64,000 bases of DNA from a virus: the IMG/VR virus record IMGVR_UViG_3300045988_099631, positions 1 through 64,000 of that record; one strand, written 5' to 3'. The notes beneath the pieces were generated by a model. The model did no database searches. It saw nothing but the letters and a program-made list of their open reading frames with translations, and had not been told where the DNA came from. Positions 1 to 64,000 of this stretch are shown piece by piece. Position 1 is the first letter of the stretch, and each line of letters starts with the position of its first letter. The position numbers and the translations under genes were made by a program.

Positions 1-5
1 AGCGT

Positions 6-1220
6 TCACATCGCCACGATGTAACTCGCATAATCCTTCCATCCGTCGGCAGCTTTATACGCCGCGACCGATGCAGCCGGGACTTTGATGACAGATACTG
101 TAGCGAGAGCGAACACATTCCTTCCGAGTGTCGGCGGGGTTGTAGCCAGGCATGTAACTGTCGCCATGCTTGCATTTTGCGCGAACGCATAATCTCCGAT
201 CGACGTGACGGAGGCGGGGATAGTGATCTCCGTGAGGCTGGCGCGGGACGAGATAAACGCGCTTCTGCCGATCGTTTCTACTGTATCCGGCAGCGTCACT
301 GACGTTCTGCCGCTTTCTTCTGCGAAACCCTCCGGAATCTCTATTACATGTGCCTGTATATCTATATGTGCCAACGATGCACAGTTATTAAATGCACTAC
401 TGCCAAGTGTCGTTACCGTTGATGGAATTGTGATGGATGTAAGCCCGGAACTTGCAAAAGCTTGACTAGCGATTTCAGTTACGGATGCCGGAATTGTAAT
501 GGATGTCAGACTCCTGCAATCGGCGAGCATTCTGCTTGAGATTTTTTGTAGACCTGATGGCAGTGCAATCGATGCCAGTTGCTCACAGTAGTTAAAAGCA
601 CCGTCCCCGATTTCTGTTACCGTATCCGGTATAGCGATTTGCTTAATCAATGCACCGTCAAAGCAAGAGATTCCTATTTTTGTGAGATTTTGTGGCAGGA
701 TGATGTTGATTGGAAGTTCTTCCCCCGTTTCATTATTGTAGAGTGGTTGAATAATAAAAAACGCATTGTTTGGAAGCACTGTCACAAGTGGCGGAACTGT
801 TAGCGTTGTGATGTATGCAGAATTAAAACATCCATTCCCTAACACGCTGATCGTATTTGGCAGAACCAGCCCATTCACCTGTGCCTGATTAAACGCCATT
901 GCTTCTATTGCCGTGATATTATTTGAAGCATCACTACAGTCAAGGTTTTTTAGTTGGTTCTGCCCTGCGAACTCATACGCATAGATTGCCGTGTGATTGT
1001 AGAGTTTTGCGCGCTTGATATAGTGGTTCGTGATGCCGTCTGTATCCTCCCCCACACCATACTCCGCTTCCATGTACGGCGTAGTCGGTGCTTTCTTGAT
1101 TCCGGCCACAGCAGAGGCAAATCCATCCGGATAGATAAGTTGGCCGGTCTGCCCGCTCTTTGCGCGGATTGCGTCGGCAACTGACGTGAGGTCAGCTGTA
1201 TTCGTCAAATATTCAGCCAT
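6..1220 (-). CDS. Leucine-rich-repeat (BspA/LRR_5-type) fibre or receptor-binding protein
   Basis: 404-aa ORF. Most of it is a run of ~23-25 aa repeats (IP.sVt.IG..AF..C..L..I.I). TGATG overlap with the upstream fibre-block gene at nt 1220. Confidence 0.65.
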   Translation of the reverse strand: MAEYLTNTADLTSVADAIRAKSGQTGQLIYPDGFASAVAGIKKAPTTPYMEAEYGVGEDTDGITNHYIKRAKLYNHTAIYAYEFAGQNQLKNLDCSDASNNITAIEAMAFNQAQVNGLVLPNTISVLGNGCFNSAYITTLTVPPLVTVLPNNAFFIIQPLYNNETGEELPINIILPQNLTKIGISCFDGALIKQIAIPDTVTEIGDGAFNYCEQLASIALPSGLQKISSRMLADCRSLTSITIPASVTEIASQAFASSGLTSITIPSTVTTLGSSAFNNCASLAHIDIQAHVIEIPEGFAEESGRTSVTLPDTVETIGRSAFISSRASLTEITIPASVTSIGDYAFAQNASMATVTCLATTPPTLGRNVFALATVSVIKVPAASVAAYKAADGWKDYASYIVAM

Positions 1221-2071
1221 CAGAAACTCACCCCGTTCGCATCAGAAATTGAGACAGCCGCCCACGCGCCGCCGACCACCCGCAGGAACTTGCCGTTGTC
1301 GGCAGTTGTCACAGCAACCGGAGCCATGTAGTCCGTGCCCGCTTCAGCCTGTGCAAGCTTGCCGTTAGCACCCTTGATAATTCCGGTAAAATCGGTGGCA
1401 AGCGAAGGCCCGATGTTTGTGTCACGCCATCCTCGACCTATCCCCCCTGCTCTGTAGTACAGCACCTGTCCATCACTCGGATTTGGCGGAAAACTTGCTG
1501 CAGTTTCTGTCGCTTGTATAACCCATGTTGCGGTATCACCGTGAAGACCATTGACCATAGTGATGCTTCGCATCGCCAGACCTTCGAATGCCACGGTGAA
1601 TATCGCAATAGCGACATAGGCCGCGCCATCATCGGAGGTTCTCTCATTCACATCCGCTAACGGGTAATATATGCCATTATATTTCACATAACACTGCTTC
1701 TTGTTCAGAATTGCAGTATTTACTTCCTCGTATGTCTTGTCCGGTGTAAAGGAAAATGTTCCATTGCCGTTGTCTGTCGTTGTGCCAACGGTAATAATAA
1801 AAACATCCGAGCCGCCGCCAACGTCCGCAGGCTCCCATTCGACCGGTCTGCCTTGTGCGTCGATGTTTTTTACTACTGGCATTTGCCCTGCGACCGCGCC
1901 AGACATTCCGAGGGACTGTAACGCATAATCTGTACCGGGAATTGCAGTTGTAACGCTGCCATTCCCGTTGCCTTTCAGGATGCCATCTCCGTCGATTTTT
2001 GCCTGCTTGCCATCCACATCCTTCTTGCGGGGGACGGATAAGTTTTCATCGTATCGACTTAAATTCTTCAT
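1220..2071 (-). CDS. Fibre-block structural protein (hypothetical)
   Basis: 283-aa Gly/Thr/Asp-rich ORF between two fibre-like genes, translationally coupled to the LRR gene. Confidence 0.4.
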   Translation of the reverse strand: MKNLSRYDENLSVPRKKDVDGKQAKIDGDGILKGNGNGSVTTAIPGTDYALQSLGMSGAVAGQMPVVKNIDAQGRPVEWEPADVGGGSDVFIITVGTTTDNGNGTFSFTPDKTYEEVNTAILNKKQCYVKYNGIYYPLADVNERTSDDGAAYVAIAIFTVAFEGLAMRSITMVNGLHGDTATWVIQATETAASFPPNPSDGQVLYYRAGGIGRGWRDTNIGPSLATDFTGIIKGANGKLAQAEAGTDYMAPVAVTTADNGKFLRVVGGAWAAVSISDANGVSF

Positions 2072-2124
2072 ATTTCCTCCAAGTTAGCCTCCCTCGGTAT
2101 TTCACGCGGGAGGCATTGCGTTCA

Positions 2125-3657
2125 TCAGCCGATTGCGACTGCGCGGTATGCACCGGCACTCAGAGACGTTACGCTTTCATCGGTCTGGTTGATGATAATC
2201 GTAATGCTGTTATCAGCACCGATTTGCACGTCAGTCAGCACCATTGCGTTCGTAGCCGTTTCGTATACCTGCACCAGCATCGGAGTCTGCGGGCCATTTG
2301 TCTGTGCGGCGATCTGCCAAGTGAATGCGCCACCTGAAGCAGAAAGCACCGGATTTGTAATCGAATACTTGTGCAGATTTTCAGGAGCGGCCTGCCACGT
2401 CGGTGCTTGTCCCTCGCCGTTAGAAGTCAGAACCTGACCAACTTCGCCGCCCGTAGTCGGTGCATAGAACGTCGGATTCGCCGTTTCTGTGCCGTTCTGT
2501 GTAATGGTATTTTTGGTAGCACCTTCGGCAACTGTGCCCAGCTTTGTCTTGTCCACTTTGCTGAACTGCGTATAGGTTTCGCCCTCGCCGATATCGTCCT
2601 GTGTCAGCACAACAACACCGGTCTTGCCGTTGACTGAATTGACGTCAGACGGATTGCAGAGAACATAAACTGTGCCGCCCCATCGGTACTGCTTGTTCTG
2701 GTAGCTTCCCTCCGTCATGACAATGTAAATCTTGCCCGTTTCCGGAGTCAGCGGAGTGCCCCCCTCAGTAGCAGAAAGCCAATCAGCCGCTCTCGGCGTG
2801 GTGCCAACGATATACGCCTCAACGACATCATCGACATAGCTGGGCAGCTGGCCAGCCGGGACAAGGCCGTCTGCACCGAGGGTTGCGACGCCGTTCGGCT
2901 GCCCCTTCTCAGATGCGGGAATCTTGGCATTAAGCTGTGCCTGTGCATCGGATGTAAGGCCGGAAATGTACTGTGCGCCAACAATTTCAACGACTTCTGC
3001 CGCCGTGATGTGCCCGGCCTTATCGATTGTGAGAGAAACCGTGTGTGTCGCATCGCCATACTGACCAGCAGTTGCGCTGGAGAACACATGTCCGAGCGTG
3101 ATAATCTTGGTCGTGCCGTCTGCGTTGACATGAATCCACTTATCACCAGACGCAAGAGAGAACGTATCGGTCTTGCTGGTCGCAGAAACCGTTGCCGCTG
3201 CATTCTGGCCTGCAACTTCGGCGGTGTCATTCGTACTCTGCTGCGGAATTGTGATGTTGGAGAACGCGTTCTGGTTGACTTCACCGCCTCCGGCCACTGC
3301 ATTCTTAACAGCAGTATCGAGCGCAGCAAATGCTTTCTGAAGCGTATCACCATCGGCAATATAGCCACCATCGACCGGCTGATAGTCGTTCAGAGTGAGT
3401 TCGACAATCTTCTTCGTCGCTACAGTTCCATCCGTTCCGAGTCCAACAATTACTGTTCCGGTACTGCCCGCTTGACTATAAACAACGCCTACCGGCTTCC
3501 ATTTCTCGCCGTCGTACTGATAAATGATCTTGTCATTTGAGTTTGTATAGACTTGGAATTGCTTGGGGTTTGCGGGTGCAGTAGCCAGCGGCTGAAGCAC
3601 TGCATTCTGAATTTCGTTTTTGTTGAGGTCAAGGTTTGTAAGAACGCTTCTACTCAT
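2125..3657 (-). CDS. Tail fibre protein
   Basis: 510-aa ORF. N-terminus MSRSVLTNLDLNKNEIQNAVLQPL resembles phage fibre anchor N-termini. Long Gly/Thr/Ala-rich body. Confidence 0.5.
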   Translation of the reverse strand: MSRSVLTNLDLNKNEIQNAVLQPLATAPANPKQFQVYTNSNDKIIYQYDGEKWKPVGVVYSQAGSTGTVIVGLGTDGTVATKKIVELTLNDYQPVDGGYIADGDTLQKAFAALDTAVKNAVAGGGEVNQNAFSNITIPQQSTNDTAEVAGQNAAATVSATSKTDTFSLASGDKWIHVNADGTTKIITLGHVFSSATAGQYGDATHTVSLTIDKAGHITAAEVVEIVGAQYISGLTSDAQAQLNAKIPASEKGQPNGVATLGADGLVPAGQLPSYVDDVVEAYIVGTTPRAADWLSATEGGTPLTPETGKIYIVMTEGSYQNKQYRWGGTVYVLCNPSDVNSVNGKTGVVVLTQDDIGEGETYTQFSKVDKTKLGTVAEGATKNTITQNGTETANPTFYAPTTGGEVGQVLTSNGEGQAPTWQAAPENLHKYSITNPVLSASGGAFTWQIAAQTNGPQTPMLVQVYETATNAMVLTDVQIGADNSITIIINQTDESVTSLSAGAYRAVAIG

Positions 3658-3686
3658 TGTAAGTTTCCTCTCTTTCCGTGTTCAGG

Positions 3687-4391
3687 TCAGTTGAGATATG
3701 CTTTCCCAGAGAATGGAGCAGTAAACGCAACGGACAATTTGTTCTTGTCAATATACTGCACATCCCCCACAACTTCTGTACCCGCGCTATCTGCAACTGA
3801 TACAGAGGGGTATTTGCCGAGATTGTGCTGTATCATCCATAAATCGGACGCTACATTTTGTGTGAATGCGAAGTGGAGGTCATCACCTGCTCCAACGCCG
3901 ATATTCGCGCGTGCGCGCTGCTGTTCTTCTGGTGTAAGGTTTTGCTCTACATCGTATCGGACTGCGCCCAATGCGGCATTTACGCCTGCCGCCATTACCG
4001 TTACACTAATGTTTCCATTTACCGCGCCGATTTCAACCGGAATATCATCTGTGACTGTTCCGCCCGATGAATCCGCATCAATCAGAATGCCACGGTTCGC
4101 AGCTGTCAGGATTCGGATTTGACGTCCGATGCCGCCAAAAATATTGCCGCCCTTGAACTGTATTCTAGCCTGTGGCTCGACACACCCGCTCATTGAAAAA
4201 GATTGTTCCTGCTCAACAGGAAACAGCCATTTCCCGCTCTTGTACGTTACATCGCCCGGATATTGTCTGGAAAGCTTTCCAAGATTCAGGACGACAATTT
4301 CCACCATATCTTCGGTAATCAACGTGCCGTCCAGCATTCGCAAAACAAACGGCATGGAGTAACTATCACCTTGCATAATTGAAATTGCCAT
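3687..4391 (-). CDS. Virion structural protein (hypothetical)
   Basis: 234-aa ORF inside the structural block, 1-nt gap to the upstream gene. Confidence 0.35.
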   Translation of the reverse strand: MAISIMQGDSYSMPFVLRMLDGTLITEDMVEIVVLNLGKLSRQYPGDVTYKSGKWLFPVEQEQSFSMSGCVEPQARIQFKGGNIFGGIGRQIRILTAANRGILIDADSSGGTVTDDIPVEIGAVNGNISVTVMAAGVNAALGAVRYDVEQNLTPEEQQRARANIGVGAGDDLHFAFTQNVASDLWMIQHNLGKYPSVSVADSAGTEVVGDVQYIDKNKLSVAFTAPFSGKAYLN

Positions 4392-4392
4392 A

Positions 4393-5712
4393 TCAGATAC
4401 CCTCCAAACCGATTTCTACGCTTGATTTATATTCCCCAAACGACGCTGTTACTTCCAGTGGTGATTTGCTTGCAGTCCAGCAAGTTATTTGTGTGCTATT
4501 CCCTGCTTCCGTCGCAGTATATGACATCGTATCCGCACCAGAATAAGAGAACGTTATTTTATCTAACCGTTCTTCTCCGTTTTCAAAATACGCGGCTTCT
4601 ATTGTGACGGACTCATATGGGCGAAGCTTGTCCGGAATATTCCCTAGGAACGCGACCTCGTTTCCACTTTCCGCAGGAACAACGGTTATTTCGTATTCCT
4701 CTCTGATGCTTCGATTCTGTTCTAGTGTACAGGTCACTGTGCAAGTCCCCTCGGTTACGCCGAAAACGCTTCCATCCATACCAACGTCCGCAACATTTGT
4801 GTCGCTGCTTTCCCAAATGTAGCTGACTGGATGATCGTAGTCATGGTCTGCGTCCTTCCCCATTCTGATGCTGACAGCCTCTAGCTGCCCTGTAGCGCCA
4901 CTTTTTATGATGGGGTTTCCCTTCACCCGAATTTCCCATGAAAACGTCTTTCCGCCTGCTACATGGTTTTCCATGTCGTCAATTTCTTCGTTCGGCGGTT
5001 CATATCTAGCCGTGAATTCAAGCAGCCGGACTGAATCATAATCTCCGGTAAATTCCTGCGCGTAATCACCAAAGCCGGTGATGTGGTATGCAGCTGACCC
5101 GAGAATGATTCTGCTGTTTGTGTTAAGCTTTTTTGTTTCTTCGTTTCGCTGGCATATGATATTAACATAACCCTTTGTAATAAGGGCATATTCTTGCATA
5201 TCGCTTTCGTTTGCTGTCAGGATTGCCTTTTCGACACATATCGGTTCTTTCAGGAGATTTCCGTACCAGTCCAGATGGTTCCACGTTGACCGGCAGCGTT
5301 GTGCAACTCCGATGCCAGTTGCGTTGGAAATGTTCTGCGGGTTTGTGATAAGCCAAATGCTTCCCATTGCATCGATTTTTGTCCCTTCCGGCACATACTC
5401 AATGCTTTCATCGGCAAATATAATGTCCTTGTAATCATCCTGCTTACGGAGTGTCGATGCCGTTTTCGGTGCTATGTCCGCCATACGAATGGATGTAGTT
5501 TCCCACTCATAAAACGCATCTGGGTTCAATCCCTGCACACGCGCCTCGATAAAGTCAGAAGCATACTTCGCATACTGATGCACAAACTCTGCGCTTGGGT
5601 CTCCGAAATACTGCTTCTGCCGGCCTCTGTATTGCGATGGGGTGTTCCTGACTGCTGTTTTCAGGTGGCCGGAAGCAATCAATCCGTTCTTGATATTGTC
5701 CGAGATCGGCAT
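4393..5712 (-). CDS. Structural protein with C-terminal Ig-like (Big_2-like) domains
   Basis: 439-aa ORF. Segments such as SSDTNVADVGMDGSVFGVTEGTCTVTCT fit the bacterial Ig-like group 2 pattern. Confidence 0.45.
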   Translation of the reverse strand: MPISDNIKNGLIASGHLKTAVRNTPSQYRGRQKQYFGDPSAEFVHQYAKYASDFIEARVQGLNPDAFYEWETTSIRMADIAPKTASTLRKQDDYKDIIFADESIEYVPEGTKIDAMGSIWLITNPQNISNATGIGVAQRCRSTWNHLDWYGNLLKEPICVEKAILTANESDMQEYALITKGYVNIICQRNEETKKLNTNSRIILGSAAYHITGFGDYAQEFTGDYDSVRLLEFTARYEPPNEEIDDMENHVAGGKTFSWEIRVKGNPIIKSGATGQLEAVSIRMGKDADHDYDHPVSYIWESSDTNVADVGMDGSVFGVTEGTCTVTCTLEQNRSIREEYEITVVPAESGNEVAFLGNIPDKLRPYESVTIEAAYFENGEERLDKITFSYSGADTMSYTATEAGNSTQITCWTASKSPLEVTASFGEYKSSVEIGLEGI

Positions 5713-5739
5713 AATGTCCAGCCTCCCTTCCGATGTTTC

Positions 5740-6462
5740 TTAGAGCAGTGTGAACACGCGCCGCATGGGATTTACCTGACGCATATACGCGCATTCCTGC
5801 TCATACCCACGCAGTTCACCATAGAATAATTGTAAGTTTTCCTTGTACCGAGCCGTTGATTCCTTCATAGTGGTGTTTTCGTTCGGTGTATTAAAACTCT
5901 TGTCCTTTATTTTCGGCTGGATGTTCAGCCATTCACGGTTAAAGCGGTTATCCCATGTCACCGCGACGGCCAATCCCAATAGACGTTTCTGTTTGAGCGT
6001 AAGTTCATGATAAAAATGGCCGTCTGTATAGAAATCCAAACGATATTCGATACCTGCGTTGTCCTGCTGTGGAAATGTTACATTTCCCGTTTCGGAGTCG
6101 TAGGTAAAATCCGTGTATGGGACGAACGAAGCGTCTCCATTTCGTGCGTACTGCACACTTACGCAGCTGCAAAGTTCATATCCAACTTTTCCTGTCTGAA
6201 TCGTTGTTTCCTGCGTTGTACTGGTCTGTCCGCTTGTCCAATCGAAATCGGAATATTGTGGTTCTTCAAGTCCTTCTGTCAGGAACACAAGCAGTTCAGG
6301 TGGGCTTTTCAGCATAGGGATTGCCATTTTCACCCATGCGCTCATGCGTCGGAAAAACAGTGCTGCATCTGTTCTCAGGTCATCTGTCATTCGGTCATCG
6401 CCGATGATAACCATGGCGTGATTTGTAATGATATCGCTCCAAGAGGTTCCCATTAGTCCCAT
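5740..6462 (-). CDS. Structural-module protein (hypothetical)
   Basis: 240-aa ORF in the same operon. No recognisable motif. Confidence 0.35.
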   Translation of the reverse strand: MGLMGTSWSDIITNHAMVIIGDDRMTDDLRTDAALFFRRMSAWVKMAIPMLKSPPELLVFLTEGLEEPQYSDFDWTSGQTSTTQETTIQTGKVGYELCSCVSVQYARNGDASFVPYTDFTYDSETGNVTFPQQDNAGIEYRLDFYTDGHFYHELTLKQKRLLGLAVAVTWDNRFNREWLNIQPKIKDKSFNTPNENTTMKESTARYKENLQLFYGELRGYEQECAYMRQVNPMRRVFTLL

Positions 6463-6626
6463 TCCTCCTTTTCGTAGGAAGAATCGTTCATGGTGTTTTG
6501 GTATTCCTCCCGGATAAAATCGGCGGCAGCCTCATCCTCAATCAGAAGCAGAAGAGATTCAATGATGCCGCATAGAGCCTCAATTCTTTCCTTGCTGTCC
6601 ATGGTTCGACCGCCGCCTTTCCTATA

Positions 6627-7622
6627 TTAAGCATTGACAGTAACAGTGCATTGTGCCTGTCCTGCCAGATAGTTGTCGTTTTCTTCCTGCACGATAGACA
6701 GAACCGCATTTCCTGCATTCAGTCCCTCTATGGTGACGGTGGTGTTGTTCACAACTGGGCTGATTGCTACCGCAGAAGGGTTGCTGTTTTCGATGGTAAG
6801 CTGACTATTTGATGCAGTCGTAATCGTGAATGTTTCGGTTGTACCAGCGGACATTTCGATTGCTTCCGAACTGACGCTTAATCCAGCACTGGCCTTTGCA
6901 ATCGTCCACGGAACAATGATGGTTCCCTTATAGTTTCCGATTCCGTCAATTCGGAGGGAATATGCTCCGGCGTTCGTACCTTTGTTGTCTGATACAGTGT
7001 AGTCCGTGTCAGCCGTAAGCTCTGTTCCACCGAGCGTCACGCTTGTAACCGTTTTGGTTTGTTCACTTCCCGTATAGGTAAGCGCCGCGCTCACCACAAC
7101 TGTTGCGCTCTCAATGCTGGTCTTGACCGTTACTGCATTTTCGAGATTATAGAAGAATCCGCTGTTTACTCCGTTTGCCGTAACGATATAGCCGCCGACT
7201 TGCAGCTCATACTTTCCAGCATCGACTTCTGGAACTGTATAGCCGCCACGAGATACTTTTGCTCCAGTGACAGCGGTAAGCGTAACAACTCCATGCACCC
7301 TGTTCTGCGCCGCCCATCTGACGTGCATATAGGTAAGTGTTGTAGCTGCACTGAATACGATATATTCAATCGGGCCATAATACCGGACGGTGAATACATC
7401 GCCTTCCGGCTTTGCTGTCAGCTGCGTTTCGCGGTTCAGTTTTACCGTAAAAGATGCTGCAGCCGTCATTTCGACGCCAAGGATTTCTGCCTCTGAACCG
7501 TTCCACGGTTGGTCACTGAAGTTCGTTTCAACCACAGCCCGAACCGTCGGAAGAATGTTTTTGTTTGCCGCGTATGCGGACGCAGGCACAAAGGAAAACT
7601 CGCTATAGACAGGACTACTCAT
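6627..7622 (-). CDS. Ig-like-domain virion surface protein
   Basis: 331 aa from ATG 7622 (GGAAAGAGG RBS). C-terminal half has Ig-like repeats (…YTGSEQTKTVTSVTLGGTELTADTDYTVSDNKGTNAGAYSLRIDGIGNYKG…; …SAGTTETFTITTASNSQLTIENSNPSAVA…). Confidence 0.45.
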   Translation of the reverse strand: MSSPVYSEFSFVPASAYAANKNILPTVRAVVETNFSDQPWNGSEAEILGVEMTAAASFTVKLNRETQLTAKPEGDVFTVRYYGPIEYIVFSAATTLTYMHVRWAAQNRVHGVVTLTAVTGAKVSRGGYTVPEVDAGKYELQVGGYIVTANGVNSGFFYNLENAVTVKTSIESATVVVSAALTYTGSEQTKTVTSVTLGGTELTADTDYTVSDNKGTNAGAYSLRIDGIGNYKGTIIVPWTIAKASAGLSVSSEAIEMSAGTTETFTITTASNSQLTIENSNPSAVAISPVVNNTTVTIEGLNAGNAVLSIVQEENDNYLAGQAQCTVTVNA

Positions 7623-7661
7623 GTTAATACCTCTTTCCTGCGCCCGTATGCGGCGCAATGT

Positions 7662-8558
7662 TTACTGCGCGTCCCGCGCGTTCATTTCTTCGATAATGGA
7701 GATGAAGTCACCCCTCTGGTTCTTCGGGGTTTTGCTCATTTCGTTCAGTTTCACGACGATTTCTCGCGTGATGTTTGGATTGCCAAGCGCATATTCTTCC
7801 GCGTAGGTCTGCGCGACCATCTTCTTGTGTCCTTCGCAAAGCTTCGGGTAAAGTGACAGCATTTCATCGCTGTATTCCGCCATTTTTGCGAATACTCTCT
7901 TGTCAAGGATTTCTCCATCCTTATAGTTGACGCCAAGTGCCTCGCGCTCATCGTCACTCAGTCCGGACACAACGATCAGCCATCTGCGCGCCATAAAGAC
8001 ACGGTTCACGTCCGTCAGAACGCGGGAGAGATCACGGTGCGGCACATAGAAACTCCCACTCTTGCCTACGATCTGACCGAAGATGCCGCCTTCTCCGAAG
8101 AACACGACGTTATCATCCGCGACAGGAGCTTCCCAGAGGAAATGCACCATTTCGGAGTCATTTGCTACCTGAATAATCTGCGGAGTCACAGGTGCCTGCG
8201 GCTGTACATTTGCAACCGCCTTGGCAACCGCCTCGGCTACCATCTTCTGCACATCTGCCATCGTGAACGTCTGTTCTGCCCGCTTGTTTGTTTCCGTGTG
8301 AACTTTAACGGTTTCACCCGCCAATTCAGGCGCAACTTCCGTCAGCGGAACTTCGCTTCCGTCGTATCGGATTCCGGTCACATCATCTGCATTGACAGAC
8401 AGGATATTTCCTTTACCCGTTTCTGCCTTTTCAGCAGTATTCGCGGTCTGATCTTCTTCCGGAACATCAAAGAAAACATCTTCTTCCTTGACTTCCTCCG
8501 CCACAGGCGTTTTCTTCGGTCTTCCGGGTTTCTTTCCAGTGTTCTTGTTTTCAGCCAT
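7662..8558 (-). CDS. Head-proximal hypothetical protein
   Basis: 298 aa from ATG 8558 (AAGGAG RBS). Charged N-terminus. First gene after the capsid gene. Confidence 0.35.
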   Translation of the reverse strand: MAENKNTGKKPGRPKKTPVAEEVKEEDVFFDVPEEDQTANTAEKAETGKGNILSVNADDVTGIRYDGSEVPLTEVAPELAGETVKVHTETNKRAEQTFTMADVQKMVAEAVAKAVANVQPQAPVTPQIIQVANDSEMVHFLWEAPVADDNVVFFGEGGIFGQIVGKSGSFYVPHRDLSRVLTDVNRVFMARRWLIVVSGLSDDEREALGVNYKDGEILDKRVFAKMAEYSDEMLSLYPKLCEGHKKMVAQTYAEEYALGNPNITREIVVKLNEMSKTPKNQRGDFISIIEEMNARDAQ

Positions 8559-8605
8559 GTCGCACACTCCTTCCAGATTTAATGGCTATTTTCCTCCACG
8601 AATGT

Positions 8606-8652
8606 TGGCTCCGTCCGGACTCGAACCGTATCTTGCAGCACCATGCAGAGCC
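8606..8652 (-). other. tRNA-like acceptor-stem/T-arm fragment (47 nt)
   Basis: Minus strand reads GGCTCTG-15 nt-TACGG-TTCGAGT-CCGGA-CGGAGCC-A. This gives a 7-bp acceptor-like pairing and a canonical GTTCGAGTC T-loop. No D arm or anticodon arm. Confidence 0.3.
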
Positions 8653-8659
8653 ATATGGT

Positions 8660-8691
8660 GCGGGACGGGCTGGAGGTAAAACCCGCCCCGC
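8660..8691 (-). other. GC-rich stem-loop 3' of the capsid gene
   Basis: GCGGGGCGGG / CCCGTCCCGC form a 10-bp stem (one G-U) with a 12-nt loop, starting 11 nt after the capsid stop. No U-tract, so it may be a stabiliser rather than a terminator. Confidence 0.35.
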
Positions 8692-8701
8692 GAAGAAGAG
8701 A

Positions 8702-9931
8702 TTAGACCGTTACATGGCCCACTTTGCTAGAGAACGTTGCAACCGAATCAAGAGCGGTCGTGAGGTTGATGCCCATCTCGAAGTCGGCCGTGCGAGTCGG
8801 GTCGATTTCGATGGTAATGGGCGTTTCGGCGTTGTAAGCAATGGTCAAAGGCTTACGGCCGGCAGCAGACAGCATCCAAATGTCGTTTGCAGACAGGATG
8901 GTAGTCGGTTCGGTGTTCAGCTTCAGCGGGCTCGCAGCGTCACGGAGCGGCATCAGGCGAACGCCAAGGAACTCACCCAGCATACCGGTGCTGTTGTACT
9001 GAGTGCCGAGGAGCATCGCAAGAGCGGCATCCATGTTGACGTTGGTGGAGCCGGTAGCCTGCGTCGGCAGAACCTTGCTCAGAGCGACCGGAGAACCGGT
9101 AGCGATGATGGTGCGCAGACCGACGTTGTTGATGGTAGACAGCTTGTTCGCCAGAGAAATCCAGTTCTGGTTGGTGAACGTCTGGTTCAGGTTCGTGGGG
9201 ATGAGCGTAGTGTCGGCTGCAGCCAGAGTCATAGACTGATTCCACATGCCCATAACCTTCGCATACATACCAGCAACGAGGTTCGCAAAGAACGCGCCGA
9301 AGTCGGTGTTGTTGCCGACGAGCTGATGCCACTTTGCAGTGATCTGAGCGGTCTTCGGCTGCGGATTCAGCGTGTAATCCTTGCTGTAGAAGCGGTTGCG
9401 AGGAACGCTTCTGGATGCACCCCAAGAAGAATCCTGGAAGATGGGAATGTCGTTAGATCCGATGGAGATCGTATGAGTCTCGCCAAAGCCGACCTGAATG
9501 GTTTCTGCAAAGAAATCGACGGCTTCGGAGAATACATTGGGAAGAATCGGATAAACAACTTCCTGCCAAATGCCCTGAAGGACACGGTAAAAAGCAGGGT
9601 TGCCATAGAAACGCTGACCGTTTCTCTTGAAGGACTCAAAGTCTGCGGGAGCAGTTTCGCCGGTCTGTGCGCAGCAAATCTTTGCCGCATACAGAAGCTG
9701 CTCACGCTGGAACTTTTCGTTCAGTTCCTTGTAGCCGTTCGCGGACAGCATATGGGAAATGCCAGTGGACTGAAGGCCGTTGACAGCCAGCATCGCTTCC
9801 TTGCCTGTAAGAGCGTGCTCATAGAAGAGGACACGGCCCTTGGAGACGATATCCGCACGCTGGGCTTCTCCAGTGGAAGCATTCACGCGGAAAACATCAG
9901 CAGAAACGCTGTTAAGATTGATTCTCGGCAT
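8702..9931 (-). CDS. Major capsid protein (candidate)
   Basis: 409-aa ORF with AAGGAG RBS. Gene order is portal - scaffold-like - small gene - this ORF, and a strong stem-loop follows it. The call rests on position and size only. Confidence 0.55.
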   Translation of the reverse strand: MPRINLNSVSADVFRVNASTGEAQRADIVSKGRVLFYEHALTGKEAMLAVNGLQSTGISHMLSANGYKELNEKFQREQLLYAAKICCAQTGETAPADFESFKRNGQRFYGNPAFYRVLQGIWQEVVYPILPNVFSEAVDFFAETIQVGFGETHTISIGSNDIPIFQDSSWGASRSVPRNRFYSKDYTLNPQPKTAQITAKWHQLVGNNTDFGAFFANLVAGMYAKVMGMWNQSMTLAAADTTLIPTNLNQTFTNQNWISLANKLSTINNVGLRTIIATGSPVALSKVLPTQATGSTNVNMDAALAMLLGTQYNSTGMLGEFLGVRLMPLRDAASPLKLNTEPTTILSANDIWMLSAAGRKPLTIAYNAETPITIEIDPTRTADFEMGINLTTALDSVATFSSKVGHVTV

Positions 9932-9948
9932 TGATATTCACTCCTTCC

Positions 9949-10530
9949 TTATGCGTAGACCGTGAAGGCCTGCACGTCAACGTACTCGAAGCTGGAAGTG
10001 GTTCCTTCAGTGAAGTTGCCAGTTCCAAGCAGTTTGAAGTACAGCGCACCATTGCCGGTCGGGGCGGAAGCTGCGGGCTTCAACTGGCCTGCATCAATGG
10101 TGAAGAATTGATTGGTGCTCAGTGCGGCATTGACGTTGCCAATACCGAAGCGGTACGCATGGTCGCCGTCGAAGACGATCTTGGTAAACGTACCATCGCG
10201 GCCGGCGGGAATGCCAAGGCCGAGTGTTTCCGTGCCAACGGCATACATGTTGCCATGCTTACCCTGAAGAAGCTGGATTTCGTAGGTATTCGCGGCATAT
10301 ACCACATCACCAGCTGTAGTGGTGGAAGTAGCGTCGTTCATGTACCACGCATTCTCATTCTTCACGCCGGTAAAACCGGCGCACGGAAGCTGGCCATTTC
10401 GGATGACCAGACGGCCGGCATCACAGTCCGCGTCAGCACTGGACGCCTGATATCTGCCGGTAACATTGATGAGGTCATTGCGGGAGTTGTTCGTCACGCG
10501 GGCCTCAAATGCAGTTTTTGCATTAAACAT
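9949..10530 (-). CDS. Head auxiliary/decoration protein (hypothetical)
   Basis: 193-aa ORF with GAGGAG RBS between the scaffold-like and capsid genes. Confidence 0.35.
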   Translation of the reverse strand: MFNAKTAFEARVTNNSRNDLINVTGRYQASSADADCDAGRLVIRNGQLPCAGFTGVKNENAWYMNDATSTTTAGDVVYAANTYEIQLLQGKHGNMYAVGTETLGLGIPAGRDGTFTKIVFDGDHAYRFGIGNVNAALSTNQFFTIDAGQLKPAASAPTGNGALYFKLLGTGNFTEGTTSSFEYVDVQAFTVYA

Positions 10531-10547
10531 TTCTGTTCACTCCTCTC

Positions 10548-11954
10548 TTACTTCGATGCAGCTTCGACGCCCCATTTGGCAAGCAGACCATTGATAGATC
10601 CATCGTCTTCGCCGCTGTTGTTCTTGAACTTGTCCCATGCGTAAACTGTTCTGTTTCTCTGAGCGGCTTCCGCATCCATCTTCTCGACAGCTGCACCGCA
10701 AACCGCGTAGACGGCCTTTGCAACCTCTGACTCACCAGTCCAGTTCTTGTCCTTGTCGCAGCTGTTCGTGTAGAGGCCAGCTTCGATATCGGTCAGAATG
10801 TTGTCGATGGCACTTTCAGCAACCTTCTGCTCACGGTTCGCATTGAACTTTGCGAGAGTCGCCTTTGCCTTGTCCTTGGCAGCATTCAGCCGACGCTTGT
10901 TTTCAAACTCACGCATGGCTTCGAGCTGCGCATTTGCAGTTTCAAGCTCCTTGTTCAGAGAATTAACCTTGCTTTCGGCTGCATTCAGACGGTCCGTGTT
11001 TTCCACGACGACCATATCCACGAAGTCCTGTGCCTCCATGGTGATGCAGTCTTCGCCCACCTGCATGGACGCATTGACAGACATGCTCTGGAAACGTTCA
11101 GGTACAATGGTTTCTGCGGAGTTCTCAATGACGTAGTATTTGTACGCGCCATTCTTCGCCATCAGGCAAACATAGACTTTTCCGTCCTTCTCGCCCGCCG
11201 CCAGAACCTTATAATCTGTAAAACGCGCCGCCAGTTCGGCAAGCTGTCTCTTGTTATAAGTTTTCAAATCTTTCACTCCTTTGTGTGATAGACTCCCGTT
11301 ATCCGGGGCATTGTTCTTATCCGGGGCCTTCTGCAAAGATGCCGCTTTGAGTTTCAATGTTTTAAATTCTTCATCCAATGCGGCAAGTCGAGCGATGTTG
11401 GCCCCCGGAATAGCCGGAGCAACGCCCGCTCCTAAGATCGTGACGCCAACCCCAGACCAGACATCCTCAACTTCGACATCTCCGTCCATGTGGTTTTCGT
11501 CTATCAAGGTTTCCACAGACACATCCATGCGCCCTGTTCGCACGATTTCATCTACGGTTTCCTTTGCATAGAAAGCGAAGAGTTTTCCACGCGCCACAAT
11601 CCAAGTCTGACCATCCCTCTTTTGGAGGGAGAAATCACGTTCATCATCTGACAGCGTTCCAACAATGCGTTCCGCCGTCCCATCCGTATAGGAGTTATAC
11701 TGTTCGCCTGTTCTTGGGTCAGTTTTGCGCTGGCTGTTGTGACCGTCGCCGATTTTTCCCATGACGTAGGCAATCAGGATTGGCCGTCCCACGAACGTCT
11801 TGTAGTATTTCTCCAGGTTCTGATAATTCCACCGGTTCTGGTTGACCCCTTCACGCATCAACCACAGTTCAACGCCAAACTCATACGGATTCAGCTTTTG
11901 AAGCACCTTGAGTTGACCGGTTGCAACTGGTCTTTTGATTTTCGTCAGCGGCAT
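10548..11954 (-). CDS. Capsid scaffolding protein (possibly protease-scaffold fusion)
   Basis: 468 aa. Globular N-terminal ~190 aa followed by a long Ala/Glu/Lys coiled-coil region (…ELETANAQLEAMREFENKRRLNAAKDKAKATLAKF…). Located between portal and capsid. Confidence 0.45.
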   Translation of the reverse strand: MPLTKIKRPVATGQLKVLQKLNPYEFGVELWLMREGVNQNRWNYQNLEKYYKTFVGRPILIAYVMGKIGDGHNSQRKTDPRTGEQYNSYTDGTAERIVGTLSDDERDFSLQKRDGQTWIVARGKLFAFYAKETVDEIVRTGRMDVSVETLIDENHMDGDVEVEDVWSGVGVTILGAGVAPAIPGANIARLAALDEEFKTLKLKAASLQKAPDKNNAPDNGSLSHKGVKDLKTYNKRQLAELAARFTDYKVLAAGEKDGKVYVCLMAKNGAYKYYVIENSAETIVPERFQSMSVNASMQVGEDCITMEAQDFVDMVVVENTDRLNAAESKVNSLNKELETANAQLEAMREFENKRRLNAAKDKAKATLAKFNANREQKVAESAIDNILTDIEAGLYTNSCDKDKNWTGESEVAKAVYAVCGAAVEKMDAEAAQRNRTVYAWDKFKNNSGEDDGSINGLLAKWGVEAASK

Positions 11955-11956
11955 TG

Positions 11957-12490
11957 TCAGTCACCCTCTTCCTCGAAGAGTTCTTCAATCCAGCCGTCAA
12001 AACTGGTCGCGCTCATCTCGTGTTCGGAGTACATCTGCCACGCATACAAGAACTTCTCGTAGCTTGCGCTGTTTTCCATTTGAAGGTTTTCAAATCCGCG
12101 TCCAAGCGGATAAAGACCGTTTTTATCGCAGATCTCGACACATTTGCGAAGCGCATCTTCGACTTTCTGGAGCATGTCAATGATGGATTCAAACACACCA
12201 TCCAGATTGTCAGGCCGTCCTTCGTACTCCGCAGTTGCTGGATAGATTTGCAGGATATGCCGCTGATGCAGCAGATCTCCGACTACATCGAATCGTTGAG
12301 GCTGAAGATGAGCCAATTTGTGGATGGCATTGGCCGTATTCGGCATTCCAAATTCAATCAGAACCCATTCTTTCAGCGTATCCAGTCCACGCGCAGCATC
12401 TTGATACGCGCCGGTTACTTCCTTCGCAGCATCTCGCACAGCGGCAAGCGCACCGTTCTCGAAGTCAAACCGTTCTTTCAGTCGAGCCAT
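11957..12490 (-). CDS. Hypothetical protein
   Basis: 177 aa from ATG 12490 (AAGGAGA RBS). The longer ORF start at 12595 would run through a terminator hairpin. Confidence 0.4.
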   Translation of the reverse strand: MARLKERFDFENGALAAVRDAAKEVTGAYQDAARGLDTLKEWVLIEFGMPNTANAIHKLAHLQPQRFDVVGDLLHQRHILQIYPATAEYEGRPDNLDGVFESIIDMLQKVEDALRKCVEICDKNGLYPLGRGFENLQMENSASYEKFLYAWQMYSEHEMSATSFDGWIEELFEEEGD

Positions 12491-12510
12491 TTCGTTGTCT
12501 CCTTCCTTGC

Positions 12511-12558
12511 AAAATAAAAGAGGGCTACCGGCACATTTCACTGTGTCGGTAGCCCTCT
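12511..12558 (-). terminator. Intrinsic terminator inside the morphogenesis operon
   Basis: Perfect 12-bp stem (AGAGGGCTACCG / CGGTAGCCCTCT), 16-nt loop, followed on the minus strand by TTTTATTTT. Confidence 0.55.
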
Positions 12559-12599
12559 TCGGCTCTTCTGCACCGCTCTTTCGGCGCAGGTACAATTTT

Positions 12600-12764
12600 T
12601 TATTTTTCCATTTTTTCCTGACTAATTGCCACTCGTTTCAGGACTTTCATGGTATCTTCCGTGATACGGTATCCGTCTTTTGTAAGCTGAATCTTCACAT
12701 CACTGCCATTATTAAGCGCCCTGTTGATAATGTGGAGGTCTTCTTTCTTTACAAATTCAGTCAT
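12600..12764 (-). CDS. Small hypothetical protein
   Basis: 54 aa from ATG 12764 (GGAGGT RBS), overlapping the portal stop. Confidence 0.35.
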   Translation of the reverse strand: MTEFVKKEDLHIINRALNNGSDVKIQLTKDGYRITEDTMKVLKRVAISQEKMEK

Positions 12765-14517
12765 TTGTACCTCCATACTGGTCAATCATGGTTTCACTTC
12801 CGTCTGTTGTGGCGTTTCCGTCACCTTTTGGACGACCGGGGCTTTTTGCTTCTGTAGTGGCTTTGCTTTTTGAATTACTCCCCATGTTATACGAAGCCAC
12901 AAGTGGGATACGCTTGTCGAGAATCCCGCTGTTATAGACAACATCAGACAGGCACATATCGTCCAGAACGGACCGGTCAAGCAGTGCATTATATACGATG
13001 GTATCCGGCAGAATGCCGTGCTCCATGCCATTCATGCACCGTTCGAGCATCTTTTCGTCTTCGGAGATATCCCCGAACATGACGAATTTCCAATCATACC
13101 GAGGGCCGAGTTTCTTGATGATAGCATTCATCATCCGCTCATAGTCGCGGTAGACTGTCTGCATAAATTTGCTTTCAATCTGAAGAGAGATCTGCGCGGT
13201 TCCAGCCTTTGGATCATCTCCAAGTGGAATGATTGCGCCCATGCCAGCCTGACTCATGGTGTCGCTGTATCCTTGCTTAACGATGTCCATGGCCGACGGA
13301 GCTTCCGACAGGCTTTCCAGTTTCATATTTGCAAACGGAGCCGCATACAGGCCGATTCCGCTTGTATTGTTCGTCTGCAGCATATCATACCAAATCGCTT
13401 CAAACAGAAGCCGACCGGCATTACTAAGTTTGTACTTGTCTTCTGCGGTCGCTTCTTTGTCATCTCTGTACGGGATTTCACCATGCAGAAGGCTGACCAA
13501 CGGGTTCTGAATCAGCTCCAACTGAATTTGCTCCATCTGAGCAAGTTGAATCATGTTGAGGAACAGTCCTGCAAACGGAGAAATTGCAGTCCGACTTACA
13601 TCGTCAGCTTCAAACGTAAATACTGCATCTGCTGGTAGGTAAACCCAATAGTACCAGCGCCCATTCTGATAATAGACATCTGGGGTTCCGGCCATATCGC
13701 CGCGCGCTTGGATGCGCTGGAATTGCTGCATATCAACGCGCGTTTTTTGCGCGAAGATCAGCGAAGTGCCAGTTCCCTTGGGCTTTTGCACGACGCTGCT
13801 GAAATCGTAAAGGTACGGCGTAAACAGATCACCGTATTGCTCCGGTACGCAGCCCGGCTGGAGGAAGTACATCATGTTAAATGCCACGGTGTACTTGGAA
13901 ATATTGTTGTATCCGGTGATTTTCGTCCAGTCACTGGGAAGCTGCTGCATGAATGCGTAGTTCACCTTGTTATGGCTCTTGTCTACGCTGTAGCGAGGAT
14001 AATAGAAGACCTTCCCTTCTATGCCAACTTGGCCTACGATCTGATGCGCAGTTTCCTTTGGTTTGAATTCCTCGCGCAGCTTTTCGAGCAGCTTCCATTC
14101 GCGCATGAACTCGTCCTTTTTGGTGTCGGCCGAGTCCGTCAGCTTCGGCATCACATAGTTGTGATACGTCAGCATTTCTTGGTAGACTTTGCGAATGTGG
14201 AAAAGCGGATACGCCGTATACTCCAGAATATGCGCCACTTGCCGAAGTGGCTGTTCGCTGTCATACGGCTTTGTGAGCATTTCTGCGACCTGATCTTTTG
14301 TAAAATCAGCCGGCAGCGATGAAATCTGCTTTACACGCCGGTTCTGAATGTACGGGTTCGCAAGACCATAGCGGCCAGAATTGATTCCGGCAAACGCGGA
14401 GGTAATACTGGACATCGGGATACCCTGATTTTCAGCCGCCATCTTACGGAACCGTTCAAAAATCTTCGGAAAAGAAGAATACTGTAGCTTATTGAGTTCG
14501 CTCGTCTCTATCGCCAT
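12757..14517 (-). CDS. Portal protein (candidate)
   Basis: 586-aa ORF lying one small gene downstream of the large terminase. Called from size and position. Confidence 0.55.
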   Translation of the reverse strand: MAIETSELNKLQYSSFPKIFERFRKMAAENQGIPMSSITSAFAGINSGRYGLANPYIQNRRVKQISSLPADFTKDQVAEMLTKPYDSEQPLRQVAHILEYTAYPLFHIRKVYQEMLTYHNYVMPKLTDSADTKKDEFMREWKLLEKLREEFKPKETAHQIVGQVGIEGKVFYYPRYSVDKSHNKVNYAFMQQLPSDWTKITGYNNISKYTVAFNMMYFLQPGCVPEQYGDLFTPYLYDFSSVVQKPKGTGTSLIFAQKTRVDMQQFQRIQARGDMAGTPDVYYQNGRWYYWVYLPADAVFTFEADDVSRTAISPFAGLFLNMIQLAQMEQIQLELIQNPLVSLLHGEIPYRDDKEATAEDKYKLSNAGRLLFEAIWYDMLQTNNTSGIGLYAAPFANMKLESLSEAPSAMDIVKQGYSDTMSQAGMGAIIPLGDDPKAGTAQISLQIESKFMQTVYRDYERMMNAIIKKLGPRYDWKFVMFGDISEDEKMLERCMNGMEHGILPDTIVYNALLDRSVLDDMCLSDVVYNSGILDKRIPLVASYNMGSNSKSKATTEAKSPGRPKGDGNATTDGSETMIDQYGGTND

Positions 14518-14869
14518 CTGTTATTTCCTCCCCGCCGGTCTTGATCTTCTCGCGCTCCGCCGCGAGGGCTGCCGAAAGTTGGTCAACCATTCGGCTCAGA
14601 TTTTCCATTGATTGCGTCTGGTTTTGCTCCATACGCTCCCGAAGCAGCGTTGCAGCGCAGATCATAATCCAATCGCTGTCGGCTTTCGTCAGCCGCTTTA
14701 CGTCCTCGCCGTTTATCTCAATGCTGCCTTTCGGCTGCTTGTCTGCCGTATAAATCAGGATATAGCCCGGTGCAATCCGGCTGAACCGTTCCATCATGGC
14801 GATTTCCACAGATTCCTGCGTTATGGTCAGCGCATAAAGCCGATATATTTTTTCCTGATTTTCCGCCAT
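14489..14869 (-). CDS. Hypothetical protein
   Basis: 126-aa ORF. TAATG overlap with the terminase stop. Confidence 0.35.
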   Translation of the reverse strand: MAENQEKIYRLYALTITQESVEIAMMERFSRIAPGYILIYTADKQPKGSIEINGEDVKRLTKADSDWIMICAATLLRERMEQNQTQSMENLSRMVDQLSAALAAEREKIKTGGEEITDGDRDERTQ

Positions 14870-16704
14870 TAAAAAATCCTTCCTCCGCGTCTTTGCGTCA
14901 CAAGCCTTGCGCCTGTGCTTCCTCCGGTAACGTTTTTTACGTTCCCCTTTGCCTTATACTTGGAAAGAAGCGCGTCCCAGTCGCTCTTTTTACGGACTTC
15001 GCTCAAGACGAGTTCTTTTTCCAGCTTTTGAGAAAGGCGCAAGCCGTACTTTATAGCAGACCAGCTGTCTCTTTGTATTGCGCGGGAAATGCGCTTCTCG
15101 CTGAATCCAGCGCCCGACGGGACAGCCTTCAGGTTTTGAATCTGTCCAGACAGTTCTCTGGTCTTTTGATATGGACGTGCAATCTGATAATCCAGATCAT
15201 CGTCCTTGATCTTATGAAGCCGCTTGTACGCCTCCACACCCTCACGAGTATTCATCGTAAGAAGCTGTACGTTGTGGTTATCGAACTGCGTCTGCGCGTA
15301 CCGGATCATTTCAACATCTGGGTCCGTCACGCCACTTCCGCCCGCCTTGATGGGATAAATGACCGGCAGCGCTCCATCCTGTTCCAAAGCCACATATTCG
15401 GTATGGTCTAAGATACACAGCGGCGGCAACCCATCACCGAGGTCTTTCATAAGGTCTTCAATGACCGCCTTGCCATACTGCCATCCGTCGATTGCAATAT
15501 AGGTGGTGTTGCCGCCATCAAAGCAAAACCGATACCAGACGTCTTTCAGTTTTCGCGCCTGTTTCATAGCGTTATCCGGTGGGGGCCAATCGTCCAGCCA
15601 CACCAGTTGCTTCAAGTATCTGTCCCTTTTCAGGAAATCATCTTGCTTCGTAAGCTTCCAAACGCCAACAGCGCATTTTGCGTTCTTTTTTGCGTCTTCA
15701 TAGGAAACGTCGTAGCAGACGATGTATATCACGTCTTTCGGGTCTGTTTTGTTTCCTGGGTATTTGCAGCAATGCTGCCGCTCCATAGATTGCAGGCAGC
15801 AGCTCTCAGAAAGGCTTTCGTCCGAGATAATGGGATATTCGTCCGCGCCGGTATATCGACTCTCCATCTCACGCATCCAGCGCTCCGGGGTCAGCTTCGA
15901 TCTCAGTTTCTGCGCCCAGGAATACGGACGCATCTGCTGCAAAACGACGCATTCCCAGCTCATGTCATAAGCGAACGCGCTTTCTCCGCGATACATTTCT
16001 TTAAGGGTATCGCATCGAACTTGGAACGACGGATGTTGTTTCCGTCCAGCACTTGTGATAGAGTGGTTTTTATATGAAACGAAGTTCTGATCTGGTTTTC
16101 CATCTACATTGTGCCGCAAACGGACTGCCGGCAGAACAATCGTTGAATACTCTGTAAAATCAAATGGTGGATTTTCTTCCTGCGCAAATTCTTCTGCCGT
16201 TACGTCGTGAATATTATCTCCACGAAATGCAGAGATGTAAAACGCACTTCCTAGGTCTGTTTCAATTTTAAAATCGTCTTTACTCTCTGCCGTAACGCGC
16301 CATCCTTTTGCCAAGGCTGGATAATCGTGTGCAATCTGTTTGAATTGCTTGCTTCCAATAAGTGCCATCTGTTTGTATGAAGGCCCATAATATGCGCTTT
16401 GCGTTCCCGGCCAAACCAAGCCATTTAACATGGCATACTTGAATTTTGTGCTTGTTTTTGTAATGCCGCGCGTTCCTGTAAATGCAACATCCGCGTTTCT
16501 CGCGTATGCGCGCATCATCATACGCTGCATGATTTCCTCATTCGCGTAATCCGCATATTCGTCACGAAATAGGTCGCATCCCTTGTCTGGATACCAGCGG
16601 ATTACCCAGATTAAGAATGCCCACCATTCGGACTCAAACGATGTATAATCGCGTTGTTCAACCTCTCGTTTTTGAATCCATCCGATGCCTAACCGGGCGA
16701 CCAA
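14869..16704 (-). CDS. terL: Terminase large subunit
   Basis: 611-aa ORF. Walker-A-like FTGTRGITKTS near the N-terminus. Position upstream of the portal-size gene. Confidence 0.7.
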   Translation of the reverse strand: MVARLGIGWIQKREVEQRDYTSFESEWWAFLIWVIRWYPDKGCDLFRDEYADYANEEIMQRMMMRAYARNADVAFTGTRGITKTSTKFKYAMLNGLVWPGTQSAYYGPSYKQMALIGSKQFKQIAHDYPALAKGWRVTAESKDDFKIETDLGSAFYISAFRGDNIHDVTAEEFAQEENPPFDFTEYSTIVLPAVRLRHNVDGKPDQNFVSYKNHSITSAGRKQHPSFQVRCDTLKEMYRGESAFAYDMSWECVVLQQMRPYSWAQKLRSKLTPERWMREMESRYTGADEYPIISDESLSESCCLQSMERQHCCKYPGNKTDPKDVIYIVCYDVSYEDAKKNAKCAVGVWKLTKQDDFLKRDRYLKQLVWLDDWPPPDNAMKQARKLKDVWYRFCFDGGNTTYIAIDGWQYGKAVIEDLMKDLGDGLPPLCILDHTEYVALEQDGALPVIYPIKAGGSGVTDPDVEMIRYAQTQFDNHNVQLLTMNTREGVEAYKRLHKIKDDDLDYQIARPYQKTRELSGQIQNLKAVPSGAGFSEKRISRAIQRDSWSAIKYGLRLSQKLEKELVLSEVRKKSDWDALLSKYKAKGNVKNVTGGSTGARLVTQRRGGRIF

Positions 16705-16741
16705 ATCTTGCCATATCTTCTAGCCACCCAACATCACCGTC

Positions 16742-17683
16742 CTATTTCTTGTCGCCTTTCACTGGGGGCATCCTTATAAGTCCCAGTTTGTCATATGCTT
16801 CTTTTTCCTGCTCATTTGGTTCTACCGCGAACTCTCCAAGTTCGTCGTGGATTCTCATTTCATCGGGAAGCATAGACAGTTCCGGCATTCCGTCGTTTTG
16901 CCGCATTCTGTTTTCGTTAATGAGAATCATTTGGTCTACTGCGTCTGCTGTGTAGGGATATCTAGGCTTTCTTCCAAAGAAATACTCAAACATTTCGTCA
17001 GGACTGCACTGCTTTCCGTTTTTCATCAGGCCAGCTTTTTCGAGTCTGTCTGTAATTTCATCCAGACGAACAATGTCGGCAGGCCGAACATCCTTCTTTC
17101 GAAGGTTTTCACTTGCGAGGTTTTCCTGAATCATGCCTGACAGTTTCTTCGCAGCGTCAAACTTTCCAGCGGCTGTCATGTCGTTCATCTGCTTCATCCA
17201 ACGTGCAACGTTCCGAAGAATAAGCTGCTGTTTTGCACTGATGGCATCTTCCCCACCGAAGTCTGATACGAGGGCTTCATAAATGCGATCAAATTCCGCA
17301 TAGTCTTCATTGGTATAGTCGGTTCCCCAGTCCTTCCGCTGCCTCACCGTGCCAGCTTTGGCCGACTGCGCATTCTTTTCTGCATAGACGGCCTTCGTGA
17401 ACTCTCCGTCTTTCAGGCCCTCGCCGAATATCTTCGTGATGTCGGTCAAGCCATCGAGGAAGCCGTAACGCTCGCCGCTCTTGCTGGCATCCAGTTTCTT
17501 GATATGGAGGTTATCGAGGTACGAAAGCCACTTGTCGCGCCCTTCATCGCGCGGAACGCAGTCGCGCGCAAACGGAACATCATACTTGACGCAGCAGTAG
17601 AAATATGCAAGACTTTCCGAGGTCTTTTTTGCAAGCTGCGCATAATATTCTTGCTGTTCCAGTTCGCTGACGTTTTCGCTCAT
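16742..17683 (-). CDS. Putative terminase small subunit / first late gene
   Basis: 313 aa from ATG 17683 (GGAGG RBS at 17688-17692). Directly upstream of terL. No motif proof. Confidence 0.4.
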   Translation of the reverse strand: MSENVSELEQQEYYAQLAKKTSESLAYFYCCVKYDVPFARDCVPRDEGRDKWLSYLDNLHIKKLDASKSGERYGFLDGLTDITKIFGEGLKDGEFTKAVYAEKNAQSAKAGTVRQRKDWGTDYTNEDYAEFDRIYEALVSDFGGEDAISAKQQLILRNVARWMKQMNDMTAAGKFDAAKKLSGMIQENLASENLRKKDVRPADIVRLDEITDRLEKAGLMKNGKQCSPDEMFEYFFGRKPRYPYTADAVDQMILINENRMRQNDGMPELSMLPDEMRIHDELGEFAVEPNEQEKEAYDKLGLIRMPPVKGDKK

Positions 17684-17692
17684 TTTACCTCC

Positions 17693-17751
17693 AAAAACGC
17701 AAAAAGCGCTGTCCCGATACCTTTCCCATAGGAAAAGCACCGGAACAGCGC
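17693..17751 (-). terminator. Promoter-proximal intrinsic terminator in the late leader
   Basis: 21-bp stem (17706-17726 / 17731-17751, 4 G-U pairs), CATA loop, then UUUUUGCGUUUUU on the minus strand, ending 5 nt before the RBS. Confidence 0.6.
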
Positions 17752-17777
17752 GTAAGCACCTCTGTTTATTTTGCTTA

Positions 17778-17806
17778 ATTATACCATATAATCAGCAAAA
17801 ATGCAA
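17778..17806 (-). promoter_or_regulatory. Sigma-70-type late promoter
   Basis: TTGCAT (17801-17806), 17-nt spacer, TGgTATAAT extended -10 (17778-17786) on the minus strand. Confidence 0.55.
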
Positions 17807-17827
17807 GAGAAGTTGCAAAAGTTTGTT

Positions 17828-18067
17828 TTAGGCTGTTTCAAACGCGGCCAAAATGGCCTTTACGGTTTCATCGTCAAGCGTTCCTATCTCCCCCGGATTG
17901 ACAGGTTCTGTGTTGTTATCCAAGGCATAGTCGATGTGTATGAACTCCATGACACGATGTTGTGTCCCCGCTTCCCCTGCATCCATTCTGGATGCAGTAA
18001 TGGGGGTGCTACACTCAAACTTGCAATCAGCAAGTTGGTTTACCGAAGTGGCTACTGTGTTTTTCAT
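17828..18067 (-). CDS. Small acidic hypothetical protein
   Basis: 79 aa from ATG 18067 (GGAGG RBS, ATGA overlap with the upstream stop). Last gene before the late promoter. Confidence 0.35.
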   Translation of the reverse strand: MKNTVATSVNQLADCKFECSTPITASRMDAGEAGTQHRVMEFIHIDYALDNNTEPVNPGEIGTLDDETVKAILAAFETA

Positions 18068-18507
18068 TGTGTTTCCTCCTTGTATCCAACGATGTCTTCT
18101 TCCGATATTCTCTCTGCGTAAATACGGTCCAGGAGTCTTGCGGGTGTTTGTATCCACCTTTCTCCGTCCCAACGTATGAACGAATAGTCTCCAGTTTGCG
18201 GTTTTATCTCAAATTGATTCATTTCCACATCAACATACCCACCGCAATACTCGCATTGGGCTTCCCATGGTGAGTGCGGCGCACCGCAGTTTGGGCAAAC
18301 CGTTCTGTGAAGAAGCTGCGCGGTTTTATCCGATAGCCCCTTTATCGGATAATCTTCGCCATCTAAGGTGAGTGTCCCAATCAGTTCGCCGATTTTCGCG
18401 TAAATCTCCTGTGGCTTTTCGTTCAGTGCATCGCGTTTCTTTTCAAGATCTCGGATGCGCCGTTCTGCGTTTGAGTAGAAGTCTTCAAATTTCTCGTCAT
18501 CGTCCAT
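18064..18507 (-). CDS. Zinc-ribbon protein (hypothetical)
   Basis: 147-aa ORF with CPNCG…CEYCG. Confidence 0.4.
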   Translation of the reverse strand: MDDDEKFEDFYSNAERRIRDLEKKRDALNEKPQEIYAKIGELIGTLTLDGEDYPIKGLSDKTAQLLHRTVCPNCGAPHSPWEAQCEYCGGYVDVEMNQFEIKPQTGDYSFIRWDGERWIQTPARLLDRIYAERISEEDIVGYKEETQ

Positions 18508-18898
18508 GAATTTCTAACCTCCCCGCGATATACGACACGCGCAAAGCAGTTGCCGTCAGCACGCCGATCTTTTCGTGTTTGCTGTCATTGCTCAGCACGT
18601 CTACCTCGAACATGACATCATATGTCCCATCACCGTTGTACTTCTGCGAAACGAATCTGTACTTGGTTCCTTCCAGTATCTCCGCGAAGTTGACTCCCGG
18701 CCCGATTTCCTTCAAAAAATCAAGTCTTTCTATCATCGGCTCCGCCCAATCGGAGAATTGCCGCATATGCTCAAGCGCTTCGTCCGCCTGCCGTGCAAAT
18801 TCTGACAGTTCCCATTCCCGTCGCTTGCTTTCAGCGTCCCTCTGGCGTTTCTTTTGCTTCCATCTGGCATCGAGCCATTGTTGGTTATGCTTCGCCAT
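18497..18898 (-). CDS. Hypothetical protein
   Basis: 133-aa ORF, overlapping coupling at both ends. Confidence 0.4.
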   Translation of the reverse strand: MAKHNQQWLDARWKQKKRQRDAESKRREWELSEFARQADEALEHMRQFSDWAEPMIERLDFLKEIGPGVNFAEILEGTKYRFVSQKYNGDGTYDVMFEVDVLSNDSKHEKIGVLTATALRVSYIAGRLEIHGR

Positions 18899-19199
18899 AC
18901 GGTTTCTCCATCCCGTCCGTCAGGATTTCAATCGCTTTTTGCGTTCTATACACAATTTCTTGGATTCTAGGATCTTGAAGTCGTCTCAAATCTGCAACAG
19001 CATTGGCATATCTCACAATGTCACCATGTTTTACAACGCCCGGAAGCATAAACACAGCATATTCCTCTCCACGCGCTTTAACGCGTTCCAAAATATTCTT
19101 GATGCACTTCTCGTCGATGTCAACGCCACACTGCTCCTCACATACGGAGCCTGTTATTGTGTTGCACACGAAAATAGTCTTAAATCCATCTTCTCTCAT
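18885..19199 (-). CDS. Hypothetical protein, paralog of 20841-21149
   Basis: 104 aa. Shares FVCNTITG…ID..CI.KI..R.KARG.EY.AF.LPG.VK…I…ANAV.D.RR.QD…AIEILT.GM with the 102-aa ORF. Confidence 0.45.
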   Translation of the reverse strand: MREDGFKTIFVCNTITGSVCEEQCGVDIDEKCIKNILERVKARGEEYAVFMLPGVVKHGDIVRYANAVADLRRLQDPRIQEIVYRTQKAIEILTDGMEKPYGEA

Positions 19200-19471
19200 T
19201 TGTTATACGTCCCCAGTACGCCGCGCGCTGCCTCCTGCATTTCTGCAAGTCTATAAGAAATCTTTTCGAGTGCGTTGCTGGCGAGTTGACCAAATGGTAC
19301 AGAAACCGTGTCAAATTGCTCCGGTAATAGTCTCATAGCAAGCTGTAGTCCGCAAAAGGCTCCGATGCGGAATCCAGCAGGTAGTTGCTCATCTTTCAAA
19401 TTTATATCGGCAATAACGTCGAGGTTTTTCCGATAATCTTCAATAGTCATTTCAAAGTTTCCTCCGTCCAC
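19196..19471 (-). CDS. Hypothetical protein
   Basis: 91 aa. The C-terminal RGVLGTYNK is identical to the end of ORF 21146-21505. Confidence 0.4.
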   Translation of the reverse strand: MDGGNFEMTIEDYRKNLDVIADINLKDEQLPAGFRIGAFCGLQLAMRLLPEQFDTVSVPFGQLASNALEKISYRLAEMQEAARGVLGTYNK

Positions 19472-19710
19472 GGGCCGATCTTCGTGAACTCCCTGTACTG
19501 GTCCCCAAAGAAACGCCTCGTCACGCCATTCTCGAACTGGATTTCCGCGCCTAATTTCCTTCCATTTTGGGGGCTTATGCGATACACGCTTCCCTGCATG
19601 ATCCCATAGCCGAGTGTACGGTGCTTCACAATGGTATTCATCTTGACAGTTTTCCAGTTGAATTCACACGGCTCCTCTTCAAACTGCTCCGGCAGCAGTG
19701 CTTCCACCAT
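19447..19710 (-). CDS. Hypothetical protein
   Basis: 87 aa from ATG 19710. Confidence 0.35.
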   Translation of the reverse strand: MVEALLPEQFEEEPCEFNWKTVKMNTIVKHRTLGYGIMQGSVYRISPQNGRKLGAEIQFENGVTRRFFGDQYREFTKIGPWTEETLK

Positions 19711-19725
19711 ACGCACCGACGTTGT

Positions 19726-20844
19726 TCAAGACTCTTGGCTCAACTCCGGTAATAATTTGAAGTTTGCTAACATCGTTTCATCAAAATACCGATGTAAGCC
19801 TAACTGTTTCTCAGTATCTACAAGATCTGAAGCAGAAATTGCACCCAAAATTTTATGGAAATCAATTCGTTCAAGTACCTTCTTGGTGAAAGGACGTTTT
19901 GCATCTAAAAAAGCAATAGTTAAAAGGAACTGTTGAACTTTTTCAGAATTTAGTATGAGCATGGCAGTATATGCGGCATCATAAGTGGAAAAGCAAATAA
20001 AATAGCTTGTATCATCTGTCATAACAGGTTTGCCGTCGTTAGAAATAAGAACAGAAAATAGCGGTTTTTTATAGAAGCCGCTTACTCCGACCTTATACTG
20101 TGCATACGAGTAATCACCAATACCAAACATAGAATAATCAGGTGCATCTTTGTATATAGAACTCTTTCTTTTTAAGAAACGCTCTTTATGAGACTCCAAA
20201 TAAGACCATGTTTTAGGTGCATCGTTTTCTATATGAGCAGTATTTTCTCGAACCTTTTTTTGCGTAACAATTACCTGTTTTTTGAAATTGTTAACTATCG
20301 GAGATTTAAACATGCTATTTCTTGCAACAGATGTTTTGCAAAGCATGGCAACTGTTGTATTCGTATTGGGTAAAGAAGCTATTAACTGTAGAATAATGTA
20401 CTCGCATATATCAAAATTGCTTGCGCCAGTAAGTGCATCTATTCCCTTTAAGCCTTTAAAATTTGCTTTTGTAGGAAGGTTATCCGAATTCAATGTTGAT
20501 AGAGTACTATTATTGACCCACGGCGGATTTCCTATTATGAGGAACTGTTCTTTACCTTTAATCACAGACTTCAAATCAAAAGAAAAAAAATCTGCATTTA
20601 TAATTTGAACTCTGGGATCACTAATCTCCTGTTTACATATCTCACAATATTCCGGGTTTACTTCAACGCCAATGATTTCTGAAGCATCAAAAATCAAGCT
20701 GCTTTTCACAAAACTTCCAACGCCGCACGTCGGTTCTATGATAACAGATGGCTTTACTTTTCTTTGCTTTTGAAGATACTGACAAACGGCCAAAGAAAAA
20801 AACTCTGGTGTTTGATAGTCTCCGTATTCTCTTTTACCATTCAT
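19726..20844 (-). CDS. Orphan N6-adenine DNA methyltransferase (gamma class)
   Basis: 372 aa. AdoMet motif IIEPTCGVGSFV is followed by catalytic LIIGNPPW. No adjacent nuclease. Visibly AT-rich compared with its flanks. Confidence 0.75.
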   Translation of the reverse strand: MNGKREYGDYQTPEFFSLAVCQYLQKQRKVKPSVIIEPTCGVGSFVKSSLIFDASEIIGVEVNPEYCEICKQEISDPRVQIINADFFSFDLKSVIKGKEQFLIIGNPPWVNNSTLSTLNSDNLPTKANFKGLKGIDALTGASNFDICEYIILQLIASLPNTNTTVAMLCKTSVARNSMFKSPIVNNFKKQVIVTQKKVRENTAHIENDAPKTWSYLESHKERFLKRKSSIYKDAPDYSMFGIGDYSYAQYKVGVSGFYKKPLFSVLISNDGKPVMTDDTSYFICFSTYDAAYTAMLILNSEKVQQFLLTIAFLDAKRPFTKKVLERIDFHKILGAISASDLVDTEKQLGLHRYFDETMLANFKLLPELSQES

Positions 20845-21149
20845 GTTATTTCTCCCATCATTCCAGCCGTCAGGATTTCAATCGCTTCTGGTGTTCCATA
20901 CACGCATTCTGGGAGTCTGGCATCTTGAAATCGTCTCCAATCCGAAACGGCATTGGCTAATTTCTCAATATCATCATTCTTTACATCACCTGGAAGTACA
21001 AAAGCCATATATTCATTTCCGCGTGCTTTCGCGCGCTTCTGAATCTTCCTGATGCACGTCTCGTCGATGCCAAAGCCCTTTTTCACCTCATAGACGTCGC
21101 CGGTGATTGTGTTGCATACAAAAACCATCTTGACTTCATCTGTTTTCAT
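20841..21149 (-). CDS. Hypothetical protein, paralog of 18885-19199
   Basis: 102 aa. See the paralog entry. ATGA coupling at both ends. Confidence 0.45.
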   Translation of the reverse strand: MKTDEVKMVFVCNTITGDVYEVKKGFGIDETCIRKIQKRAKARGNEYMAFVLPGDVKNDDIEKLANAVSDWRRFQDARLPECVYGTPEAIEILTAGMMGEIT

Positions 21150-21505
21150 TTGTTATACGTCCCCAACACCCCGCGTTCCGCCCGATCATCGGCGCGTTTC
21201 GCCATCCACATGAGGGCTTCTTCAATATGTGTGATTGCACAGGCGTTCTCCCGCGTGGCGAACTCACCCTTGTTGAAGGCCGTCAGCCTGTCACGCACGA
21301 TTTCCAAAAGGTCAGCGTCCAAAACACCATGACGCGCATTCGGGTCATTTCGTGCGCCTTTCTGAAATTTTATCTGTGCAATCACACTTTTTCTGTCCAC
21401 ATCCATCACAGTGTAATCGTGATAGCCGCCTCCGGGTCCTTCGTTATCACTCCGAAGGATGGCGTGCGGGTTATTGTGCTTTTGAATCGTCGATAGCTTT
21501 ACCAT
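21146..21505 (-). CDS. Conserved phage protein (N4 gp49 / Sf6 gp66-like, tentative)
   Basis: 119 aa. The pattern IKFQKG…HGVLDADLLEIVRDRLTAFNKGEFATRENA.AITHIEEAL.W…R…RGV.G recalls that family. The match is from memory only. Confidence 0.35.
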   Translation of the reverse strand: MVKLSTIQKHNNPHAILRSDNEGPGGGYHDYTVMDVDRKSVIAQIKFQKGARNDPNARHGVLDADLLEIVRDRLTAFNKGEFATRENACAITHIEEALMWMAKRADDRAERGVLGTYNK

Positions 21506-21851
21506 ATCGTTCCTCCCATTTGTCCAACGGTTTTTTCAGAATTTCCACTGATGCAAGTTCACCGTTTACAAACTCGCACCCGCAGTAGCTGGTTGAAATT
21601 ACAATTTCAGTAATATCGGGTCGTATGCTTTTCAGAAGTCCAACGGGATTGCCGTTGAACGTCACAAATGGCGCATTCTCTGGCCGATATTCCTTAATTG
21701 GGACTTCCGGTGCGAGTTTCAGCATTCTCTTGAAACGGAGCAATTCATCGACATCCTCCGTGTCCGGCAGGCTTCCATCTTCTCGCCGTAGGGAGTCAAG
21801 TGCTTTGTTGATTCCCTCAATGATGTGCGTTGCATTAACGTATTTATCCAC
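21471..21851 (-). CDS. Hypothetical protein
   Basis: 126-aa ORF with a GTG start. N-terminus (V)DKYVNATHII resembles that of the small ORF upstream. Confidence 0.35.
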   Translation of the reverse strand: MDKYVNATHIIEGINKALDSLRREDGSLPDTEDVDELLRFKRMLKLAPEVPIKEYRPENAPFVTFNGNPVGLLKSIRPDITEIVISTSYCGCEFVNGELASVEILKKPLDKWEERYGKAIDDSKAQ

Positions 21852-22014
21852 GTTCAGCCTCCGTTTTAGACGCTTCTTCCAGCAGCCGTTTTGCGTATTT
21901 CATAGACGTTAGGGCCATAAGCTTTTCGATTCCTGCTGGTTCTTCGCGTTCCGCCCTCTCGATTGCACCTTCTAGTGTTACAATCAGTTTGGTCGCGTTT
22001 ATGTACCTATCCAT
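21844..22014 (-). CDS. Small hypothetical protein (56 aa, below the ORF-track cutoff)
   Basis: ATG 22014 to TAA 21844. N-terminus MDRYINATKLI parallels the next gene. The RBS is weak. Confidence 0.3.
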   Translation of the reverse strand: MDRYINATKLIVTLEGAIERAEREEPAGIEKLMALTSMKYAKRLLEEASKTEAERG

Positions 22015-22412
22015 GTGGTGTCAATCTCCTTCCCGTCGAATACCGCAACAAGTGAAATGGGGCCGACTTCAATTTTCTCAATTTGTAGCTTGTCAGTAAC
22101 ATTATCGGTTACAACAAACCTGCCGTCTTTATTTGGATCAATCGCGTTGTCATCATCCAGCATCGCAGTTACGTCAATTTTTGCTTTGTATAGCCGCCCC
22201 GGCAGTCCATCTCTGAATCCAACACGGCCAGCGTAGTCAGAGAACATATTGACACCATATCTGATTTTTATCGTGAAGGATTGCCGGTTTTCTGCCCGCT
22301 TATAGTTTGACGCAATGCCCATGATGTACGGCCCAATGCTTTCCACCGGAAAGTCAAAGCTTTCTTTCGGTGGAAAGCCAGCATACTGTTTAATTGCCTC
22401 GCACAGTGTCAT
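21999..22412 (-). CDS. Hypothetical protein
   Basis: 137-aa ORF, ATGA overlap with the upstream stop. Confidence 0.4.
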   Translation of the reverse strand: MTLCEAIKQYAGFPPKESFDFPVESIGPYIMGIASNYKRAENRQSFTIKIRYGVNMFSDYAGRVGFRDGLPGRLYKAKIDVTAMLDDDNAIDPNKDGRFVVTDNVTDKLQIEKIEVGPISLVAVFDGKEIDTTWIGT

Positions 22413-22900
22413 TCAAATTCAAACCTTTCTTCCACACCAATGATCTTCGCCCCGCACTCGCAGAGCGGATACCTTTGTTTCAGATTCCGTGCGTCGATAT
22501 AGTTGAAGAACCATTTTTTCTGTCCACATTTCGAGCACGTCTTCCAATACCGCTGCACACCCGGCTTGCACTCGTCCGTGACGATCCAGTTGGCCGTGCC
22601 CATCGGGTAGTCGATGTACCCCATCGCCCATCCACCTTCTCCGAAAACGACAATGCTACCGTCTTCGTCATCCATGACAGCAGAAAAATGGACACCGTTT
22701 GCGCATGGTTTCACTTTCAGATCCCTGTACCGGCTATGCTCGCTGATATCAGCCTGATTCATCGGCGCAACTGTAGGTTCTTCATTGACAGTCTCATCAT
22801 ATGGTGGTTCGGACATTGCACGCACTTCATCCATGAGAGCGTCGAATTGTTCCTGCGACATTGCCTTGATTTCATTGAAAACTGATTCCAGGTCCATCAT
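22409..22900 (-). CDS. Hypothetical protein with C-terminal zinc ribbon
   Basis: 163 aa from ATG 22900 (AGGGAGGA RBS). Contains CSKCG…CECG. Confidence 0.4.
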   Translation of the reverse strand: MMDLESVFNEIKAMSQEQFDALMDEVRAMSEPPYDETVNEEPTVAPMNQADISEHSRYRDLKVKPCANGVHFSAVMDDEDGSIVVFGEGGWAMGYIDYPMGTANWIVTDECKPGVQRYWKTCSKCGQKKWFFNYIDARNLKQRYPLCECGAKIIGVEERFEFE

Positions 22901-22919
22901 TGCGTCCTCCCTGACAATT

Positions 22920-23129
22920 TTAGTGGCATCGTTCATGTTCACGTTCTCTGTCCGCTACATCACTGACAGCGTCAATGCTTTTGAACTCGCCGCATTTGTA
23001 CAGGCTGTACACGATACGATTCCATTCGACCTCTGAAAAGCGTTCGCCTTTGTGCTTTTTGCACCGGTGCGGGTAAAGATACCCTTTTTGGCATTCGTGG
23101 AATGCGCAGGTCGCACAGCAATCTACCAT
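22920..23129 (-). CDS. Small Cys-rich protein
   Basis: 69 aa from ATG 23129 (TAATG overlap). Contains CCATC…H.C. Confidence 0.3.
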   Translation of the reverse strand: MVDCCATCAFHECQKGYLYPHRCKKHKGERFSEVEWNRIVYSLYKCGEFKSIDAVSDVADREREHERCH

Positions 23130-23569
23130 TATCTTTCCTCCAGTATCATCTTCAGATATTTGTCCACGGCCTTTTCGGACGAATGTAAGCATTCATTTAG
23201 TGTCCTACCGTGGAATCCCACCGCGTCTTTAATTCCCACAATCTCGCCAATATACAGATTGTCGTCAACGTCATACCTGATGGTTGAGGTAAGCCCCCTG
23301 TAGATGAAAACGCACAAGTTTTCTCCATATGGCGGTTGCAGAATCCCCCAACAACGTGCTTCGATTGCAGCATCAACAATGTTACATTGCATTTGGTTCC
23401 ACTTCTGGATAGCCAGCTGCTTTGCTTTACCACGTCCTACATGTGCGGTTTCACATTTCCGTGCGCCCTTCAGGCCGCATTCGGGACAGACGACGCGATA
23501 GCCATCACCGCATCTGCGCAGTTTGGCGTCGGCACTGCACCGCAGGCATGGGATGATAATTTCACTCAT
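23129..23569 (-). CDS. Lar-like zinc ribbon fused to a HicB-like domain
   Basis: N-terminus CLRCS…CPECG…AIQKWNQ is Lar-like. C-terminus YRGLTSTIRYDVDDNLYIGEIVGIKDAVGFHGRTLNECLHSSEKAVDKYL fits the HicB-antitoxin N-domain pattern. Confidence 0.5.
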   Translation of the reverse strand: MSEIIIPCLRCSADAKLRRCGDGYRVVCPECGLKGARKCETAHVGRGKAKQLAIQKWNQMQCNIVDAAIEARCWGILQPPYGENLCVFIYRGLTSTIRYDVDDNLYIGEIVGIKDAVGFHGRTLNECLHSSEKAVDKYLKMILEER

Positions 23570-23786
23570 CTTCGTCATCTCCAAAGCGCTCGTCATATTC
23601 TTCCGGCGTGATGAACTGAATATCGTCACCGGTATAGCCAAGACTGTCGAGGCACATCAGCTCAACCAACGTATCCTTGTTGATACACTTGCACAGATCT
23701 TCATACGGGATTGTGTTTTTTGCCTCGAAGCTCATCTGCGCTCCGAACTCTCCTCGGACGGTAAAACACACTCGATTTTCAACCAT
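23562..23786 (-). CDS. Small acidic hypothetical protein
   Basis: 74 aa from ATG 23786 (overlaps the upstream stop). Acidic tail DDEDE. Confidence 0.35.
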   Translation of the reverse strand: MVENRVCFTVRGEFGAQMSFEAKNTIPYEDLCKCINKDTLVELMCLDSLGYTGDDIQFITPEEYDERFGDDEDE

Positions 23787-23985
23787 TTTCGTTCCTCCTA
23801 TTCCAAGCTTTGATAGCTGCACGCTTCGTACCTTTTATCGGTCCACTTGCCCCGCAGTATGTACAGCGGCATTGATACATCACTTCTGGGTATATGTCTG
23901 CATTAAACTGGTGTATCTCATCAAGATACACCGGCCAATCCACAGAGCACTTGTGGCAAAATGGGCAGTTACTCGGTTGCTCCAT
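23779..23985 (-). CDS. Lar-family (restriction alleviation-like) zinc-ribbon protein
   Basis: 68 aa. CPFC…C.YCG…AIKAWNRR. Confidence 0.55.
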   Translation of the reverse strand: MEQPSNCPFCHKCSVDWPVYLDEIHQFNADIYPEVMYQCRCTYCGASGPIKGTKRAAIKAWNRRNENG

Positions 23986-24292
23986 CTACATACCTCTCAT
24001 TCCATGCACGAATAGCCTGTTCGACGTAGGGCGCAAAAAGCTCCGTCTGCCTTTGGCATACAGGGGATTTCTCTACATATGATGGCCCCCATGCACTGTT
24101 ATACGGCCAAGGGTTAATCAACGGCTCCGTTCTGATAGGCTTGCCCCGGCTGGCGCACCGGTTGCAAATGATTTGTACGCGGTACACAATTTTCTTGTCG
24201 CCTCTGTAATTCTGACCTGCGAAGCGAGCATCCTTGAAACTCACCCGCCCGCGCCCGCCGCAGAACGGGCAACTACGAATTTGTTCCATCAT
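23969..24292 (-). CDS. Lar-family zinc-ribbon protein
   Basis: 107 aa from ATG 24292. CPFCGG…CNRC…AIRAWNER. Confidence 0.55.
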   Translation of the reverse strand: MMEQIRSCPFCGGRGRVSFKDARFAGQNYRGDKKIVYRVQIICNRCASRGKPIRTEPLINPWPYNSAWGPSYVEKSPVCQRQTELFAPYVEQAIRAWNERYVDGATE

Positions 24293-24482
24293 CGTACCTC
24301 CGGTTCCACGCATCCACGGTTTCGACGTATGGGTTAAGCGACCATTTGTGCTTAAACTTAAATGTCGTTTCGCACTTCTGGCATTTTACATCTAGCGTCA
24401 TGACCTTTTTTCCATAGTTGCAGGTTCCACCCCGTTCCTCGACTTCTCCACCGCAGAACGGGCAGCCTTTAAGATCGTTCAT
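24273..24482 (-). CDS. Lar-family zinc-ribbon protein
   Basis: 69 aa from ATG 24482 (GGAGGG RBS). CPFCGG…CQKC…VDAWNRR. Confidence 0.55.
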   Translation of the reverse strand: MNDLKGCPFCGGEVEERGGTCNYGKKVMTLDVKCQKCETTFKFKHKWSLNPYVETVDAWNRRYDDGTNS

Positions 24483-24663
24483 TTTCCCTCCTATTCCACA
24501 CTTCCGCAGCTTCTTCCCGTGTATCAAACCAGTTTGTACACGGTTCGCATTTGCACACGTCCCCGCGATTTTTGCAGGCTACAAGGAATCTATCGTGCGT
24601 GTATGGTTCGCTTATCACGACGGCCTTCCCGCCGCAGAATGGGCAGCACTTGAGATCAGTCAT
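24469..24663 (-). CDS. Lar-family zinc-ribbon protein
   Basis: 64 aa from ATG 24663. CPFCGG…AAEVWNRR. Confidence 0.55.
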   Translation of the reverse strand: MTDLKCCPFCGGKAVVISEPYTHDRFLVACKNRGDVCKCEPCTNWFDTREEAAEVWNRRENERS

Positions 24664-24719
24664 GTTCTTCCCTCGCTTTGCACGGAAGGAAGCACGTTCC
24701 GCACGGCGGTACTTCGCAC

Positions 24720-25241
24720 TCACCGCTCCGAACAAAAGGACATTCCTTTACTCCACAGTTCATTTTTCCTCCTGGCCTTTTCGGCGTCTTCCTGATTTAA
24801 GAACACTTTTGTTCCGAAATCTTCCTCTGTGAACTCCCAATGCGCGTCACCCCAATCATCATAGACGCACGGCGCAACGACCTTCGCATACAACCCATCG
24901 GAAGCGCGGCAGATCATGATGCGTTTGCATTTTGTTTCTTCGATGCCGGTCAAACTGTCAGAGGTCAGAACAAACAATTTATCGCCCGGTTTGCACGGAA
25001 GAATAATGTTCATGCCGGCTTTATCTGCTCTTACCAGATCACGAATACGTTCTATTGAGCTGATTCCCCCGCCGAATGCCATTTCAACGATGCTCTTAGC
25101 AGCGTCAGCTTGCCACGGTTCAAGGCCACTGTCCTCAAATTCAGCCACACGCGCCCACACTTTTTCTTCCCACTTGCAGCCGTAAGCACAGTTCCCACCG
25201 ACTTCGAGGCATTCCTTGCTTTGAAAGTGCGTGCAACACAC
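24720..25241 (-). CDS. Hypothetical protein, paralog of 54851-55333 (start uncertain)
   Basis: Shares …RIRDLVRADKAGMNIILPCKPGD…VFLNQEDAEKA with the 160-aa ORF. The only in-frame candidate start after the upstream stop is GTG 25241, and it has no RBS. Confidence 0.35.
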   Translation of the reverse strand: MCCTHFQSKECLEVGGNCAYGCKWEEKVWARVAEFEDSGLEPWQADAAKSIVEMAFGGGISSIERIRDLVRADKAGMNIILPCKPGDKLFVLTSDSLTGIEETKCKRIMICRASDGLYAKVVAPCVYDDWGDAHWEFTEEDFGTKVFLNQEDAEKARRKNELWSKGMSFCSER

Positions 25242-25260
25242 TCCATTTTCGTGGTTGGTG

Positions 25261-25929
25261 TCACTGCTCCGTAATGTTAATCTCTCCAAAGTTCCCTCCC
25301 AGCACCTCATGCCGTTCGATTTCCGCGTTGATGCAAAAGACATCGCTGTACGGATCTGCGTCTTCATCCTCGCAGACCAACAGTGTCTGCTCTGCCGTTC
25401 CGACGTGTTCCCTAACGATGTACCAGACACCGAGTTTTGGTTTGCAGTAACCGATGCGAATGATTGTTCCGTCACTAAACCACAACCGTACATCCTTGTC
25501 GAAGCAGTCAATACTACCATCATTGTAGTTGCTGTTTTCGATTTCGACCGTATCGTCGCTATAACCATAGATTGTTACCACTGGTTTGTTTCCCTCCCTT
25601 GTCCAGTTCGGATTGCTGGATTCCACCTCATATGGGCCGACATTTCGGGATCTGTTCTGCAAGTCATGGTTAATCATATCTGCCGGTGTTACCTCCAAGA
25701 CTTCGCTATCGTAGACCGTTTTCGCGTGTTTCTTATCCTTGTCATGAAATTTAATGATAAAAGCACCGGTGTCAGGCGCAATGCCCATTATTTCCACAGA
25801 GAAGTTACCCAATACTCGGTAGAACTCGTCCTGATCGATTATCGACCGCAACACGTCCTTATGAAGTTCAAGTTGCAGATTATCGCAGATACGCGCACAC
25901 ATGAAATCTACCACCACAGTAGCCCCCAT
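25261..25929 (-). CDS. Hypothetical protein
   Basis: 222-aa ORF. Confidence 0.4.
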   Translation of the reverse strand: MGATVVVDFMCARICDNLQLELHKDVLRSIIDQDEFYRVLGNFSVEIMGIAPDTGAFIIKFHDKDKKHAKTVYDSEVLEVTPADMINHDLQNRSRNVGPYEVESSNPNWTREGNKPVVTIYGYSDDTVEIENSNYNDGSIDCFDKDVRLWFSDGTIIRIGYCKPKLGVWYIVREHVGTAEQTLLVCEDEDADPYSDVFCINAEIERHEVLGGNFGEINITEQ

Positions 25930-26264
25930 TTCCTGTTTTCGTAAATGTATGCCCCATCAAAATATCTCTCAACGAAACCATCCAGTTTGAGTGGAATGTT
26001 GCTGCACAGCAATGAAATTTCATCCAAGCAATACACCCTGTAGTATTTTCCTGCCGGAAAGCTATCGGTTTCTTCCGGAATGGGGCCTTCAGCCGGGTAT
26101 ACTACATCACGAGATTCGTCGGTGAAAATATATTTCAGTTCTCCACATTCCTTCGGTGTTATCTTCACAATGTCGCCGGTTTTATGTTCCGTCTTGCAGA
26201 AATATGGCATTACGCTCCATTCGGGTTCAGCCGGTGGGAACGCTACAATTCTGACGTGTCTCAT
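25908..26264 (-). CDS. Hypothetical protein
   Basis: 118 aa from ATG 26264 (ATGA overlap). Confidence 0.4.
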   Translation of the reverse strand: MRHVRIVAFPPAEPEWSVMPYFCKTEHKTGDIVKITPKECGELKYIFTDESRDVVYPAEGPIPEETDSFPAGKYYRVYCLDEISLLCSNIPLKLDGFVERYFDGAYIYENRKWGLLWW

Positions 26265-26578
26265 TCTGCCGTCTTTGCAATGACTGATTCGCGGACTTTC
26301 GTGCTCTTTGCCATCTTTCCCGCAAGGATTTCCGCTGCTTGGTTGATAATCGCATCTCGGTTCTCTGCAAGCGTGTCCGCTACGAGATTCTGCGCCCATG
26401 TAGATAACGGATCACTGGCAGGATTCGCATTTCCGTATCGGTATGCTGTGAAAACTTTATTGATGATTGCCTGTTTGATCTGCGCTTCGATAGTCTTAAC
26501 GCCGCTTTCCATTATGGTACGCTTGATTGCCTCGTCGTCGATGTTGATGCCAAACTGTACAATATGCTCCATTAACAT
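26261..26578 (-). CDS. Hypothetical protein
   Basis: 105-aa ORF. Confidence 0.4.
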   Translation of the reverse strand: MLMEHIVQFGINIDDEAIKRTIMESGVKTIEAQIKQAIINKVFTAYRYGNANPASDPLSTWAQNLVADTLAENRDAIINQAAEILAGKMAKSTKVRESVIAKTAE

Positions 26579-27012
26579 TCCCCCGCATTCAGATAGTTGA
26601 TGATTTCGTTGATTTTGACTGCAAGATCTGTGACCGTTAATTTTGTGCGTTTCAGTACATCAAATTCACCGCGTTCAGTTTTTACATCCCCGTCTGTCGA
26701 AATCGTCACCTTCGTTGCTCTTGCTTTTTCAATCTTTCCGATTTCAATCGGTTCGATTCTCTGCTTTGTCATTCGCTCTTTCTGGAACGGGTTGTGATAC
26801 ATGCCAATTTGACGGTAGTGCCGCCACAAATCGGATTCGCTTCCAGCAAAGAAGCCACGGTCGCCGCTTCTGATGGACGGGCGCGTGATTTCCCAATCGA
26901 AGGAGAATTGCTCCTTACCGTCAACAGGCAGTGTTTTTCCAACTGTTTTTACTACACCGACATTCCCGTGCAGACTTTCTACATAATCTCCGGATTTAAT
27001 TATCATATACAC
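26572..27012 (-). CDS. Hypothetical protein
   Basis: 146-aa ORF. Confidence 0.4.
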   Translation of the reverse strand: MYMIIKSGDYVESLHGNVGVVKTVGKTLPVDGKEQFSFDWEITRPSIRSGDRGFFAGSESDLWRHYRQIGMYHNPFQKERMTKQRIEPIEIGKIEKARATKVTISTDGDVKTERGEFDVLKRTKLTVTDLAVKINEIINYLNAGEC

Positions 27013-27314
27013 TCCTCCACATCAGTTCTTCCGCAGTCAAGATAGACTGTGACCATCTTGCCGCATTGTTCGCAGGTTATTTGCACGTTTGCATTTGATG
27101 AGCTTACAACTATTGTTCGGCCCTTGTGTTTTATTTCTACTGTCCCGTTCACGCCGCAAACTCCGACGATATGCCCGTTTGGGCAACGTATGAGCTGACT
27201 ATTGCATAATTCGTTTTTTGGTTCATGGTGCTTGCAGCACGCCGCGATTTGGCAGTCTCCGTAGTTCGTCGCATGCGCGCATGCAACGTTTTTTCCATTG
27301 CAAAATCCGCTCAT
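27003..27314 (-). CDS. Cys-rich zinc-binding protein
   Basis: 103 aa from ATG 27314 (ATGA overlap). Contains several C..C/C..H pairs. Confidence 0.4.
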   Translation of the reverse strand: MSGFCNGKNVACAHATNYGDCQIAACCKHHEPKNELCNSQLIRCPNGHIVGVCGVNGTVEIKHKGRTIVVSSSNANVQITCEQCGKMVTVYLDCGRTDVEECI

Positions 27315-27829
27315 TGCAGCTCCTCCACGAAGCACCATGACTGTGGCGGCTTCTGCACAAAGCATCCAGAGTCCGTGCATTTCTCGCAGTCCGGGATGGC
27401 AAAACCGAGATCTGAATACGCGCACTCCCGAAACCACTTTTTGAAGGTGTTGAGCGGCAGCGGCTTATCGTAGAGTTTGAAGTCTGAAATATGCCAACCG
27501 TAGCCGACGCCGCCGTCCAGATACTTCTCCAGTTCGTCTTTTGTCAGGCAGGCATCCGCAAGAAGCGTATCAAGTGGTGTGCAGTCCATGTTCCAATCGC
27601 AGATGCAATATTTCGGCGGTTCACAGCTTCCTCCTACTCTGACGATCTTTTCAAAAATGTCGTCGCATACAAACTCTCCAATGACGCCGCCCTGAACCGA
27701 ACGGTAAATGTAGCACTTAAACGTCATATCCATCTTCGGGCGCGTCTTGCGCACCTCAATCGTTTTCTCACCGCTTATGATCTTCTCGCACCACTTTGGT
27801 CTGATGCTGATGAGCACTGCTTGGCTCAT
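27311..27829 (-). CDS. ASCH-domain protein
   Basis: 172 aa from ATG 27829. N-terminus LISIRPKWCEKIISGEKTIEVRK is the ASCH beta-barrel signature. Paralog at 55321-55878. Confidence 0.6.
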   Translation of the reverse strand: MSQAVLISIRPKWCEKIISGEKTIEVRKTRPKMDMTFKCYIYRSVQGGVIGEFVCDDIFEKIVRVGGSCEPPKYCICDWNMDCTPLDTLLADACLTKDELEKYLDGGVGYGWHISDFKLYDKPLPLNTFKKWFRECAYSDLGFAIPDCEKCTDSGCFVQKPPQSWCFVEELQ

Positions 27830-28173
27830 TTCTTCACCTCCACGCATTCGTTCCACCGAATGTTTACCCTGTACCCGTTGACGTTGATAACGTATCCATG
27901 GTACTTTCCGTCGTATTTTTCCGCTGCATACAGCGCACCGATTTTCGGCCGCATCTGCTGAAAAATCGGGATATCCTGCGTAATTTTTATCGTGACCTTC
28001 TCATGTGCCAAGTCGCCCGGCAAACTGGTTTCTTTCCGTTGGCCCAACATTCCGTTGCGCCGCGCGAAATTGAAGCAAGTCTGACTACAGAAATAACTTT
28101 TTTGTCCGGGTTCCCTGATTCGCGTCACACGCTTCCCGCACACCGGGCAGACAAACTGCACATTTACCGACAT
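27826..28173 (-). CDS. Zinc-ribbon protein, paralog of 61135-61506
   Basis: 115 aa. CPVCGK…FCSQTC. The C-terminus GYVINVNGYRVNIRWNECVEV is mirrored in the 123-aa ORF. Confidence 0.45.
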   Translation of the reverse strand: MSVNVQFVCPVCGKRVTRIREPGQKSYFCSQTCFNFARRNGMLGQRKETSLPGDLAHEKVTIKITQDIPIFQQMRPKIGALYAAEKYDGKYHGYVINVNGYRVNIRWNECVEVKK

Positions 28174-28349
28174 TGGTCTTTCTCTTCAGCGGCTTCCGCA
28201 AACTTCCTGTACTCGATCTTCTCAGGTTTCCCTTCCCAGCTCCACCCGCATTTAAAACACTTCTTCTGCGGGATAGGCGGGAATGTAGCGATCACGATAT
28301 TCTGCAGCTCTGCGCCACATTTCGGGCACGTTTCAATGAGAATGCTCAT
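28164..28349 (-). CDS. Small zinc-ribbon protein
   Basis: 61 aa. CPKCG…CFKCG. Confidence 0.4.
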   Translation of the reverse strand: MSILIETCPKCGAELQNIVIATFPPIPQKKCFKCGWSWEGKPEKIEYRKFAEAAEEKDQCR

Positions 28350-28960
28350 TCAGATTTCCTCCGTTCATAGAAGAATTTGTTGTAGGCATCGTAGCGGTCT
28401 TGAATGTGTGTCGTCGCAACTGCGCCGGCCGTTTGGTCAATCAGGACATCGAAAAAGCATTTTCCGTCTCCGCACGGTGTCATTTCTGGGCAGCCCGCTC
28501 GGTAGACGCAGTTACATACTAGGGTGTCTGCAATCTCCGGCTGGATCTCATGCAGCGCCGCTTTGAAATCCTCGGCGTACTGTCGCGTCTCTGTTGAGGA
28601 CTGGCGGCACAAACGTTTCCGCATGGTATCGATTAGTGCCTGCACATTTGCATCGCCAGTGAAGTCAACAGGCGCGTCCTGCGGCAGTTTGTCGCGCGGG
28701 ATGCCGGTTCTGTCTGAGCGCTGAGACTTGATGTACTTCTCGAACTTGTGTCTGCTCCAGTGGGTAGCGACCCAGCTTTTGATTCCGCGCCATGTCCATT
28801 TTACTGAGATATCCCGGATTGGGCTGTGCTCCGCAAGGAGGATCTTCCGTTTGAATTCCGTACTCGGCTCATGGTCGAGCGGCGGCTTGCCGACCGTTGA
28901 CCGGCAATCGGAAGCGACCTCCATCCAGTCTCCCTTGATCTTCAAAATTTCCGTTTTCAT
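28346..28960 (-). CDS. ThyX (Thy1)-family-like protein, divergent
   Basis: 204 aa from ATG 28960. AEHSPIRD…, WSRHKFEKYIKSQRSDR and NVQALIDTMRKRLC…ETR parallel ThyX blocks. The canonical RHR….S…S.RY spacing is not kept. Confidence 0.4.
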   Translation of the reverse strand: MKTEILKIKGDWMEVASDCRSTVGKPPLDHEPSTEFKRKILLAEHSPIRDISVKWTWRGIKSWVATHWSRHKFEKYIKSQRSDRTGIPRDKLPQDAPVDFTGDANVQALIDTMRKRLCRQSSTETRQYAEDFKAALHEIQPEIADTLVCNCVYRAGCPEMTPCGDGKCFFDVLIDQTAGAVATTHIQDRYDAYNKFFYERRKSE

Positions 28961-29250
28961 GATTTCTCCCGTTCTTTCAGAAAATCTTTCAGCCGTTCGC
29001 ATTCATCCATGCAGCTTCTTGTATATGGATTTCCCCACCCCGTCACGCAATCGTCGCACGGTGTCGGCGTTCCCATCAGTGATTCTTTCAGCCGTGCGTT
29101 TTCATTTGAAATCTTTTCAATCAAATCAATCGTATCATTGAAAAGCCTCTGCTTGCAGTGGACGAACGGCCTGTATCGGCATACCCCGCACTCGTTCTTT
29201 TCGTTCTGAGTACAGTATCGAAGTGCTTCCACGACCTTTTCTTTTTCCAT
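28957..29250 (-). CDS. Hypothetical protein (ALR.C…C..C…LIE.L family)
   Basis: 97 aa from ATG 29250 (TGATG overlap). EALRYC…CGVC…DLIEKISNENARLKE is related to the N-termini of 55875-56258 and 56255-56605. Confidence 0.4.
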   Translation of the reverse strand: MEKEKVVEALRYCTQNEKNECGVCRYRPFVHCKQRLFNDTIDLIEKISNENARLKESLMGTPTPCDDCVTGWGNPYTRSCMDECERLKDFLKEREKS

Positions 29251-29783
29251 CAACGTCTCCCAATTTTCAGATATTGATTTTCGTTGTGCGTGTACTCTGG
29301 GAAAAACAGGAGCAATCTCGCCGTCAATATCGCCGTCTTGGTCAGCTCCCGGTCCACGAAAAACCATCCCCTCCAGCAAAGAGAAGCGTATACGCTCTTT
29401 TCAACAAGCTCCGCGTTCTCCCTTGCGCAGTTTTTGGGGTTCCCGTCCAGCCATACAAGATTTCCGTCTTTCCCCGGAAAATACTTTTCCTTGAAATATT
29501 TGTTTGCGGCGGCATAACCGTTCTCCGTTTTCACCCTCGCTGGCTTTTTCCCATTCCATATGACCGTTCCAACGGGATTTTTCGCTCTTAACAGTTCTCT
29601 GCGTACATTGTGCGTTCCCTTGCGAATTCCAAGCTTATGCACTCTTTTTTGCAAATTGCGAAAATCTGTCGGATGCTCCGGGAACCTCGCCACAAACAGC
29701 TCTGTCAGATCATAATAAGTCCGTGCAGTTTGTGTGTGTTCCCGAAGAAAAGCGTCCTGCTCCGCAGTAAACCTAACCGCCAT
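29250..29783 (-). CDS. HNH-type homing-endonuclease-like protein (degenerate)
   Basis: 177 aa. Myb-like N-terminus (FTAEQDAFLREH…), then LVWLDGNPKNCARENAELV in place of the usual HH.DGN..NN…NL. Confidence 0.45.
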   Translation of the reverse strand: MAVRFTAEQDAFLREHTQTARTYYDLTELFVARFPEHPTDFRNLQKRVHKLGIRKGTHNVRRELLRAKNPVGTVIWNGKKPARVKTENGYAAANKYFKEKYFPGKDGNLVWLDGNPKNCARENAELVEKSVYASLCWRGWFFVDRELTKTAILTARLLLFFPEYTHNENQYLKIGRR

Positions 29784-29979
29784 TCAGTTCTCCTACAACG
29801 CTATTGATGCGCTTTCCGTCCGCTTTTGTGTATTTGTCGGCACGCATAACAACGTCGGCATTGTTTATCATCTGCTTTGCAATGCTGGCAATCGCTCTCG
29901 CGTGTTCCACGTCCGCCGTACCATTCACCATCGCAGATATCTGTTCCCCAAGAACATTTTGCAGCTCAAGTAATGTCAT
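29773..29979 (-). CDS. Small hypothetical protein
   Basis: 68 aa from ATG 29979 (ATGA overlap with the stop of the MTase ORF). Confidence 0.35.
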   Translation of the reverse strand: MTLLELQNVLGEQISAMVNGTADVEHARAIASIAKQMINNADVVMRADKYTKADGKRINSVVGELNGG

Positions 29980-31576
29980 TTCTTCACCTCCATCAGATGC
30001 CTCCACGCATCCCCATCTCCGTTTTCATCCCCAAAATGCCGTTTCGTGACCGCGATGCAAAACGGTTCAATTTCACTTGCCCACTTGACACTGTTCCAGC
30101 CGTTGAGCTGCATCCAGATCAAAGGGAATCCGCCGATCCCGTCAAAAAGACTCCCCATCGTCGCGTCGCGCTCGTATTGCGCGCAAAGCCGCTTTAGAAC
30201 CCACTTCCACGGCGGCAGTGCGATGGAGTTTCCCAGCGCCTTATACCGCGCACTGTCCGATGATTCCTTGTGAAGCTTTCCCTTTTCGTCTGTCCATGCT
30301 CCGATGTCTGTCCAACCATCAGGGAAATTTTGAAGACGCTCGCACTCCAATGGTGTCAGTCGGCGCACGATTCCGGTTGGAGCGCTTTCATGTGTATCAG
30401 GACGTTCCGCCGAACATATGAGCATATCATTGTATGCGTCCTGACCGTTGTAACTTCCTGCATGAGCGCCTGGTGAAAGTGTCCCTGCGACTTTCTGATA
30501 TGTCAGCGGCACTTGATTTCCGCCCGTTCCCATCCTGCTTTGTAGCGTCGGCACTACCTCCCCGCACTCTCGGATCACGTCGTTTGCATGGCTCATGTCC
30601 AGAATTGCCGGTTTGTTTCCGCCGCACTCCGCATTAAGTGTGGGGCTCAGTTCTTCGGCATACCCGATGCTCCGCGCATTTTCGCCATTGCCAAGCTTAA
30701 ATCCCGCGCAATACACGCCATGCCTGTCGGCAGCCGTGAGCGTCGGAGAGGGTTCCCCGTCGTGTCCCACTCCGAGTCCGTTTCCCGCACCATCGTCTTT
30801 TCTGGTGTCACCACCGCCAGAGAATCGAGTTGCCTTGTCGTTGATAGGTACACAGAAAACGCTTTGTCTGTTCTGACCGATATTTTCCCGCGCTGGAAGC
30901 GTAGGCCAAATTCCGTCCGCGCCGTATACACGATTTGTCTGCGTATCATACGGGGTCAGGCATCCTGCCCATGCGCCTGATTCGTGAGTGCCGCTTTCAG
31001 TGCCTCTGGAAGATCCTTCCCCCGCTTCTCCGCCCGCCGCAGGATGCCCATACACGCCTTTGGTGTTAAAGAGTATTTCGTGTGCGGTCGTTCCTCCAAA
31101 ATCTGCGACAAGCGCGATTCTACGGCGGCGTTGGGGCACTCCCCACCATTGCGCGTCGAGCACGCGCCAAGCCACGCTCCATCGTCCGTCCACGTCCCTG
31201 TACCCCCCCCCAAGTTGGCCACCCCTTGTCAGGCACTTGAATATCGGGAGCTTCCGGCTCTGCGACGCGGATTGCTTCTTCGAGGACTGCCGCGAAGTCA
31301 CGGCCCTTTTGGCTACTCTGGGCACCAACGACGTTTTCCCATACCATGTATCTTGGTCGAACAAACTCACCTGTCCGTCCGGTCTTTCTGTCATGCTCTC
31401 GCATCTCCTTGATAATTCTGATTTGTTCCATGAAAAGGCCAGAACGTTCGCCTGCAAGTCCTTTGCGCTTTCCAGCTATTGACAAGTCCTGTCTAACAAG
31501 GTGAACCACCAATTATGCAGTCAACCGGTTCGATTTCCGCGCCGTTGATTTTGCAAATATCGCCAAGATGAATCAC
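29976..31576 (-). pseudogene. C5-cytosine DNA methyltransferase, motif order IV-VI-VIII-TRD-IX-X-I-II, two frame breaks
   Basis: GGSPC|TAG (31493-31495), then QDLSIAGKRKGL…WENV in the next frame. After the G9 tract come WGVPQRRRRIALVADFGG, RRLTPLECERLQNFPDGW and GNSIALP, then MGSLFDGIGGF…WASEIEPF at the C-terminal end. Confidence 0.6.
31203..31211 (-). repeat. Homopolymeric G9 (C9 on plus strand) inside the methyltransferase
   Basis: tacccccccccaag read directly. It lies exactly where the reading frames change. Confidence 0.9.
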
Positions 31577-31909
31577 CTAAATCACCCCCAGTTTTTTCTT
31601 GTAGTTGTATACGGTTCTCCTGGTTATGCCGAGCTCCGCGCAGATCTTCGCTTGTGGTGTCTTCAACTGAATCATTTCCTTCAGCCGGTTCAAGTCAATC
31701 TGTCCACCGATGTTTGGCCTTCCAGGCTTTTCTCTTTTACCACCTTCCAGACAGTTGCAGCACTCCGAGCTGGCATACGGACAATGATGGAGGCAGAAAT
31801 CAATTTCGTCCTGCGTATCGCAAGTGTGGCTTTCTACTGGGTCTTCCCGGTAAGCACTGTTCCACGGCGCAACTGCCAGCCTGAAAACATTTTCGCGCAT
31901 CGATTCCAT
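31577..31909 (-). CDS. Cys-rich protein with C-terminal HTH
   Basis: 110 aa. The C-terminus KICAELGITRRTVYNYKKKLG is a resolvase/terminase-type HTH. Confidence 0.45.
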   Translation of the reverse strand: MESMRENVFRLAVAPWNSAYREDPVESHTCDTQDEIDFCLHHCPYASSECCNCLEGGKREKPGRPNIGGQIDLNRLKEMIQLKTPQAKICAELGITRRTVYNYKKKLGVI

Positions 31910-31925
31910 TGTTTCTGCCTCCGAT

Positions 31926-32468
31926 TCAAACTTCCGTTATTCTGATTCCGTGTATCCAGAGCATTAGTTTCCGCTTCAGTACAAACTTCGCATAAGGTGC
32001 CGAAGACGGATTTCTGTAGCCCTTCGAGTCCTCCACGATTGTTTCTCCATCCTTCTCGTAAACGAAATCGGCGATATAAGACACCTTCCGTTCAAGAAGA
32101 ATGCGCTTGTCCTTGATTCTCGCTCCATGCTTTCCGTATTGCTCGACGGTTTTATATTGCGCTGGAATCAGGAGGTATTCTTTCTGCCATTCAAGGTTCT
32201 GAATAACTCCCTGTTTTTCCAAAAGCACGAGTTCATCGTACCGATCCGCCTCACGCTTGCTGTCGAAGGTCTTGCCTCCGCGAGTAACCTTCTTGTTTCG
32301 CAGTTTTGGTGGCTTATCGGTTTTGCCCTTTTTCACAGCTACTTTCCGATTTTCGGCCTTGTCCGAGGACTGTATTGACGCCCTCCGCTGCATTTCTTGT
32401 ATGATCTTTTGCTCCGCCTGCCGTCTGTATGGCTCCGGCAAGTCAGATAGGCTAATTCCCTTTCCCAT
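31926..32468 (-). CDS. DUF1064-family protein
   Basis: 180 aa. GGKTFDSKREADRYDEL.LLEKQGVI…YIADFVY…VEDSKG matches the DUF1064 pattern. Confidence 0.5.
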   Translation of the reverse strand: MGKGISLSDLPEPYRRQAEQKIIQEMQRRASIQSSDKAENRKVAVKKGKTDKPPKLRNKKVTRGGKTFDSKREADRYDELVLLEKQGVIQNLEWQKEYLLIPAQYKTVEQYGKHGARIKDKRILLERKVSYIADFVYEKDGETIVEDSKGYRNPSSAPYAKFVLKRKLMLWIHGIRITEV

Positions 32469-32478
32469 TGAAAAGTCC

Positions 32479-33054
32479 TCAAATTGTCAGCTCGTAGTCA
32501 TCGCCATCAGCCGCTTCTCCGCCATCCGTTTCCTGTGGTTCTTCTCCCTGCATGGACTGACAAAGTTCCCAAAACGCATCTACGAAGCCGGTGTTGAATG
32601 CCCGCATGAATTCTGTCCTGTCGTGCATATATCCTTTTGCCATCGCGTTTGCAAACGCAGTCCAGAGGCAGTCGATCATTTCTTCGCGGTATCCATCGCC
32701 CTGAATGGCAATCTGTTCAACCCTCAGTTCAGCCCACGTTTTCTCCTCACCGGCGCTGTTTTTGTATTCTTTGCTTGACCATCTTCCGACGATTAAAACC
32801 TGATCGCCCTTCCGAACGCGCTGCGCGATATTGGTTTGAGGAGATTCCCCTAATGCGAGGACGTTCATGAACTTTTTTTCCTCGTATGCTACGCCAAATG
32901 TGACCTTTGGCATCGGGGGTTTGTTGTTTGAACCCTTTGTGTATTCGAGCTTTGCGTCCCGCGTAACCTTTCCCCAAATAAGCATGGTTTCGCATGACTG
33001 CCGCTTCGGGTCTTTTGGGTCCTGTGTGACCCCGCCGTTTATGATTGGCCTCAT
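32479..33054 (-). CDS. OB-fold single-strand-binding-like protein
   Basis: 191 aa with an acidic C-terminal tail, located next to recT. The match is weak. Confidence 0.35.
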   Translation of the reverse strand: MRPIINGGVTQDPKDPKRQSCETMLIWGKVTRDAKLEYTKGSNNKPPMPKVTFGVAYEEKKFMNVLALGESPQTNIAQRVRKGDQVLIVGRWSSKEYKNSAGEEKTWAELRVEQIAIQGDGYREEMIDCLWTAFANAMAKGYMHDRTEFMRAFNTGFVDAFWELCQSMQGEEPQETDGGEAADGDDYELTI

Positions 33055-34091
33055 TATTCACCACCGCCGAAAAAGCCATCGTCCGTGTAGGACGTTCCTA
33101 CTGCTTCCGGCTTGCTTTCGGTTGCTGCCTTTTTCCGCTTGACGGGTTCGGGAGCCTGTACCTCTTCCTGCTTGGCATCATTTCTTCGATCAAGTTCAGC
33201 GCTCACGGCAGTTTCATCGAAGAAGTCATCGTCCGATGCAGCAGTGATAGCAGGAGTTGTCGGAACCGCGCCAGTCACTTCTCCAGTTGACTTGTCAACG
33301 TTGATAATCGGCATATCGGGAATGATGCCTGATTCGGAATCATTGTCCATCGCATAACGAACTTCATTTGAGAGAGGCGCATAGCCAGAGTTCAAAAGGC
33401 TTCGTAGGACTGTTTTCTTGCACATTCTTTCCTGACCGCCGCCAACATCGTACCATGGCGTCGATTTGCGCATCTTTTCTTCCTCTTCCGCCGTCATTTC
33501 ACCAGCGATAAACTGGTCATATTTGTCACGTTTGAACGCCTGCGCGTATTTTTCTGCATGATTCAGGAGTTTTTCCATAGACCAGTATTCACTTCTGAAG
33601 AGTCCGTCCTTCAACTCGAAGTATGCGTAATAGCCGGTGATTTTTGCGCTTTCACGTTCTTCATCCGTGTCGTATACGTTGAAGTCAAACGACGGTTTCC
33701 CAGTTCTGCGGTCACGTCCCTTATATTCACCCTCGCGGATATCGATGCAATCGATATCGTTGTAGACCCCCGTAGAAAGAGCCAGTTGGAGCATGCCTTT
33801 ATAACCAAGGATAAAACTGCACGTCTGTCCATACGGCACAAGATAATATCCCATGCCAAGGGTCAGCCCCATACCTTCACCACGAAGTGCGGCTGCGACG
33901 ATTGTTCCTGGGTCACACATTTTAAGCTGTTCGGATGCGTTGACAGCGGAAATCAGCGTAGATGTGAATCTTGCAGCGACCTTATCGTCTTTCAGCGACT
34001 TCTGAATAAGTCCTTGCATCGCATTGGACGTGATGGCGTTTGAAAACGTCTGCGTCTTTGCAGGCGGCGTAAGTCTAGTTGTTGCGTTCAT
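33054..34091 (-). CDS. recT: RecT-family single-strand annealing protein
   Basis: 345 aa. …CDPGTIVAAALRGEGMGLTL…YLVPYG….ILGYKGMLQLA is typical of RecT. Sits in a DUF1351 and YqaJ neighbourhood. Confidence 0.65.
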   Translation of the reverse strand: MNATTRLTPPAKTQTFSNAITSNAMQGLIQKSLKDDKVAARFTSTLISAVNASEQLKMCDPGTIVAAALRGEGMGLTLGMGYYLVPYGQTCSFILGYKGMLQLALSTGVYNDIDCIDIREGEYKGRDRRTGKPSFDFNVYDTDEERESAKITGYYAYFELKDGLFRSEYWSMEKLLNHAEKYAQAFKRDKYDQFIAGEMTAEEEEKMRKSTPWYDVGGGQERMCKKTVLRSLLNSGYAPLSNEVRYAMDNDSESGIIPDMPIINVDKSTGEVTGAVPTTPAITAASDDDFFDETAVSAELDRRNDAKQEEVQAPEPVKRKKAATESKPEAVGTSYTDDGFFGGGE

Positions 34092-34112
34092 ATTTCACAT
34101 TCCTTTCGTATA

Positions 34113-35069
34113 TCAGTCTCCGAATTTTGGTACACGGCAGAACCGGATGCCGTTAGCGTTCAGCCAGTCCCGAAGTTTGATTTTCTGTTCATTGGTAACG
34201 TACACTCTGAAATCGAGCACAGAAACCGGTTCCGCTTGCGCGTTTTCCATCCCCTCGACGTGGGAAAGATTTGACGAATTCAGCATTTCTTCCGCCCGGC
34301 GCGCAGTTTCTTCTTCGATTCTCCGTTGTGCGTCCCTTTCGGCCTGCTCGCGCTGTGCCTTTTCCGCAGCAGCTTCGTGCGCCGCAATCGCCTCACGTCT
34401 TGCGCGTTCGGCTGCTTCTTCGGCAGCTCTGCGTGCTTCCCGCTCCTTCTTCAGCCTATTCAGTTCTCCGCCGCGCCGCATGGCCGCTCCAAGGTCAAGC
34501 GTTTTCTGATATTCCAGAAAGATTTCACTCTCAAACTCTCCGCCAGCTTCTGTGATGGTTGCAACGTTCTCTGCAATGGTGCTCACAGTTTGCTGGATGT
34601 CCGCTTTTGCCGTTTCCATGTCATAAGTGACATTCATCCAGCGCGGGTTTTCAATCCGTTCAAATTGAAGCCACGCTTGCTGATTGAGCGATTCAAAGAA
34701 TGCTTTGAGTTCTTCCCGCTTCTCTGTTTTCCGTTTTTCATCAAAAGCCTTGACCTGTACGTCAATGTTCTTCGCAGCCTCGTCGCACATACCGGACAGT
34801 TCTTTCATTTTCGCCTCGAAGTCGTTGTACGGCTCCAGATAGCGTTTCTTGATTGCGATTCGCTGTTCTGATATGGTCTTTGACAGTTTTGAAATTTTGG
34901 CTTTATCAGCCTTTGCCGCTCCAATTTCGTCTTCGGTGACGACCATGCTCTTGTAAGATGCAAGATTCTCGGTCAGCCATGTTTTCACTTCCTCGAAGTT
35001 GAATGCGATACTCTGTGGAAGTGCTTTGTCGAGGTCGGTTATCATCCTGATTTCCGTTGTTTCCATCAA
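34113..35069 (-). CDS. DUF1351-like protein
   Basis: 318 aa. N-terminal …IAFNFEEVKTWL…Y…V.TEDEIGAAKADKAKISKL…; Ala/Glu/Arg-rich coiled coil. Typical partner of RecT in Bacillota phages. Confidence 0.5.
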   Translation of the reverse strand: MMETTEIRMITDLDKALPQSIAFNFEEVKTWLTENLASYKSMVVTEDEIGAAKADKAKISKLSKTISEQRIAIKKRYLEPYNDFEAKMKELSGMCDEAAKNIDVQVKAFDEKRKTEKREELKAFFESLNQQAWLQFERIENPRWMNVTYDMETAKADIQQTVSTIAENVATITEAGGEFESEIFLEYQKTLDLGAAMRRGGELNRLKKEREARRAAEEAAERARREAIAAHEAAAEKAQREQAERDAQRRIEEETARRAEEMLNSSNLSHVEGMENAQAEPVSVLDFRVYVTNEQKIKLRDWLNANGIRFCRVPKFGD

Positions 35070-35317
35070 GCGTTCACCTCCGGCATGTCGTATTCCGTAA
35101 TGCGCTTCAATGGGAAGTAATCAGGATTGACGGCAATTCGCGGCACATTCACCGCCACGACTATTGCTCTGTTCTTTCCCTTTCCAGCCGGCACAAGCAC
35201 ACGATCTCCAACGTTCAGTGCCATGTCTGTTTCATAGCTGTACCCGCGTCCGACGTATGCTTTCGCACTTTCTCTGTAAAATTTGACTTCAACGATCAAT
35301 GTGTTCCTTCCTTTCAT
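35066..35317 (-). CDS. Small hypothetical protein
   Basis: 83 aa from ATG 35317 (ATGA overlap). Confidence 0.35.
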   Translation of the reverse strand: MKGRNTLIVEVKFYRESAKAYVGRGYSYETDMALNVGDRVLVPAGKGKNRAIVVAVNVPRIAVNPDYFPLKRITEYDMPEVNA

Positions 35318-35961
35318 ATTCTCAAAGTCATCGGCGGCATCTGCCGCTTTTGGATGTACCCCCAGAACGTATCTGCTTTGTCCAGCAGCCATGCGAGGTC
35401 TTCTTCGCACTCTGCCCGTTCGATTCGGCGTGTTCGTATTGACCAGTCACCACGGATGTCCTGAAGCGCGGCAAACAGATCAACAAAATCCCATCCAGTA
35501 GCCAATAGCTGCCATTGCGTTTGGGCGAGGTAGTAAATCGGCACATTTCCGTCCGCCCACTTTTCGTAGTCAACTTTCTTCATGGTCTGACCGGTTTTGA
35601 TTTCAAGGATGCCGTGCCGACCGTTTTCGTCGGTAAGTTCTCCGTCAAGGGTCGCCGTCAGCCAGGGCCGCTCACTCTGAGCCAGAATGTCGTATGGGAA
35701 GTGCTCAACCTGCATTTGCGGATTCATGGCTACATACAACTCCCGAAGCGCTGGCTCCATCCGAACGCCGCGTTCAACCGCAGCATTCGCGGATATGTCC
35801 TTTTGCTTTTTTTGCCCCGTTTTTATTTTCCAGAGTTCCACTGGCGACATCCAAGGAGATAGCCCGCATACTGCCGCAGCATCCGAGCCGCCGATTCCGA
35901 GTTCCTGCCGGCCTTCCAGCCAGCTTTCCCGGTCTTCAAAATGTTTCCGGATTAGGCTCAT
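35314..35961 (-). CDS. YqaJ-type viral recombinase exonuclease
   Basis: 215 aa. GIGGSDAAAVCGLSPWMSPVELW is the YqaJ N-terminal signature. Confidence 0.65.
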   Translation of the reverse strand: MSLIRKHFEDRESWLEGRQELGIGGSDAAAVCGLSPWMSPVELWKIKTGQKKQKDISANAAVERGVRMEPALRELYVAMNPQMQVEHFPYDILAQSERPWLTATLDGELTDENGRHGILEIKTGQTMKKVDYEKWADGNVPIYYLAQTQWQLLATGWDFVDLFAALQDIRGDWSIRTRRIERAECEEDLAWLLDKADTFWGYIQKRQMPPMTLRI

Positions 35962-36179
35962 GGCTTCACCGCCTGATTCATGTCTTCCCAGGGAATATGC
36001 GCCCTCATGGAAATCATCTGTAATTCTCCGAGCGTAAACTGTCGAGGGTCGTTTATCTTTTTGCGTGCAGTTGGTACAGATCTACCAATCATTTCCGCGA
36101 CCTTCGATACAGGCGCATATCCTCTTATCAAACGAGTGACCCTTATGAAGTCAGGCTCTTTCTTCTTCAAGCGTGGCAT
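35958..36179 (-). CDS. Small HTH protein
   Basis: 73 aa. VSKVAEMIGRSVPTARKKIN is HTH-like. Confidence 0.35.
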   Translation of the reverse strand: MPRLKKKEPDFIRVTRLIRGYAPVSKVAEMIGRSVPTARKKINDPRQFTLGELQMISMRAHIPWEDMNQAVKP

Positions 36180-36307
36180 ATTTCCTCCTTGCGCTGCGTG
36201 TGCGCCAAAAACTCCTTATGGTGTTGAACTCCGGCGCATTCGGCGATGACTTCCGATGTCGTGAACGAGTCTTCTTTGTTTGGTGCCAAGAATACGAGAC
36301 TGTCCAT
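36167..36307 (-). CDS. Short Rha-N-terminus-like ORF (46 aa, below the ORF-track cutoff)
   Basis: ATG 36307 (GAGGTGGAG RBS) to TGA 36167. SLVFLAPNKEDSFTTSEVIAECAGVQHH recalls the Rha regulator N-terminus. Confidence 0.25.
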   Translation of the reverse strand: MDSLVFLAPNKEDSFTTSEVIAECAGVQHHKEFLAHTQRKEEICHA

Positions 36308-36318
36308 ATGTCTCCACC

Positions 36319-36582
36319 TCACAGTTCGATCTTGAGAACCTTTGCAATAGCCTTCGCCACATTTTCAGACTCTCTGGCACCGGCCATAAACGCATCAATC
36401 GTTTGCCTTTTATAGCCGGTCAGTTTCCCCAAATCCTCGTTCGTCAGTTTCCGTATCCGCTTCTGCTTTACGATTTCCGCTTTGAAAAGTTCGTAAATAG
36501 TTACACCCCCTAAGAAATTCACATAAAATTCATGATTTTCTCGTAAAGTAGGCTTGACAAATGCGGGCAAAAAAATTATCAT
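36319..36582 (-). CDS. Cro-like XRE-family HTH regulator (start uncertain)
   Basis: IYELFKAEIVKQKRIRKLTNEDLGKLTGYKRQTIDAFMAG is an XRE HTH. The only good RBS (GGGGGTG near 36505) precedes a non-ATG codon, so the real product is probably ~65 aa. Confidence 0.5.
   Translation of the reverse strand: MIIFLPAFVKPTLRENHEFYVNFLGGVTIYELFKAEIVKQKRIRKLTNEDLGKLTGYKRQTIDAFMAGARESENVAKAIAKVLKIEL
36554..36582 (+). promoter_or_regulatory. Rightward sigma-70-type promoter inside the Cro leader
   Basis: TTGACA (36554-36559), 17-nt spacer, TATCAT (36577-36582). Confidence 0.4.
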
Positions 36583-36612
36583 GCTAGTGTCAAATCACAT
36601 GAAACAGGTGCC

Positions 36613-36650
36613 GTCTTTTGGTTTCTCATCCCCAAAAGGCTTGGTTTTTT
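36613..36650 (+). terminator. Candidate intrinsic terminator (plus strand)
   Basis: 9-bp stem GTCTTTTGG / CCAAAAGGC, 10-nt loop, then TTGGTTTTTT. Confidence 0.4.
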
Positions 36651-36660
36651 ATTGCCTTTC

Positions 36661-36690
36661 TTGTCAACTTTGCTTTACAGGGCATACTAT
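36661..36690 (+). promoter_or_regulatory. Candidate repressor-gene promoter
   Basis: TTGTCA, 18-nt spacer, TACTAT. Its -10 overlaps the -10 of the leftward promoter. Confidence 0.4.
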
Positions 36691-36714
36691 ATCACATGTT
36701 TTATGTGATTTCAA
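36686..36714 (-). promoter_or_regulatory. Candidate leftward early promoter (PR-like)
   Basis: TTGAAA (36709-36714), 17-nt spacer, TATAGT (36686-36691) on the minus strand. The spacer is operator copy 1. Confidence 0.45.
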
Positions 36715-36738
36715 GTAATATCACATGTTTTATGTGAT
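36691..36738. promoter_or_regulatory. Two identical 19-bp palindromic operators
   Basis: ATCACATGTTTTATGTGAT at 36691-36709 and 36720-36738. A half-site AATCACATG is at 36593-36601. Confidence 0.6.
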
Positions 36739-36771
36739 TTTGTATGTCTGCACAAATCTGGAGGTATATTT

Positions 36772-37173
36772 ATGTCTAAAGAGCCAAATATCAAAAGCAG
36801 TTCAGAGGACGAGGTGCTTGAACGCATTCTTTTCCTAATCGGTGACAAGCACGGAGGGGCATTGGAGCTTCTGCGTGCAATCGACGTAAAAGCAAAAAAC
36901 GTGGTAACAGAGTGGAAAGCAGGAAGGTCGAAATCGTACATGAAATACCTTCCGAAGATTGCAGCTTTCTATGGCGTTTCAGCTGACTGGCTTTTGACAG
37001 GCAAGTCCTTTGTTTCTCCTGATGTGCAAAAAAATAGCCCCGGCACCACAAATGATGCCGAGGTTGACGAGCTTGTCTCTTTATTCAATCAGATGTCTGA
37101 ATCCAATCGTTCCAAATTTCTTGAGCTTGGTCGCACCTTTGTAGACGAGCAACGCAAAACCGAAGGAATCTGA
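36772..37173 (+). CDS. cI-like repressor
   Basis: 133 aa with GGAGG RBS, divergent from the Cro-like gene. Contains …KIAAFYGVSADWLLTG, the end of an XRE HTH. Confidence 0.55.
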   Translation: MSKEPNIKSSSEDEVLERILFLIGDKHGGALELLRAIDVKAKNVVTEWKAGRSKSYMKYLPKIAAFYGVSADWLLTGKSFVSPDVQKNSPGTTNDAEVDELVSLFNQMSESNRSKFLELGRTFVDEQRKTEGI

Positions 37174-37258
37174 AGAGTTCTTCTTTATTGTCAGTTTTCC
37201 GCAAGAGATTCTTGGATTCTTTGTCAAGATTGATTGTGTTCTGTACTTTTTTAATTCC

Positions 37259-37462
37259 ATGGAGGTTATTTATTTGGGAAACAATATCAATGAGCGCGAT
37301 CAAGCAGTGCTGGACGCGCTTGATGAAAACATCAAGATTGCTCCAAGCATCGGAGTCTGTGCAGATACTTTTTATGCTTTAAAGCAGGAATTTCTTCGTG
37401 TCATGAAGGAACGTAATGATGCCTTGGAGAAATTGCAGGAGGCATCCCATCATGAAGTGTAA
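37259..37462 (+). CDS. Small hypothetical protein between repressor and integrase
   Basis: 67-aa ORF. A better start may be TTG 37274, 8 nt after GGAGG. Overlaps the integrase start by 11 nt. Confidence 0.3.
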   Translation: MEVIYLGNNINERDQAVLDALDENIKIAPSIGVCADTFYALKQEFLRVMKERNDALEKLQEASHHEV

Positions 37463-38582
37463 ATCCTGTGGCCGTGAAATTGAAGTCAACTCTATGTTCT
37501 GCAACTGGTGTGGAGAAAAACAGATAAAGGAACGGAAGAAAAAGGATGAAATAAAAATACCATCTCCAAGAAAGTTGGCAAGTGGGAACTACCGCATTTA
37601 CCTTGATGCAGAGAAGCAGAGTATCACCGAGCCAACAAAAGCGCTCTGCGTAGCAAGAGCAAAAGCGATTCGGGCTGGTTTCATTGAACAAAAGAAGCAC
37701 TCCACTCGACTGACAGTTGGGGACGCCATTGACAAGATGATTGCTGAACGTGGACCTTCACTTTCCCCTTCAACCCGCCGCAACTATATATCGTATAGGA
37801 AAAACCATTTTCTCAACTTTATGAGTCGAGACATCTCTGGCATTTCAAAGAGCGAGTGGCAGATAGCCATTGGTGAAGAATTGGAAGATTGCGCACCTAA
37901 AACCGTTTGTAATGTATGGGCACTTATTACTGCCACAATGAATTATCTGGATGTTGACGTGCCCACTGTGACTCTCCCGGCATTCAAAAAAGGTGGCCTT
38001 CCGACTCTCGATTTTGAGCAGATTTTGGTCTTTGTTAAGGCTATTCGTGGAAAGCCTATTGAACTTGGTGCCCTTTTAGCGTTGCATTCTTTGCGCCGTT
38101 CTGAAATTATGGCTATTACCCATGACGATTTTCATTTTGATATTAAAGGTTCCGAATATATTTCAGTTGCTGGAGCAATCGTTTATGATGAAAACGGGAA
38201 ACTCGTTCGCAAAGACACTAACAAATCTGAGAAATCTACACGCCCTGTTCCAGTCCTCATTCCAAGGCTTCTTGAAATCATTCCGGATAACGATCCAATA
38301 ATTGATTGCTACCCTAATACGCTTACTCGTAGGATCAATAGCGTTTGTGCAGAAAACACTCTGCCACAGGTTGGTGTTCATGGACTGCGTCGTTCTTTCT
38401 GTTCCCTTGCCTACCATCTCGGTTGGAGTGAGGAGCGCACCATGCGTGTCGGCGGCTGGAATGACATTAAAGTCGTTCATGAGTGTTACCTTCAAGAATC
38501 TGCAAAGGACAAGAATGCTGCGACCGACAAGATGCGACGATTTTATCTTGGTAACTTGATTGAAGACGACCCCAATAAATAG
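37452..38582 (+). CDS. int: Tyrosine integrase with N-terminal zinc ribbon
   Basis: 376 aa from ATG 37452. CKSCG…CNWCG, then LALHSLRRSE, HGLRRSF and VVHECY (R…HxxR…Y catalytic pattern). Confidence 0.8.
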   Translation: MKCKSCGREIEVNSMFCNWCGEKQIKERKKKDEIKIPSPRKLASGNYRIYLDAEKQSITEPTKALCVARAKAIRAGFIEQKKHSTRLTVGDAIDKMIAERGPSLSPSTRRNYISYRKNHFLNFMSRDISGISKSEWQIAIGEELEDCAPKTVCNVWALITATMNYLDVDVPTVTLPAFKKGGLPTLDFEQILVFVKAIRGKPIELGALLALHSLRRSEIMAITHDDFHFDIKGSEYISVAGAIVYDENGKLVRKDTNKSEKSTRPVPVLIPRLLEIIPDNDPIIDCYPNTLTRRINSVCAENTLPQVGVHGLRRSFCSLAYHLGWSEERTMRVGGWNDIKVVHECYLQESAKDKNAATDKMRRFYLGNLIEDDPNK

Positions 38583-38601
38583 ATGCACGCAAAAAGCTGG
38601 C

Positions 38602-38612
38602 AAAATCGGCAC
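38602..38612 (+). repeat. Arm-type repeat AAAATCGGCAC (left of core)
   Basis: Same 11-mer as the two copies at 38830-38852. Confidence 0.5.
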
Positions 38613-38671
38613 AGATTTCTGCACGCTAATTTTTTTCTCATATATATATAACGATTTGCTATGTTGGTAGG

Positions 38672-38697
38672 GGGTTCGAATCCCGACACTCCGACCA
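38672..38697 (+). other. att core: 3' end of a tRNA (T-arm half, acceptor strand, CCA)
   Basis: GGGTTCGAATCCCGACACTCCGACCA. There is no matching 5' acceptor strand upstream, so this is not a complete tRNA. A G72/A73 end is typical of tRNA-Pro (tentative). Confidence 0.55.
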
Positions 38698-38706
38698 AAT
38701 AAGGAA

Positions 38707-38740
38707 GCTCGTAATCTTCAATGATTACGGGCTTTTCTTT
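38707..38740 (+). terminator. Intrinsic terminator after the integrase/att core
   Basis: GCTCGTAATC / GATTACGGGC stem, 6-nt loop, TTTTCTTT. Confidence 0.6.
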
Positions 38741-38829
38741 GTGTGCCAACGGTTTGCGGTCTTTTTCCTTGCAAGCAGTTTTTCATTTACTTGCATTGGT
38801 TTTTTAGTTCTGTAAGCGTTTTTTGCCTC

Positions 38830-38852
38830 AAAATCGGCACGAAAATCGGCAC
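38830..38852 (+). repeat. Two tandem arm-type repeats AAAATCGGCAC (right of core)
   Basis: 38830-38840 and 38842-38852. Confidence 0.5.
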
Positions 38853-38863
38853 GAAATTGAACG

Positions 38864-38890
38864 CAAAAATGGGACTGCATTAGCAGTCCC
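38864..38890 (-). terminator. Intrinsic terminator ending the right-arm operon
   Basis: GGGACTGC / GCAGTCCC stem, 4-nt loop, followed by ATTTTTG on the minus strand, 7 nt after the stop at 38897. Confidence 0.55.
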
Positions 38891-38896
38891 ATTCAC

Positions 38897-39112
38897 TTAT
38901 TCTGTAGGTGGAATCACCACATCGTAGTCCGTCAACGCCTCTTTCCGAACGTCTTCTTCGTCCTGAAAAACGCCCATTCCGACGAGCTGCCACATGAGGT
39001 CGTGTATTGCTTCTGTGCGAATCACCCGTTTCTTCTCTGCATAGTAGAATTTCGGGATTTCAAAATAGCTCTCGAAAAACGCTGTTACACGTTGAAGGTA
39101 ACTACATTCCAT
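38897..39112 (-). CDS. Hypothetical protein
   Basis: 71-aa ORF. Confidence 0.35.
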   Translation of the reverse strand: MECSYLQRVTAFFESYFEIPKFYYAEKKRVIRTEAIHDLMWQLVGMGVFQDEEDVRKEALTDYDVVIPPTE

Positions 39113-39356
39113 CTATCTTCCCTCCACGAAGCGCGCAAATCAACGACCACTCGCCATCTGGGATGATCTGCATTGTTTTCCCGTATCCGCTGTGAACTTT
39201 GTTGTTGTCGATTGCATCCGGCATCAGAGGTTCGAATACAGTTTGATACTCTGCAAAATCCTCGTTCCACGTTTTCTCAAACGCTTCAAAAAAGAGTTCT
39301 CTCAGGCGTTTGAACTGTCGGCTTCGCTCAAATCCGTCCATTCCCTCCCATTTCAT
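39102..39356 (-). CDS. Hypothetical protein
   Basis: 84-aa ORF. Confidence 0.35.
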   Translation of the reverse strand: MKWEGMDGFERSRQFKRLRELFFEAFEKTWNEDFAEYQTVFEPLMPDAIDNNKVHSGYGKTMQIIPDGEWSLICALRGGKIDGM

Positions 39357-39961
39357 TTTCCGCTGCTCCCGAAGCCATTGTCTCCGCGTTCTGTCTTTTC
39401 AAGAGATTCGACCTCAACCAGTTCAACACGCTCATATGGAATGATAATCAACTGCGCAATCTTGTCCCCTTCTGAAACGCAGTAAATCTCGTCGCTTGTG
39501 TTTACGAGCGTTACCATGATTTCGCCGGTATATCCCACGTCGATTGTTCCTGAGCATATGATTCCATGATTCCGAAGCAGGCCGCTCTTGGCTCTGATTG
39601 CGCCGAAGTACCCCTTCGGGATTTCGACATGGATGCCGGTGTGGAAAGTGCATCTTCCGCCGGCTGGAATATAATTTCCCTTCGACGCATATAAATCCAT
39701 GCCGGCATCGTCCTGATGCGCATACGTCGGGGTCTTCGCACTTGGTTCTTTCACATAGCGCACACGATTGTCCTCAAATTTTGCGGTTTCAAGAAATCTC
39801 GCCGCAAGCTGTTCTTGAATACCGTGCATGTCTTCGTGCTGCTGCATGAGCGCGCCCTGCAAGAATCCGCGCCAGTACGCGCATCCAGTTCCATTTTGGT
39901 TTGCTTCTGCATCAATTTGTTTCATTGCCGTTTCGACCACTGTTATTTTGTCTTTTTGCAT
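39353..39961 (-). CDS. dut: dUTP diphosphatase with ~55-aa N-terminal extension
   Basis: 202 aa from ATG 39961. AGMDLY, RAKSGL, GTIDVGYTGEI, GDKIAQLII and RGDNGFGSSG are the five dUTPase motifs. Confidence 0.75.
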   Translation of the reverse strand: MQKDKITVVETAMKQIDAEANQNGTGCAYWRGFLQGALMQQHEDMHGIQEQLAARFLETAKFEDNRVRYVKEPSAKTPTYAHQDDAGMDLYASKGNYIPAGGRCTFHTGIHVEIPKGYFGAIRAKSGLLRNHGIICSGTIDVGYTGEIMVTLVNTSDEIYCVSEGDKIAQLIIIPYERVELVEVESLEKTERGDNGFGSSGK

Positions 39962-40299
39962 TAACGTTTTCCTTTCCCTGCATAGTTGAATTTCTTTATA
40001 TACGGATTCCGTTCCAAGAACGGGGTGAAATTCTTTCCGTATGCTTTTTTCAAGATACGGTCTATCTGTTCCTGCTTGTAATCTGCTTCCACGCGTCCAG
40101 TCCACGCATCCCCATATTCTTGATCGAGTTCCATAACGCGTCTGGCGATTTTTTCTTGCCGTTGTTCTCCAAACCCTTCTTCATAAAGCGCGATAGAAAA
40201 GAAGTCTGCCGCCTTTTGAAAACCGGTGTCAACACCAATGGTCAGTTCAGTTTGCCTTGCAATCGCAAGTTTCTGCGCGTATGTGAGTCCGTTTCCCAT
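39961..40299 (-). CDS. Hypothetical protein
   Basis: 112 aa from ATG 40299 (TAATG overlap). Confidence 0.4.
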   Translation of the reverse strand: MGNGLTYAQKLAIARQTELTIGVDTGFQKAADFFSIALYEEGFGEQRQEKIARRVMELDQEYGDAWTGRVEADYKQEQIDRILKKAYGKNFTPFLERNPYIKKFNYAGKGKR

Positions 40300-40493
40300 T
40301 ACAATCCCTCCGTATAGCATGAGCGGATTTTACTCCCATTCCAGAGTGAGAATTCCACGGTGTAGAATCTTCTCTTTGGATGAACAAAAATGACCTTTCC
40401 GTAGAGCGTCTTCTTTTCACTGTTGAACTGATTTATATTTCGTTCTGGGGCAAAGCTAACGACCTTTTTTACCGTTTGTCCTAACTGTACCAT
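40299..40493 (-). CDS. Small hypothetical protein
   Basis: 64 aa from ATG 40493 (GGAGGA RBS). Confidence 0.35.
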   Translation of the reverse strand: MVQLGQTVKKVVSFAPERNINQFNSEKKTLYGKVIFVHPKRRFYTVEFSLWNGSKIRSCYTEGL

Positions 40494-40653
40494 TTTTTCC
40501 TCCATCTTTCGGTTTATAAACCCGACCGTCTTTGTATGCCTTATAGCCGGCTTTTATCATGCTGCGGATAGTATCATCCGACGGGATGCAGAATTCATAA
40601 TCCGTCTCCATCATGCCTTTCCCGTCCAACGCTCTTACGATTTCAAACTTCAT
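40456..40653 (-). CDS. Small hypothetical protein
   Basis: 65 aa from ATG 40653. Confidence 0.35.
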   Translation of the reverse strand: MKFEIVRALDGKGMMETDYEFCIPSDDTIRSMIKAGYKAYKDGRVYKPKDGGKNGTVRTNGKKGR

Positions 40654-40894
40654 GATCTTCCCTCGCCCAGCGGTCATCTATGATCTTCCGCATGGTCGTT
40701 TGCCGGTAATCTTCCCGGATAAACGCAGCTATCGGCGCTTCGTCTGGCATGGCCTCGATTTTTTCAACGCACTCATTGTGAATGTACGTTGCAAAGCCGT
40801 CGTACCAGATATCGTCATCCGGATAGATTTCCGCGCCGCACCATGCACACATACCGGTTGCCGAAGTCTGTTGCTTGTCTTCAAACGCCATCAT
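40643..40894 (-). CDS. Small zinc-binding protein
   Basis: 83 aa. CAWCG…H.EC. Similar in layout to the next ORF. Confidence 0.35.
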   Translation of the reverse strand: MMAFEDKQQTSATGMCAWCGAEIYPDDDIWYDGFATYIHNECVEKIEAMPDEAPIAAFIREDYRQTTMRKIIDDRWAREDHEV

Positions 40895-41138
40895 TTTTCA
40901 CCGAATCCTTTTCCTGCAGCGGATTTATGAGCGTCATATTTTCACGCATTTCATTCCTGAGTTTTGTATATCCCGGCATATTTGGTGTCTGTTCCTCTGC
41001 GCAAACTTGGTGTATGCAATACCCGCGTATGAAATAGCTGCCATCGTCGAAATAGAACGCTTCTTCGTCCAGTATTTCTTCTCCGCACAGTTGGCAGTGT
41101 GTGCTAAAAGCCTTGTCACGATATTCTTTTAACATCAT
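40881..41138 (-). CDS. Small zinc-binding protein
   Basis: 85 aa. CQLCG…CIHQVC. Confidence 0.35.
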   Translation of the reverse strand: MMLKEYRDKAFSTHCQLCGEEILDEEAFYFDDGSYFIRGYCIHQVCAEEQTPNMPGYTKLRNEMRENMTLINPLQEKDSVKNDGV

Positions 41139-41685
41139 TCTCTCCTTCCAGATTTCCGGCGCTCCCCATGCGAATCGACTGCAAGAGGGCCTGTACTTCC
41201 TGCGGTAATTTTGTCTGTTCGCGTTCTCTCTGCTGAACCATTCTAAACGACCGTTGGATATTTGATGCTACAACGCTTTGCAGAGAATCAGTATCCAGCA
41301 ATGCCCACTCACTAAGCTGTTGTGGGCTGCCAACAATACGCTGAAGCGTAGGACTCAGTTTGCTGAATTCCTCTTGCGCTCCATATATACCATTCCGGCA
41401 CGCAGCAGATATTTTGGCCCACGCCTCCATTTCGGAAAGGTCATCATCCTGCATCAGTTTTCTCATTTGTTCCTTGATTGTTCCGATATTTGGTGGAAAC
41501 TCTCGGTTGCTTGCTACGATGATAGATTTCACTGCCGCTGCAACAAGCCTTGGGTCATCATCTGTGAACATTGAAGCCCACAAGTTGAGCGTATCGGTTA
41601 CATCTGAATCCGATACATTCCGGTAGAAGTTTGGATAGGCCGTTCGTAGCACAGCAAGGATTTTTCTTGTTTCGTCTCTTGTCAT
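41116..41685 (-). CDS. Replicative helicase loader (G40P-loader/inhibitor family)
   Basis: 189 aa. ILAVLRTAYPNFY…LW..MF.DDDP.LV.AAVKS.I…..FPPNIGTIKEQM fits that family. Confidence 0.55.
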   Translation of the reverse strand: MTRDETRKILAVLRTAYPNFYRNVSDSDVTDTLNLWASMFTDDDPRLVAAAVKSIIVASNREFPPNIGTIKEQMRKLMQDDDLSEMEAWAKISAACRNGIYGAQEEFSKLSPTLQRIVGSPQQLSEWALLDTDSLQSVVASNIQRSFRMVQQREREQTKLPQEVQALLQSIRMGSAGNLEGENDVKRIS

Positions 41686-42575
41686 ATGTCCTCCCGTAAA
41701 AATGGATTGCTGCTGGACGCTTCGCGTGTGGATTGCGTTGCCGGTTGTGCTTTTCGGTCAAGCCATTCCCACACTATTCCTTGATAATTCGACGCCATGG
41801 TGCGTTCAATAACATCATTGACTGCCTGTGCTCCGTACTGGGCTACCTTCTTTTTCACCACCGTCATCAAAGACTGTAAGCCACGAGGGGTGTAGAATTC
41901 TTTGCGCTCGGTTTTGTATTCAAGCCAATTCTGCATTTGTACTTGAACCAGCGAAGGCAGCTTAGACATAGCCGCGCTGATCTCATCGGAAACTGGCTGC
42001 GTTTTTCCTCCCCTTTCCCCCGTACCCCCTTTTCCTTCTTTTTCTTTATTACTAGAAGTAGAACTAGAATTAGAAATAGAATTAGAAATAGAATAAGAGG
42101 GTAGATGTGCTGTAGATGTTCCTGTAGATTCTACATCTGACTTTGCATTATCGCTTGTATCTTCTGATTTCAGTTTCTTTGACAGCCGCCATTTTGCTTG
42201 GCTAATTCTTTTTTGTTCTCGGATTTTTGCCAGTTTATCTTCATTCTGATACATCATCCAATTCGACAGGAGGTATATATCGTCAATGATTTCAACCATG
42301 CCCTCATTGATGAAGAATTTCATACAGAGATCCAATTCTTCCGGTGTTCGATCAATCATGACCGCTATATCGCTGATTGACTGAAACGGAATTTCCCTTG
42401 AATTTATGAGGAATCCGGAGTGATTGCATTTGCCGGCGAAGTCCAGCAACTCAAACCACACAGCCGTCAGTTTATCGCGGAAGCTCTCGCCACCGATTTT
42501 GGCTTTTTTGATTTTCTTGAAGCTCTCACCGTCAAACATTCCGACTTTGAGCTTAATCCATTGAACGTTATCCAT
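41682..42575 (-). CDS. Phage replisome organizer
   Basis: 297 aa from ATG 42575. WIKLKVGMFDGESFKKIK…VWFELLDFAGKCNHSGFL…LSNWMMYQN matches the replisome-organizer N-domain. Confidence 0.65.
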   Translation of the reverse strand: MDNVQWIKLKVGMFDGESFKKIKKAKIGGESFRDKLTAVWFELLDFAGKCNHSGFLINSREIPFQSISDIAVMIDRTPEELDLCMKFFINEGMVEIIDDIYLLSNWMMYQNEDKLAKIREQKRISQAKWRLSKKLKSEDTSDNAKSDVESTGTSTAHLPSYSISNSISNSSSTSSNKEKEGKGGTGERGGKTQPVSDEISAAMSKLPSLVQVQMQNWLEYKTERKEFYTPRGLQSLMTVVKKKVAQYGAQAVNDVIERTMASNYQGIVWEWLDRKAQPATQSTREASSSNPFLREDI

Positions 42576-42771
42576 AGGTTCGAACTTCCGGCGCAACAAA
42601 TGTGGGCTTTGCCAACACCCAATATCCTTTTCTAGCTGCGATGTCCATGATGCCCCCAAGTTCTTCCTCAGTTAGCATTCCCAAGTCAATCATCGGCGCT
42701 TCTGGATCAGCAAAATTCCCCAAACTTTCATCGGCAAAAATTCTTGTTTCAAACTTCAAAGTCATTTGCAA
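42568..42771 (-). CDS. Small acidic hypothetical protein
   Basis: 67-aa ORF. Confidence 0.35.
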   Translation of the reverse strand: MQMTLKFETRIFADESLGNFADPEAPMIDLGMLTEEELGGIMDIAARKGYWVLAKPTFVAPEVRTYG

Positions 42772-42777
42772 CCTCCA

Positions 42778-43203
42778 TCAAAATGGCAGATCATCTGCAT
42801 TCTCATCCAGCATCGTGAATCCTTCCGGAACATCAGATGCCGGTGCCGGTACTGTATGGATTGGTTTCGACGTTCCGTCTGCCTGCTTGCTCCCACAGAA
42901 ATAGACTCGTTCAGCTACAATTTCTGCGTTGCGGCGCTTATTACCATCTTTGTCCGTCCAGTTACGGATTTGAAGCTTACCATCAACCACAGCCATGCTT
43001 CCTTTGTCAAGATACTTTCCGACAAACTCTGCCGTCTGATTCCATGCGTTCACATCGAGGAAGTCTGTTTCACGCTCTTGTCCTTGAGTTGCATAGTCGC
43101 GTTCAACAGCAAGCGTAAAACTTGCCACAGACTTTCCGCTCTGTGTCACACGCATTTCTGGCTTCTTTACGATTCTTCCTTGTACAGTGATTCTGTTTAA
43201 CAT
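42778..43203 (-). CDS. ssb: Single-stranded DNA-binding protein
   Basis: 141 aa from ATG 43203 (GGAGAG RBS). OB-fold N-terminus MLNRITVQGRIVKKPEMR and canonical acidic tail DDLPF. Confidence 0.8.
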   Translation of the reverse strand: MLNRITVQGRIVKKPEMRVTQSGKSVASFTLAVERDYATQGQERETDFLDVNAWNQTAEFVGKYLDKGSMAVVDGKLQIRNWTDKDGNKRRNAEIVAERVYFCGSKQADGTSKPIHTVPAPASDVPEGFTMLDENADDLPF

Positions 43204-43312
43204 TTTCCACTCTCCTATTTCATTTAGATGCGTGCGTCGCGCCCACAGACGCCACACACGCCGTTTGTACGTTCTTTGTGTGTATTTTCACATTCTGGCG
43301 TGAAAATGTCCT

Positions 43313-43522
43313 CTAAGCCGCTCCAAGCGCTTCAAGAACGGTAAGCGCGCAAAGCACAGTTCCCACAAGAACCGCACACACGCCAATCAGGATGTTTCCA
43401 AAGCGCTCCTTTGCTGTCTGCCCAAAGCGCGAAAGCTGAATGAATAGCGTACCACCTGCGATGCTTGCGATTGCGGAAAGTGCTGCAAACAGCAAGTACG
43501 TTTTTCCGTTCATCTGACGCAT
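43313..43522 (-). CDS. Small two-TM membrane protein (holin-like?)
   Basis: 69 aa with two hydrophobic helices. Lies near the SleB-like hydrolase. Confidence 0.35.
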   Translation of the reverse strand: MRQMNGKTYLLFAALSAIASIAGGTLFIQLSRFGQTAKERFGNILIGVCAVLVGTVLCALTVLEALGAA

Positions 43523-43719
43523 TTCATCCCCTTTCGGATAAGTTCACGCTGTCTTTTTGTGAATGACTTCGTTGGGGACAGCGACTTTCTGTCGTTTGCG
43601 CTCATTGCCTTGTACATGTTGTTTTCGTCTTGATAGGCCAAATATGCTTTGCACCATCCATGACATCCAATTTCGCGTTTTTCGCACCCTTTACACGGTG
43701 CTTGAATGACTGCGGCCAT
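43510..43719 (-). CDS. Small Cys-rich protein
   Basis: 69 aa from ATG 43719 (GGAGGA RBS). CKGCEKREIGCHGWC. Confidence 0.35.
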   Translation of the reverse strand: MAAVIQAPCKGCEKREIGCHGWCKAYLAYQDENNMYKAMSANDRKSLSPTKSFTKRQRELIRKGMKCVR

Positions 43720-43733
43720 ATTTCTACGTCCTC

Positions 43734-44405
43734 CTATCTGCAAAAGTATATCCCGTCCTGATATGCTACAATTTCTGTTCCTTGAATGTTCTCTGACTGA
43801 AACACCACGTCTTCTGGGAGTAGCCGTTCTCCAAGCAGCACACGTTCCGCGCATTTGTACGCCCGCTCTACTGCTTCTTTTTCGCTTGGGTTTGACGCAC
43901 GCTCGTCCCAAATGACGCCAGTCCAGTAGAACGTGTTGTATTGCCTTTTCTGGGTCAGCACCGCTTCCATTGTGTCTGGATACCATTCGCATCGCATCCG
44001 ATTGAGGATAACATTTCCGACCATGATGCGGGTTTCGTCGCTGCAGTCATTCCCGCCAGCCTCGGCGTAAATTGCCCGTGCAAGCAGTTCAAGACATTGC
44101 GGGTCATCTACAATAAATCCGCCGGCTCCGCCGATGCCGTCTTTTGTGTGGGGTGGGTTGCAGAATTGTGAATAGTCAGGTTCTGTTTCGGTATCAGGTT
44201 CCTGCTGTTCCTCTTGTGTCGGCGGTGCAGTGTCCTCTGGGTTTTCCAGATCATTCAGGTTTTCTTGTGCAGTAATAGGCATTTCAGTGTTAATTTTTGA
44301 TTCTGCTTTGTTGGCAAGCGCTTGCTCGATATCGCGCTGAAAAATCATCATTGTGATTGATGTGAGGACGAGGATCACGCAGACACAGAAAAGGAATTTT
44401 CTCAT
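43734..44405 (-). CDS. SleB-type cell-wall hydrolase with N-terminal membrane anchor
   Basis: 223 aa. N-terminal hydrophobic helix. LLARAIYAEAGGNDCSDETRIMVGNVILNR…AVLTQKRQY is the Hydrolase_2/SleB signature. Confidence 0.6.
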   Translation of the reverse strand: MRKFLFCVCVILVLTSITMMIFQRDIEQALANKAESKINTEMPITAQENLNDLENPEDTAPPTQEEQQEPDTETEPDYSQFCNPPHTKDGIGGAGGFIVDDPQCLELLARAIYAEAGGNDCSDETRIMVGNVILNRMRCEWYPDTMEAVLTQKRQYNTFYWTGVIWDERASNPSEKEAVERAYKCAERVLLGERLLPEDVVFQSENIQGTEIVAYQDGIYFCR

Positions 44406-44812
44406 GCTACCGGTCCTCCTTCTCTAGCTTCTGCATCAAGAAGCTTTTGCTTCGCTCTGTAATATTGGCTATTTTGAACGGACAGCCCCGGATGCGCTGC
44501 GTAGTACGCTCGTTTCTTGGCTTTGATTTCTTCCGCGTGTTCAGCGTAATAACGACGATTATATTCGCGTCTGTCCCGATTTCTTTCACGTTCCGCGCGG
44601 CGTTCATCAGCTTTTCCGTCGTACCATCCAATGTGTTTGTAGCTTGCTTTGTAGCAGCTTTGGCAGCAATAGTAAGTGACTGCTTCTTTCTTGCCATCTC
44701 GTTCGATCATTCTCAGAAACGGAGAACCCGCGCTTGTAACAACCATCTGTCCGCACGTCCCGCACGGGCGAAGCAATGTCAATCTTCGGTCAGTCTGTCT
44801 TCTTACACTCAT
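44402..44812 (-). CDS. Zinc-ribbon/basic hypothetical protein
   Basis: 136 aa from ATG 44812. CGTCG…CCQSC followed by an Arg/Glu-rich tail. Confidence 0.35.
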   Translation of the reverse strand: MSVRRQTDRRLTLLRPCGTCGQMVVTSAGSPFLRMIERDGKKEAVTYYCCQSCYKASYKHIGWYDGKADERRAERERNRDRREYNRRYYAEHAEEIKAKKRAYYAAHPGLSVQNSQYYRAKQKLLDAEAREGGPVA

Positions 44813-45278
44813 ACCGCTGTACCAACCGCTCAAGGTAGAACTGTGCTTTTTTGAGGTCTTCCACCGGCTTTCCCTTGAACGGATGCCGCCAGATGTACTT
44901 GACTGTCTGCCACGCCAATACCGCAGATACCGGGTCGGACCATCCTTCAACCATCGCGTTCAGAGCGTCGATACACTCAATAGAGCCTTGATTGTAATGC
45001 TGGGGATGATCTACGGCATTTTCGGCCGGTTTTTCGTCAGCATCCTGATTCATGAATGCGTTGACCTGCGCCATTGGCTTTTTAGCTGGTGCAGGGAGGA
45101 CCATTTCCTGATTCCAGCATTTCTCACAGAGTTCTGCACTTGCTGTATTTGCATTACACAGGTCAAGCGGGACAGGAAGAATATCTATATAGGCGTGTGG
45201 GCAATAACGTATTCCACCGTAGCAGCTTTTGTTTTCCGCGCCCGGTTCCATTTTCAGCACAAATTCTCTCTGTGTCAT
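44790..45278 (-). CDS. DUF3310-family protein
   Basis: 162 aa from ATG 45278. HPQHYNQGSIECIDA…WQTVKYIWRHPFKGKPVEDLKKAQFYLERL matches the DUF3310 pattern. Confidence 0.55.
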   Translation of the reverse strand: MTQREFVLKMEPGAENKSCYGGIRYCPHAYIDILPVPLDLCNANTASAELCEKCWNQEMVLPAPAKKPMAQVNAFMNQDADEKPAENAVDHPQHYNQGSIECIDALNAMVEGWSDPVSAVLAWQTVKYIWRHPFKGKPVEDLKKAQFYLERLVQRYECKKTD

Positions 45279-45457
45279 TTCTTCACGACCTCCGTCCCGT
45301 AATATCTGCACCCGCAGTCAACTGCTCCGCTGAAGAACTGGCTTGCCGCGTTGAAACAGGTGAATTTATCCCATGAGTCACATCCCATGCAGGTTTTCCG
45401 GTCGATTTCCGGTTCCTCTCGCGCGGTTAATGGCGTTGTTCCTTTTCGTTCTGACAT
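45275..45457 (-). CDS. Small Cys-rich protein
   Basis: 60-aa ORF. Confidence 0.3.
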   Translation of the reverse strand: MSERKGTTPLTAREEPEIDRKTCMGCDSWDKFTCFNAASQFFSGAVDCGCRYYGTEVVKK

Positions 45458-45588
45458 TTCTTATCGTCCTCTCGTTCAAAATATTTGCATCCACAGTTGA
45501 CGAAATCCGCACAATGGGGGCTGTCTCCGTTGCAGCATACCCAGTTAAACGGCTCCCACCACTTGCATCCTTTGCATGTATCGCTCAT
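45427..45588 (-). CDS. Small Cys-rich protein (53 aa, below the ORF-track cutoff)
   Basis: ATG 45588 (ATGA overlap with the upstream stop) to TAA 45427. MSDTCKGCKWWEPFNWVCCNGDSPHCADFVNCGCKYFE. Confidence 0.3.
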   Translation of the reverse strand: MSDTCKGCKWWEPFNWVCCNGDSPHCADFVNCGCKYFEREDDKKCQNEKEQRH

Positions 45589-45806
45589 TGTGTCTTATCC
45601 TTGACGAAGTAACGCTTGTATCGTGTTGGGTCTCCAAAACGGTCTGTGGCCGTTTCCCATATATCTTCAACCTCATAGCCGAATTTGTTTTTCAAGTCCC
45701 AAATGCGTGCTCCAAGTCGCGTGTTGCCCAGTTCTCTGGTTGCTTCCATCTGCGTGATGGAGCCGTGTTCCCTACAATACGCAACGATTCTTTCGCAATC
45801 TGTCAT
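45585..45806 (-). CDS. Winged-HTH protein (HTH_39-like)
   Basis: 73 aa from ATG 45806 (AAGGAG RBS). GSITQMEATRELGNTRLGARIWDLKNKFGYEV. Confidence 0.5.
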   Translation of the reverse strand: MTDCERIVAYCREHGSITQMEATRELGNTRLGARIWDLKNKFGYEVEDIWETATDRFGDPTRYKRYFVKDKTQ

Positions 45807-45819
45807 GCTGATCTCCTTT

Positions 45820-46008
45820 CTAAGCGTCCGCCCAATTTCGGCAGAGCATTGCAAGCGAAACGTAGCTAATAGCTTCACTCCCAACCTCTACCCAAAACTT
45901 TCCGTACATGCTGACAATGCTGATTTCATAGACTTTCAAATGCTTTAGCCCATGGTATCCGGTCTTCCCCGTGTACCGCATCCGGACTTTGCTCGTTTTA
46001 TCGTTCAT
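45820..46008 (-). CDS. Small hypothetical protein
   Basis: 62-aa ORF. First gene after the conserved 29-mer. Confidence 0.35.
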   Translation of the reverse strand: MNDKTSKVRMRYTGKTGYHGLKHLKVYEISIVSMYGKFWVEVGSEAISYVSLAMLCRNWADA

Positions 46009-46045
46009 CGCTTCACCCTCCTATTCCTAATTTTAGTCGTGGCTG

Positions 46046-46074
46046 CAAATGTTTTTTCCCATTCTTATGTCAAC
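46046..46074 (-). promoter_or_regulatory. Conserved 29-bp element, copy 1 (contains TTGACA)
   Basis: GTTGACATAAGAATGGGAAAAAACATTTG on the minus strand, identical to 61941-61969. Confidence 0.5.
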
Positions 46075-46088
46075 CGTCAGGGGGGTAC

Positions 46089-46116
46089 AAAAAAAGAGGG
46101 TGTTTATCGCACCCTC
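46089..46116 (-). terminator. Intrinsic terminator after the helicase-MTase gene
   Basis: GAGGGTG / CACCCTC stem, 7-nt loop, U7 on the minus strand. Confidence 0.6.
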
Positions 46117-46178
46117 AAACAACACTATGCTGTTATGAATTGAAATCAACCAGCGTGATTTGCAGCCTTATACTCAGT

Positions 46179-49100
46179 TCAGATTACATCGAACAGGCAC
46201 AGATTGTCGTTCTGCTGAGACTCGTCAAACTCCTTCAGGTAGCCGACCGCATCGCGGAAGTAGTCATTATTGAGTTCAATGGTGTAGCCATGTCTGCCGG
46301 CCTTGATGGCTTCCAGCGCAACCGTTCCAAGTCCACCAAACGGGTCAAGCACCAAATCCCCCGGATTACTGTACCGGTTGATAAGCCTGTCAACGATGTC
46401 CAGCTGGAGGGGACAATTTTTCACAACGCACCCTTCTGCTGTATAGCTGGCATCGTCAGCAACACGAATGCTCCACGTTTCAGCGGTTCCTGCATCATCC
46501 ACAGATTTCACGCGCTTCCATGCGCCATCGTCAAGAATGCTGCCGAAATGATGTGTGCCGTTCCTCCAGCTTAAAACCCATAGCTGTTTCTGATTGACTT
46601 CGCGGCCAGCAATGGTATGCTTCCCCGCACGTTTCCCTGCAAATACCGAGGGGATAACGCCCAACGCACGCTGCGCAACCATGGCCATTCCAAGCATCAA
46701 GGCTCTCGAAACGGAGCACGCCATCGTTGCATTTCCAGCCTTGCTGCCGTCTCCGGACAGGTATCCATCAAGAAGCGATTTTGCCAACTCTGGATTCAGG
46801 CAAATTCCCTCAATAGGAACTTGCTTGTTTTCTGCTCTACGTCCGCATTTACGCAGGATTCCTTTCATGTTTTCTGACATTGCGCTGGAACGCAATCTGT
46901 ATTGGATGGCATCTCGTACCGCGCAGGAGCCAAAATATCCTTGTGCCATTTCCTCAAACATAGCCGATTTGGCTTTTCCGACGCTGATAAACCAGTCTCC
47001 ATATGTCCCAACATGTCCATCTGCAAGGTAACGGCCAACAATCCACCATTCTTGAGCGGTTAGATTGCTATCCTCGCAGGCAGGAAGTTTCAGGTTGACC
47101 CATCCGCCAGCTGTATCTTTTGCCTCGGTCCATTCTGGTTCTGTCTTAGGCATATAGTCCTTGCTGCGGATGTAATTATTCTTTCTCGTCCAGAGTTTGT
47201 GATTGGGTGTGGTAATCAGATTTGCCACGCCTTGAGCCTTGGTCTGAACAACAGGGTTCACACCGGTGCAGCGCTTTGCGATAACCGGTTTCCAGTTTCC
47301 CGTATGGGTCAGTACCATATCTCCAATTGAAATATCTTCAATTGGCTTATATCCATCCCTGGTCAATACGAGGCTCCCCTTTGCCAAACAAACATGGTTC
47401 TCTTTTCTGCGCTGGCTCTGCGTTGTATTGAGCGTCCGCATTCGGTTGATATCGTCCCATACCTGATCTGTCCAGCTTCCGGGCGCAACTACCATGAACG
47501 TGGCTGGCAGATGCCCGTCCTTGTCAAGCTCTTTCGCCAGTTTTACATGCTCGTCATAGCTGTAAACGGAATCACGGCTGTATTTCCTATAAATTGCTTG
47601 CAACTTTCCCGTGTCGGTATGCAGCAGTTCGTCTTTCGTAATCAGCCGATTTCCGGAACTGCGCCAGAACCCGTGTGCGTCGATCTGCCATTGAGCGCGT
47701 GTGTATTCGTCCTTCGTCTTGGATACGCGCTCATCCGCATATGCTTTGGAGCGGTCGGTTGGAAGCTTCCGGAATAGCAAGATGTACTCCGGGCAGCCGA
47801 CGCCCATTTTTGTCCCGTCCTTGCACTGCTCAGACCATCCGAGCCGGTACGTCTGGTTGTTCTCTCGAACGACGTCCGTAACGACCGTAATCATGCCGAA
47901 ATATGCAAATCCATGCTCCATATAGTGCTTAATGCACATAGCATGAAATGGTTCCATCGTCGGCATACCAGTCCCTGTCGCATTGCCGAAAAGAACACGG
48001 TCTTTCACATGGCAGCAGAATACACGTCCTGGTTTCAGAATTCTTAGAAGGTTCGGCGTCAGATAGTCCATCTGCTCAAAGAACTTTTCCGTATCCTCGT
48101 TGTGTCCGAAATCGTTATAGCTCGGCGTATATTCGTAATGATTGGAAAACGGGATGGACGTAACGATCAGATCTGTGCTGTTGTCTGCCATTTTCGCCGT
48201 TTCCTCGCAGCAGTCGTTGTTGACCGCGATCCAGTTCTTTCCTCTGATCTCCATTCTCTCAACTCCTATGCTTCTGGCCATTTCCTGCTTCATGCGGTCG
48301 CCGGAAAGGCCGTATTTTTTTACGATTTCCCGCATCTGCTCCTGCATATAGTCATGCTGCTTCCATTTTTTCTGCAAAACGTCCCAAATCGGGATCTCTG
48401 CCTCCGTATAGATGATGTCCACAATGACCTTCTCCGTCTGCAAGAAGCGGTAGCAGCGGTGGATCGCCTGAATGAAGTCGTTGAATTCATAGTCAATCCC
48501 GACGAAGATCATTCTGTGGCAATGCCTCTGGAAATTGCAGCCCTGACCAGAAAGCTCTTTCTTCGTAGCGAAGATTCGGATTTTTCCGTCGGAGAAATCA
48601 ATGACGCGCCGTTCGCGCTCGTCATAGTCCATTGTTCCGTAGATCTCTACGGCCTCTGGTATCGCGCGGTGTATCTCATGTCGTTCCGCTTCGAGGTCAT
48701 GCCAGAGGATAAAGCTTGCCTCCGGATCGCTGTCAACGATCTCCTTCGCCATCTGTACGCGTGCAGTAATTGTCTCGCGCTTTTCCCGCGATGCCTCCTG
48801 AAGGTTCGTGGCAGAATCGTTCATCATCTTCACTTGACCATCCCGGTCCGTGATCTTTCCGAATTCGTCGTGAACAACATGCGTTCTAACTTCGAGTCCA
48901 GGAAGTTCATATCCCTCGTCAGAATATCCGAGGTCTGACGGTTTTCCAAGGAACAGCGCCCACGAGCTGACCCACAGCCAGAATTCTTCTTCACGGTGGG
49001 GATAAAGGGTCAGGTTGTTGGCCTTTGTGCTGTCCCGCTTGAAGAACCGTGTAAGGGCCTGTCCGGTGTCCATGACTTCGAGATATCCTGCATAGTGAAT

Positions 49101-49655
49101 GATCTCCTTATACCTGTTCGGAGCCGGTGTGGCCGTTGCGACCATCTTATATTTGACACCCTTGAACTTCTGAAGGAACGTCTGATAGGTCTTGCTTCCG
49201 AATGAGCGAAGTACCGATGCTTCGTCAAGGCTCGTCGCCGCGAAGTACGCCGGGTCGATATCCCCGTCCCGGACACGCTCATAGTTGGTAAGCATGATCT
49301 CCGCTCCGGCGTTCTCGCGTACCTCCTGCATCGTCCGTACATAAACCGGTTCTTCGTATCCCAGAATATTCACGGCGTCCCGTTTGAACTCCTGCCGCAC
49401 GCCGAGTGGCAGCACAATCAACGCTGGCCTTCCTTCATGTTTCGCGGCATGATGGCAGAACTCCAGTTCCTGTACAGTTTTACCTAATCCGAAACTCTCG
49501 AAGAGAGCTCTTCTGCCGCCGCGCAGCGCCCAACGTACCGCATCCCTCTGATGCGGCTTCAGCGCCAGATTGATATCTTCCTCTGGAACGGAAAAGCCGC
49601 TCACCGGAGCCGTCTCGATTTTTGATTTCAGAAATTCCAAGTATTTGCTGTTCAT
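46179..49655 (-). CDS. SNF2/DEAD-like helicase fused to a beta-class N4/N6 DNA methyltransferase (intein-containing)
   Basis: 1158 aa. Helicase: FGLGKT, SLDEAS, ATATPAPN, QAIHRCYRFLQ. MTase: DLIVTSIPF (motif IV) followed by VLDPFGGLGT (motif I). Confidence 0.75.
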   Translation of the reverse strand: MNSKYLEFLKSKIETAPVSGFSVPEEDINLALKPHQRDAVRWALRGGRRALFESFGLGKTVQELEFCHHAAKHEGRPALIVLPLGVRQEFKRDAVNILGYEEPVYVRTMQEVRENAGAEIMLTNYERVRDGDIDPAYFAATSLDEASVLRSFGSKTYQTFLQKFKGVKYKMVATATPAPNRYKEIIHYAGYLEVMDTGQALTRFFKRDSTKANNLTLYPHREEEFWLWVSSWALFLGKPSDLGYSDEGYELPGLEVRTHVVHDEFGKITDRDGQVKMMNDSATNLQEASREKRETITARVQMAKEIVDSDPEASFILWHDLEAERHEIHRAIPEAVEIYGTMDYDERERRVIDFSDGKIRIFATKKELSGQGCNFQRHCHRMIFVGIDYEFNDFIQAIHRCYRFLQTEKVIVDIIYTEAEIPIWDVLQKKWKQHDYMQEQMREIVKKYGLSGDRMKQEMARSIGVERMEIRGKNWIAVNNDCCEETAKMADNSTDLIVTSIPFSNHYEYTPSYNDFGHNEDTEKFFEQMDYLTPNLLRILKPGRVFCCHVKDRVLFGNATGTGMPTMEPFHAMCIKHYMEHGFAYFGMITVVTDVVRENNQTYRLGWSEQCKDGTKMGVGCPEYILLFRKLPTDRSKAYADERVSKTKDEYTRAQWQIDAHGFWRSSGNRLITKDELLHTDTGKLQAIYRKYSRDSVYSYDEHVKLAKELDKDGHLPATFMVVAPGSWTDQVWDDINRMRTLNTTQSQRRKENHVCLAKGSLVLTRDGYKPIEDISIGDMVLTHTGNWKPVIAKRCTGVNPVVQTKAQGVANLITTPNHKLWTRKNNYIRSKDYMPKTEPEWTEAKDTAGGWVNLKLPACEDSNLTAQEWWIVGRYLADGHVGTYGDWFISVGKAKSAMFEEMAQGYFGSCAVRDAIQYRLRSSAMSENMKGILRKCGRRAENKQVPIEGICLNPELAKSLLDGYLSGDGSKAGNATMACSVSRALMLGMAMVAQRALGVIPSVFAGKRAGKHTIAGREVNQKQLWVLSWRNGTHHFGSILDDGAWKRVKSVDDAGTAETWSIRVADDASYTAEGCVVKNCPLQLDIVDRLINRYSNPGDLVLDPFGGLGTVALEAIKAGRHGYTIELNNDYFRDAVGYLKEFDESQQNDNLCLFDVI
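46416..47390 (-). mobile_element. Intein with LAGLIDADG homing-endonuclease domain (residues 756-1080)
   Basis: CLAKGSLVLT…, TTPNHKLW, GRYLADGHV, LLDGYLSGDGS, …CVVKN|C. Confidence 0.7.
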
Positions 49656-49663
49656 CTTATCTC

Positions 49664-50479
49664 CTATACAAACACAGTATCATTCAAGACCTGCGCATTG
49701 TCCGTGATTTTAACTTTCATATCGTCCGTAAGCGTGATAATGACTTCTGCCTTGGACGCTCCAAACGGAAGGAATCCCGATCTATACTCTTTACAGACCA
49801 TCCGTTTTCCGTCTTCCATTGTGAACTTATCCCCGCTTGAATCCTTGTACACGCAGTCTGGATTGCACGTTGCGAGTTTTGCGTATCTTCCGATAAATGT
49901 CGGGGACATCTCTGCATACTTCGGGTACTCTCTCACGAAGCGTTCATATTCCAATGGAAACAGTCTTTTGAATTGGTGCAGGAAATTCGGTACGGTTTCA
50001 TCCGCATATCTCGTGATAATATCTCCGCACATATTTCGTGGGTTATAGCCAAGTACGTTGTCCAAATTGTCCGGTGTCAGCATTGGTCTGTCCACTAGTA
50101 AATGTTGATTTGTGAATATCGCCGTTGCTGCGTTCAGTCGTCTTCCGTCCAATTTGAGGTCAACGTAAGGAAGATTCAGATACGCCATATCTCCAATGCG
50201 AATTACATACCAATAGGATGGGTATCTGAGTTTACGATATTCTGGCGAATGCTGCACTGCGTCTGTCACAGTGTCATAGCGTTTGCTCTGTTTTGTGCCT
50301 CCATCCACTTTTTCAACTCTGCCAAGTTCGCACCTGCGGTTAAACGGTATTGTAACGTTCAGGCATTTCCCCTCGTGGTATGCGGAGCATTCCTGCGCGT
50401 GATCGCAGCAAATGTATTCTGCCCGAAGCCGGTTATTTCGTTTTCCTTCTCCGTATAAAGCAACGTTTATGAGCGGCAT
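49664..50479 (-). CDS. Hypothetical protein with Cys/His-rich N-terminus
   Basis: 271 aa with AGGAGG RBS. CCDHAQECSAYHEGKC. Immediately upstream of the helicase-MTase. Confidence 0.4.
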   Translation of the reverse strand: MPLINVALYGEGKRNNRLRAEYICCDHAQECSAYHEGKCLNVTIPFNRRCELGRVEKVDGGTKQSKRYDTVTDAVQHSPEYRKLRYPSYWYVIRIGDMAYLNLPYVDLKLDGRRLNAATAIFTNQHLLVDRPMLTPDNLDNVLGYNPRNMCGDIITRYADETVPNFLHQFKRLFPLEYERFVREYPKYAEMSPTFIGRYAKLATCNPDCVYKDSSGDKFTMEDGKRMVCKEYRSGFLPFGASKAEVIITLTDDMKVKITDNAQVLNDTVFV

Positions 50480-50737
50480 TTATTGTCCTCCTTTCCCAAA
50501 AGAGCAGAACCCATCTTCCGGCATATTAAGGCCGGTCGCGTCACGAAAGCCGCACCTAACATATGTCCCACACCACGAAATTTCTGCCCAGCGGCCATCA
50601 CAGTCCCTGCAGCGTGTAACCTGTACTGCGTCCACTGCCGGCAGTCGGCTGATCTCAGCAAATGCCGCAGCATAGTCTCCGGATGTCCGGCGCACGATTT
50701 CGAGCGCGTCTTCCTTGTAAATCAGCTGCTTGTCCAT
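50480..50737 (-). CDS. Small protein, VDAV…C..C family
   Basis: 85 aa. LPAVDAVQVTRCRDCDG. Confidence 0.4.
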   Translation of the reverse strand: MDKQLIYKEDALEIVRRTSGDYAAAFAEISRLPAVDAVQVTRCRDCDGRWAEISWCGTYVRCGFRDATGLNMPEDGFCSFGKGGQ

Positions 50738-51129
50738 CAGGTCTCACCATCCTTGATTTCAGCCAGCCAGAATTCACGTTTGCATTCTTCACAGCTAATT
50801 GACGGATATCTACAGCCGCCCGTTTTCGTTTTTCTTTTTGCGGAAACGATAAGAGCTGGGCAAATATCAATAAACCCATCTGGGTCAGAGATTACTTCTG
50901 GGAACAGCTTGAGCAATTCACTCTGTCTCGTTCTGGCCGGGTGCTCTTTTGCCCACTTCTCGACCGCAGCAACACATTCCTCTGCGTTGTTGGTGAGATC
51001 GTTCATATGGCATCCGCGTCCAATATCGTCAAGTGGACAGCCTACACACGGTCTTCCCGTAATGTTGTGCTTAGAGTCAAAAGAATCGCACATTCTCGCA
51101 TATGCTTTGAAATACGCAACAGCATCCAT
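50737..51129 (-). CDS. Hypothetical protein
   Basis: 130 aa from ATG 51129 (GGAGGA RBS). Confidence 0.4.
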   Translation of the reverse strand: MDAVAYFKAYARMCDSFDSKHNITGRPCVGCPLDDIGRGCHMNDLTNNAEECVAAVEKWAKEHPARTRQSELLKLFPEVISDPDGFIDICPALIVSAKRKTKTGGCRYPSISCEECKREFWLAEIKDGET

Positions 51130-51140
51130 TTTCCATCCTC

Positions 51141-51575
51141 CTACATCCAGACCATATCGCATTTGTTGTCCACGCAATCCTGCAGGATTGCCTTGAAGTC
51201 TCGGAACATTGCGCAGTCGCTCCGGCCGGCATAGCCGTAGCAGATGTTGTCATCGTAGTCCCCGATGACCTTCAGAATTTCCTTGCAGGCTCCGTACCGG
51301 ATTTTCCCATCACAGGCTCTTTCAAGCAGGAAATTCACAACTTTCACCGGAAGGTCTTTTTCACGGACCATCCTGATTGCTTCCGTGTCCCAATCTTTCC
51401 AAAACTTCTCTTCCACTTCCGGTTGCATGATGATCGGCGCGTTACAAAGCTTCTCGTAGTGACTGTAAAACGGCTCTCCCATGAGTTGAGCCACCTTCCG
51501 CCGCAGATTCATGAATCCGCCGCATCCAAGGTCGATTTCCCGACCGGTTTTCTTGCATTTAATCGTTACGCCCAT
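51141..51575 (-). CDS. Hypothetical protein
   Basis: 144 aa from ATG 51575. Confidence 0.4.
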   Translation of the reverse strand: MGVTIKCKKTGREIDLGCGGFMNLRRKVAQLMGEPFYSHYEKLCNAPIIMQPEVEEKFWKDWDTEAIRMVREKDLPVKVVNFLLERACDGKIRYGACKEILKVIGDYDDNICYGYAGRSDCAMFRDFKAILQDCVDNKCDMVWM

Positions 51576-51840
51576 TTTCTTCCCATCCTTCTCCATTTCC
51601 GCTGATTTCAACTGTTCCATCCGCGTTTACAAAAGTGTTGCTGGCGTTCCATGTCACATGGCATGAACCGCAGTATGCTGTTATAATCCCAATTCCTTCT
51701 TCTTCCGCCCGCCTTCCACGCTTCGCCATTTTCCCATTTTTCAAAATCGGGTATTCGCGCGCATATGTATAAAAGCTGGAAAGAGTCATCCGTCCGCCGC
51801 AGTGCGGGCATTTATTTGCCAAGACCCATTCACCGTTCAT
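51559..51840 (-). CDS. Zinc-ribbon protein
   Basis: 93 aa. CPHCGG…CGSC. Confidence 0.4.
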   Translation of the reverse strand: MNGEWVLANKCPHCGGRMTLSSFYTYAREYPILKNGKMAKRGRRAEEEGIGIITAYCGSCHVTWNASNTFVNADGTVEISGNGEGWEENGRND

Positions 51841-52189
51841 CGCTTACCTCCTTTGGCTTCCCGTAGTTGCAGAACCCGTCTGGCACTGGATCATCTAGGC
51901 CGTGCCTGTTCGTGCAGTACGGGTCATTCTCGTTGTTCTGACGGAAATCTTTACAGTTTTTGCAACGCGTTACCACGACAGCATCCACCGTTGGAGCATT
52001 CTCCAAGATACCCCGTAACCCGTGATAAAACTGCTTTGCACGGGAGAACAGTTCCATGCAGTGGATATAGACGGACAAATCATCATCTATGCTCATGTGT
52101 TTCTTCAATTCTGGGATTGTCGAGCGGTACATTTTCTCCATGATTTCTCGCTGTTCTTTGATAATCGCATCAGCGTCGGTCAATCGCAT
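51830..52189 (-). CDS. Small protein, VDAV…C..C family
   Basis: 119 aa from ATG 52189 (AGGAGG RBS). APTVDAVVVTRCKNCKD. Confidence 0.4.
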   Translation of the reverse strand: MRLTDADAIIKEQREIMEKMYRSTIPELKKHMSIDDDLSVYIHCMELFSRAKQFYHGLRGILENAPTVDAVVVTRCKNCKDFRQNNENDPYCTNRHGLDDPVPDGFCNYGKPKEVSDER

Positions 52190-52233
52190 TTGTTGTCCTC
52201 CTTTCATGCTTCCGCGTGCGAAACGCAAGCCTT

Positions 52234-52530
52234 TCATACTATCCGTTTCGCGCAATACGGGCAAAACTTATATTCTGCCGCTTCGATGCAATCCATAAAT
52301 GCACCGCAGGCTGTGCAGCATCCTTCAATGATCTGCGTGGTTTCCGCTTCCAATGCAAGATGGTCAACCCTCCGTTCTCCGTACTTGCAGTTCTTGCGCC
52401 GCGTCACGACCACGGCATCAACGGTGGGTGCGTAATCAAGCACGTCGTTGACACGCTCGAAATCTTCTTCCGTATCAAACATATCTCGGGTGTATGTCCG
52501 CTTCGCATCGTCCGCATCAATCAGGCGCAT
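52234..52530 (-). CDS. Small protein, VDAV…C..C family
   Basis: 98 aa from ATG 52530 (GGAGGTG RBS). APTVDAVVVTRRKNCKY. Confidence 0.4.
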   Translation of the reverse strand: MRLIDADDAKRTYTRDMFDTEEDFERVNDVLDYAPTVDAVVVTRRKNCKYGERRVDHLALEAETTQIIEGCCTACGAFMDCIEAAEYKFCPYCAKRIV

Positions 52531-52681
52531 TTCCGTCACCTCCACCATCTGACTTCTTGGTGCTGCTGGAATGGATCATCGTGAATATCGAAAAAAGCGC
52601 GATCCACCAATGACCAAATCGTTCAGCCAGCCAGCACCAGGCCATAATATTGATGATGTTGTAAGTGATGCAAGCTATCAT
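52517..52681 (-). CDS. Small membrane protein (54 aa, below the ORF-track cutoff)
   Basis: ATG 52681 (GGAGGG RBS, ATGA overlap) to TGA 52517. Hydrophobic Trp-rich core. Confidence 0.3.
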   Translation of the reverse strand: MIACITYNIINIMAWCWLAERFGHWWIALFSIFTMIHSSSTKKSDGGGDGNAPD

Positions 52682-52992
52682 TCGTTCCCTCCATCCTCCA
52701 TTTTCGCACCGCAGCTGGGGCAGTATTTCGGCAGCAAATCCGGGTTATCCGTGCCGTCGTCGATGCAGTATCCGCATTGAGAGCAATACCACACATCAAG
52801 CACAATCTCGCCGTCTGCGTATCCGTCTCCCTCACCTTCCTACTGCCCCTGTACCACCTCCGCAACGTTGGCGGCGGGCTGACGCAGCAGGAGCGTTTTC
52901 ACCCGCTGAGGTGTCCAGTTCGGATTTTCCGCGTTGCAGGATTCAAAGTCTTCCAGCGCCTCGGTTCTGCTGATAAATTCTTCAGTCATCAT
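52678..52992 (-). pseudogene. VDAV-family paralog interrupted by an in-frame TAG
   Basis: ATG 52992 (GAGGAG RBS) …PAANVAEVVQGQ-TAG(52840-52842)-EGEGDGYADGEIVLDVWYCSQCG…YCPSCGAKM. The neighbouring paralog has Trp at this position (VVYGTW). Confidence 0.45.
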
Positions 52993-53284
52993 GCAATCTC
53001 CTCATTTTTGCTCCGCAATCCTCACAGTAAGATGCACGGTAGTCATCCCATTCGTGTTCTTCACCGCAATTTGAGCAGATCTGCATGCCGTCTTCTTCCA
53101 TCCATGTGCCGTACACAACCGGTGCTGCATCAACAGCAGGGATGGCTTCTATTGCCTCCATTGCGAGGTCGATTGCGCCACTGTGATAGCCAAGCACAGA
53201 TCCTTTTTCGGTTGAAAACCGACGAATCGCGTCCAGTGCTTCTGAGCGACGGATATATTCTTCAGTCACAGCGTTTCCCATCAT
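52982..53284 (-). CDS. Small protein, VDAV…zinc-ribbon family
   Basis: 100 aa from ATG 53284 (AAGGAG RBS). IPAVDAAPVVYGTW…CSNCG…CEDCGAKM. Confidence 0.4.
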   Translation of the reverse strand: MMGNAVTEEYIRRSEALDAIRRFSTEKGSVLGYHSGAIDLAMEAIEAIPAVDAAPVVYGTWMEEDGMQICSNCGEEHEWDDYRASYCEDCGAKMRRLHDD

Positions 53285-53528
53285 CGAACTCCTTCCAAGC
53301 GTGATACAGTGCCCATGCCAGTGGGTCACGGATGAACGGCAGCTTTTTCGCTTCCGCGTATTTCTTATCGAGAATGCTCATGGCCTTCTTCCACGCGCGA
53401 TCTCCAACGTGCAGCTCTGTTGGAAAGTAGACTCCCTCAAGTCTGTTGATTTTTGCGGCAGTCAGTATCAATATTCCGTTCTCGTCAAGAAGGTCTAGCA
53501 GATCCTGATTTTTGATGTAATACACCAT
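53262..53528 (-). CDS. Hypothetical protein
   Basis: 88 aa from ATG 53528 (GAGGGGG RBS). Confidence 0.35.
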   Translation of the reverse strand: MVYYIKNQDLLDLLDENGILILTAAKINRLEGVYFPTELHVGDRAWKKAMSILDKKYAEAKKLPFIRDPLAWALYHAWKEFDDGKRCD

Positions 53529-53629
53529 TTCAAAGTTTCCCCCTCTGGCACGCCGAACATCTCTATGATTTTTTTCATGACCTTCCATCCATTTCCTGCA
53601 GCGCTCGCGCCGCTTCGCGGCTGATATAA

Positions 53630-53830
53630 TCAGTCATAATCCATATACTCCCTTCCGATTCTGTTTTGCATTTCATACGGCAATGCAAGAAGCGGTGTGC
53701 ATCTACTCAGGATTTCCGCTCTCAAGAGCTGCTCCGCCTGCCTCTTGGTCAGCTGCGGCTCTCGCTTCTTCGGCGGCAGCTCACCTTTTGCCGCCGCAAT
53801 AGCGGTCGGGTTGTGCTTATGTTGCCCCAT
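53630..53830 (-). CDS. Small hypothetical protein
   Basis: 66 aa from ATG 53830. Confidence 0.3.
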   Translation of the reverse strand: MGQHKHNPTAIAAAKGELPPKKREPQLTKRQAEQLLRAEILSRCTPLLALPYEMQNRIGREYMDYD

Positions 53831-54050
53831 CGTCCCGCACCTCCACGCCAGCCTCGTCCAGCAGGTCAGAAAGATCGGTGTCCACGCTGCTGCCAATAAA
53901 CTCGCCATTTTCGTCGTAGTGGTTGTACTCCGTGGTCGGCCGGGATTCTATCCCTGCAAACTCTTTTAAAAGCCTCAGATATTCGTCGTTATCGAAGAGC
54001 TGAGCCTGATAGAGTTGTCTCAACTGCGCTTCGGTTATGTGCTTAGCCAT
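53817..54050 (-). CDS. Small acidic hypothetical protein
   Basis: 77-aa ORF. Confidence 0.35.
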   Translation of the reverse strand: MAKHITEAQLRQLYQAQLFDNDEYLRLLKEFAGIESRPTTEYNHYDENGEFIGSSVDTDLSDLLDEAGVEVRDDGAT

Positions 54051-54195
54051 CCTTCTTGCCCTCCTTTATCCACGTTGGCTTGTTCTCCGTCGATGTTGCC
54101 AGTGTATACGTTTTCTGGGCTGGGCACTCACTGCAAGCCCCAGCGCAGCACTTCCAGTCTCCACCGCAAGGGCGAATCTCCATAGTTCCCGTCAT
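54043..54195 (-). CDS. Small Cys-rich protein (50 aa, below the ORF-track cutoff)
   Basis: ATG 54195 (ATGA overlap with the HNH stop) to TAA 54043. CGGDWKCCAGACSEC. Confidence 0.3.
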   Translation of the reverse strand: MTGTMEIRPCGGDWKCCAGACSECPAQKTYTLATSTENKPTWIKEGKKDG

Positions 54196-54545
54196 GCCTT
54201 GTCCTCCATCTCAAAGTAAAACGTGATCGGTTTCTCTTGCTCAATGACATTCCCATAAACGACCCCTACTTTGTAGATGTAGTTTTCTCGGAGCTTTCTG
54301 GGAATTTCCGCGATATAGCGCCGGAACGTTTCCAGAGAATTTGCCCGCTTGTAGTTGTTGCACATTCGGCATGACGGCATAAGGTTGGAAATATCGTCCG
54401 TCCCTGCGTCTTCGGCGTTCCATGCACGTTGCGGCTTGAAATGATCGACTTGCATATCCTTGATGTCGATAGCCCGTCCACAATAGGCACAGTGGCCGTC
54501 ATACTTCGCATAGACCGCTTCCCGTTTTTTCTTACTGAAACTCAT
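54192..54545 (-). CDS. HNH endonuclease
   Basis: 117 aa. CAYCG…DHFKPQ…NL.PSCRMCNNYK. Confidence 0.65.
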   Translation of the reverse strand: MSFSKKKREAVYAKYDGHCAYCGRAIDIKDMQVDHFKPQRAWNAEDAGTDDISNLMPSCRMCNNYKRANSLETFRRYIAEIPRKLRENYIYKVGVVYGNVIEQEKPITFYFEMEDKA

Positions 54546-54847
54546 ACTCCGTCCACTCCTTCAAAATACCGTGTCCGTTCTTCCTGCGTAGGCCAGTCTG
54601 GGTCGAAGCCACGCTTGCGGCGGTTCCGTTTCCATCCACTGTAAATCTTCGCATCGCGCCCGTCGATGCTGTACCCAACGCCGCGTTCTGCCCGGTTGTG
54701 AACCAGAAGTGGTCGCGGATAATTCGGATTTCGTGCCCTCAGAACCTCGTACTCGCCGACAGGTTCTTCGAGTTTCCAGCCACTTTGCTTCAAGTATGCT
54801 CTGAGGTCGGACAGCATCCCGTGTTTGACCGTCAATCTGTTCTTCAT
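54542..54847 (-). CDS. Hypothetical protein
   Basis: 101-aa ORF, ATGA-coupled to the HNH gene. Confidence 0.4.
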   Translation of the reverse strand: MKNRLTVKHGMLSDLRAYLKQSGWKLEEPVGEYEVLRARNPNYPRPLLVHNRAERGVGYSIDGRDAKIYSGWKRNRRKRGFDPDWPTQEERTRYFEGVDGV

Positions 54848-54850
54848 CTG

Positions 54851-55333
54851 CTACTCCATTTCCTGCAAAGCCTTCTCGGCTTCGGCGCGGGTCAGAAACA
54901 CCGTCTTACCGATATTACTGATTCGCTCATAATCTCCGCCGTCTTCGCCTTCCAATGCCAAATAAATTGCAACCTCCATAACGTGCAGAGGAATTACAGG
55001 GGCTGATTCTGCAGCATAAAGAACATCACCCACTTTGCACGGCAGCACGACCACGCGCCCGTCCTTGTCGGCCTCGGCAAGCTCGCGGAGGCGGTCAAAC
55101 CCGCCGCACAACTCGGCAATGTCCTCGTAGGCTTTCAGCCGTCCGTACAGATCGCGGGCCATCTTGCGGAAAATATCCTTGCCAAAGCCGTTGCTCGTTG
55201 GGCCGTTGATCAGAACGTTGAGCGTGCTGTCCCGGCTCTGCTTCCAGTCGATTTCCTTGCCGCCGATCGCGGCGTGCAGAAATCGGTCAGTGTCCTGGTC
55301 AATGTTGAGATTGGGTCTTGTCAGTCGTTCCAT
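54851..55333 (-). CDS. Hypothetical protein, paralog of 24720-25241
   Basis: 160 aa. RLRELAEADKDGRVVVLPCKVGD…VFLTRAEAEKAL. Confidence 0.4.
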   Translation of the reverse strand: MERLTRPNLNIDQDTDRFLHAAIGGKEIDWKQSRDSTLNVLINGPTSNGFGKDIFRKMARDLYGRLKAYEDIAELCGGFDRLRELAEADKDGRVVVLPCKVGDVLYAAESAPVIPLHVMEVAIYLALEGEDGGDYERISNIGKTVFLTRAEAEKALQEME

Positions 55334-55878
55334 AGTTCTTCCTCCACATACCGCCAGCTCTGCGGCGGGCGGGTGATTGGCTTGGGTTTTGCCTTGAGCG
55401 CTACCTCTACCTCATTTGGCACAGCGTAAAATTCCCGCAGTTCGCGCGGGGTGTCGTAAATCTTGAGATTGGAGATGTGCCAGCCGAAGCCGGTGGCAGC
55501 TCCGAGATACTGGTGCAGCTCCGCAGGCTCTAGGCAGGTTGGCCGCGCAGCATCCGACGGTATCCTTCCCGCGCCGTTAATGTTGATGATCTGATCGCAC
55601 AGAAATTCCCCGATAACCTTTTGCCGCTTATCCCATAAGCCAGTGGTCGGCGCTTTTTCCGTCTTTATGAAAACCGGCTTGCCGTGATACGTTTCTCCAT
55701 AATTCTCATCGCCGTCTTTCATAATGGTGAGTAGCTTTTCCTCCGGTTTTGTGCAGTAGATATAGCACTTAAACGGCGTATCCATCTTCGGGCGCGTCTT
55801 GCGCACCTCGATCGTTTTCTCTCCGCTTATGATCTTCTCGCACCACCTTGGTCTGATGCTGATTAAAACAGCTATCAT
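55321..55878 (-). CDS. ASCH-domain protein
   Basis: 185 aa. LISIRPRWCEKIISGEKTIEVRK. The 5' 101 bp are ~95% identical to 27711-27811. Confidence 0.6.
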   Translation of the reverse strand: MIAVLISIRPRWCEKIISGEKTIEVRKTRPKMDTPFKCYIYCTKPEEKLLTIMKDGDENYGETYHGKPVFIKTEKAPTTGLWDKRQKVIGEFLCDQIININGAGRIPSDAARPTCLEPAELHQYLGAATGFGWHISNLKIYDTPRELREFYAVPNEVEVALKAKPKPITRPPQSWRYVEEELWND

Positions 55879-56258
55879 GCCTTGTCTCCTTTCTCCGGTG
55901 CTCCCGGCAGCGGCATCCAGTGAGTAATCAAGTTCTGCGGTGCCTCCCAGTTATTGCACGTTCATCCGTCGCTTGGAAAGTATCTGGCCATATCTACAAT
56001 CGAGCCGCCCGCGTCCCGAAAAGCAACGAGATATTTGCTGAGACGGTCTATTGGCAGCCTGTCCTCCACGCTGATCCACTGCGGCACCTTCTCCCGCAGC
56101 GCCGCGTTCTCGGCGGTCAGGCGCTCGATCATGGTGATAGCTTCATCCGCCAGCCGCTCCGTGCAACGCACATACTTCATTTGTGGGCAAAGCCCGCAAC
56201 CCTTCTCTATATGCGTCGCGCAGATACGCAGTACCTGTATAATTTCCTCGTCTGTCAT
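55875..56258 (-). pseudogene. DUF551-family gene interrupted by an in-frame TGA
   Basis: ATG 56258 …WISVEDRLP…ARYFPSDG-TGA(55962-55964)-TCNNWEAPQNLITHWMPLPGAPEKGDKA, stop 55875. The post-stop part carries the DUF551 C-terminal THWMPLP signature in the same frame. Confidence 0.5.
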
Positions 56259-56605
56259 AGCGCGTTCTCCAATCCTTTCCACTCAAATTTCGGGTGCGAT
56301 AAGCAGTTTGAGCAAGGGCAAACTCTGTATTGATAACAGTCATCGCAGGTGTTCTCGGTACACCGAGCATCGAAACAATACGAATCATTTTTGCAGATCT
56401 CACACAGTTTTCTGGAATTTGCAGCTTCGAGCAAAGCATTCCTTTCCTTTTCCAGCCGCTCAATCAGATCTGCGGCACCAACCATCATGTCGCCCATACA
56501 ATCCTCGCTATCCTCGCTGTCAAACAATGGGCATTCCGCACAAGTTTGTGCGTCTGTTCTGCGGGAGCATATCCGCAGAGCCCGTATAATTTCCCTGTCT
56601 GTCAT
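56255..56605 (-). CDS. Hypothetical protein (ALR.C…LIERL family)
   Basis: 116 aa. IRALRICS…CAECP…DLIERLEKERNAL. Confidence 0.4.
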   Translation of the reverse strand: MTDREIIRALRICSRRTDAQTCAECPLFDSEDSEDCMGDMMVGAADLIERLEKERNALLEAANSRKLCEICKNDSYCFDARCTENTCDDCYQYRVCPCSNCLSHPKFEWKGLENAL

Positions 56606-57471
56606 ATATCCTCCATTCCTTCAAAAACCATTTGCCCCGGCAAAACGCCGTCCTCCATCCACCAGTGCATCACTTCCTTACCTGTTTGCCAGTCGCAAGG
56701 CAAGCCTCTCTTTTGCCGTTCCGCAAGCATCCTGTCAAACGCCCGGACATACGCCGCTTTGATCTTTGGGTAACGCGCAAACTGCACCTTCCGGTGCTTG
56801 CCTGCCATCGGGCAGCCGATACAACCCACGCGTTCAAAACCGCAGGCGTAAAGTGGATTCATCGAGATCTTTTCTGCCGTGCAGTAATCCCAGATGTCAG
56901 CATCCTGCCAGTCAATGATTGGGTTTACCGTCCGCGTCCCCTTGAGCTGGCAGTTTTCCATCATCATTCGGTTCTCGTCGTTGTCATTCATAAGCGTCAG
57001 CCGCTTGTCCTTGCTCTTATGCAGCGCTTCCATAACGCCGCGAGATTTCCGCTTTTGCGATTCGGCCCAGCGAACGCCGGTCGCAATCCACCTCCCGCGG
57101 CCGCTGGTCTCTTTGAGCGCCGCGCAGCAGTAGCGCGCCAGGCGTGTCGGCGGCATGAGTTTGCGCGGGATTAGGTTCCACATCGTCACGTTTCCGCCGT
57201 CCGGCGTCCGGTGCGTATCGATTGTGCATTTTACGCCAGCCAGCTCCAAGCGGCGGAAGGTGTCCCGCACATGCCAGACAGTCTCCGGCGCGTCCGCCGT
57301 GGTCAGCGAGTGCAAAACCTCATACTGGATACCGGCTTTTCCCGCCAGATGCAAAAGCACGTCCGAGTCCTTGCCGCCCGAGTAGGTAATCACAAGCGGC
57401 TGCTTGTACAGGCGCAAGCTCATCTCCGAGGCCATTTTCAGCCGCTCAATCGCGGTTTGTTCTAAGTCCAT
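56602..57471 (-). CDS. PAPS-reductase-family (PP-loop ATPase) protein
   Basis: 289 aa. ITYSGGKDSDVLLHL PP-loop. C-terminal CIGCP cluster. Confidence 0.7.
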   Translation of the reverse strand: MDLEQTAIERLKMASEMSLRLYKQPLVITYSGGKDSDVLLHLAGKAGIQYEVLHSLTTADAPETVWHVRDTFRRLELAGVKCTIDTHRTPDGGNVTMWNLIPRKLMPPTRLARYCCAALKETSGRGRWIATGVRWAESQKRKSRGVMEALHKSKDKRLTLMNDNDENRMMMENCQLKGTRTVNPIIDWQDADIWDYCTAEKISMNPLYACGFERVGCIGCPMAGKHRKVQFARYPKIKAAYVRAFDRMLAERQKRGLPCDWQTGKEVMHWWMEDGVLPGQMVFEGMEDI

Positions 57472-57486
57472 CAGTATCCCTCCAAT

Positions 57487-57741
57487 TCAATCCGTATCAT
57501 TGCGCTTCCGGAAACAGATCTGCTTCCCAAACGCGAAAATGTCGGCTTCGGCCACTTCATCCGACCGGCAGAATGGCAGTCCGAGTTCGTATGCTTTTAT
57601 CGTTACGAAGAAAGCGCACTCCCGGCAATCTGCCCCAGGTACTTGCTTCAGCAATTCTGGAACCCTGTAGATCTCGACATCCCGGAGTTTTCCATCGATC
57701 ATTAGTTTCTGCGTTTCATAGCGCTTTTTTATTCCATTCAT
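57487..57741 (-). CDS. Small hypothetical protein
   Basis: 84 aa from ATG 57741 (ATGA overlap). Confidence 0.35.
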   Translation of the reverse strand: MNGIKKRYETQKLMIDGKLRDVEIYRVPELLKQVPGADCRECAFFVTIKAYELGLPFCRSDEVAEADIFAFGKQICFRKRNDTD

Positions 57742-58157
57742 GTTCCCTCTCCGATTGAAAGCTGGTTCTGCCGGTAGCATTGGAATAGTGTCTCCCCTTT
57801 GTCGTTGAGCATGTACGGCAGGAAGATTTCATCCATCTGCACCATCTCGGATTCCAGAATCGCCATCTGCGCAGCTACCCAGTCCTTCACGATGCGCCAA
57901 GCGACACGCTCGGCCTGATCGCGGTCGCATTTGACCTTCTGTTTCGTGAGCACAGCCCACACCGCATCAACGTTTGCCGGGAGACGGATTCCGCGCGGGC
58001 CATTCGGTGTATCAATCAGGAAGGACAGTGCTGTGATATGCCCGTCATTGTCGTAATCCTGCATGATTTTCTTCGCACCGTGCTTGACGAGCTGCCCCTG
58101 AATCTCACCAAGCGTCGCAAACACATCGACCTTCGTCGTGTAATTCATGATGGGCAT
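57738..58157 (-). CDS. Conserved phage protein (hypothetical)
   Basis: 139 aa with GGGGAGG RBS. Confidence 0.4.
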   Translation of the reverse strand: MPIMNYTTKVDVFATLGEIQGQLVKHGAKKIMQDYDNDGHITALSFLIDTPNGPRGIRLPANVDAVWAVLTKQKVKCDRDQAERVAWRIVKDWVAAQMAILESEMVQMDEIFLPYMLNDKGETLFQCYRQNQLSIGEGT

Positions 58158-58160
58158 GGT

Positions 58161-58613
58161 TTAATCCTCCCCGGCCGCAATCGGAAGTGGCATCCAGTGG
58201 GTGACATAATATCCGTTGAGTGGAGCATCTTCGATGCTCAGAAGAGCATTGGCAAGGACTTCACTTGCTTCGTCTCTTCCGATGTGCCATATCTTTTGTT
58301 CGGTGTCAAAAACTGCGGGCGAAACGAACTTCCTGTCATACGGTTCATCTGTGAATGGATTACTTACTGACTCCATGACAGTAACAGTGCAGCTCACCCA
58401 CCCATATGCAGCTTTAGCCTTCGGAAGGTTGTCTTTGACACTGATCCACGCCTGCATGTGGTCCAGCAGATTGTTATATGCCGTTGTCAAGGCACCTAAC
58501 GATTTTTCTAGTTCCGCATTATTAGCCGCAAGCGTCTCAATTTCATTGGCTGCAGCTACTGCCAGCGAGCCGCCATGCCGCCTAAGTTCCTGCAAAATCT
58601 CTTGTTGCTTCAT
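58161..58613 (-). CDS. DUF551-domain protein
   Basis: 150 aa. WISVKDNLP…YYVTHWMPLP. Confidence 0.5.
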   Translation of the reverse strand: MKQQEILQELRRHGGSLAVAAANEIETLAANNAELEKSLGALTTAYNNLLDHMQAWISVKDNLPKAKAAYGWVSCTVTVMESVSNPFTDEPYDRKFVSPAVFDTEQKIWHIGRDEASEVLANALLSIEDAPLNGYYVTHWMPLPIAAGED

Positions 58614-58616
58614 ATT

Positions 58617-59114
58617 TCAGTTCCCCTCCGAATAGTACTTCGGCATTTCCGCCCACGCGATTACGCCGTCCCAATCTCCGCGTCCCTCCAATCCAAACGA
58701 ATGGTTTCCCCAATCGTCGGTATCGGCGCAGCACACGTCTTTGTCCACTCCCCACGCGGTTGCGACTAGGATTTCCTGTCCATCATCAGGCATAGGGCAG
58801 TCGAACATATACTCCGGGATTTCAAAATCCGAATAGCCATGCTCGGAAAATTCAGCTTTTTCCGCATCCGTCAGTGGGCGTTCGTTGAGTTTATGCCACA
58901 ATACCGGCTCGACAAGCTCTCCCATTGTTCTGCCTTCCAGCCTCACAGCGTACTGTAGTGCCTTGTGCTTGATTTGAGACAGAAGCAGTTGAATCTGAAG
59001 GTTCATGAACCACTTTCGATTCCAAATTCTCCCGTTCCAATAGATGTTTTCTTGCAGCACCAAATCGTCCAGTGATCGAATGCAATCGCCTTTCATATAT
59101 TTGGGTTTACTCAT
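58617..59114 (-). CDS. Hypothetical protein with DUF551-like C-terminus
   Basis: 165 aa from ATG 59114. …VIAWAEMPKY. Confidence 0.35.
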   Translation of the reverse strand: MSKPKYMKGDCIRSLDDLVLQENIYWNGRIWNRKWFMNLQIQLLLSQIKHKALQYAVRLEGRTMGELVEPVLWHKLNERPLTDAEKAEFSEHGYSDFEIPEYMFDCPMPDDGQEILVATAWGVDKDVCCADTDDWGNHSFGLEGRGDWDGVIAWAEMPKYYSEGN

Positions 59115-59374
59115 TTCCTTTTCTCCCATTCCAATCCGCCGAACATAGTCGTTTGCTCCATGTCCGGTTCCTTTTTCTGCGCCGCCCTCCGTTTTTCAAC
59201 CGGCCTGTACTCCCGTTCTGGGTCAAGAACGTCTATCGAGCAAAATTCGAAGTGTGGGCAGCGGTTCAGCCGCGTTATCTGACGGTCAGTTCGAATTTCG
59301 TCTTTTGGCTCGCACCAAATCATGTCATCACCTTGAAGATAAGCATTTACGCAGTAGCGGCAGTATTGCTTCAT
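59111..59374 (-). CDS. Small Cys-rich protein
   Basis: 87 aa from ATG 59374 (GAGGGG RBS). CRYC…WC…CPHFEFC. Confidence 0.35.
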   Translation of the reverse strand: MKQYCRYCVNAYLQGDDMIWCEPKDEIRTDRQITRLNRCPHFEFCSIDVLDPEREYRPVEKRRAAQKKEPDMEQTTMFGGLEWEKRK

Positions 59375-59385
59375 GATGAATCCCC

Positions 59386-59556
59386 TCACTTGAAAATGAC
59401 CATTGCGGAGAAGAATTGTGACCATCCGTATCCAGTTTTTGTAGCGCAGTGCTGATATTTGATTTCGACTTCCTCATTGTTGTAGCCCTCAAGCACTGCA
59501 TTTAACTCCCTTGTAAGTTCCCTCTCATCGCTTGCAGTAAAAATTTCAACTTTCAT
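59386..59556 (-). CDS. Cse60-like small protein (56 aa, below the ORF-track cutoff)
   Basis: ATG 59556 (ATGA overlap). MKVEIF…EVEIKYQ…FSAMVIFK parallels Bacillus Cse60. Confidence 0.45.
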   Translation of the reverse strand: MKVEIFTASDERELTRELNAVLEGYNNEEVEIKYQHCATKTGYGWSQFFSAMVIFK

Positions 59557-60023
59557 TTCTTCTCCTTTTTGTTCAGCAGGTAGTCGGCGCGAAGCGCCCG
59601 CGCAAATCCGTTGTCCGGTGCCTTCCCGTTATGGCTTGGTGTTTTGTCAAGTGCCTTTCTACACAATGCCAAACATCGCTCACAGACTGCATAACCTGTG
59701 ACTGGTGGGTTCTTCCCGCACTTTTTGCATAGCGTCACGCCGTCCATAAGAACTTTGGGGGTAGTGCCGTTCCGCCACTTATGTTCGTTCGACGCCCGCC
59801 GTGATTTCATGGCGCATTCGCCGCACGTCCGGTATTCAGGTCGTGGAGGACGCTTCCCGCATTTTGTGCATAGACCTTCAGCAGCTCGACGTTTCGCGCG
59901 CTTCGAAACATACTCAGTTTGGTGTGCTATCCACTGTTTTTTCCTTGGGTATGTTTTCTTCACATAGTCATTGATGCAATCTGGATACGGGCAGTTAAAG
60001 CAGTCATTCTTCTTGCATTCCAT
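59553..60023 (-). CDS. Multi-zinc-ribbon protein
   Basis: 156 aa from ATG 60023. Repeated C.KCGK.PP….Y..C..C units. Confidence 0.4.
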   Translation of the reverse strand: MECKKNDCFNCPYPDCINDYVKKTYPRKKQWIAHQTEYVSKRAKRRAAEGLCTKCGKRPPRPEYRTCGECAMKSRRASNEHKWRNGTTPKVLMDGVTLCKKCGKNPPVTGYAVCERCLALCRKALDKTPSHNGKAPDNGFARALRADYLLNKKEKK

Positions 60024-60411
60024 GTTGTTCAACCCTTGGTATCACAGTTTGGCCCTTCCATAATGGGATGCCAATCGGTTCTTTACTCCATACAGGGAAT
60101 CGCATGACGGTAAGGCCTCTGCTAAGTTGTTCTGGAACCACACACAAATGTGCCTGAATTTCGAGCCGTACTGTACCGTCTTCATTTTTGGACGTAGATA
60201 CCCAGTCATTTGGAATGTCCCTATTCAGTTCAAATTCACACGTCGCTCCGGTCATGCGTCCGTTGAACGAAGTCGCATCGGTGTTGAACTTTGAAAAGAC
60301 AAGCGCCATGAATCGGGAAGCAGCATAGCGCTGCGGAAGAATATCGCGGCAGTTTTGAACATCTGACCATGCGAAGATTCCAGTTTTGTCTGCAAATGCT
60401 ATCCTGTTCAT
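60004..60411 (-). CDS. Hypothetical protein
   Basis: 135 aa from ATG 60411 (ATGA overlap). Confidence 0.4.
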   Translation of the reverse strand: MNRIAFADKTGIFAWSDVQNCRDILPQRYAASRFMALVFSKFNTDATSFNGRMTGATCEFELNRDIPNDWVSTSKNEDGTVRLEIQAHLCVVPEQLSRGLTVMRFPVWSKEPIGIPLWKGQTVIPRVEQHGMQEE

Positions 60412-60722
60412 TTCGTCGTTCCTCCATCCCACAGGAGTGGTTTCCCTTCAGCGTCTACCATTACGCAAGCGCCACCGTAAATGCTCCGAATCAGATACAT
60501 CACGTTTGTTTCAGTATCGACATACACGATAAGAGCGGAATTATCGTCTTTGATGACCCGTTGAAATCGTTGCTGACTGTGCTCCGCTACGGTTTCTGTT
60601 TTGGTGGCATTCTTATCACATTCACCTGCCACCGCAAACGCAACCGAGACCACTAGCATTGCTATAATCAATATCACAAGCAGAGCGACTGTCCTTGTGT
60701 AAATCTTCTCACTGATTTTCAT
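60408..60722 (-). CDS. Membrane-anchored hypothetical protein
   Basis: 104 aa with one N-terminal TM helix. Confidence 0.4.
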   Translation of the reverse strand: MKISEKIYTRTVALLVILIIAMLVVSVAFAVAGECDKNATKTETVAEHSQQRFQRVIKDDNSALIVYVDTETNVMYLIRSIYGGACVMVDAEGKPLLWDGGTTK

Positions 60723-61150
60723 GCGGATTCCTCATGATCGTAGATCGTGCCGCACCGATGAAGTTCATTCTGGTCGTCCACCGTAAGATTCGTGGCGTAC
60801 CGTCTGTCTTTGCAGTTCCGGACTGCAAATGAGGCATCTGCTGTGGTAAACTCAACGGAGTACAGCTGTGGAACGCCTTCGACGCTCAAGATGTCACCCT
60901 CGAAGATTTTCTCGCCATTTCTGTCAACAAGCCCGATGTACTGTCCGACCGTTTCCGGAATGACCTCCACAGCTTTATTGAACGGCTCCCCATTGTCGAT
61001 GAAGAATTTCCCTTCACACGCGCGCCCTGTGTCATTCGCGCGGCCAATCAGATAGCCATATACCCACTCACCATTGTTTACTGACTTGCCTCTGAACGTA
61101 ATTTCTCGCAACTGTTTTTCCTCCCATTGTCGTTTCAAACTTCTACGCAT
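60719..61150 (-). CDS. YopX-family protein
   Basis: ITFRGKS…WVYGY…VIPETVGQYIGLVDRNGEKIFEGDI. The real start may be TTG 61111, after GGGAGG. Confidence 0.5.
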   Translation of the reverse strand: MRRSLKRQWEEKQLREITFRGKSVNNGEWVYGYLIGRANDTGRACEGKFFIDNGEPFNKAVEVIPETVGQYIGLVDRNGEKIFEGDILSVEGVPQLYSVEFTTADASFAVRNCKDRRYATNLTVDDQNELHRCGTIYDHEESA

Positions 61151-61506
61151 TCGTTCTCACGAATGTTGACCCGATGCCCGTTGACCTGAATCACATATCC
61201 GATTTGCTTGATGCCCGCATACCCGGCATACCGTTCCGCACGATACAGCGCCCCAACTTCCGGCCGAAACTCCGGGAACAGGTCAATCTTCTTTGTGATT
61301 TGAATGTCGCAATCCGTGTGCGGCAGCGCCCCTGGCCTTTTGATTTCATTGCTTGACGGCAGCTGGCCGTGACATCCATGCGCTACTCGCCACTTCGCTG
61401 CACACTCGCAGGAACAGAACTTATGTTGGTATCCTTTCGGCCTGTATCTTTGCTTCCGCCGCACTTTCTTCCCGCACCAGTCGCAGTTAAAAAATTCCCA
61501 TGCCAT
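61135..61506 (-). CDS. Zinc-ribbon protein, paralog of 27826-28173
   Basis: 123 aa. CDWCGK…FCSCEC…GYVIQVNGHRVNIRENECVEV. Confidence 0.45.
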   Translation of the reverse strand: MAWEFFNCDWCGKKVRRKQRYRPKGYQHKFCSCECAAKWRVAHGCHGQLPSSNEIKRPGALPHTDCDIQITKKIDLFPEFRPEVGALYRAERYAGYAGIKQIGYVIQVNGHRVNIRENECVEV

Positions 61507-61509
61507 ATC

Positions 61510-61899
61510 TCACCGCCGCCTTTCCTTTGAGAAAATCTCAAATGATGTCAGCGAATCCCCTGCCTTGATCTGCCCTTTGCAGAATATCCGCAGATACCCG
61601 CACGGCAGACAGTCTATCGACCACGCCGGCAGCGCCATCTTCCGATAATCACACGGTCCCATCCACTCTCCATGTCCGCCATGTCCTTCCAAGTCCAACG
61701 TCTCCGATACTCCAGACAGCCTCACGACCGGCTCAGGTCCCACACATCCTACAAAGTCCATCCGCCCCCATGTTTCACGGCTCAAACTGTCCTCCATTGG
61801 AATGATGACCAGACTATCAAACGCAGGTTCTTTACTGTCAAAACGTTCCCGTTCCGGAACTTTCTCGAAATCTTCCTTGCGCATTTTTCGAATGTCCAT
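61510..61899 (-). CDS. Hypothetical protein
   Basis: 129 aa from ATG 61899 (GAGGGGG RBS). First gene after 29-mer copy 2. Confidence 0.4.
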   Translation of the reverse strand: MDIRKMRKEDFEKVPERERFDSKEPAFDSLVIIPMEDSLSRETWGRMDFVGCVGPEPVVRLSGVSETLDLEGHGGHGEWMGPCDYRKMALPAWSIDCLPCGYLRIFCKGQIKAGDSLTSFEIFSKERRR

Positions 61900-61940
61900 T
61901 GCTTTATCGCCCCCTCTATTTTTCATCATACTCATGCCAA

Positions 61941-61969
61941 CAAATGTTTTTTCCCATTCTTATGTCAAC
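61941..61969 (-). promoter_or_regulatory. Conserved 29-bp element, copy 2 (contains TTGACA)
   Basis: Identical to 46046-46074. Confidence 0.5.
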
Positions 61970-62450
61970 TCACCCATGTACGCACACCATCCCGGCGCAC
62001 GCCTCCCATCAGCCGATGCACACTTGATTCATACCTATGCAATATGTGCCCCATGTCCGTAGGACACCCGATATGTTGCCGTAAGGCAACCGCGCAAATT
62101 TTATTTTTGGGGTATGCCCCATATCCGTTCCAAAATTTTAACTCAGGTTTGGGAAATACCCCCTCCCCCATGTCTATTCAGTCAAAAAGAAAGCGCCGAC
62201 CATAGCCGACGTCGCAAAAGCATATTCAGGCGTATATGGAATCCAGTTTATCCAACCGGTCGCACCATTCCACACTTGCATCATGAATGCGGCGATCATC
62301 CATTCAACCACTACGTCCGTTTTTGGTGTCGTTTCGCGGAACATGGTCAGAGGGGGAAGTGCTTAGTGCGTTCTCCGATTTTGGGTGCGTCCTGGTCTTG
62401 TAAAATGGGGGGTGTTCTTTCATTCTGACGTGATTCTTTCATTTTTGGGC

Positions 62451-62491
62451 GTATGTCGTTTACATTATGCCCTATAAAGTAAACGACATAC
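62451..62491. repeat. Perfect 13-bp inverted repeat
   Basis: GTATGTCGTTTAC, 15 nt, GTAAACGACATAC. Confidence 0.8.
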
Positions 62492-62827
62492 CATCATTTT
62501 TGCAAGATTTCCGTCAGAATCATGCAGAAGTCCGAACTTTTTCCGGATTTTTGCATGACACGCCCAGTTTGCTGCGGCTTGCCGTTGGTGTGCAATGGGG
62601 CGCGGTTGGAAATTTTGCCGCTTGTTTCCGCCTGAACAGAGCGGAGCCGGGAACACTTTCCCCGCGCGGCTGTTGTGGTGTGCTGTAAGTAGCTGTTGGC
62701 TGGTGTTCGCTTGGGTTGCGGCGCGTTGCCTTCTAGTTGGCAGGGCTGGGCGGCAGGGGCTGGCGGTGAGTTGAACGTTGGTGCGCGGGTATAAAGAATA
62801 TAGTGTAATACTCGCCCGCGCAATCAA

Positions 62828-62874
62828 CACACGCGCACGCACGCGACGCGCACGCATACGCGCATACGCGCGCG
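62828..62874. repeat. Alternating purine-pyrimidine (CG/CA) tract
   Basis: cacacgcgcacgcacgcg|acgcgcacgcatacgcgcatacgcgcgcg: 18 + 29 nt with one phase break. Confidence 0.8.
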
Positions 62875-62906
62875 ATATAATATGGAGTGACTGCGGGAGT
62901 GTGTGC

Positions 62907-63010
62907 GGGGCGTGTAGGGGCTGCGCTGGGCTGTTGGGTCGGTGTTGGGGCGGTGTTGGGGCTTGTGGTGGCGCTGGTGGTCGGCTAGGGGCTGCGGGGG
63001 CCTTGGCGGG
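62907..63010 (+). repeat. Cluster of nine G3-G5 runs
   Basis: Includes the direct repeat GGTGTTGGGGC x2. Lies immediately 3' of the gene at 63014-63736, on the opposite strand. Confidence 0.75.
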
Positions 63011-63013
63011 CGG

Positions 63014-63736
63014 TTAAGCCTGCGCAAGGTAGCGGGCGCGTATCTTATCGATTCGGCGTTGAACGGCGCTTTTGCTCATGCCAAGGGCGGCGGCAATGGT
63101 GCGGACGGTGTGCCCGTCGGCAAGTGCTCGGATGATTGCGCGGTCGGTGCTGTCAGTGGCTGCGGCCTCGATGGCGGCGCGGATAATGGCGGCATCTTCG
63201 GGGCTGCTGCTGACGGGGGCGGCTGTGACGCTTGGCAGGTAGTCGAGCGGTGTTTGTGTGCAGTCGTCGCCGTCCGCGTCGGCGGCGCTGGTGAGTTGGC
63301 AGCAGTTGGACGCGTGCCGGTACTCGGCGCGGCTGATGACGTGCGTTGCCTGGGTGCAGGCTGCAAAGAGTATGTGCGTAAGGGTGTGCGGCTCGTCGCT
63401 TTGCTCGTTGCGCGTGAGGGCAGGCGCGACGCGGGGCCATGCCTCGGCTGCGACGGTCTGCGCGTCGTCCGGGGTGCGTATCCATTCTGTATCGATTCCG
63501 CGTCCGGTGGCCTCGGCGCGGTGCTTGACGGTCCACGCCATGCGGATCAGCGCGGTATACTGTTCCTCGCCGCTCATGTTGTCCCACACGCGGCGGGCTG
63601 CTGTGGCGGCTTTGGCGGTTCTGTGCGCCTCTTTCAGGCAGATGGCAAACTGGGCGCGGCTGCGGGTCTCGGGGTACTCTGCGACGGTGGCGCGGTACAG
63701 GCTCCATGCCTGCCGCATGATCTGGGCTTTACTCAT
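63014..63736 (-). CDS. Regulator with sigma-70-region-4/LuxR-like C-terminal HTH
   Basis: 240 aa with AAGGAG RBS. The C-terminus RAIIRALADGHTVRTIAAALGMSKSAVQRRIDKIRARY is HTH-like. GC content is clearly higher than the rest of the window. Confidence 0.5.
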   Translation of the reverse strand: MSKAQIMRQAWSLYRATVAEYPETRSRAQFAICLKEAHRTAKAATAARRVWDNMSGEEQYTALIRMAWTVKHRAEATGRGIDTEWIRTPDDAQTVAAEAWPRVAPALTRNEQSDEPHTLTHILFAACTQATHVISRAEYRHASNCCQLTSAADADGDDCTQTPLDYLPSVTAAPVSSSPEDAAIIRAAIEAAATDSTDRAIIRALADGHTVRTIAAALGMSKSAVQRRIDKIRARYLAQA

Positions 63737-63833
63737 GTTGAAGATCTCCTTTATTCGTTTTACTTGATGGGGCGGGGCCGCTTTGGTGCCGGGTGCGGCT
63801 CTGCTAGGGTGTCCGGGGCGGGGGGCTGTGCCC

Positions 63834-64000
63834 TCAGAAGCTCGGCTGTAGCTTGATCTCCCAACGGCCGCAAATGTCGCCTGCGGCGTTTTTCTCGGCC
63901 TTTTTCAGGGCCTTTTCGATTGCTGCCGCTTTGTTGGGTGCGCTCACGGTAAATGCTTGGTGCTTGCCGCCATTATCCACGCAGCGGAAAGCGAACTTGT
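63834..64000 (-). CDS. 3' end of an ORF truncated by the window edge
   Basis: Open frame …KFAFRCVDNGGKHQAFTVSAPNKAAAIEKALKKAEKNAAGDICGRWEIKLQPSF, stop TGA at 63834-63836. Confidence 0.35.
   Translation of the reverse strand, partial: KFAFRCVDNGGKHQAFTVSAPNKAAAIEKALKKAEKNAAGDICGRWEIKLQPSF

Follow-up and report, generated by a model that had tools for sequence, protein, structure and literature searches.

A large family of naturally permuted C5-cytosine methyltransferases in gut phages, with a conserved TAGN element directly after the catalytic cysteine codon

On the minus strand of a 64,000-nucleotide stretch of viral DNA (positions 1 to 64,000 of IMG/VR record IMGVR_UViG_3300045988_099631; hereafter the window), a gene for a C5-cytosine methyltransferase is interrupted by two frame breaks. 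Comparison with its relatives identifies the locus as a member of a large (pro)phage family of such enzymes from gut Clostridia/Oscillospiraceae, previously unremarked in the literature, and its motif arrangement identifies the polypeptide as naturally permuted, with the order III-IV-...-X-I-II. The same comparisons mark the first break, a TAGA after the catalytic Cys codon, as an old, inherited and selected element (TAGN, N being the base that follows the stop), and the second, a run of nine Gs, as a +1 length variant of a tract that is hypermutable across the family. The explanation we favour, with a probability that we put a little short of even, is that of a II/III-permuted enzyme in which the selected TAGN is read by a +1 frameshift and the run of nine Gs is an off variant.

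Layout of the gene and its neighbours

The gene opens with a 27-codon leader ORF (31493..31576, minus strand, like all features described here), whose GTG start (31576-31574) directly follows the TAG (31579-31577) of an upstream gene. Frame 0 from this GTG reads VIHLGDICKINGAEIEPVDCIIGGSPC; it includes motif III (HLGDI) and the GGSPC of motif IV, ends on the catalytic Cys and is closed by TAG at 31495-31493. This stop belongs to a conserved cassette of 19 nt, GGT GGT TCA CCT TGT TAG A (31492..31510), which holds both the TAGA (31495-31492) and a GTG in the +1 frame (31509-31507). The first part of the main ORF (31212..31491) continues in that +1 frame with QDLSIAGK..., the rest of motif IV, and with motif VI (WENV, 31341-31330), up to the G9 homopolymer (31203..31211), where the codons for Trp-Gly-Gly contain one G too many and the frame is broken in a way that is private to this copy. 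The second part (30366..31202) lies in a third frame and carries motif VIII (VPQRRRRIALV, 31139-31107) and a variable region of ~245 aa, within which five xPTL-type segments (30911-30471) are putative tandem target-recognition modules. In the C-terminal part (29976..30365), motif IX (30365-30312) and motif X (30245-30213) are followed, without a stop, by an in-frame X-to-I junction, ERDAT-MGS (30173-30150), by motif I (LFDGIGGF, in MGSLFDGIGGF; 30149-30126), by motif II (WASEIEPF, 30083-30060) and by a short tail that runs to TGA at 29978-29976.

In the native DNA, the PC and the Q of motif IV are consequently encoded in separate frames, and the G9 tract divides motifs IV-VI from motif VIII onward. 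An earlier sequence-only reading of this minus-strand locus had described it exactly to the base, including its two repairs: deletion of TAGA (31495-31492) yields GGSPCQDLS, and removal of one G from the nine at 31203-31211 yields ...KGWPTWGGYRDVDGRWSVAWRV. With both changes made, the gene encodes a methyltransferase of 531 aa which, in profile searches, matched PF00145 (E 5e-33, 115 bits against a cut-off of 22) and passed the curated cut-off of TIGR00675 (114.4 bits against 100.65). All of the C5 catalytic and cofactor motifs are present in it: FxGxGG of motif I, the acidic residue of II, PCQ of IV, ENV of VI, QxRxR of VIII, motif IX and the GN of motif X.

The upstream gene (31577..31909) encodes a 110-aa protein with a resolvase-type HTH (PF02796 HTH_7, E 3e-7), and its last codons (GGG GTG ATT TAG) double as a Shine-Dalgarno sequence and spacer for the methyltransferase leader. 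Because GGAGGTGATTTAG recurs in other phages behind unrelated upstream genes, the in-frame 'xVI*V' is best understood as a ribosome-binding site (the Shine-Dalgarno sequence GGAGGTGAT plus a TTAG spacer), and we rejected read-through from the HTH gene. Reassignment of TAG in the phage was likewise rejected, since coding density is already 88% under the standard code, TAG closes 11 genes and reading TAG as sense brings no gain. Downstream, a 68-aa ORF (29773..29979) that overlaps the methyltransferase stop (ATGA) and weakly matches PHROG 2044 is a neighbour and not part of the enzyme; next to it lies a 177-aa ORF (29250..29783), also a neighbour, whose C-terminus resembles HNH endonucleases (phrog_1891, E 1.6e-10, residues 107-168 only) and which had no Pfam or NCBIfam match. 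No tRNA, tmRNA or Rfam family was detected within the 64-kb window, and a search for an invertible segment or for repeats flanking the two breaks returned only weak repeats at chance level. Near-identical DNA was not found among GenBank phages; the protein-level relatives in GenBank were uncultivated gut phages and enzymes of canonical order.

Circular permutation of the family

A protein-similarity search retrieved 80 viral relatives. Every one of them starts at motif III, and in each of the 63 whose reading frame is unbroken motifs I-II follow motif X in frame. The canonical I-to-X linear order is absent from the gene in the window. When the repaired protein was aligned to the canonical DNA-cytosine methyltransferase of Streptococcus phage Javan422 (QBX27888), its residues 1-462 matched residues 46-471 of that enzyme (E 5e-63) and its residues 471-512 matched residues 3-42 (E 3e-7), a two-block alignment that identifies a formal circular permutation. 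The canonical order is broken between motifs II and III: the ORFs start x-H-L-G-D-I and end ~10-25 residues past motif II, while at the junction (ERDAT-MGSLF) the C-terminal helix of the canonical enzyme is joined directly to its initiator Met-Gly-Ser-Leu-Phe.

These results speak to the two possibilities that the sequence-only reading had entertained, a decaying duplicated gene or a genuinely permuted IV...X-I-II enzyme. The in-frame junction in every unbroken relative, with no relative showing a stop or ribosome-binding site between motif X and MGSLFDG, bears out the second, and a permuted order that is common to the family does not reflect decay. The suggested tandem-duplication origin also gains support, since duplication plus fusion fits a junction between a canonical C-terminal helix and an initiator Met; the further idea that the 68-aa/HNH cassette set the point of truncation has to be abandoned, as the relatives' ORFs end just past motif II with quite different C-terminal tails. 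An AlphaFold2 model of an intact relative (P0013), built from a 48-sequence alignment, had a mean pLDDT of 29, too low for the model to be used.

Relatives of canonical order exist at ~35-55% identity. The Javan422 enzyme and the IMG/VR loci L250, L253 and L264 have in common with the permuted family the signatures MGSLFxGxGGF, WxSEhEPFPI, VKHLGxIxKING and GSPCQDLSIAGKR, as well as a long variable region, but their motifs run in the usual sequence from I to X, and TAGN was not seen in any of them. The permuted arrangement itself has been built in the laboratory: in a 2018 study, engineered Class B permutants, cut between II and III with their old termini fused, were the most active of all permutants constructed, and the authors, who reported no natural enzyme with this topology, were puzzled that nature seemed to make no use of it (PMC5944983). 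The family described here has the same II/III N-terminus and the same directly fused old C- and N-termini; however, whereas the engineered enzymes are CG-specific laboratory constructs, this family is natural, widespread and equipped with a long, multi-module variable region. We found no paper on a natural II/III-permuted C5 enzyme. The Type H enzymes M.BssHII, M.Alw26I and M.Esp3I likewise have a permuted C5 fold, probably acquired by duplication and fusion, but their breakpoint lies in the variable region (IX-X before I-VIII), whereas here it lies at II/III, which divides both structural domains in another way, places the N-terminus at motif III and leaves the variable region internal. That long modular region resembles those of multispecific phage enzymes of the SPR / phi3T type, which carry tandem target-recognition modules, one specificity each, between motifs VIII and IX; among close relatives in the present family, variable-region modules are gained or lost whole.

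The TAGN element and how it may be read

The two breaks had been treated earlier as equal lesions. Only the G9 tract is private, however, whereas at least 161 IMG/VR loci carry GGT GGT TCA CCT TGT TAG N CAG, as do 7 genomes, one of them that of an Oscillibacter isolate, and the leaders that precede it are very diverse. That any of the three features (permuted order, TAGA, G9) arose as an artefact of assembly or sequencing is scarcely credible, given that the same order and TAGN recur across hundreds of assemblies made independently from many samples, as well as in the genome of an isolate; errors are most frequent in the length of homopolymers, and the G9 alone could plausibly be a sequencing error.

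The element is constrained in several respects. No TAA or TGA was found in place of TAG in the cassette in all of IMG/VR; the TGT before it is essentially invariant, the only 2 TGC versions in IMG/VR both belonging to truncated alleles; and the base after TAG is A or C, rarely T and never G. No allele in IMG/VR has acquired a fixed sense codon between the Cys and the Gln; the single in-frame variant (L363) carries TGA. Across 34 diverged alleles, synonymous entropy collapses only at the five cassette codons; pS there is 0.016 against 0.07 in the flanks, and the constraint does not extend beyond the 15 nt that precede the stop. The leader starts with GTG in 83/83 TAGN alleles. Of 25 diverged TAGN alleles, 24 have a leader that is closest to that of another TAGN allele, despite a mean distance of 0.345 between them, and the leader module, although deeply diverged, contains no stop or indel in any of the 161 loci. 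Among the 120 closest protein clusters, 96 begin in the +1 frame.

Substitution patterns indicate that purifying selection acts on the leader and on the main ORF alike, in the frame that each of them uses. In TAGN alleles, leader codons -26 to -6 showed 73 synonymous against 42 non-synonymous substitutions (pN/pS 0.149) and the first 60 codons of the main ORF gave a pN/pS of 0.137, compared with 1.2-2.6 in wrong-frame controls. Recombination with intact alleles could inflate apparent purifying selection. Together with the old leader module, selection on both sides of the break suggests that the gene is expressed across it.

Against this background, it is improbable that the main ORF encodes a Cys-less, non-catalytic DNA-binding protein, such as a decoy or regulator, for which the leader is only a coupling uORF. 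While gene callers do begin the ORF at an internal GTG or TTG, and the break falls exactly at the nucleophile, the amino acids of the leader, including HxGDI and GGSPC, are held by purifying selection just as the rest is, and AdoMet motifs I and II and the ENV of motif VI are invariant in TAGN alleles. Distinctly improbable, too, is a dead allele, in which TAGN would be an inactivating insertion spread by recombination or hitch-hiking, for example through escape from methylation-dependent restriction, and the gene a decaying pseudogene, much as in the first possibility of the sequence-only reading. In favour of this view, other lesions are common in the family's methyltransferase genes, among them G-tract indels, out-of-frame module junctions and, after motif VI, a mobile element that carries three tyrosine recombinases; full-length ORFs are scarcer among TAGN alleles (50/104) than among intact alleles (40/51), and this copy also has its G9. 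For a null allele, however, the constraint on TAG, on TGT and on the preceding codons would be unexplained, as would the strong synonymous bias of within-clade TAGN substitutions on both sides of the break and the uninterrupted state of so diverged a leader module.

Under the frameshift explanation that we prefer, ribosomes would start at the leader GTG and, on reaching UGU-UAG-A, some of them would shift +1 while the weak, RF1-only stop occupies the A site. Shifted ribosomes would then read AGA-CAG onward to give a single chain, GGSPC-(R)-QDLS, and such a partial shift at the stop would allow the element to throttle or condition the synthesis of a potentially toxic enzyme. We counted the exclusive use of TAG, the near-invariant TGT, the fourth-base bias and the limitation of the constraint to 15 nt in favour of recoding over plain termination.

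Programmed +1 frameshifts operate in prfB (RF2) and in the structural genes of Listeria phage PSA. Like prfB, the present gene combines a leader of ~26 codons with an in-frame stop in a weak context, preceded by ~15 nt of constrained sequence; here the stop is kept at the candidate shift site even among diverged homologues, and coding constraint is seen in both frames. The shift site of prfB is CUU-UGA, however, whereas UGU-UAG cannot re-pair after a +1 shift (GUU) and lacks an SD-like element 3 nt upstream: the Gly-Gly codons GGUGGU lie 6 nt from the P-site codon and the better SD-like GGAGG is never used. Also counting against a frameshift, the conserved block is exactly the +1-frame GTG-to-TAG overlap, as termination and restart would predict, the product would contain an extra Arg or Ser after the catalytic Cys, at a place where no IMG/VR allele has a fixed sense codon, no conserved RNA structure was found 3' of the stop (-3.9 kcal/mol, no covariation), and truncation at other sites is commoner in TAGN alleles than in intact ones. 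We found no paper on a frameshift in a phage cytosine methyltransferase.

The close rival, in our judgement rather unlikely, is a two-chain enzyme made by translational coupling, in which ribosomes would stop at TAG and restart at the +1-frame GTG 14 nt upstream, and a 27-aa leader (motif III, strand 4 and the catalytic Cys) would assemble in trans with a chain beginning M-V-H-L-V-R-QDLS.... The constrained block equals the 17-nt overlap that this would entail, selection on the leader persists, intact alleles seldom have GGT at codon -5, and a +1-frame GTG stands 6 codons before the Gln in 72 of 79 contexts, with some start codon in 76/79 and the other three truncated otherwise; split C5 enzymes and complementing fragments are also known (PMC5944983). 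On the other side, coupling leaves unexplained why TAG never becomes TAA, even though the +1 codon tolerates Arg and Ser, and why TGT never becomes TGC, and the internal GTG lacks a Shine-Dalgarno sequence. The naturally split C5 enzymes M.AquI and M.EcoHK31I consist of two polypeptides from adjacent or overlapping ORFs and are divided in the variable region. Here, by contrast, the cut would fall at motif IV, directly after the catalytic Cys, and would leave a subunit of 27 residues to supply a central strand.

Returning to the frameshift, we tentatively suggest, as something possible but well short of even, that the cassette GGU GGU UCA CCU UGU UAG N may be a new and widespread RF1-dependent +1 frameshift site of bacteria and phages that acts without re-pairing, placed at the catalytic cysteine codon of a Class-B-permuted, multi-module methyltransferase and combined with G tracts into layered translational and mutational control.

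The G tract and consequences for gut phages

The tract is G9 in this copy and G8 in L002, its nearest relative at 98.5% identity over 5.5 kb; L001 and L004-L009 also have G8 and are in frame. Contig IMGVR_UViG_3300045988_102837 is one that carries a G8 allele, and relatives show a second type of tract (RIRGG|CDGGG). In the family as a whole, the frame is lost in 13/72 alleles whose tract is G7-G9, against 0/76 with five Gs or fewer. As in phase-variable genes, an intragenic homopolymer thus differs in length among close relatives and toggles the frame. Phase-variable methyltransferase genes (phasevarions), as they are summarised in PMC3711429 after Srikhanta et al. 2010, are chromosomal Type III mod genes of pathogens, with the same in-ORF homopolymer whose length switches frame among close relatives; here, in contrast, the gene encodes a phage C5 enzyme, and its frame differences are known between relatives rather than within one population. 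The earlier view that the gene is currently switched off can therefore be kept in part: G9, set against G8 in so close a relative, makes it plausible that this copy is off, but the TAGA, being conserved and selected, is not what switches it off. The extra G would halt even frameshifted ribosomes 33 codons past the tract, and the gene would stay off unless the tract slips back to G8.

The permuted family shows that nature does use the II/III topology, and at large scale, in gut phages. TAGN genes are annotated as N-terminally truncated proteins or pseudogenes and, since selection points to expression across the break, annotation pipelines and REBASE-type surveys appear to miss them. Either mechanism would be unusual, be it a +1 frameshift without re-pairing or an enzyme split after its nucleophile. 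Swappable recognition modules and on/off G tracts suggest a fast-varying methylation repertoire, which bears on the conflict between gut phages and their hosts, and, if the cassette is a frameshift site, these phages would exert both translational and mutational control, in layers, over their own epigenetic armour.

Permuted motif order and its origin

On the minus strand, the C5-cytosine methyltransferase gene of the window (29976-31576) starts at GTG 31576, directly 3' of the TAG of the upstream gene, with a leader of 27 codons (VIHLGDICKINGAEIEPVDCIIGGSPC) that ends at TAG 31495-31493. One base past this stop, the main ORF continues in the +1 frame from QDLS (CAG GAC TTG TCA), and a second +1 shift is imposed by a run of nine Gs at 31203-31211. 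The third frame carries motifs VIII, IX and X followed, without a stop, by MGSLFDGIGGF (motif I) and WASEIEPF (motif II), and ends at TGA 29978-29976. These starts, stops, frames, the G9 tract and the motif order are exactly those described in the sequence-only reading. Once both breaks were repaired, the resulting 531-aa protein scored above the curated cut-offs of both PF00145 and TIGR00675 in a profile search.

Two explanations had been offered for this order, a decaying duplicated gene and a genuinely permuted enzyme. In a search of 5.8 billion proteins, hundreds of homologues covered 95% of the permuted query in one local alignment. IMG/VR holds 417 stretches encoding relatives, 80 of which were fetched and examined; in all 80 the ORF opens with motif III (M/V-x-H-L-G-D-I...), usually with a Shine-Dalgarno sequence ahead of it. 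Motif I lies about 28 residues past motif X, in the same frame, in 63/63 relatives with an unbroken frame, as expected of a permuted enzyme, and in none of the 80 loci are motif X and MGSLFDG separated by the stop or RBS that would have spoken for an ordinary gene. The permutation is thus real and the norm of the family, and the idea of a decaying duplicate fails both on this account and because the two sides of the leader stop are under selection (see below). Most fetched relatives end shortly past motif II. A subset (L011, L012, L016-L018, L025, L027, L032, L034 and L035) continues past it with a Cys-rich extension of ~55 aa (...PPAYTCPICPVCG...GCPECV...), possibly a zinc ribbon.

Canonical order is found in an annotated methyltransferase of Streptococcus phage Javan422 (MGSLFSGSGGF...WNSEVEPFPILVTRKNLPE-VKHLGNIQKING...GSPCQDLSIAGKR) and in several IMG/VR loci (...WASEIEEFPIAVTKLRFPYMKHYGDITKING...). 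By BLASTP, window residues 1-462 matched Javan422 residues 46-471 (E 5e-63) and window residues 471-512 matched residues 3-42 (52% identity, E 3e-7), an alignment in two blocks that places the breakpoint between motifs II and III. At the junction, the old C-terminal helix is joined to the old initiator Met, which is what duplication and loss of both outer ends would give, in agreement with the tandem-duplication origin proposed earlier.

G tracts, recognition modules and gene neighbourhood

Both frame breaks are present as first described, but they differ in meaning. L002, the closest relative (98.5% identity across 5.5 kb, on a 105.6-kb contig), has an in-frame G8, as do seven other relatives, and L003 has G7; the leader TAG plus one base (TAGN), on the other hand, is common to all nine relatives, as TAGA in seven and TAGC in L004 and L006. 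The G9 break is therefore private to the window copy and different in kind from TAGA. Since translation in this frame ends 33 codons past G9, this copy would yield no full-length enzyme without slippage.

Across the family, the tract has 5 Gs or fewer, or is G7, G8 or G9, and 13/72 long-tract alleles are out of frame there, with both +1 and -1 variants, versus 0/76 short-tract alleles. A second poly-G tract lies within one recognition module, about 530 nt past the Gln codon (CGC ATC MGG GGG GGC TGT GAC, RIRGG followed by CDGGG; L042, L046, L037, L041 and L076-L080). It is in frame at G7, and G8, found in several unrelated lineages, gives RIRGGL and a stop, so that this homopolymer is a recurrent site of frame breakage. 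Both tracts are hypermutable on/off sites, unless a given case is a sequencing error.

Other breaks were seen in relatives. A 202-aa allele class, with or without TAGN (ending ...ARADGSPCADRGPNIVCSPHQGGL and a stop; L036, L057, L062, L064, L073, L074, L083, L106, L131 and others), has one recognition module meeting the next (TSYAVRIRGGCDGGGK...) one base out of frame, and may be a dead allele common to these loci or a further shift site. In several TAGN alleles, namely L366 (Oscillibacter sp. 1-3, NZ_KE159710.1, ~5300-7960), L232, L167 and L119, the methyltransferase becomes unreadable just past motif VI (WENVP, then YALKHIRYVMNRKQLC...); in the L366 isolate genome, the DNA after motif VI encodes, on the other strand, three tyrosine recombinases in a row, which looks like a mobile element of the 'recombinase in trio' type within the gene.

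The window enzyme and its relatives differ in the variable region (~245 aa with five xPTL-type segments in the window) by whole modules of putative specificity, a hallmark of multispecific phage methyltransferases. The gene is set among DNA-metabolism genes. Upstream are those for a DUF1064 protein (31926-32468; Pfam E 2e-14) and an HTH protein; downstream lie a 68-aa ORF and a 177-aa ORF (29250-29783) that is HNH-like. The latter matched an HNH-endonuclease PHROG in its C-terminal 60 residues only, and had no match in Pfam or NCBIfam.

A conserved TAGN element at the catalytic cysteine

Many of the closest protein clusters start MVHLVRQDLS..., the +1-frame reading of GGT GGT TCA CCT TGT TAG A; among the best 120 clusters, 96 start in this way, another 17 start from a Met further on, and just 6 are intact, that is, without the element. 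Pattern scans found GGSPC-TAG-N-CAR GAY in at least 161 IMG/VR loci, with very diverse leaders (e.g. VKHLGDITKINGAEIEPVWCITGGSPC, VKHYGDVTKIHGNEVEPVDCVIGGSPC, VEHLGDITKLNGYELPTVDVVIGGSPC, VYHFGDITQINGANVPVVDIITGGSPC), and the element also occurs in seven GTDB genomes, including cultured Oscillibacter sp. 1-3 and Dysosmobacter/Oscillospiraceae MAGs. Exhaustive scans of IMG/VR revealed no TAA-N or TGA-N version and only two TGC-TAG alleles, both truncated in other ways. Among the matches listed, the fourth base was A in 119 loci, C in 36, T in 4 and never G.

Among alleles thinned to at most 93% identity (34 in all), the five pre-stop codons GGT GGT TCA CCT TGT are the only ones where synonymous variation collapses; it is free on either side, from codon -6 upstream and from Gln downstream. 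Intact alleles use mixed codons at these positions, the closest intact relatives having TCG CCA TGC. Truncated ORFs were found in 10/12 alleles that deviate from the consensus cassette versus 44/92 consensus alleles (Fisher p = 0.03). A GTG start behind AGGAGGTGATTTAG is present in 83/83 unique TAGN leaders, and an ATG start in 71/96 intact alleles. In all of these leaders the GTG follows AGGAGGTGAT-TTAG (window 31577-31589), so that in-frame TAGs flank the leader, directly before its start and at its end; spacers of intact alleles are mostly other than TTAG.

For the analysis of selection, 105 unique TAGN alleles were joined in a minimum spanning tree, of which the 85 edges below 12% divergence were used. 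Leader codons -26 to -6 in frame 0 gave 73 synonymous and 42 non-synonymous changes (pN/pS 0.149, p = 3e-23 vs neutrality), and the first 60 codons of the main ORF in the +1 frame gave 278 and 126 (pN/pS 0.137), while wrong-frame readings of the same sequences gave 1.2-2.6. In these alleles, pS was 0.016 at the five pre-stop codons compared with 0.066-0.078 in the flanks. No stop or indel was present within the leader among the at least 161 TAGN loci listed. This purifying selection on both sides excludes a pseudogene made by TAGA, and the leader, which supplies the catalytic Cys as well as the AdoMet-contacting motif III, is still in use. Among 25 diverged TAGN alleles, the nearest neighbour was another TAGN allele in 24 for the leader, despite a mean nucleotide distance of 0.345, and in 17-19 for the main ORF. 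This shows an old, inherited 5' module and a gene body that recombines; about 10 state changes were needed on a tree of the two parts. Taken together, the sequence comparisons indicate that the TAGA break is a conserved element, not private to the window gene, and probably one of recoding or coupling.

Candidate mechanisms and the enzyme class

We rank slightly highest a stop-stimulated +1 ribosomal frameshift at UGU-UAG-N. This would account for the strict TAG (a stop recognised by RF1 alone), the strict UGU (a P-site wobble pair), the fourth-base A/C bias (weak termination contexts), the restriction of constraint to the 5' side of the stop and a site ~27 codons from the start, a distance like that in prfB. 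However, +1 re-pairing is absent, GGUGGU lies 6 nt away in place of GGAGG at 3 nt, the product would gain Arg or Ser after the catalytic Cys, and a sense codon fixed at that position occurs in no allele, the sole in-frame IMG/VR variant having TGA. That variant, L363 (IMGVR_UViG_3300028797_001476, 7686-7723), reads GGT GGT TCA CCT TGC TGA CAG GAC, with TGA replacing TAG+N; it is the only IMG/VR allele in which one further in-frame codon separates Cys from Gln, and its ORF stays open for ~155 codons beyond.

Slightly below the frameshift we place termination at the leader TAG followed by restart, with the 27-aa chain and the large chain assembling in trans. A +1-frame GTG within GGT GGT, six codons ahead of Gln, is present in 72/79 contexts, the three contexts without any start are decayed in other ways, and the constrained block is the 17-nt overlap of the two ORFs; yet restart leaves the ban on TAA and TGC unexplained, though the overlapping +1 codon accepts Arg and Ser. 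TAG reassignment and a suppressor tRNA were rejected, as genes in the 64-kb window follow the standard code and tRNA genes are absent from it. Read-through from the upstream gene, invertible DNA at the locus and RNA structure 3' of the stop were likewise examined and rejected. Frameshift and restart would both imply a working enzyme, and either would be unusual.

Slaska-Kiss et al. 2018 constructed active permutants of M.MpeI and M.SssI in ten topologies, of which Class B, with the new N-terminus between motifs II and III, gave by far the most active ones; their REBASE search turned up 27 natural permuted enzymes, each of the M.BssHII type with the permutation in the variable region (PMC5944983). 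The phage family differs from that type in its breakpoint between motifs II and III, and shares the topology of the Class B constructs, but as a natural enzyme. A literature search of limited reach found no later paper on a natural Class B permutant family. By its motif order, the present family is just such a natural Class B permutant, and represents a new natural topology within a known enzyme class.

Follow-up and report, generated by a model that had tools for sequence, protein, structure and literature searches.

A conserved overprinted frame and a variable G run within a circularly permuted phage C5-cytosine methyltransferase gene

A characteristic of the viral DNA analysed here (a stretch of 64,000 nucleotides, the window) is a region around 30956-31512 in which all three minus-strand frames (ORFs 30956-31222, 31120-31512 and 29976-31457) and two plus-strand frames (30984-31412 and 30988-31482) are open. 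The question that this locus raises is whether the overlapping frames reflect a second gene hidden inside a first, or a single gene that is broken. A first-pass annotation had favoured a second gene, nested in the +1 frame of a methyltransferase (MTase) gene and crossed by a G9 tract; the five ORFs and the tract, at 31203-31211, are present in the window as it described them. The reading that we consider probable is that the region is the 5' half of a permuted phage C5-MTase gene with an overprinted +1 gene, whose product would be a partner of the MTase, and with a G run that would act as a switch.

The minus strand from 31576 to 29976 is a circularly permuted C5-cytosine MTase gene. The repaired MTase protein matches PF00145 (E = 5.1e-33), TIGR00675 (E = 8.1e-33) and phrog_116 (E = 1.9e-72). 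Motifs I (FxGxGG), IV (PCQ), VI (ENV), VIII (QRRRR), IX and X are all readable in the window, and the motif order, III-IV-VI-VIII-IX-X-I-II, indicates the permutation. The MTase frame is not continuous here, being interrupted by TAGA at 31495-31492 and by the G9 run at 31203-31211. ORFs in the remainder of the window are dense and intact, and other broken genes are not evident. The features of the region are as follows.

31496-31576, minus strand: mini-ORF of 27 codons with a GTG start, encoding MTase motif III and then motif IV as far as the catalytic Cys (VIHLGDICKINGAEIEPVDCIIGGSPC)
31492-31495, minus strand: 4-nt insertion TAGA (TAG in frame, then one further base) that separates the Cys codon of PCQ from its Gln codon
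31212-31491, minus strand: MTase segment QDLSIAG...RYMVWENV...DKGWPTW, with the rest of motif IV and motif VI, in the frame of ORF 31120-31512
31392-31410, minus strand: start of the nested gene, AAGGAG (31410-31405), 10-nt spacer, ATG (31394-31392)
31212-31394, minus strand: N-terminal half of the nested gene (MTERPDGQVSLFDQDTWYGKTS...LGG), +1 to the MTase, predicted disordered, with a QVSLF motif
31203-31211, minus strand: G9 homopolymer; the in-frame length is G8
30956-31202, minus strand: C-terminal half of the nested gene (TGTWTDDGAWLG...ESRLSQILEERPHTKYSLTPKACMGILRRAEKRGKDLPEALKAAL...stop), three-helix module
29976-31202, minus strand: distal MTase, with motif VIII (GVPQRRRRIALVADFGG), a G/E/S linker and mosaic target-recognition modules, then motif IX (RRLTPLECERLQNFPDGWT) and motif X (GNSIALP), and at the end the permuted motifs I-II (GSLFDGIGGF...SEIEP)

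The start signals of the nested ORF, AAGGAG, 10 nt and ATG 31394, read as previously claimed. The AAGGAGATG of this start sits within the conserved MTase residues KEM and is retained in related loci, where the same location has ATG or GTG as start codon. Up to the G run, the first half reads MTERPDGQVSLFDQDTWYGKTS...LTRGGQLGGG; the second half lies in the next frame, with the reading TGTWTDDGAWLG...LKAAL...GQDA and a stop at 30956-30958. Deletion of one G connects the two MTase halves to each other, and likewise the two halves of the nested ORF. In the nearest relative, L009 (99.2% identity across 5.4 kb), the run is G8 and the nested protein is precisely the joined one of 145 aa. As sequenced, the longest ORF (29976-31457) is a chimera of 493 aa that combines the nested N-terminal half with MTase motifs VIII-IX-X-I-II. 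The proposed correspondence between the two frames holds as well, DTWYGKT being the +1 reading of RYMVWENV and ESRLSQILEE that of RRRIALVADFGG.

In the nested protein, whose N-terminal part carries MTERPDGQVSLFDQD, residues 1-39 have pLDDT <50 and are predicted to be disordered; the N-terminal half is also of low complexity. The C-terminal module is basic and helical, with confidently predicted helices (pLDDT 78-97). It holds the conserved core of the nested product, SRLSQILE..KY.L(S/T).KAC.GILRRA..RGK.LP..L, a three-helix module, and the nucleotides that encode this module also encode MTase motif VIII and the linker.

How widespread is this second frame? A homology search with the 145-aa conceptual (G8) protein returned 952 close homologues, and a profile search 4475 related protein clusters (clusters at 50% identity). 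These relatives lie inside C5-MTase genes in the +1 frame: they are +1 to motif VIII in 72/72 bacterial genome loci, and +1 to the annotated MTase CDS in 9/9 diverse phages, including P1 dmt and mycobacteriophage Omega. The +1 frame of P1 would yield peptides such as YFLSSK and KLPDILQTSLSDLAMIQT. Segments of the type ES.LSQILE...KAC.GILRRA..RGK.LP do recur in mobile-element proteins, as the first-pass annotation had suggested, and carriers range from Clostridia prophages through coliphage P1 and mycobacteriophage Omega to Vibrio, Caulobacter and cyanobacterial phages. At two loci (L005, L007) the nested product is annotated in place of the MTase. Searches of the product against Pfam, NCBIfam and PHROGs gave no family match, PDB sequences gave no match to it either as a single sequence or as a profile, and a Foldseek comparison of its AF2 model with the PDB gave nothing below E = 2. 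The open-access literature searched describes neither the nested gene nor frameshifting in a C5-MTase gene, and phase-variable C5-MTases of phages are likewise absent from it. The nested gene is widely conserved and apparently undescribed. Its association with this MTase subfamily is ancient and obligatory.

A fusion of the nested frame straight to the half of the MTase that carries target recognition and motifs IX and X is seen in 17/81 viral loci, in 7 genome loci and in long database proteins. The idea that all such fusions arose by slippage at a second G run was partly rejected: several did (G8 vs G7 at IRGGC), but a slippage origin fails for the P0121 fusion, which stems from a 131-nt deletion, and for L155 and L153, which have no run.

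Evidence for selection on the nested frame comes from related loci. Over 65 codons the +1 frame is stop-free in 111/112 of them and the +2 frame in 1/112, so its openness is beyond chance. In diversity statistics that ignore phylogeny, third-position diversity of the MTase falls from 0.57 outside the overlap to 0.46 across its first part (p = 4e-4) and 0.34 across its second (p = 1e-5). Opposite the linker, where the first-pass annotation had placed the ordered C-terminal half of the nested protein, diversity at the three codon positions is 0.50/0.36/0.285, the pattern expected of the nested frame (p = 3e-4, phylogeny likewise ignored), whereas a control region from motif IX to motif I has the normal MTase pattern (0.23/0.18/0.53). 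Synonymous variation of the MTase, which had been proposed as a check, is thus lowered in the overlap and normal in the C-terminal control. When the same 120 nt are translated in 11 distant elements, amino-acid identity averages 51.5% in the +1 frame, 30.4% in the MTase frame and 30.7% in the +2 frame, and in the linker zone the nested frame is better conserved than the MTase frame from Firmicutes phages to P1 and Omega. Suppressed synonymous variation and a frame-specific codon pattern, the marks of purifying selection on a second frame by which overprinted genes are recognised, are both found here. From this comparative evidence, the nested +1 ORF is a real gene, kept open and under purifying selection, and is predicted to be translated.

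A further interruption of the MTase, which the first-pass annotation does not mention, lies in motif IV. The stretch across it reads GGTGGTTCACCTTGTTAGACAGGAC, and downstream of TAGA the MTase goes on in the +1 frame. The insertion occurs in at least 119 IMG/VR stretches (TAGA 83, TAGC 32, TAGT 4, TAGG 0) and is missing in L001, L003, L006, L020 and FP_Toutatis. In 87/88 unique insertion-bearing relatives, the mini-ORF at 31496-31576 has its GTG start behind a GGAGGTG/GGGGGTG Shine-Dalgarno sequence, and its codon-position diversity of 0.20/0.15/0.44 indicates purifying selection. TAGA is a candidate +1 shift site, conserved and with coding selection on either side. Simple +1 re-pairing fails, as the P-site UGU would move to GUU, a codon that the Cys anticodon does not match. 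Reading TAG as Gln was rejected, because the same-frame continuation is unrelated sequence with an early TGA and because TAG serves as an ordinary stop in 9/77 long ORFs of the window. ARAGORN finds no tRNA in the window, and therefore no suppressor or quadruplet-decoding tRNA is encoded there. Some relatives have a GCCGG...CCGGC hairpin downstream of TAGN, which is absent in the window.

With TAGA and G9 amounting to two frame disruptions within one gene, the MTase could also be a decaying pseudogene, in which case the nested ORF would be accidental and its conservation a shadow of the MTase. Shared conservation of overlapping frames does arise by construction, and the nested N-terminal half is of the low-complexity, predicted disordered kind. 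However, purifying selection is seen on either side of TAGA and throughout the downstream MTase frame, the nested frame is the better conserved one in the linker zone over the whole range from Firmicutes phages to P1 and Omega, and the +2 frame, which lies under the same shadow, is full of stops. We regard decay as extremely improbable.

What, then, does the G run do? On the plus strand 31203-31211 is C9, the sole G/C homopolymer of at least 7 in the 64 kb. The in-frame G8, TGG GGG GGG, is read as W-G-G by the MTase frame and as G-G-G by the nested one. Run lengths among the first loci compared were G8 (n=12), G9 (n=3) and G7 (n=4). Among 113 unique loci, out-of-frame runs comprise five of G9 and three of G7, versus 0/38 among interrupted runs; about a third of the uninterrupted G8-class runs are out of frame, the in-frame G8 being the commonest state. 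G9 is found in two phages that are 90% identical to each other and G7 in two with 89% identity. A phage with G7 was recovered on two occasions, with 99.98% identity, and in the cultured phage FP_Toutatis the equivalent position has G9, again out of frame. In database proteins the frame switches exactly between WPTWGG and TGTWTDD. Because G7, G8 and G9 occur in relatives and frame loss is confined to uninterrupted runs, the run probably behaves as a slippage-prone switch. The phase variation suggested by the first-pass annotation is thus supported only as variation between genomes, that is, between distinct phages, and the pattern of run lengths fits slippage-driven on/off switching. An uninterrupted run could, on the other hand, persist by plain descent rather than by selection for mutability.

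The G9 of the window itself may be a sequencing or assembly error, since homopolymers are the classic location of indel errors and the closest relative has G8, which makes a single-base error possible. The real phage would then have G8, an intact nested gene, an MTase intact bar TAGA, and no switch. We think this unlikely, given that alleles with G7 or G9 turn up repeatedly (in distinct phages, among them one recovered on two occasions, in a cultured phage and in many database proteins), and that the window is otherwise without evident broken genes. The result for the nested gene is unaffected even if G9 is an error. Another explanation is programmed slippage by RNA polymerase or ribosome on G7-G9, by which out-of-frame alleles would still make some full-length MTase, so that G9 would represent a tuned expression level and not an off state. 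Long homopolymers can support transcriptional slippage (PMC5009743), and out-of-frame alleles are common, at about a third of uninterrupted runs. But in-frame G8 is the commonest state and alleles shifted by +1 as well as by -1 are present, a picture that does not resemble a fixed recoding site; a stimulatory element was not identified, and an Rfam search of 29800-31800 gave no match; this explanation appears highly unlikely. If the run is instead an on/off switch, G8 would leave MTase and partner on, and G7 and G9 would turn both off, with G9 breaking the two genes together and yielding the 493-aa chimera. The benefit might be a mixed phage population with methylated and unmethylated DNA, a possible hedge between two kinds of host, those restricting unmethylated DNA and those restricting methylated DNA.

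For the nested product, we infer by analogy the role of a small, trans-acting MTase partner, as is the beta polypeptide of M.EcoHK31I. Besides that precedent, the fusions of the nested frame to the half with target recognition, IX and X speak for such a role. The three-helix module would be placed at the junction of motif VIII and the target-recognition region. The best match of the nested profile to E. coli Dcm in hhalign falls right after motif VIII, and is weak and not significant (E = 0.08). In an AF2 model of the fused P0121 protein (nested frame, target recognition, IX and X) the helical module alone is confident and the rest has pLDDT <50; with a mean pLDDT of 49, the model is too poor to give information on packing.

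The nested protein might alternatively be an adaptor or regulator and not an MTase subunit, for example a tether to the sliding clamp via QVSLF or a DNA-binding controller of expression. QVSLF, residues 8-12 of the nested protein, resembles Hda's clamp-binding motif, QLSLF (PMC5397184), and this likeness is by sequence only, in a region with pLDDT <50. A motif Q-x-[ST]-[LMI]-F is found near the N-terminus in 66/126 family representatives, and versions of it also occur in Omega (QLDLF), Bcep22 (QLTMF) and Pan4 (QMSMF), over an MTase sequence that is different there; the part of the protein that holds the motif is predicted to be disordered, and the C-terminal module is basic and helical. Against this, the resemblance extends to five residues only, about half of the family is without the motif (e.g. 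QVTWSDLG), and so are P1 and the Vibrio phage. We consider an adaptor role unlikely and a partner role preferable. A more ambitious proposal, which is somewhat more doubtful still, unites the two: a whole subfamily of C5-MTases of phages and mobile elements, P1 Dmt among them, would depend on a hitherto unannotated protein overprinted on motifs VI-VIII, its module completing or positioning the enzyme and QxSLF recruiting it to the clamp, in a bacterial counterpart of DNMT1-PCNA coupling. Expression of the pair in phages of gut Clostridia would then be gated by two devices, the hypermutable poly-G in the dual-coding stretch and the conserved UAG-N +1 recoding after the catalytic cysteine.

If the nested gene is functional, thousands of annotated cytosine MTase genes of phages, prophages and plasmids, the textbook phage P1 gene dmt among them, encode two proteins, the second of which has been missed by annotation pipelines or called in place of the MTase. 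This would be an unusually deep and broad case of overprinting in bacteriophages, and a natural two-component C5-MTase would be useful for engineering split methyltransferases. The poly-G run would represent stochastic switching of DNA modification by a phage, not a bacterium, with implications for the way gut phages deal with restriction of unmethylated or methylated DNA by their hosts. Were TAGA decoded by frameshifting, it would add a shift site of a new kind, placed within the catalytic motif of an enzyme. For future work, the nested gene is directly testable in P1.

Several known systems share parts of this arrangement. The TAGA site resembles prfB-type +1 frameshift sites in its conserved in-frame stop with a +1 continuation, in a fourth base that is mostly A or C and never G, and in a G-rich, Shine-Dalgarno-like stretch upstream. 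It differs in a P-site codon, UGU, that cannot re-pair in +1 (GUU), in a spacing of 6 nt as compared with 3, in the stop (UAG vs UGA) and in its location within a catalytic motif. Phase-variable methyltransferases with simple-sequence repeats, such as the poly-G/C of type III mod genes in phasevarions, likewise have a coding homopolymer, and here too in-frame and out-of-frame lengths of the G run occur among close relatives. In contrast to phasevarions, the gene here is an orphan C5-MTase of phages and prophages of gut Clostridia, and because the run lies inside a dual-coding stretch, it would toggle two proteins and create chimeras. The closest precedent is M.EcoHK31I, a heterodimeric C5-MTase whose beta polypeptide is encoded within the alpha gene in another frame (PMC2836561); C5-MTases tolerate division into separate chains, and the small EcoHK31I beta supplies motif IX, which alpha lacks (PMC3404938). 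As in that enzyme, the second polypeptide here lies wholly inside a C5-MTase gene in a different frame, as an ORF with its own start signals that is conserved in +1. Unlike alpha, the MTase chain here has motif IX; the nested product, of about 145 aa, has a three-helix module unrelated in sequence; and in place of one enzyme there is a subfamily, whose thousands of members are spread across phyla. M.AquI is a two-subunit C5-MTase in which alpha carries motifs I-VIII and beta IX-X. Similarly, L002, L153, L155 and P0121-P0129 are split after motif VIII, with the nested frame running into target recognition, IX and X, but in these the second gene begins some 130 codons into the first, with an out-of-frame overlap of motifs VI-VIII, and the window and most relatives have a single-chain MTase with a nested gene that ends after the helical module. 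Finally, the locus is like the overprinted genes of viruses in having a nested ORF in a conserved gene with suppressed synonymous variation, an ordered part opposite a low-complexity part of the old protein, and a disordered N-terminal part. It departs from them in being located in an enzyme gene instead of structural or regulatory genes, and in an overlap that is unusually old and broad for bacteriophages, spanning phages of Firmicutes, Actinobacteria, Proteobacteria and Cyanobacteria.

The repaired methyltransferase (MTase) protein matches PF00145 (E = 5e-33), TIGR00675 (E = 8e-33) and phrog_116 (E = 2e-72), and it is circularly permuted because its motifs run III-IV-VI-VIII, target-recognition modules, IX-X-I-II. 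Motifs III-IV are N-terminal and motifs I-II (GSLFDGIGGF...SEIEP) C-terminal, an order also seen in intact relatives (a 590-aa ORF of the related locus L001 and the 582-aa database protein P0302). The MTase neighbours encode RecT, SSB, RusA and an HTH protein, and this is therefore the early region of a temperate phage. Elsewhere in the window, GC content reaches 0.59 and the GC skew flips sign in the last 2 kb (62001-64000), and coding strand and density shift at ~36000-39000; these may represent an element boundary or host flank, and a junction of two phage-like regions. The MTase frame has two breaks, the G9 run recognised in the first-pass annotation and a TAGA interruption that it missed; its coordinates and readings of the region proved correct when rechecked on the window sequence. 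The features concerned are as follows.

31576-29976, minus strand: C5-cytosine MTase, from profile matches of the repaired protein
31496-31576, minus strand: mini-ORF of 27 codons with a GTG start, directly ahead of TAGA
31495-31492, minus strand: TAGA between the Cys and Gln codons of the catalytic PCQ (GGSPC/TAGA/QDLS), read from the sequence
31410-31405, minus strand: Shine-Dalgarno (SD) sequence AAGGAG, 10 nt ahead of ATG 31394
31394-30956, minus strand: nested ORF, +1 to the MTase
31203-31211, minus strand: G9 run

Five ORFs overlap here: 30956-31222, 31120-31512 and 29976-31457 on the minus strand, and 30984-31412 and 30988-31482 on the plus strand. The nested ORF reads MTERPDGQVSLFDQDTWYGKTS... 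from ATG 31394 up to the G run, beyond which the next frame continues TGTWTDDGAWLG...ESRLSQILEE...KACMGILRRAEKRGKDLPEALKAAL and stops at 30956. Homologues, position, openness, selection and deep conservation all lend strong support to the proposal of a gene overprinted on the MTase in its +1 frame. The conceptual 145-aa protein has 952 homologues at E <= 1e-3 in a 5.8-billion-protein collection, mostly of 141-177 aa, and searching 1.84 billion cluster representatives with a profile gave 4475 clusters (3047 at E <= 1e-10). The LSQILE motif is +1 to motif VIII in 72/72 bacterial genome loci carrying it, in permuted and non-permuted MTases alike. In 9/9 annotated phages with very different hosts (coliphage P1 (dmt), mycobacteriophage Omega, Streptococcus Javan102, Vibrio VpaJT_1, Pseudanabaena Pan4, Caulobacter DMCA, Burkholderia Bcep22, Morganella vB_Mm5 and Roseobacter CRP-822), the nested match sits in the +1 frame of the annotated MTase CDS, within an open frame of 134-221 codons that begins with ATG. 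Over 65 codons around motif VIII, the +1 frame is stop-free in 111/112 loci and the +2 frame in 1/112. Non-permuted MTases with the same nested gene include L153 and L213-L245.

Codon-position diversity was compared for 53 loci of mutual identity <95%, and an independent 25-locus set agreed; the C-terminal control used a separate set of 62 non-redundant loci. As listed below, synonymous diversity of the MTase is suppressed inside the overlap.

Diversity at MTase codon positions
Upstream of nested start: 0.20/0.10/0.57, reference
First part of overlap: third position 0.46, p = 4e-4
G run to ADFGG: third position 0.34, p = 1e-5
Opposite the MTase linker: 0.50/0.36/0.285, p = 3e-4
C-terminal control, motif IX to motif I: 0.23/0.18/0.53, normal pattern

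In the linker zone, diversity is highest at the third and lowest at the second position of the nested frame. When the same 120 nt of 11 distant elements are translated in each frame, pairwise amino acid identity averages 51.5% for +1, 30.4% for the MTase frame and 30.7% for +2. The conserved core of the nested protein is (E)S.LS(Q/D)(I/V)LE..(4-6)..(K/R)(Y/F).L(S/T)...AC.GILRRA..RGK.LP..L..AL, and each position of GTCGCAGATTTTGGAGGA (VADFGG / LSQILEE) is invariant in 29 aligned loci, as expected because both frames are constrained there. In two related loci (L005, 3001-3438; L007, 3001-3462), automatic gene callers chose the nested ORF and missed the MTase N-part that overlaps it, which suggests that its coding-potential score at least equals that of the MTase frame. 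P1 dmt (L156, OP279344) carries an unannotated nested ORF of ~165 codons in the +1 frame (2192-2686, ...LLSQVLEQTSIPQRYFLSSKACAGILRRAEARGRKLPDILQTSL), and P1 would make a convenient test system.

The G9 run is the sole G/C homopolymer of at least 7 in the 64-kb window; the in-frame length is G8 (TGG GGG GGG). G8 is present in the closest relative found, an IMG/VR contig (L009, 99.2% identity over 5.4 kb), the product of which is exactly the 145-aa protein reconstructed in the first-pass annotation. Of the first 33 loci, 12 carry G8 at the homologous position; the window, L029 and L030 have G9, L022, L024, L027 and L028 have G7, and the remainder have an interrupted run (GGGGGGGC, GGGGAGGG or GGGGCGGG). 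The frame is lost between motifs VI and VIII in 12 of 113 unique loci; in nine of the 12 the run itself is an uninterrupted G7-G9 (5 G9, 3 G7, 1 G8), and none of the 38 loci with runs interrupted as GGGGAGGG, GGGTGG or GGGGCGGG is out of frame. The run-length pattern is what slipped-strand mispairing would give. The two G9 relatives share 90% identity, a pair of G7 phages shares 89%, and one G7 phage was found twice under different source ids (99.98% identity); the out-of-frame alleles evidently have more than one origin. Several database proteins cross from the MTase to the nested frame exactly at WPTWGG/TGTWTDD, the predicted product of a G7 allele. The cultured Faecalibacterium phage FP_Toutatis (L004, MG711466) likewise carries G9, out of frame, at the corresponding site (1949-1957); its first annotated 'DNA-cytosine methyltransferase' CDS, AUV56727.1 (1629-2234), is an MTase N-part/nested C-part chimera made by G9, and its second MTase CDS is the orphaned distal half. 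The suggested phase variation is supported by G7/G8/G9 alleles among genomes; within a population, reversible switching is a possibility. With G8 in L009, the G9 of the window may instead be a single-base assembly error, which we consider unlikely; ORFs of at least 100 aa take up 85% of the window, intact and densely packed, which does not suggest error-prone assembly. We favour a real off allele. Relatives have additional variable G runs downstream, G7/G8 at IRGGC and G7/G10/G11 at GCAGGGGK (~520-530 nt past QDLS in L007, L016, L021 and L023; ~549 nt in L046, L070, L102 and L115); the IRGGC runs toggle which frame, MTase or nested, joins the target-recognition/IX/X half.

At least 119 IMG/VR stretches match the pattern of the second break, CCN TGT TAG N CAR GAY. 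Among the matches listed (at least 119), the base after TAG is A 83 times, C 32 times, T 4 times and never G, and the site always lies in a permuted MTase that opens with a 27-codon mini-ORF starting at GTG and preceded by a good SD. Codon-position diversity (mini-ORF, 0.20/0.15/0.44; frame after TAGN, 0.23/0.20/0.54) indicates coding selection on both, and synonymous sites just ahead of TAGN (GGT GGT TCA CCT TGT) are almost frozen; TAGA is therefore not a null mutation. Candidate decodings are a +1 frameshift giving PC[R/S]QDLS, for which the Cys tRNA is unable to re-pair in +1; a 4-nt bypass giving PCQDLS; and termination with re-initiation, in which case a 27-aa peptide would end in the catalytic Cys. 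TAG serves as an ordinary stop in the window, where we found no tRNA genes, and two recoding surveys gave no precedent for TAGN. TAGA/TAGC is a candidate new recoding site or three-piece enzyme.

Among loci with motif VIII in frame, 55 have motif IX in the MTase frame, 17 have it in the nested frame and 9 in the third. The first arrangement gives a single-chain enzyme and a separate nested protein, like the G8 form of the window; the second gives 400-730-aa proteins in which the nested domain precedes target-recognition modules and motifs IX-X, sometimes also I-II. A separate MTase chain with motifs I-VIII or III-VIII then ends in the linker (L002, L153, L155). Some nested/distal fusions arise from one extra G at the second run and some without any run; that of P0121 (424 aa) results from a 131-nt deletion in the target-recognition region (L246 vs L248, ~750-880 nt into the alignment), the common allele being P0302, a single chain indexed in 85 blocks of the collection. 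In another fused nested/MTase protein, P0171 (605 aa), an HNH endonuclease plus HTH (PF13392, E = 5e-17) lies in frame at residues ~330-530 in the motif IX region and may be a mobile endonuclease insertion. L155 (ENA ERZ28653768 scaffold_1994, 2500-4800) has in-frame TAGs throughout its MTase and nested/fused gene, and this phage appears to recode TAG as Gln because database protein P0163 has Q in their place.

For the nested protein, AF2 predicts disorder throughout the N-terminal half, a weak hairpin and three helices (residues 87-98, 111-124 and 130-142; pLDDT 78-97 with a deeper alignment), and no sequence-family or fold match was found in Pfam, NCBIfam, PHROGs, PDB sequences or Foldseek. 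The natural fusions imply that the helical module is tolerated directly upstream of the target-recognition region, and would fit its placement at the motif VIII/target-recognition junction. The best match of the nested profile to E. coli Dcm falls directly past motif VIII (Dcm 290-337) and is not significant (E = 0.08). By analogy with two-chain enzymes, we favour the nested protein acting as a putative trans-acting MTase partner. Near its N-terminus, 66/126 family representatives have Q-x-[ST]-[LMI]-F (QVSLF in the window), many members lacking it; despite different underlying MTase sequence, the equivalent is QLDLF in Omega, QLTMF in Bcep22 and QMSMF in Pan4. The motif resembles the clamp-binding QLSLF of Hda (PMC5397184), a putative lead.

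Within limited literature coverage, we found no family model or paper on the nested family, a run in a dual-coding stretch or the TAGN site. Known in kind are coding homopolymers that switch methyltransferase genes, overprinting, and nested C5-MTase partner genes, of which M.EcoHK31I is the one case and the closest precedent; M.AquI is another natural two-chain C5-MTase. What appears to be new is the nested gene family and its breadth, P1 dmt included, the location of a hypermutable run within a dual-coding stretch, and the TAGN site.
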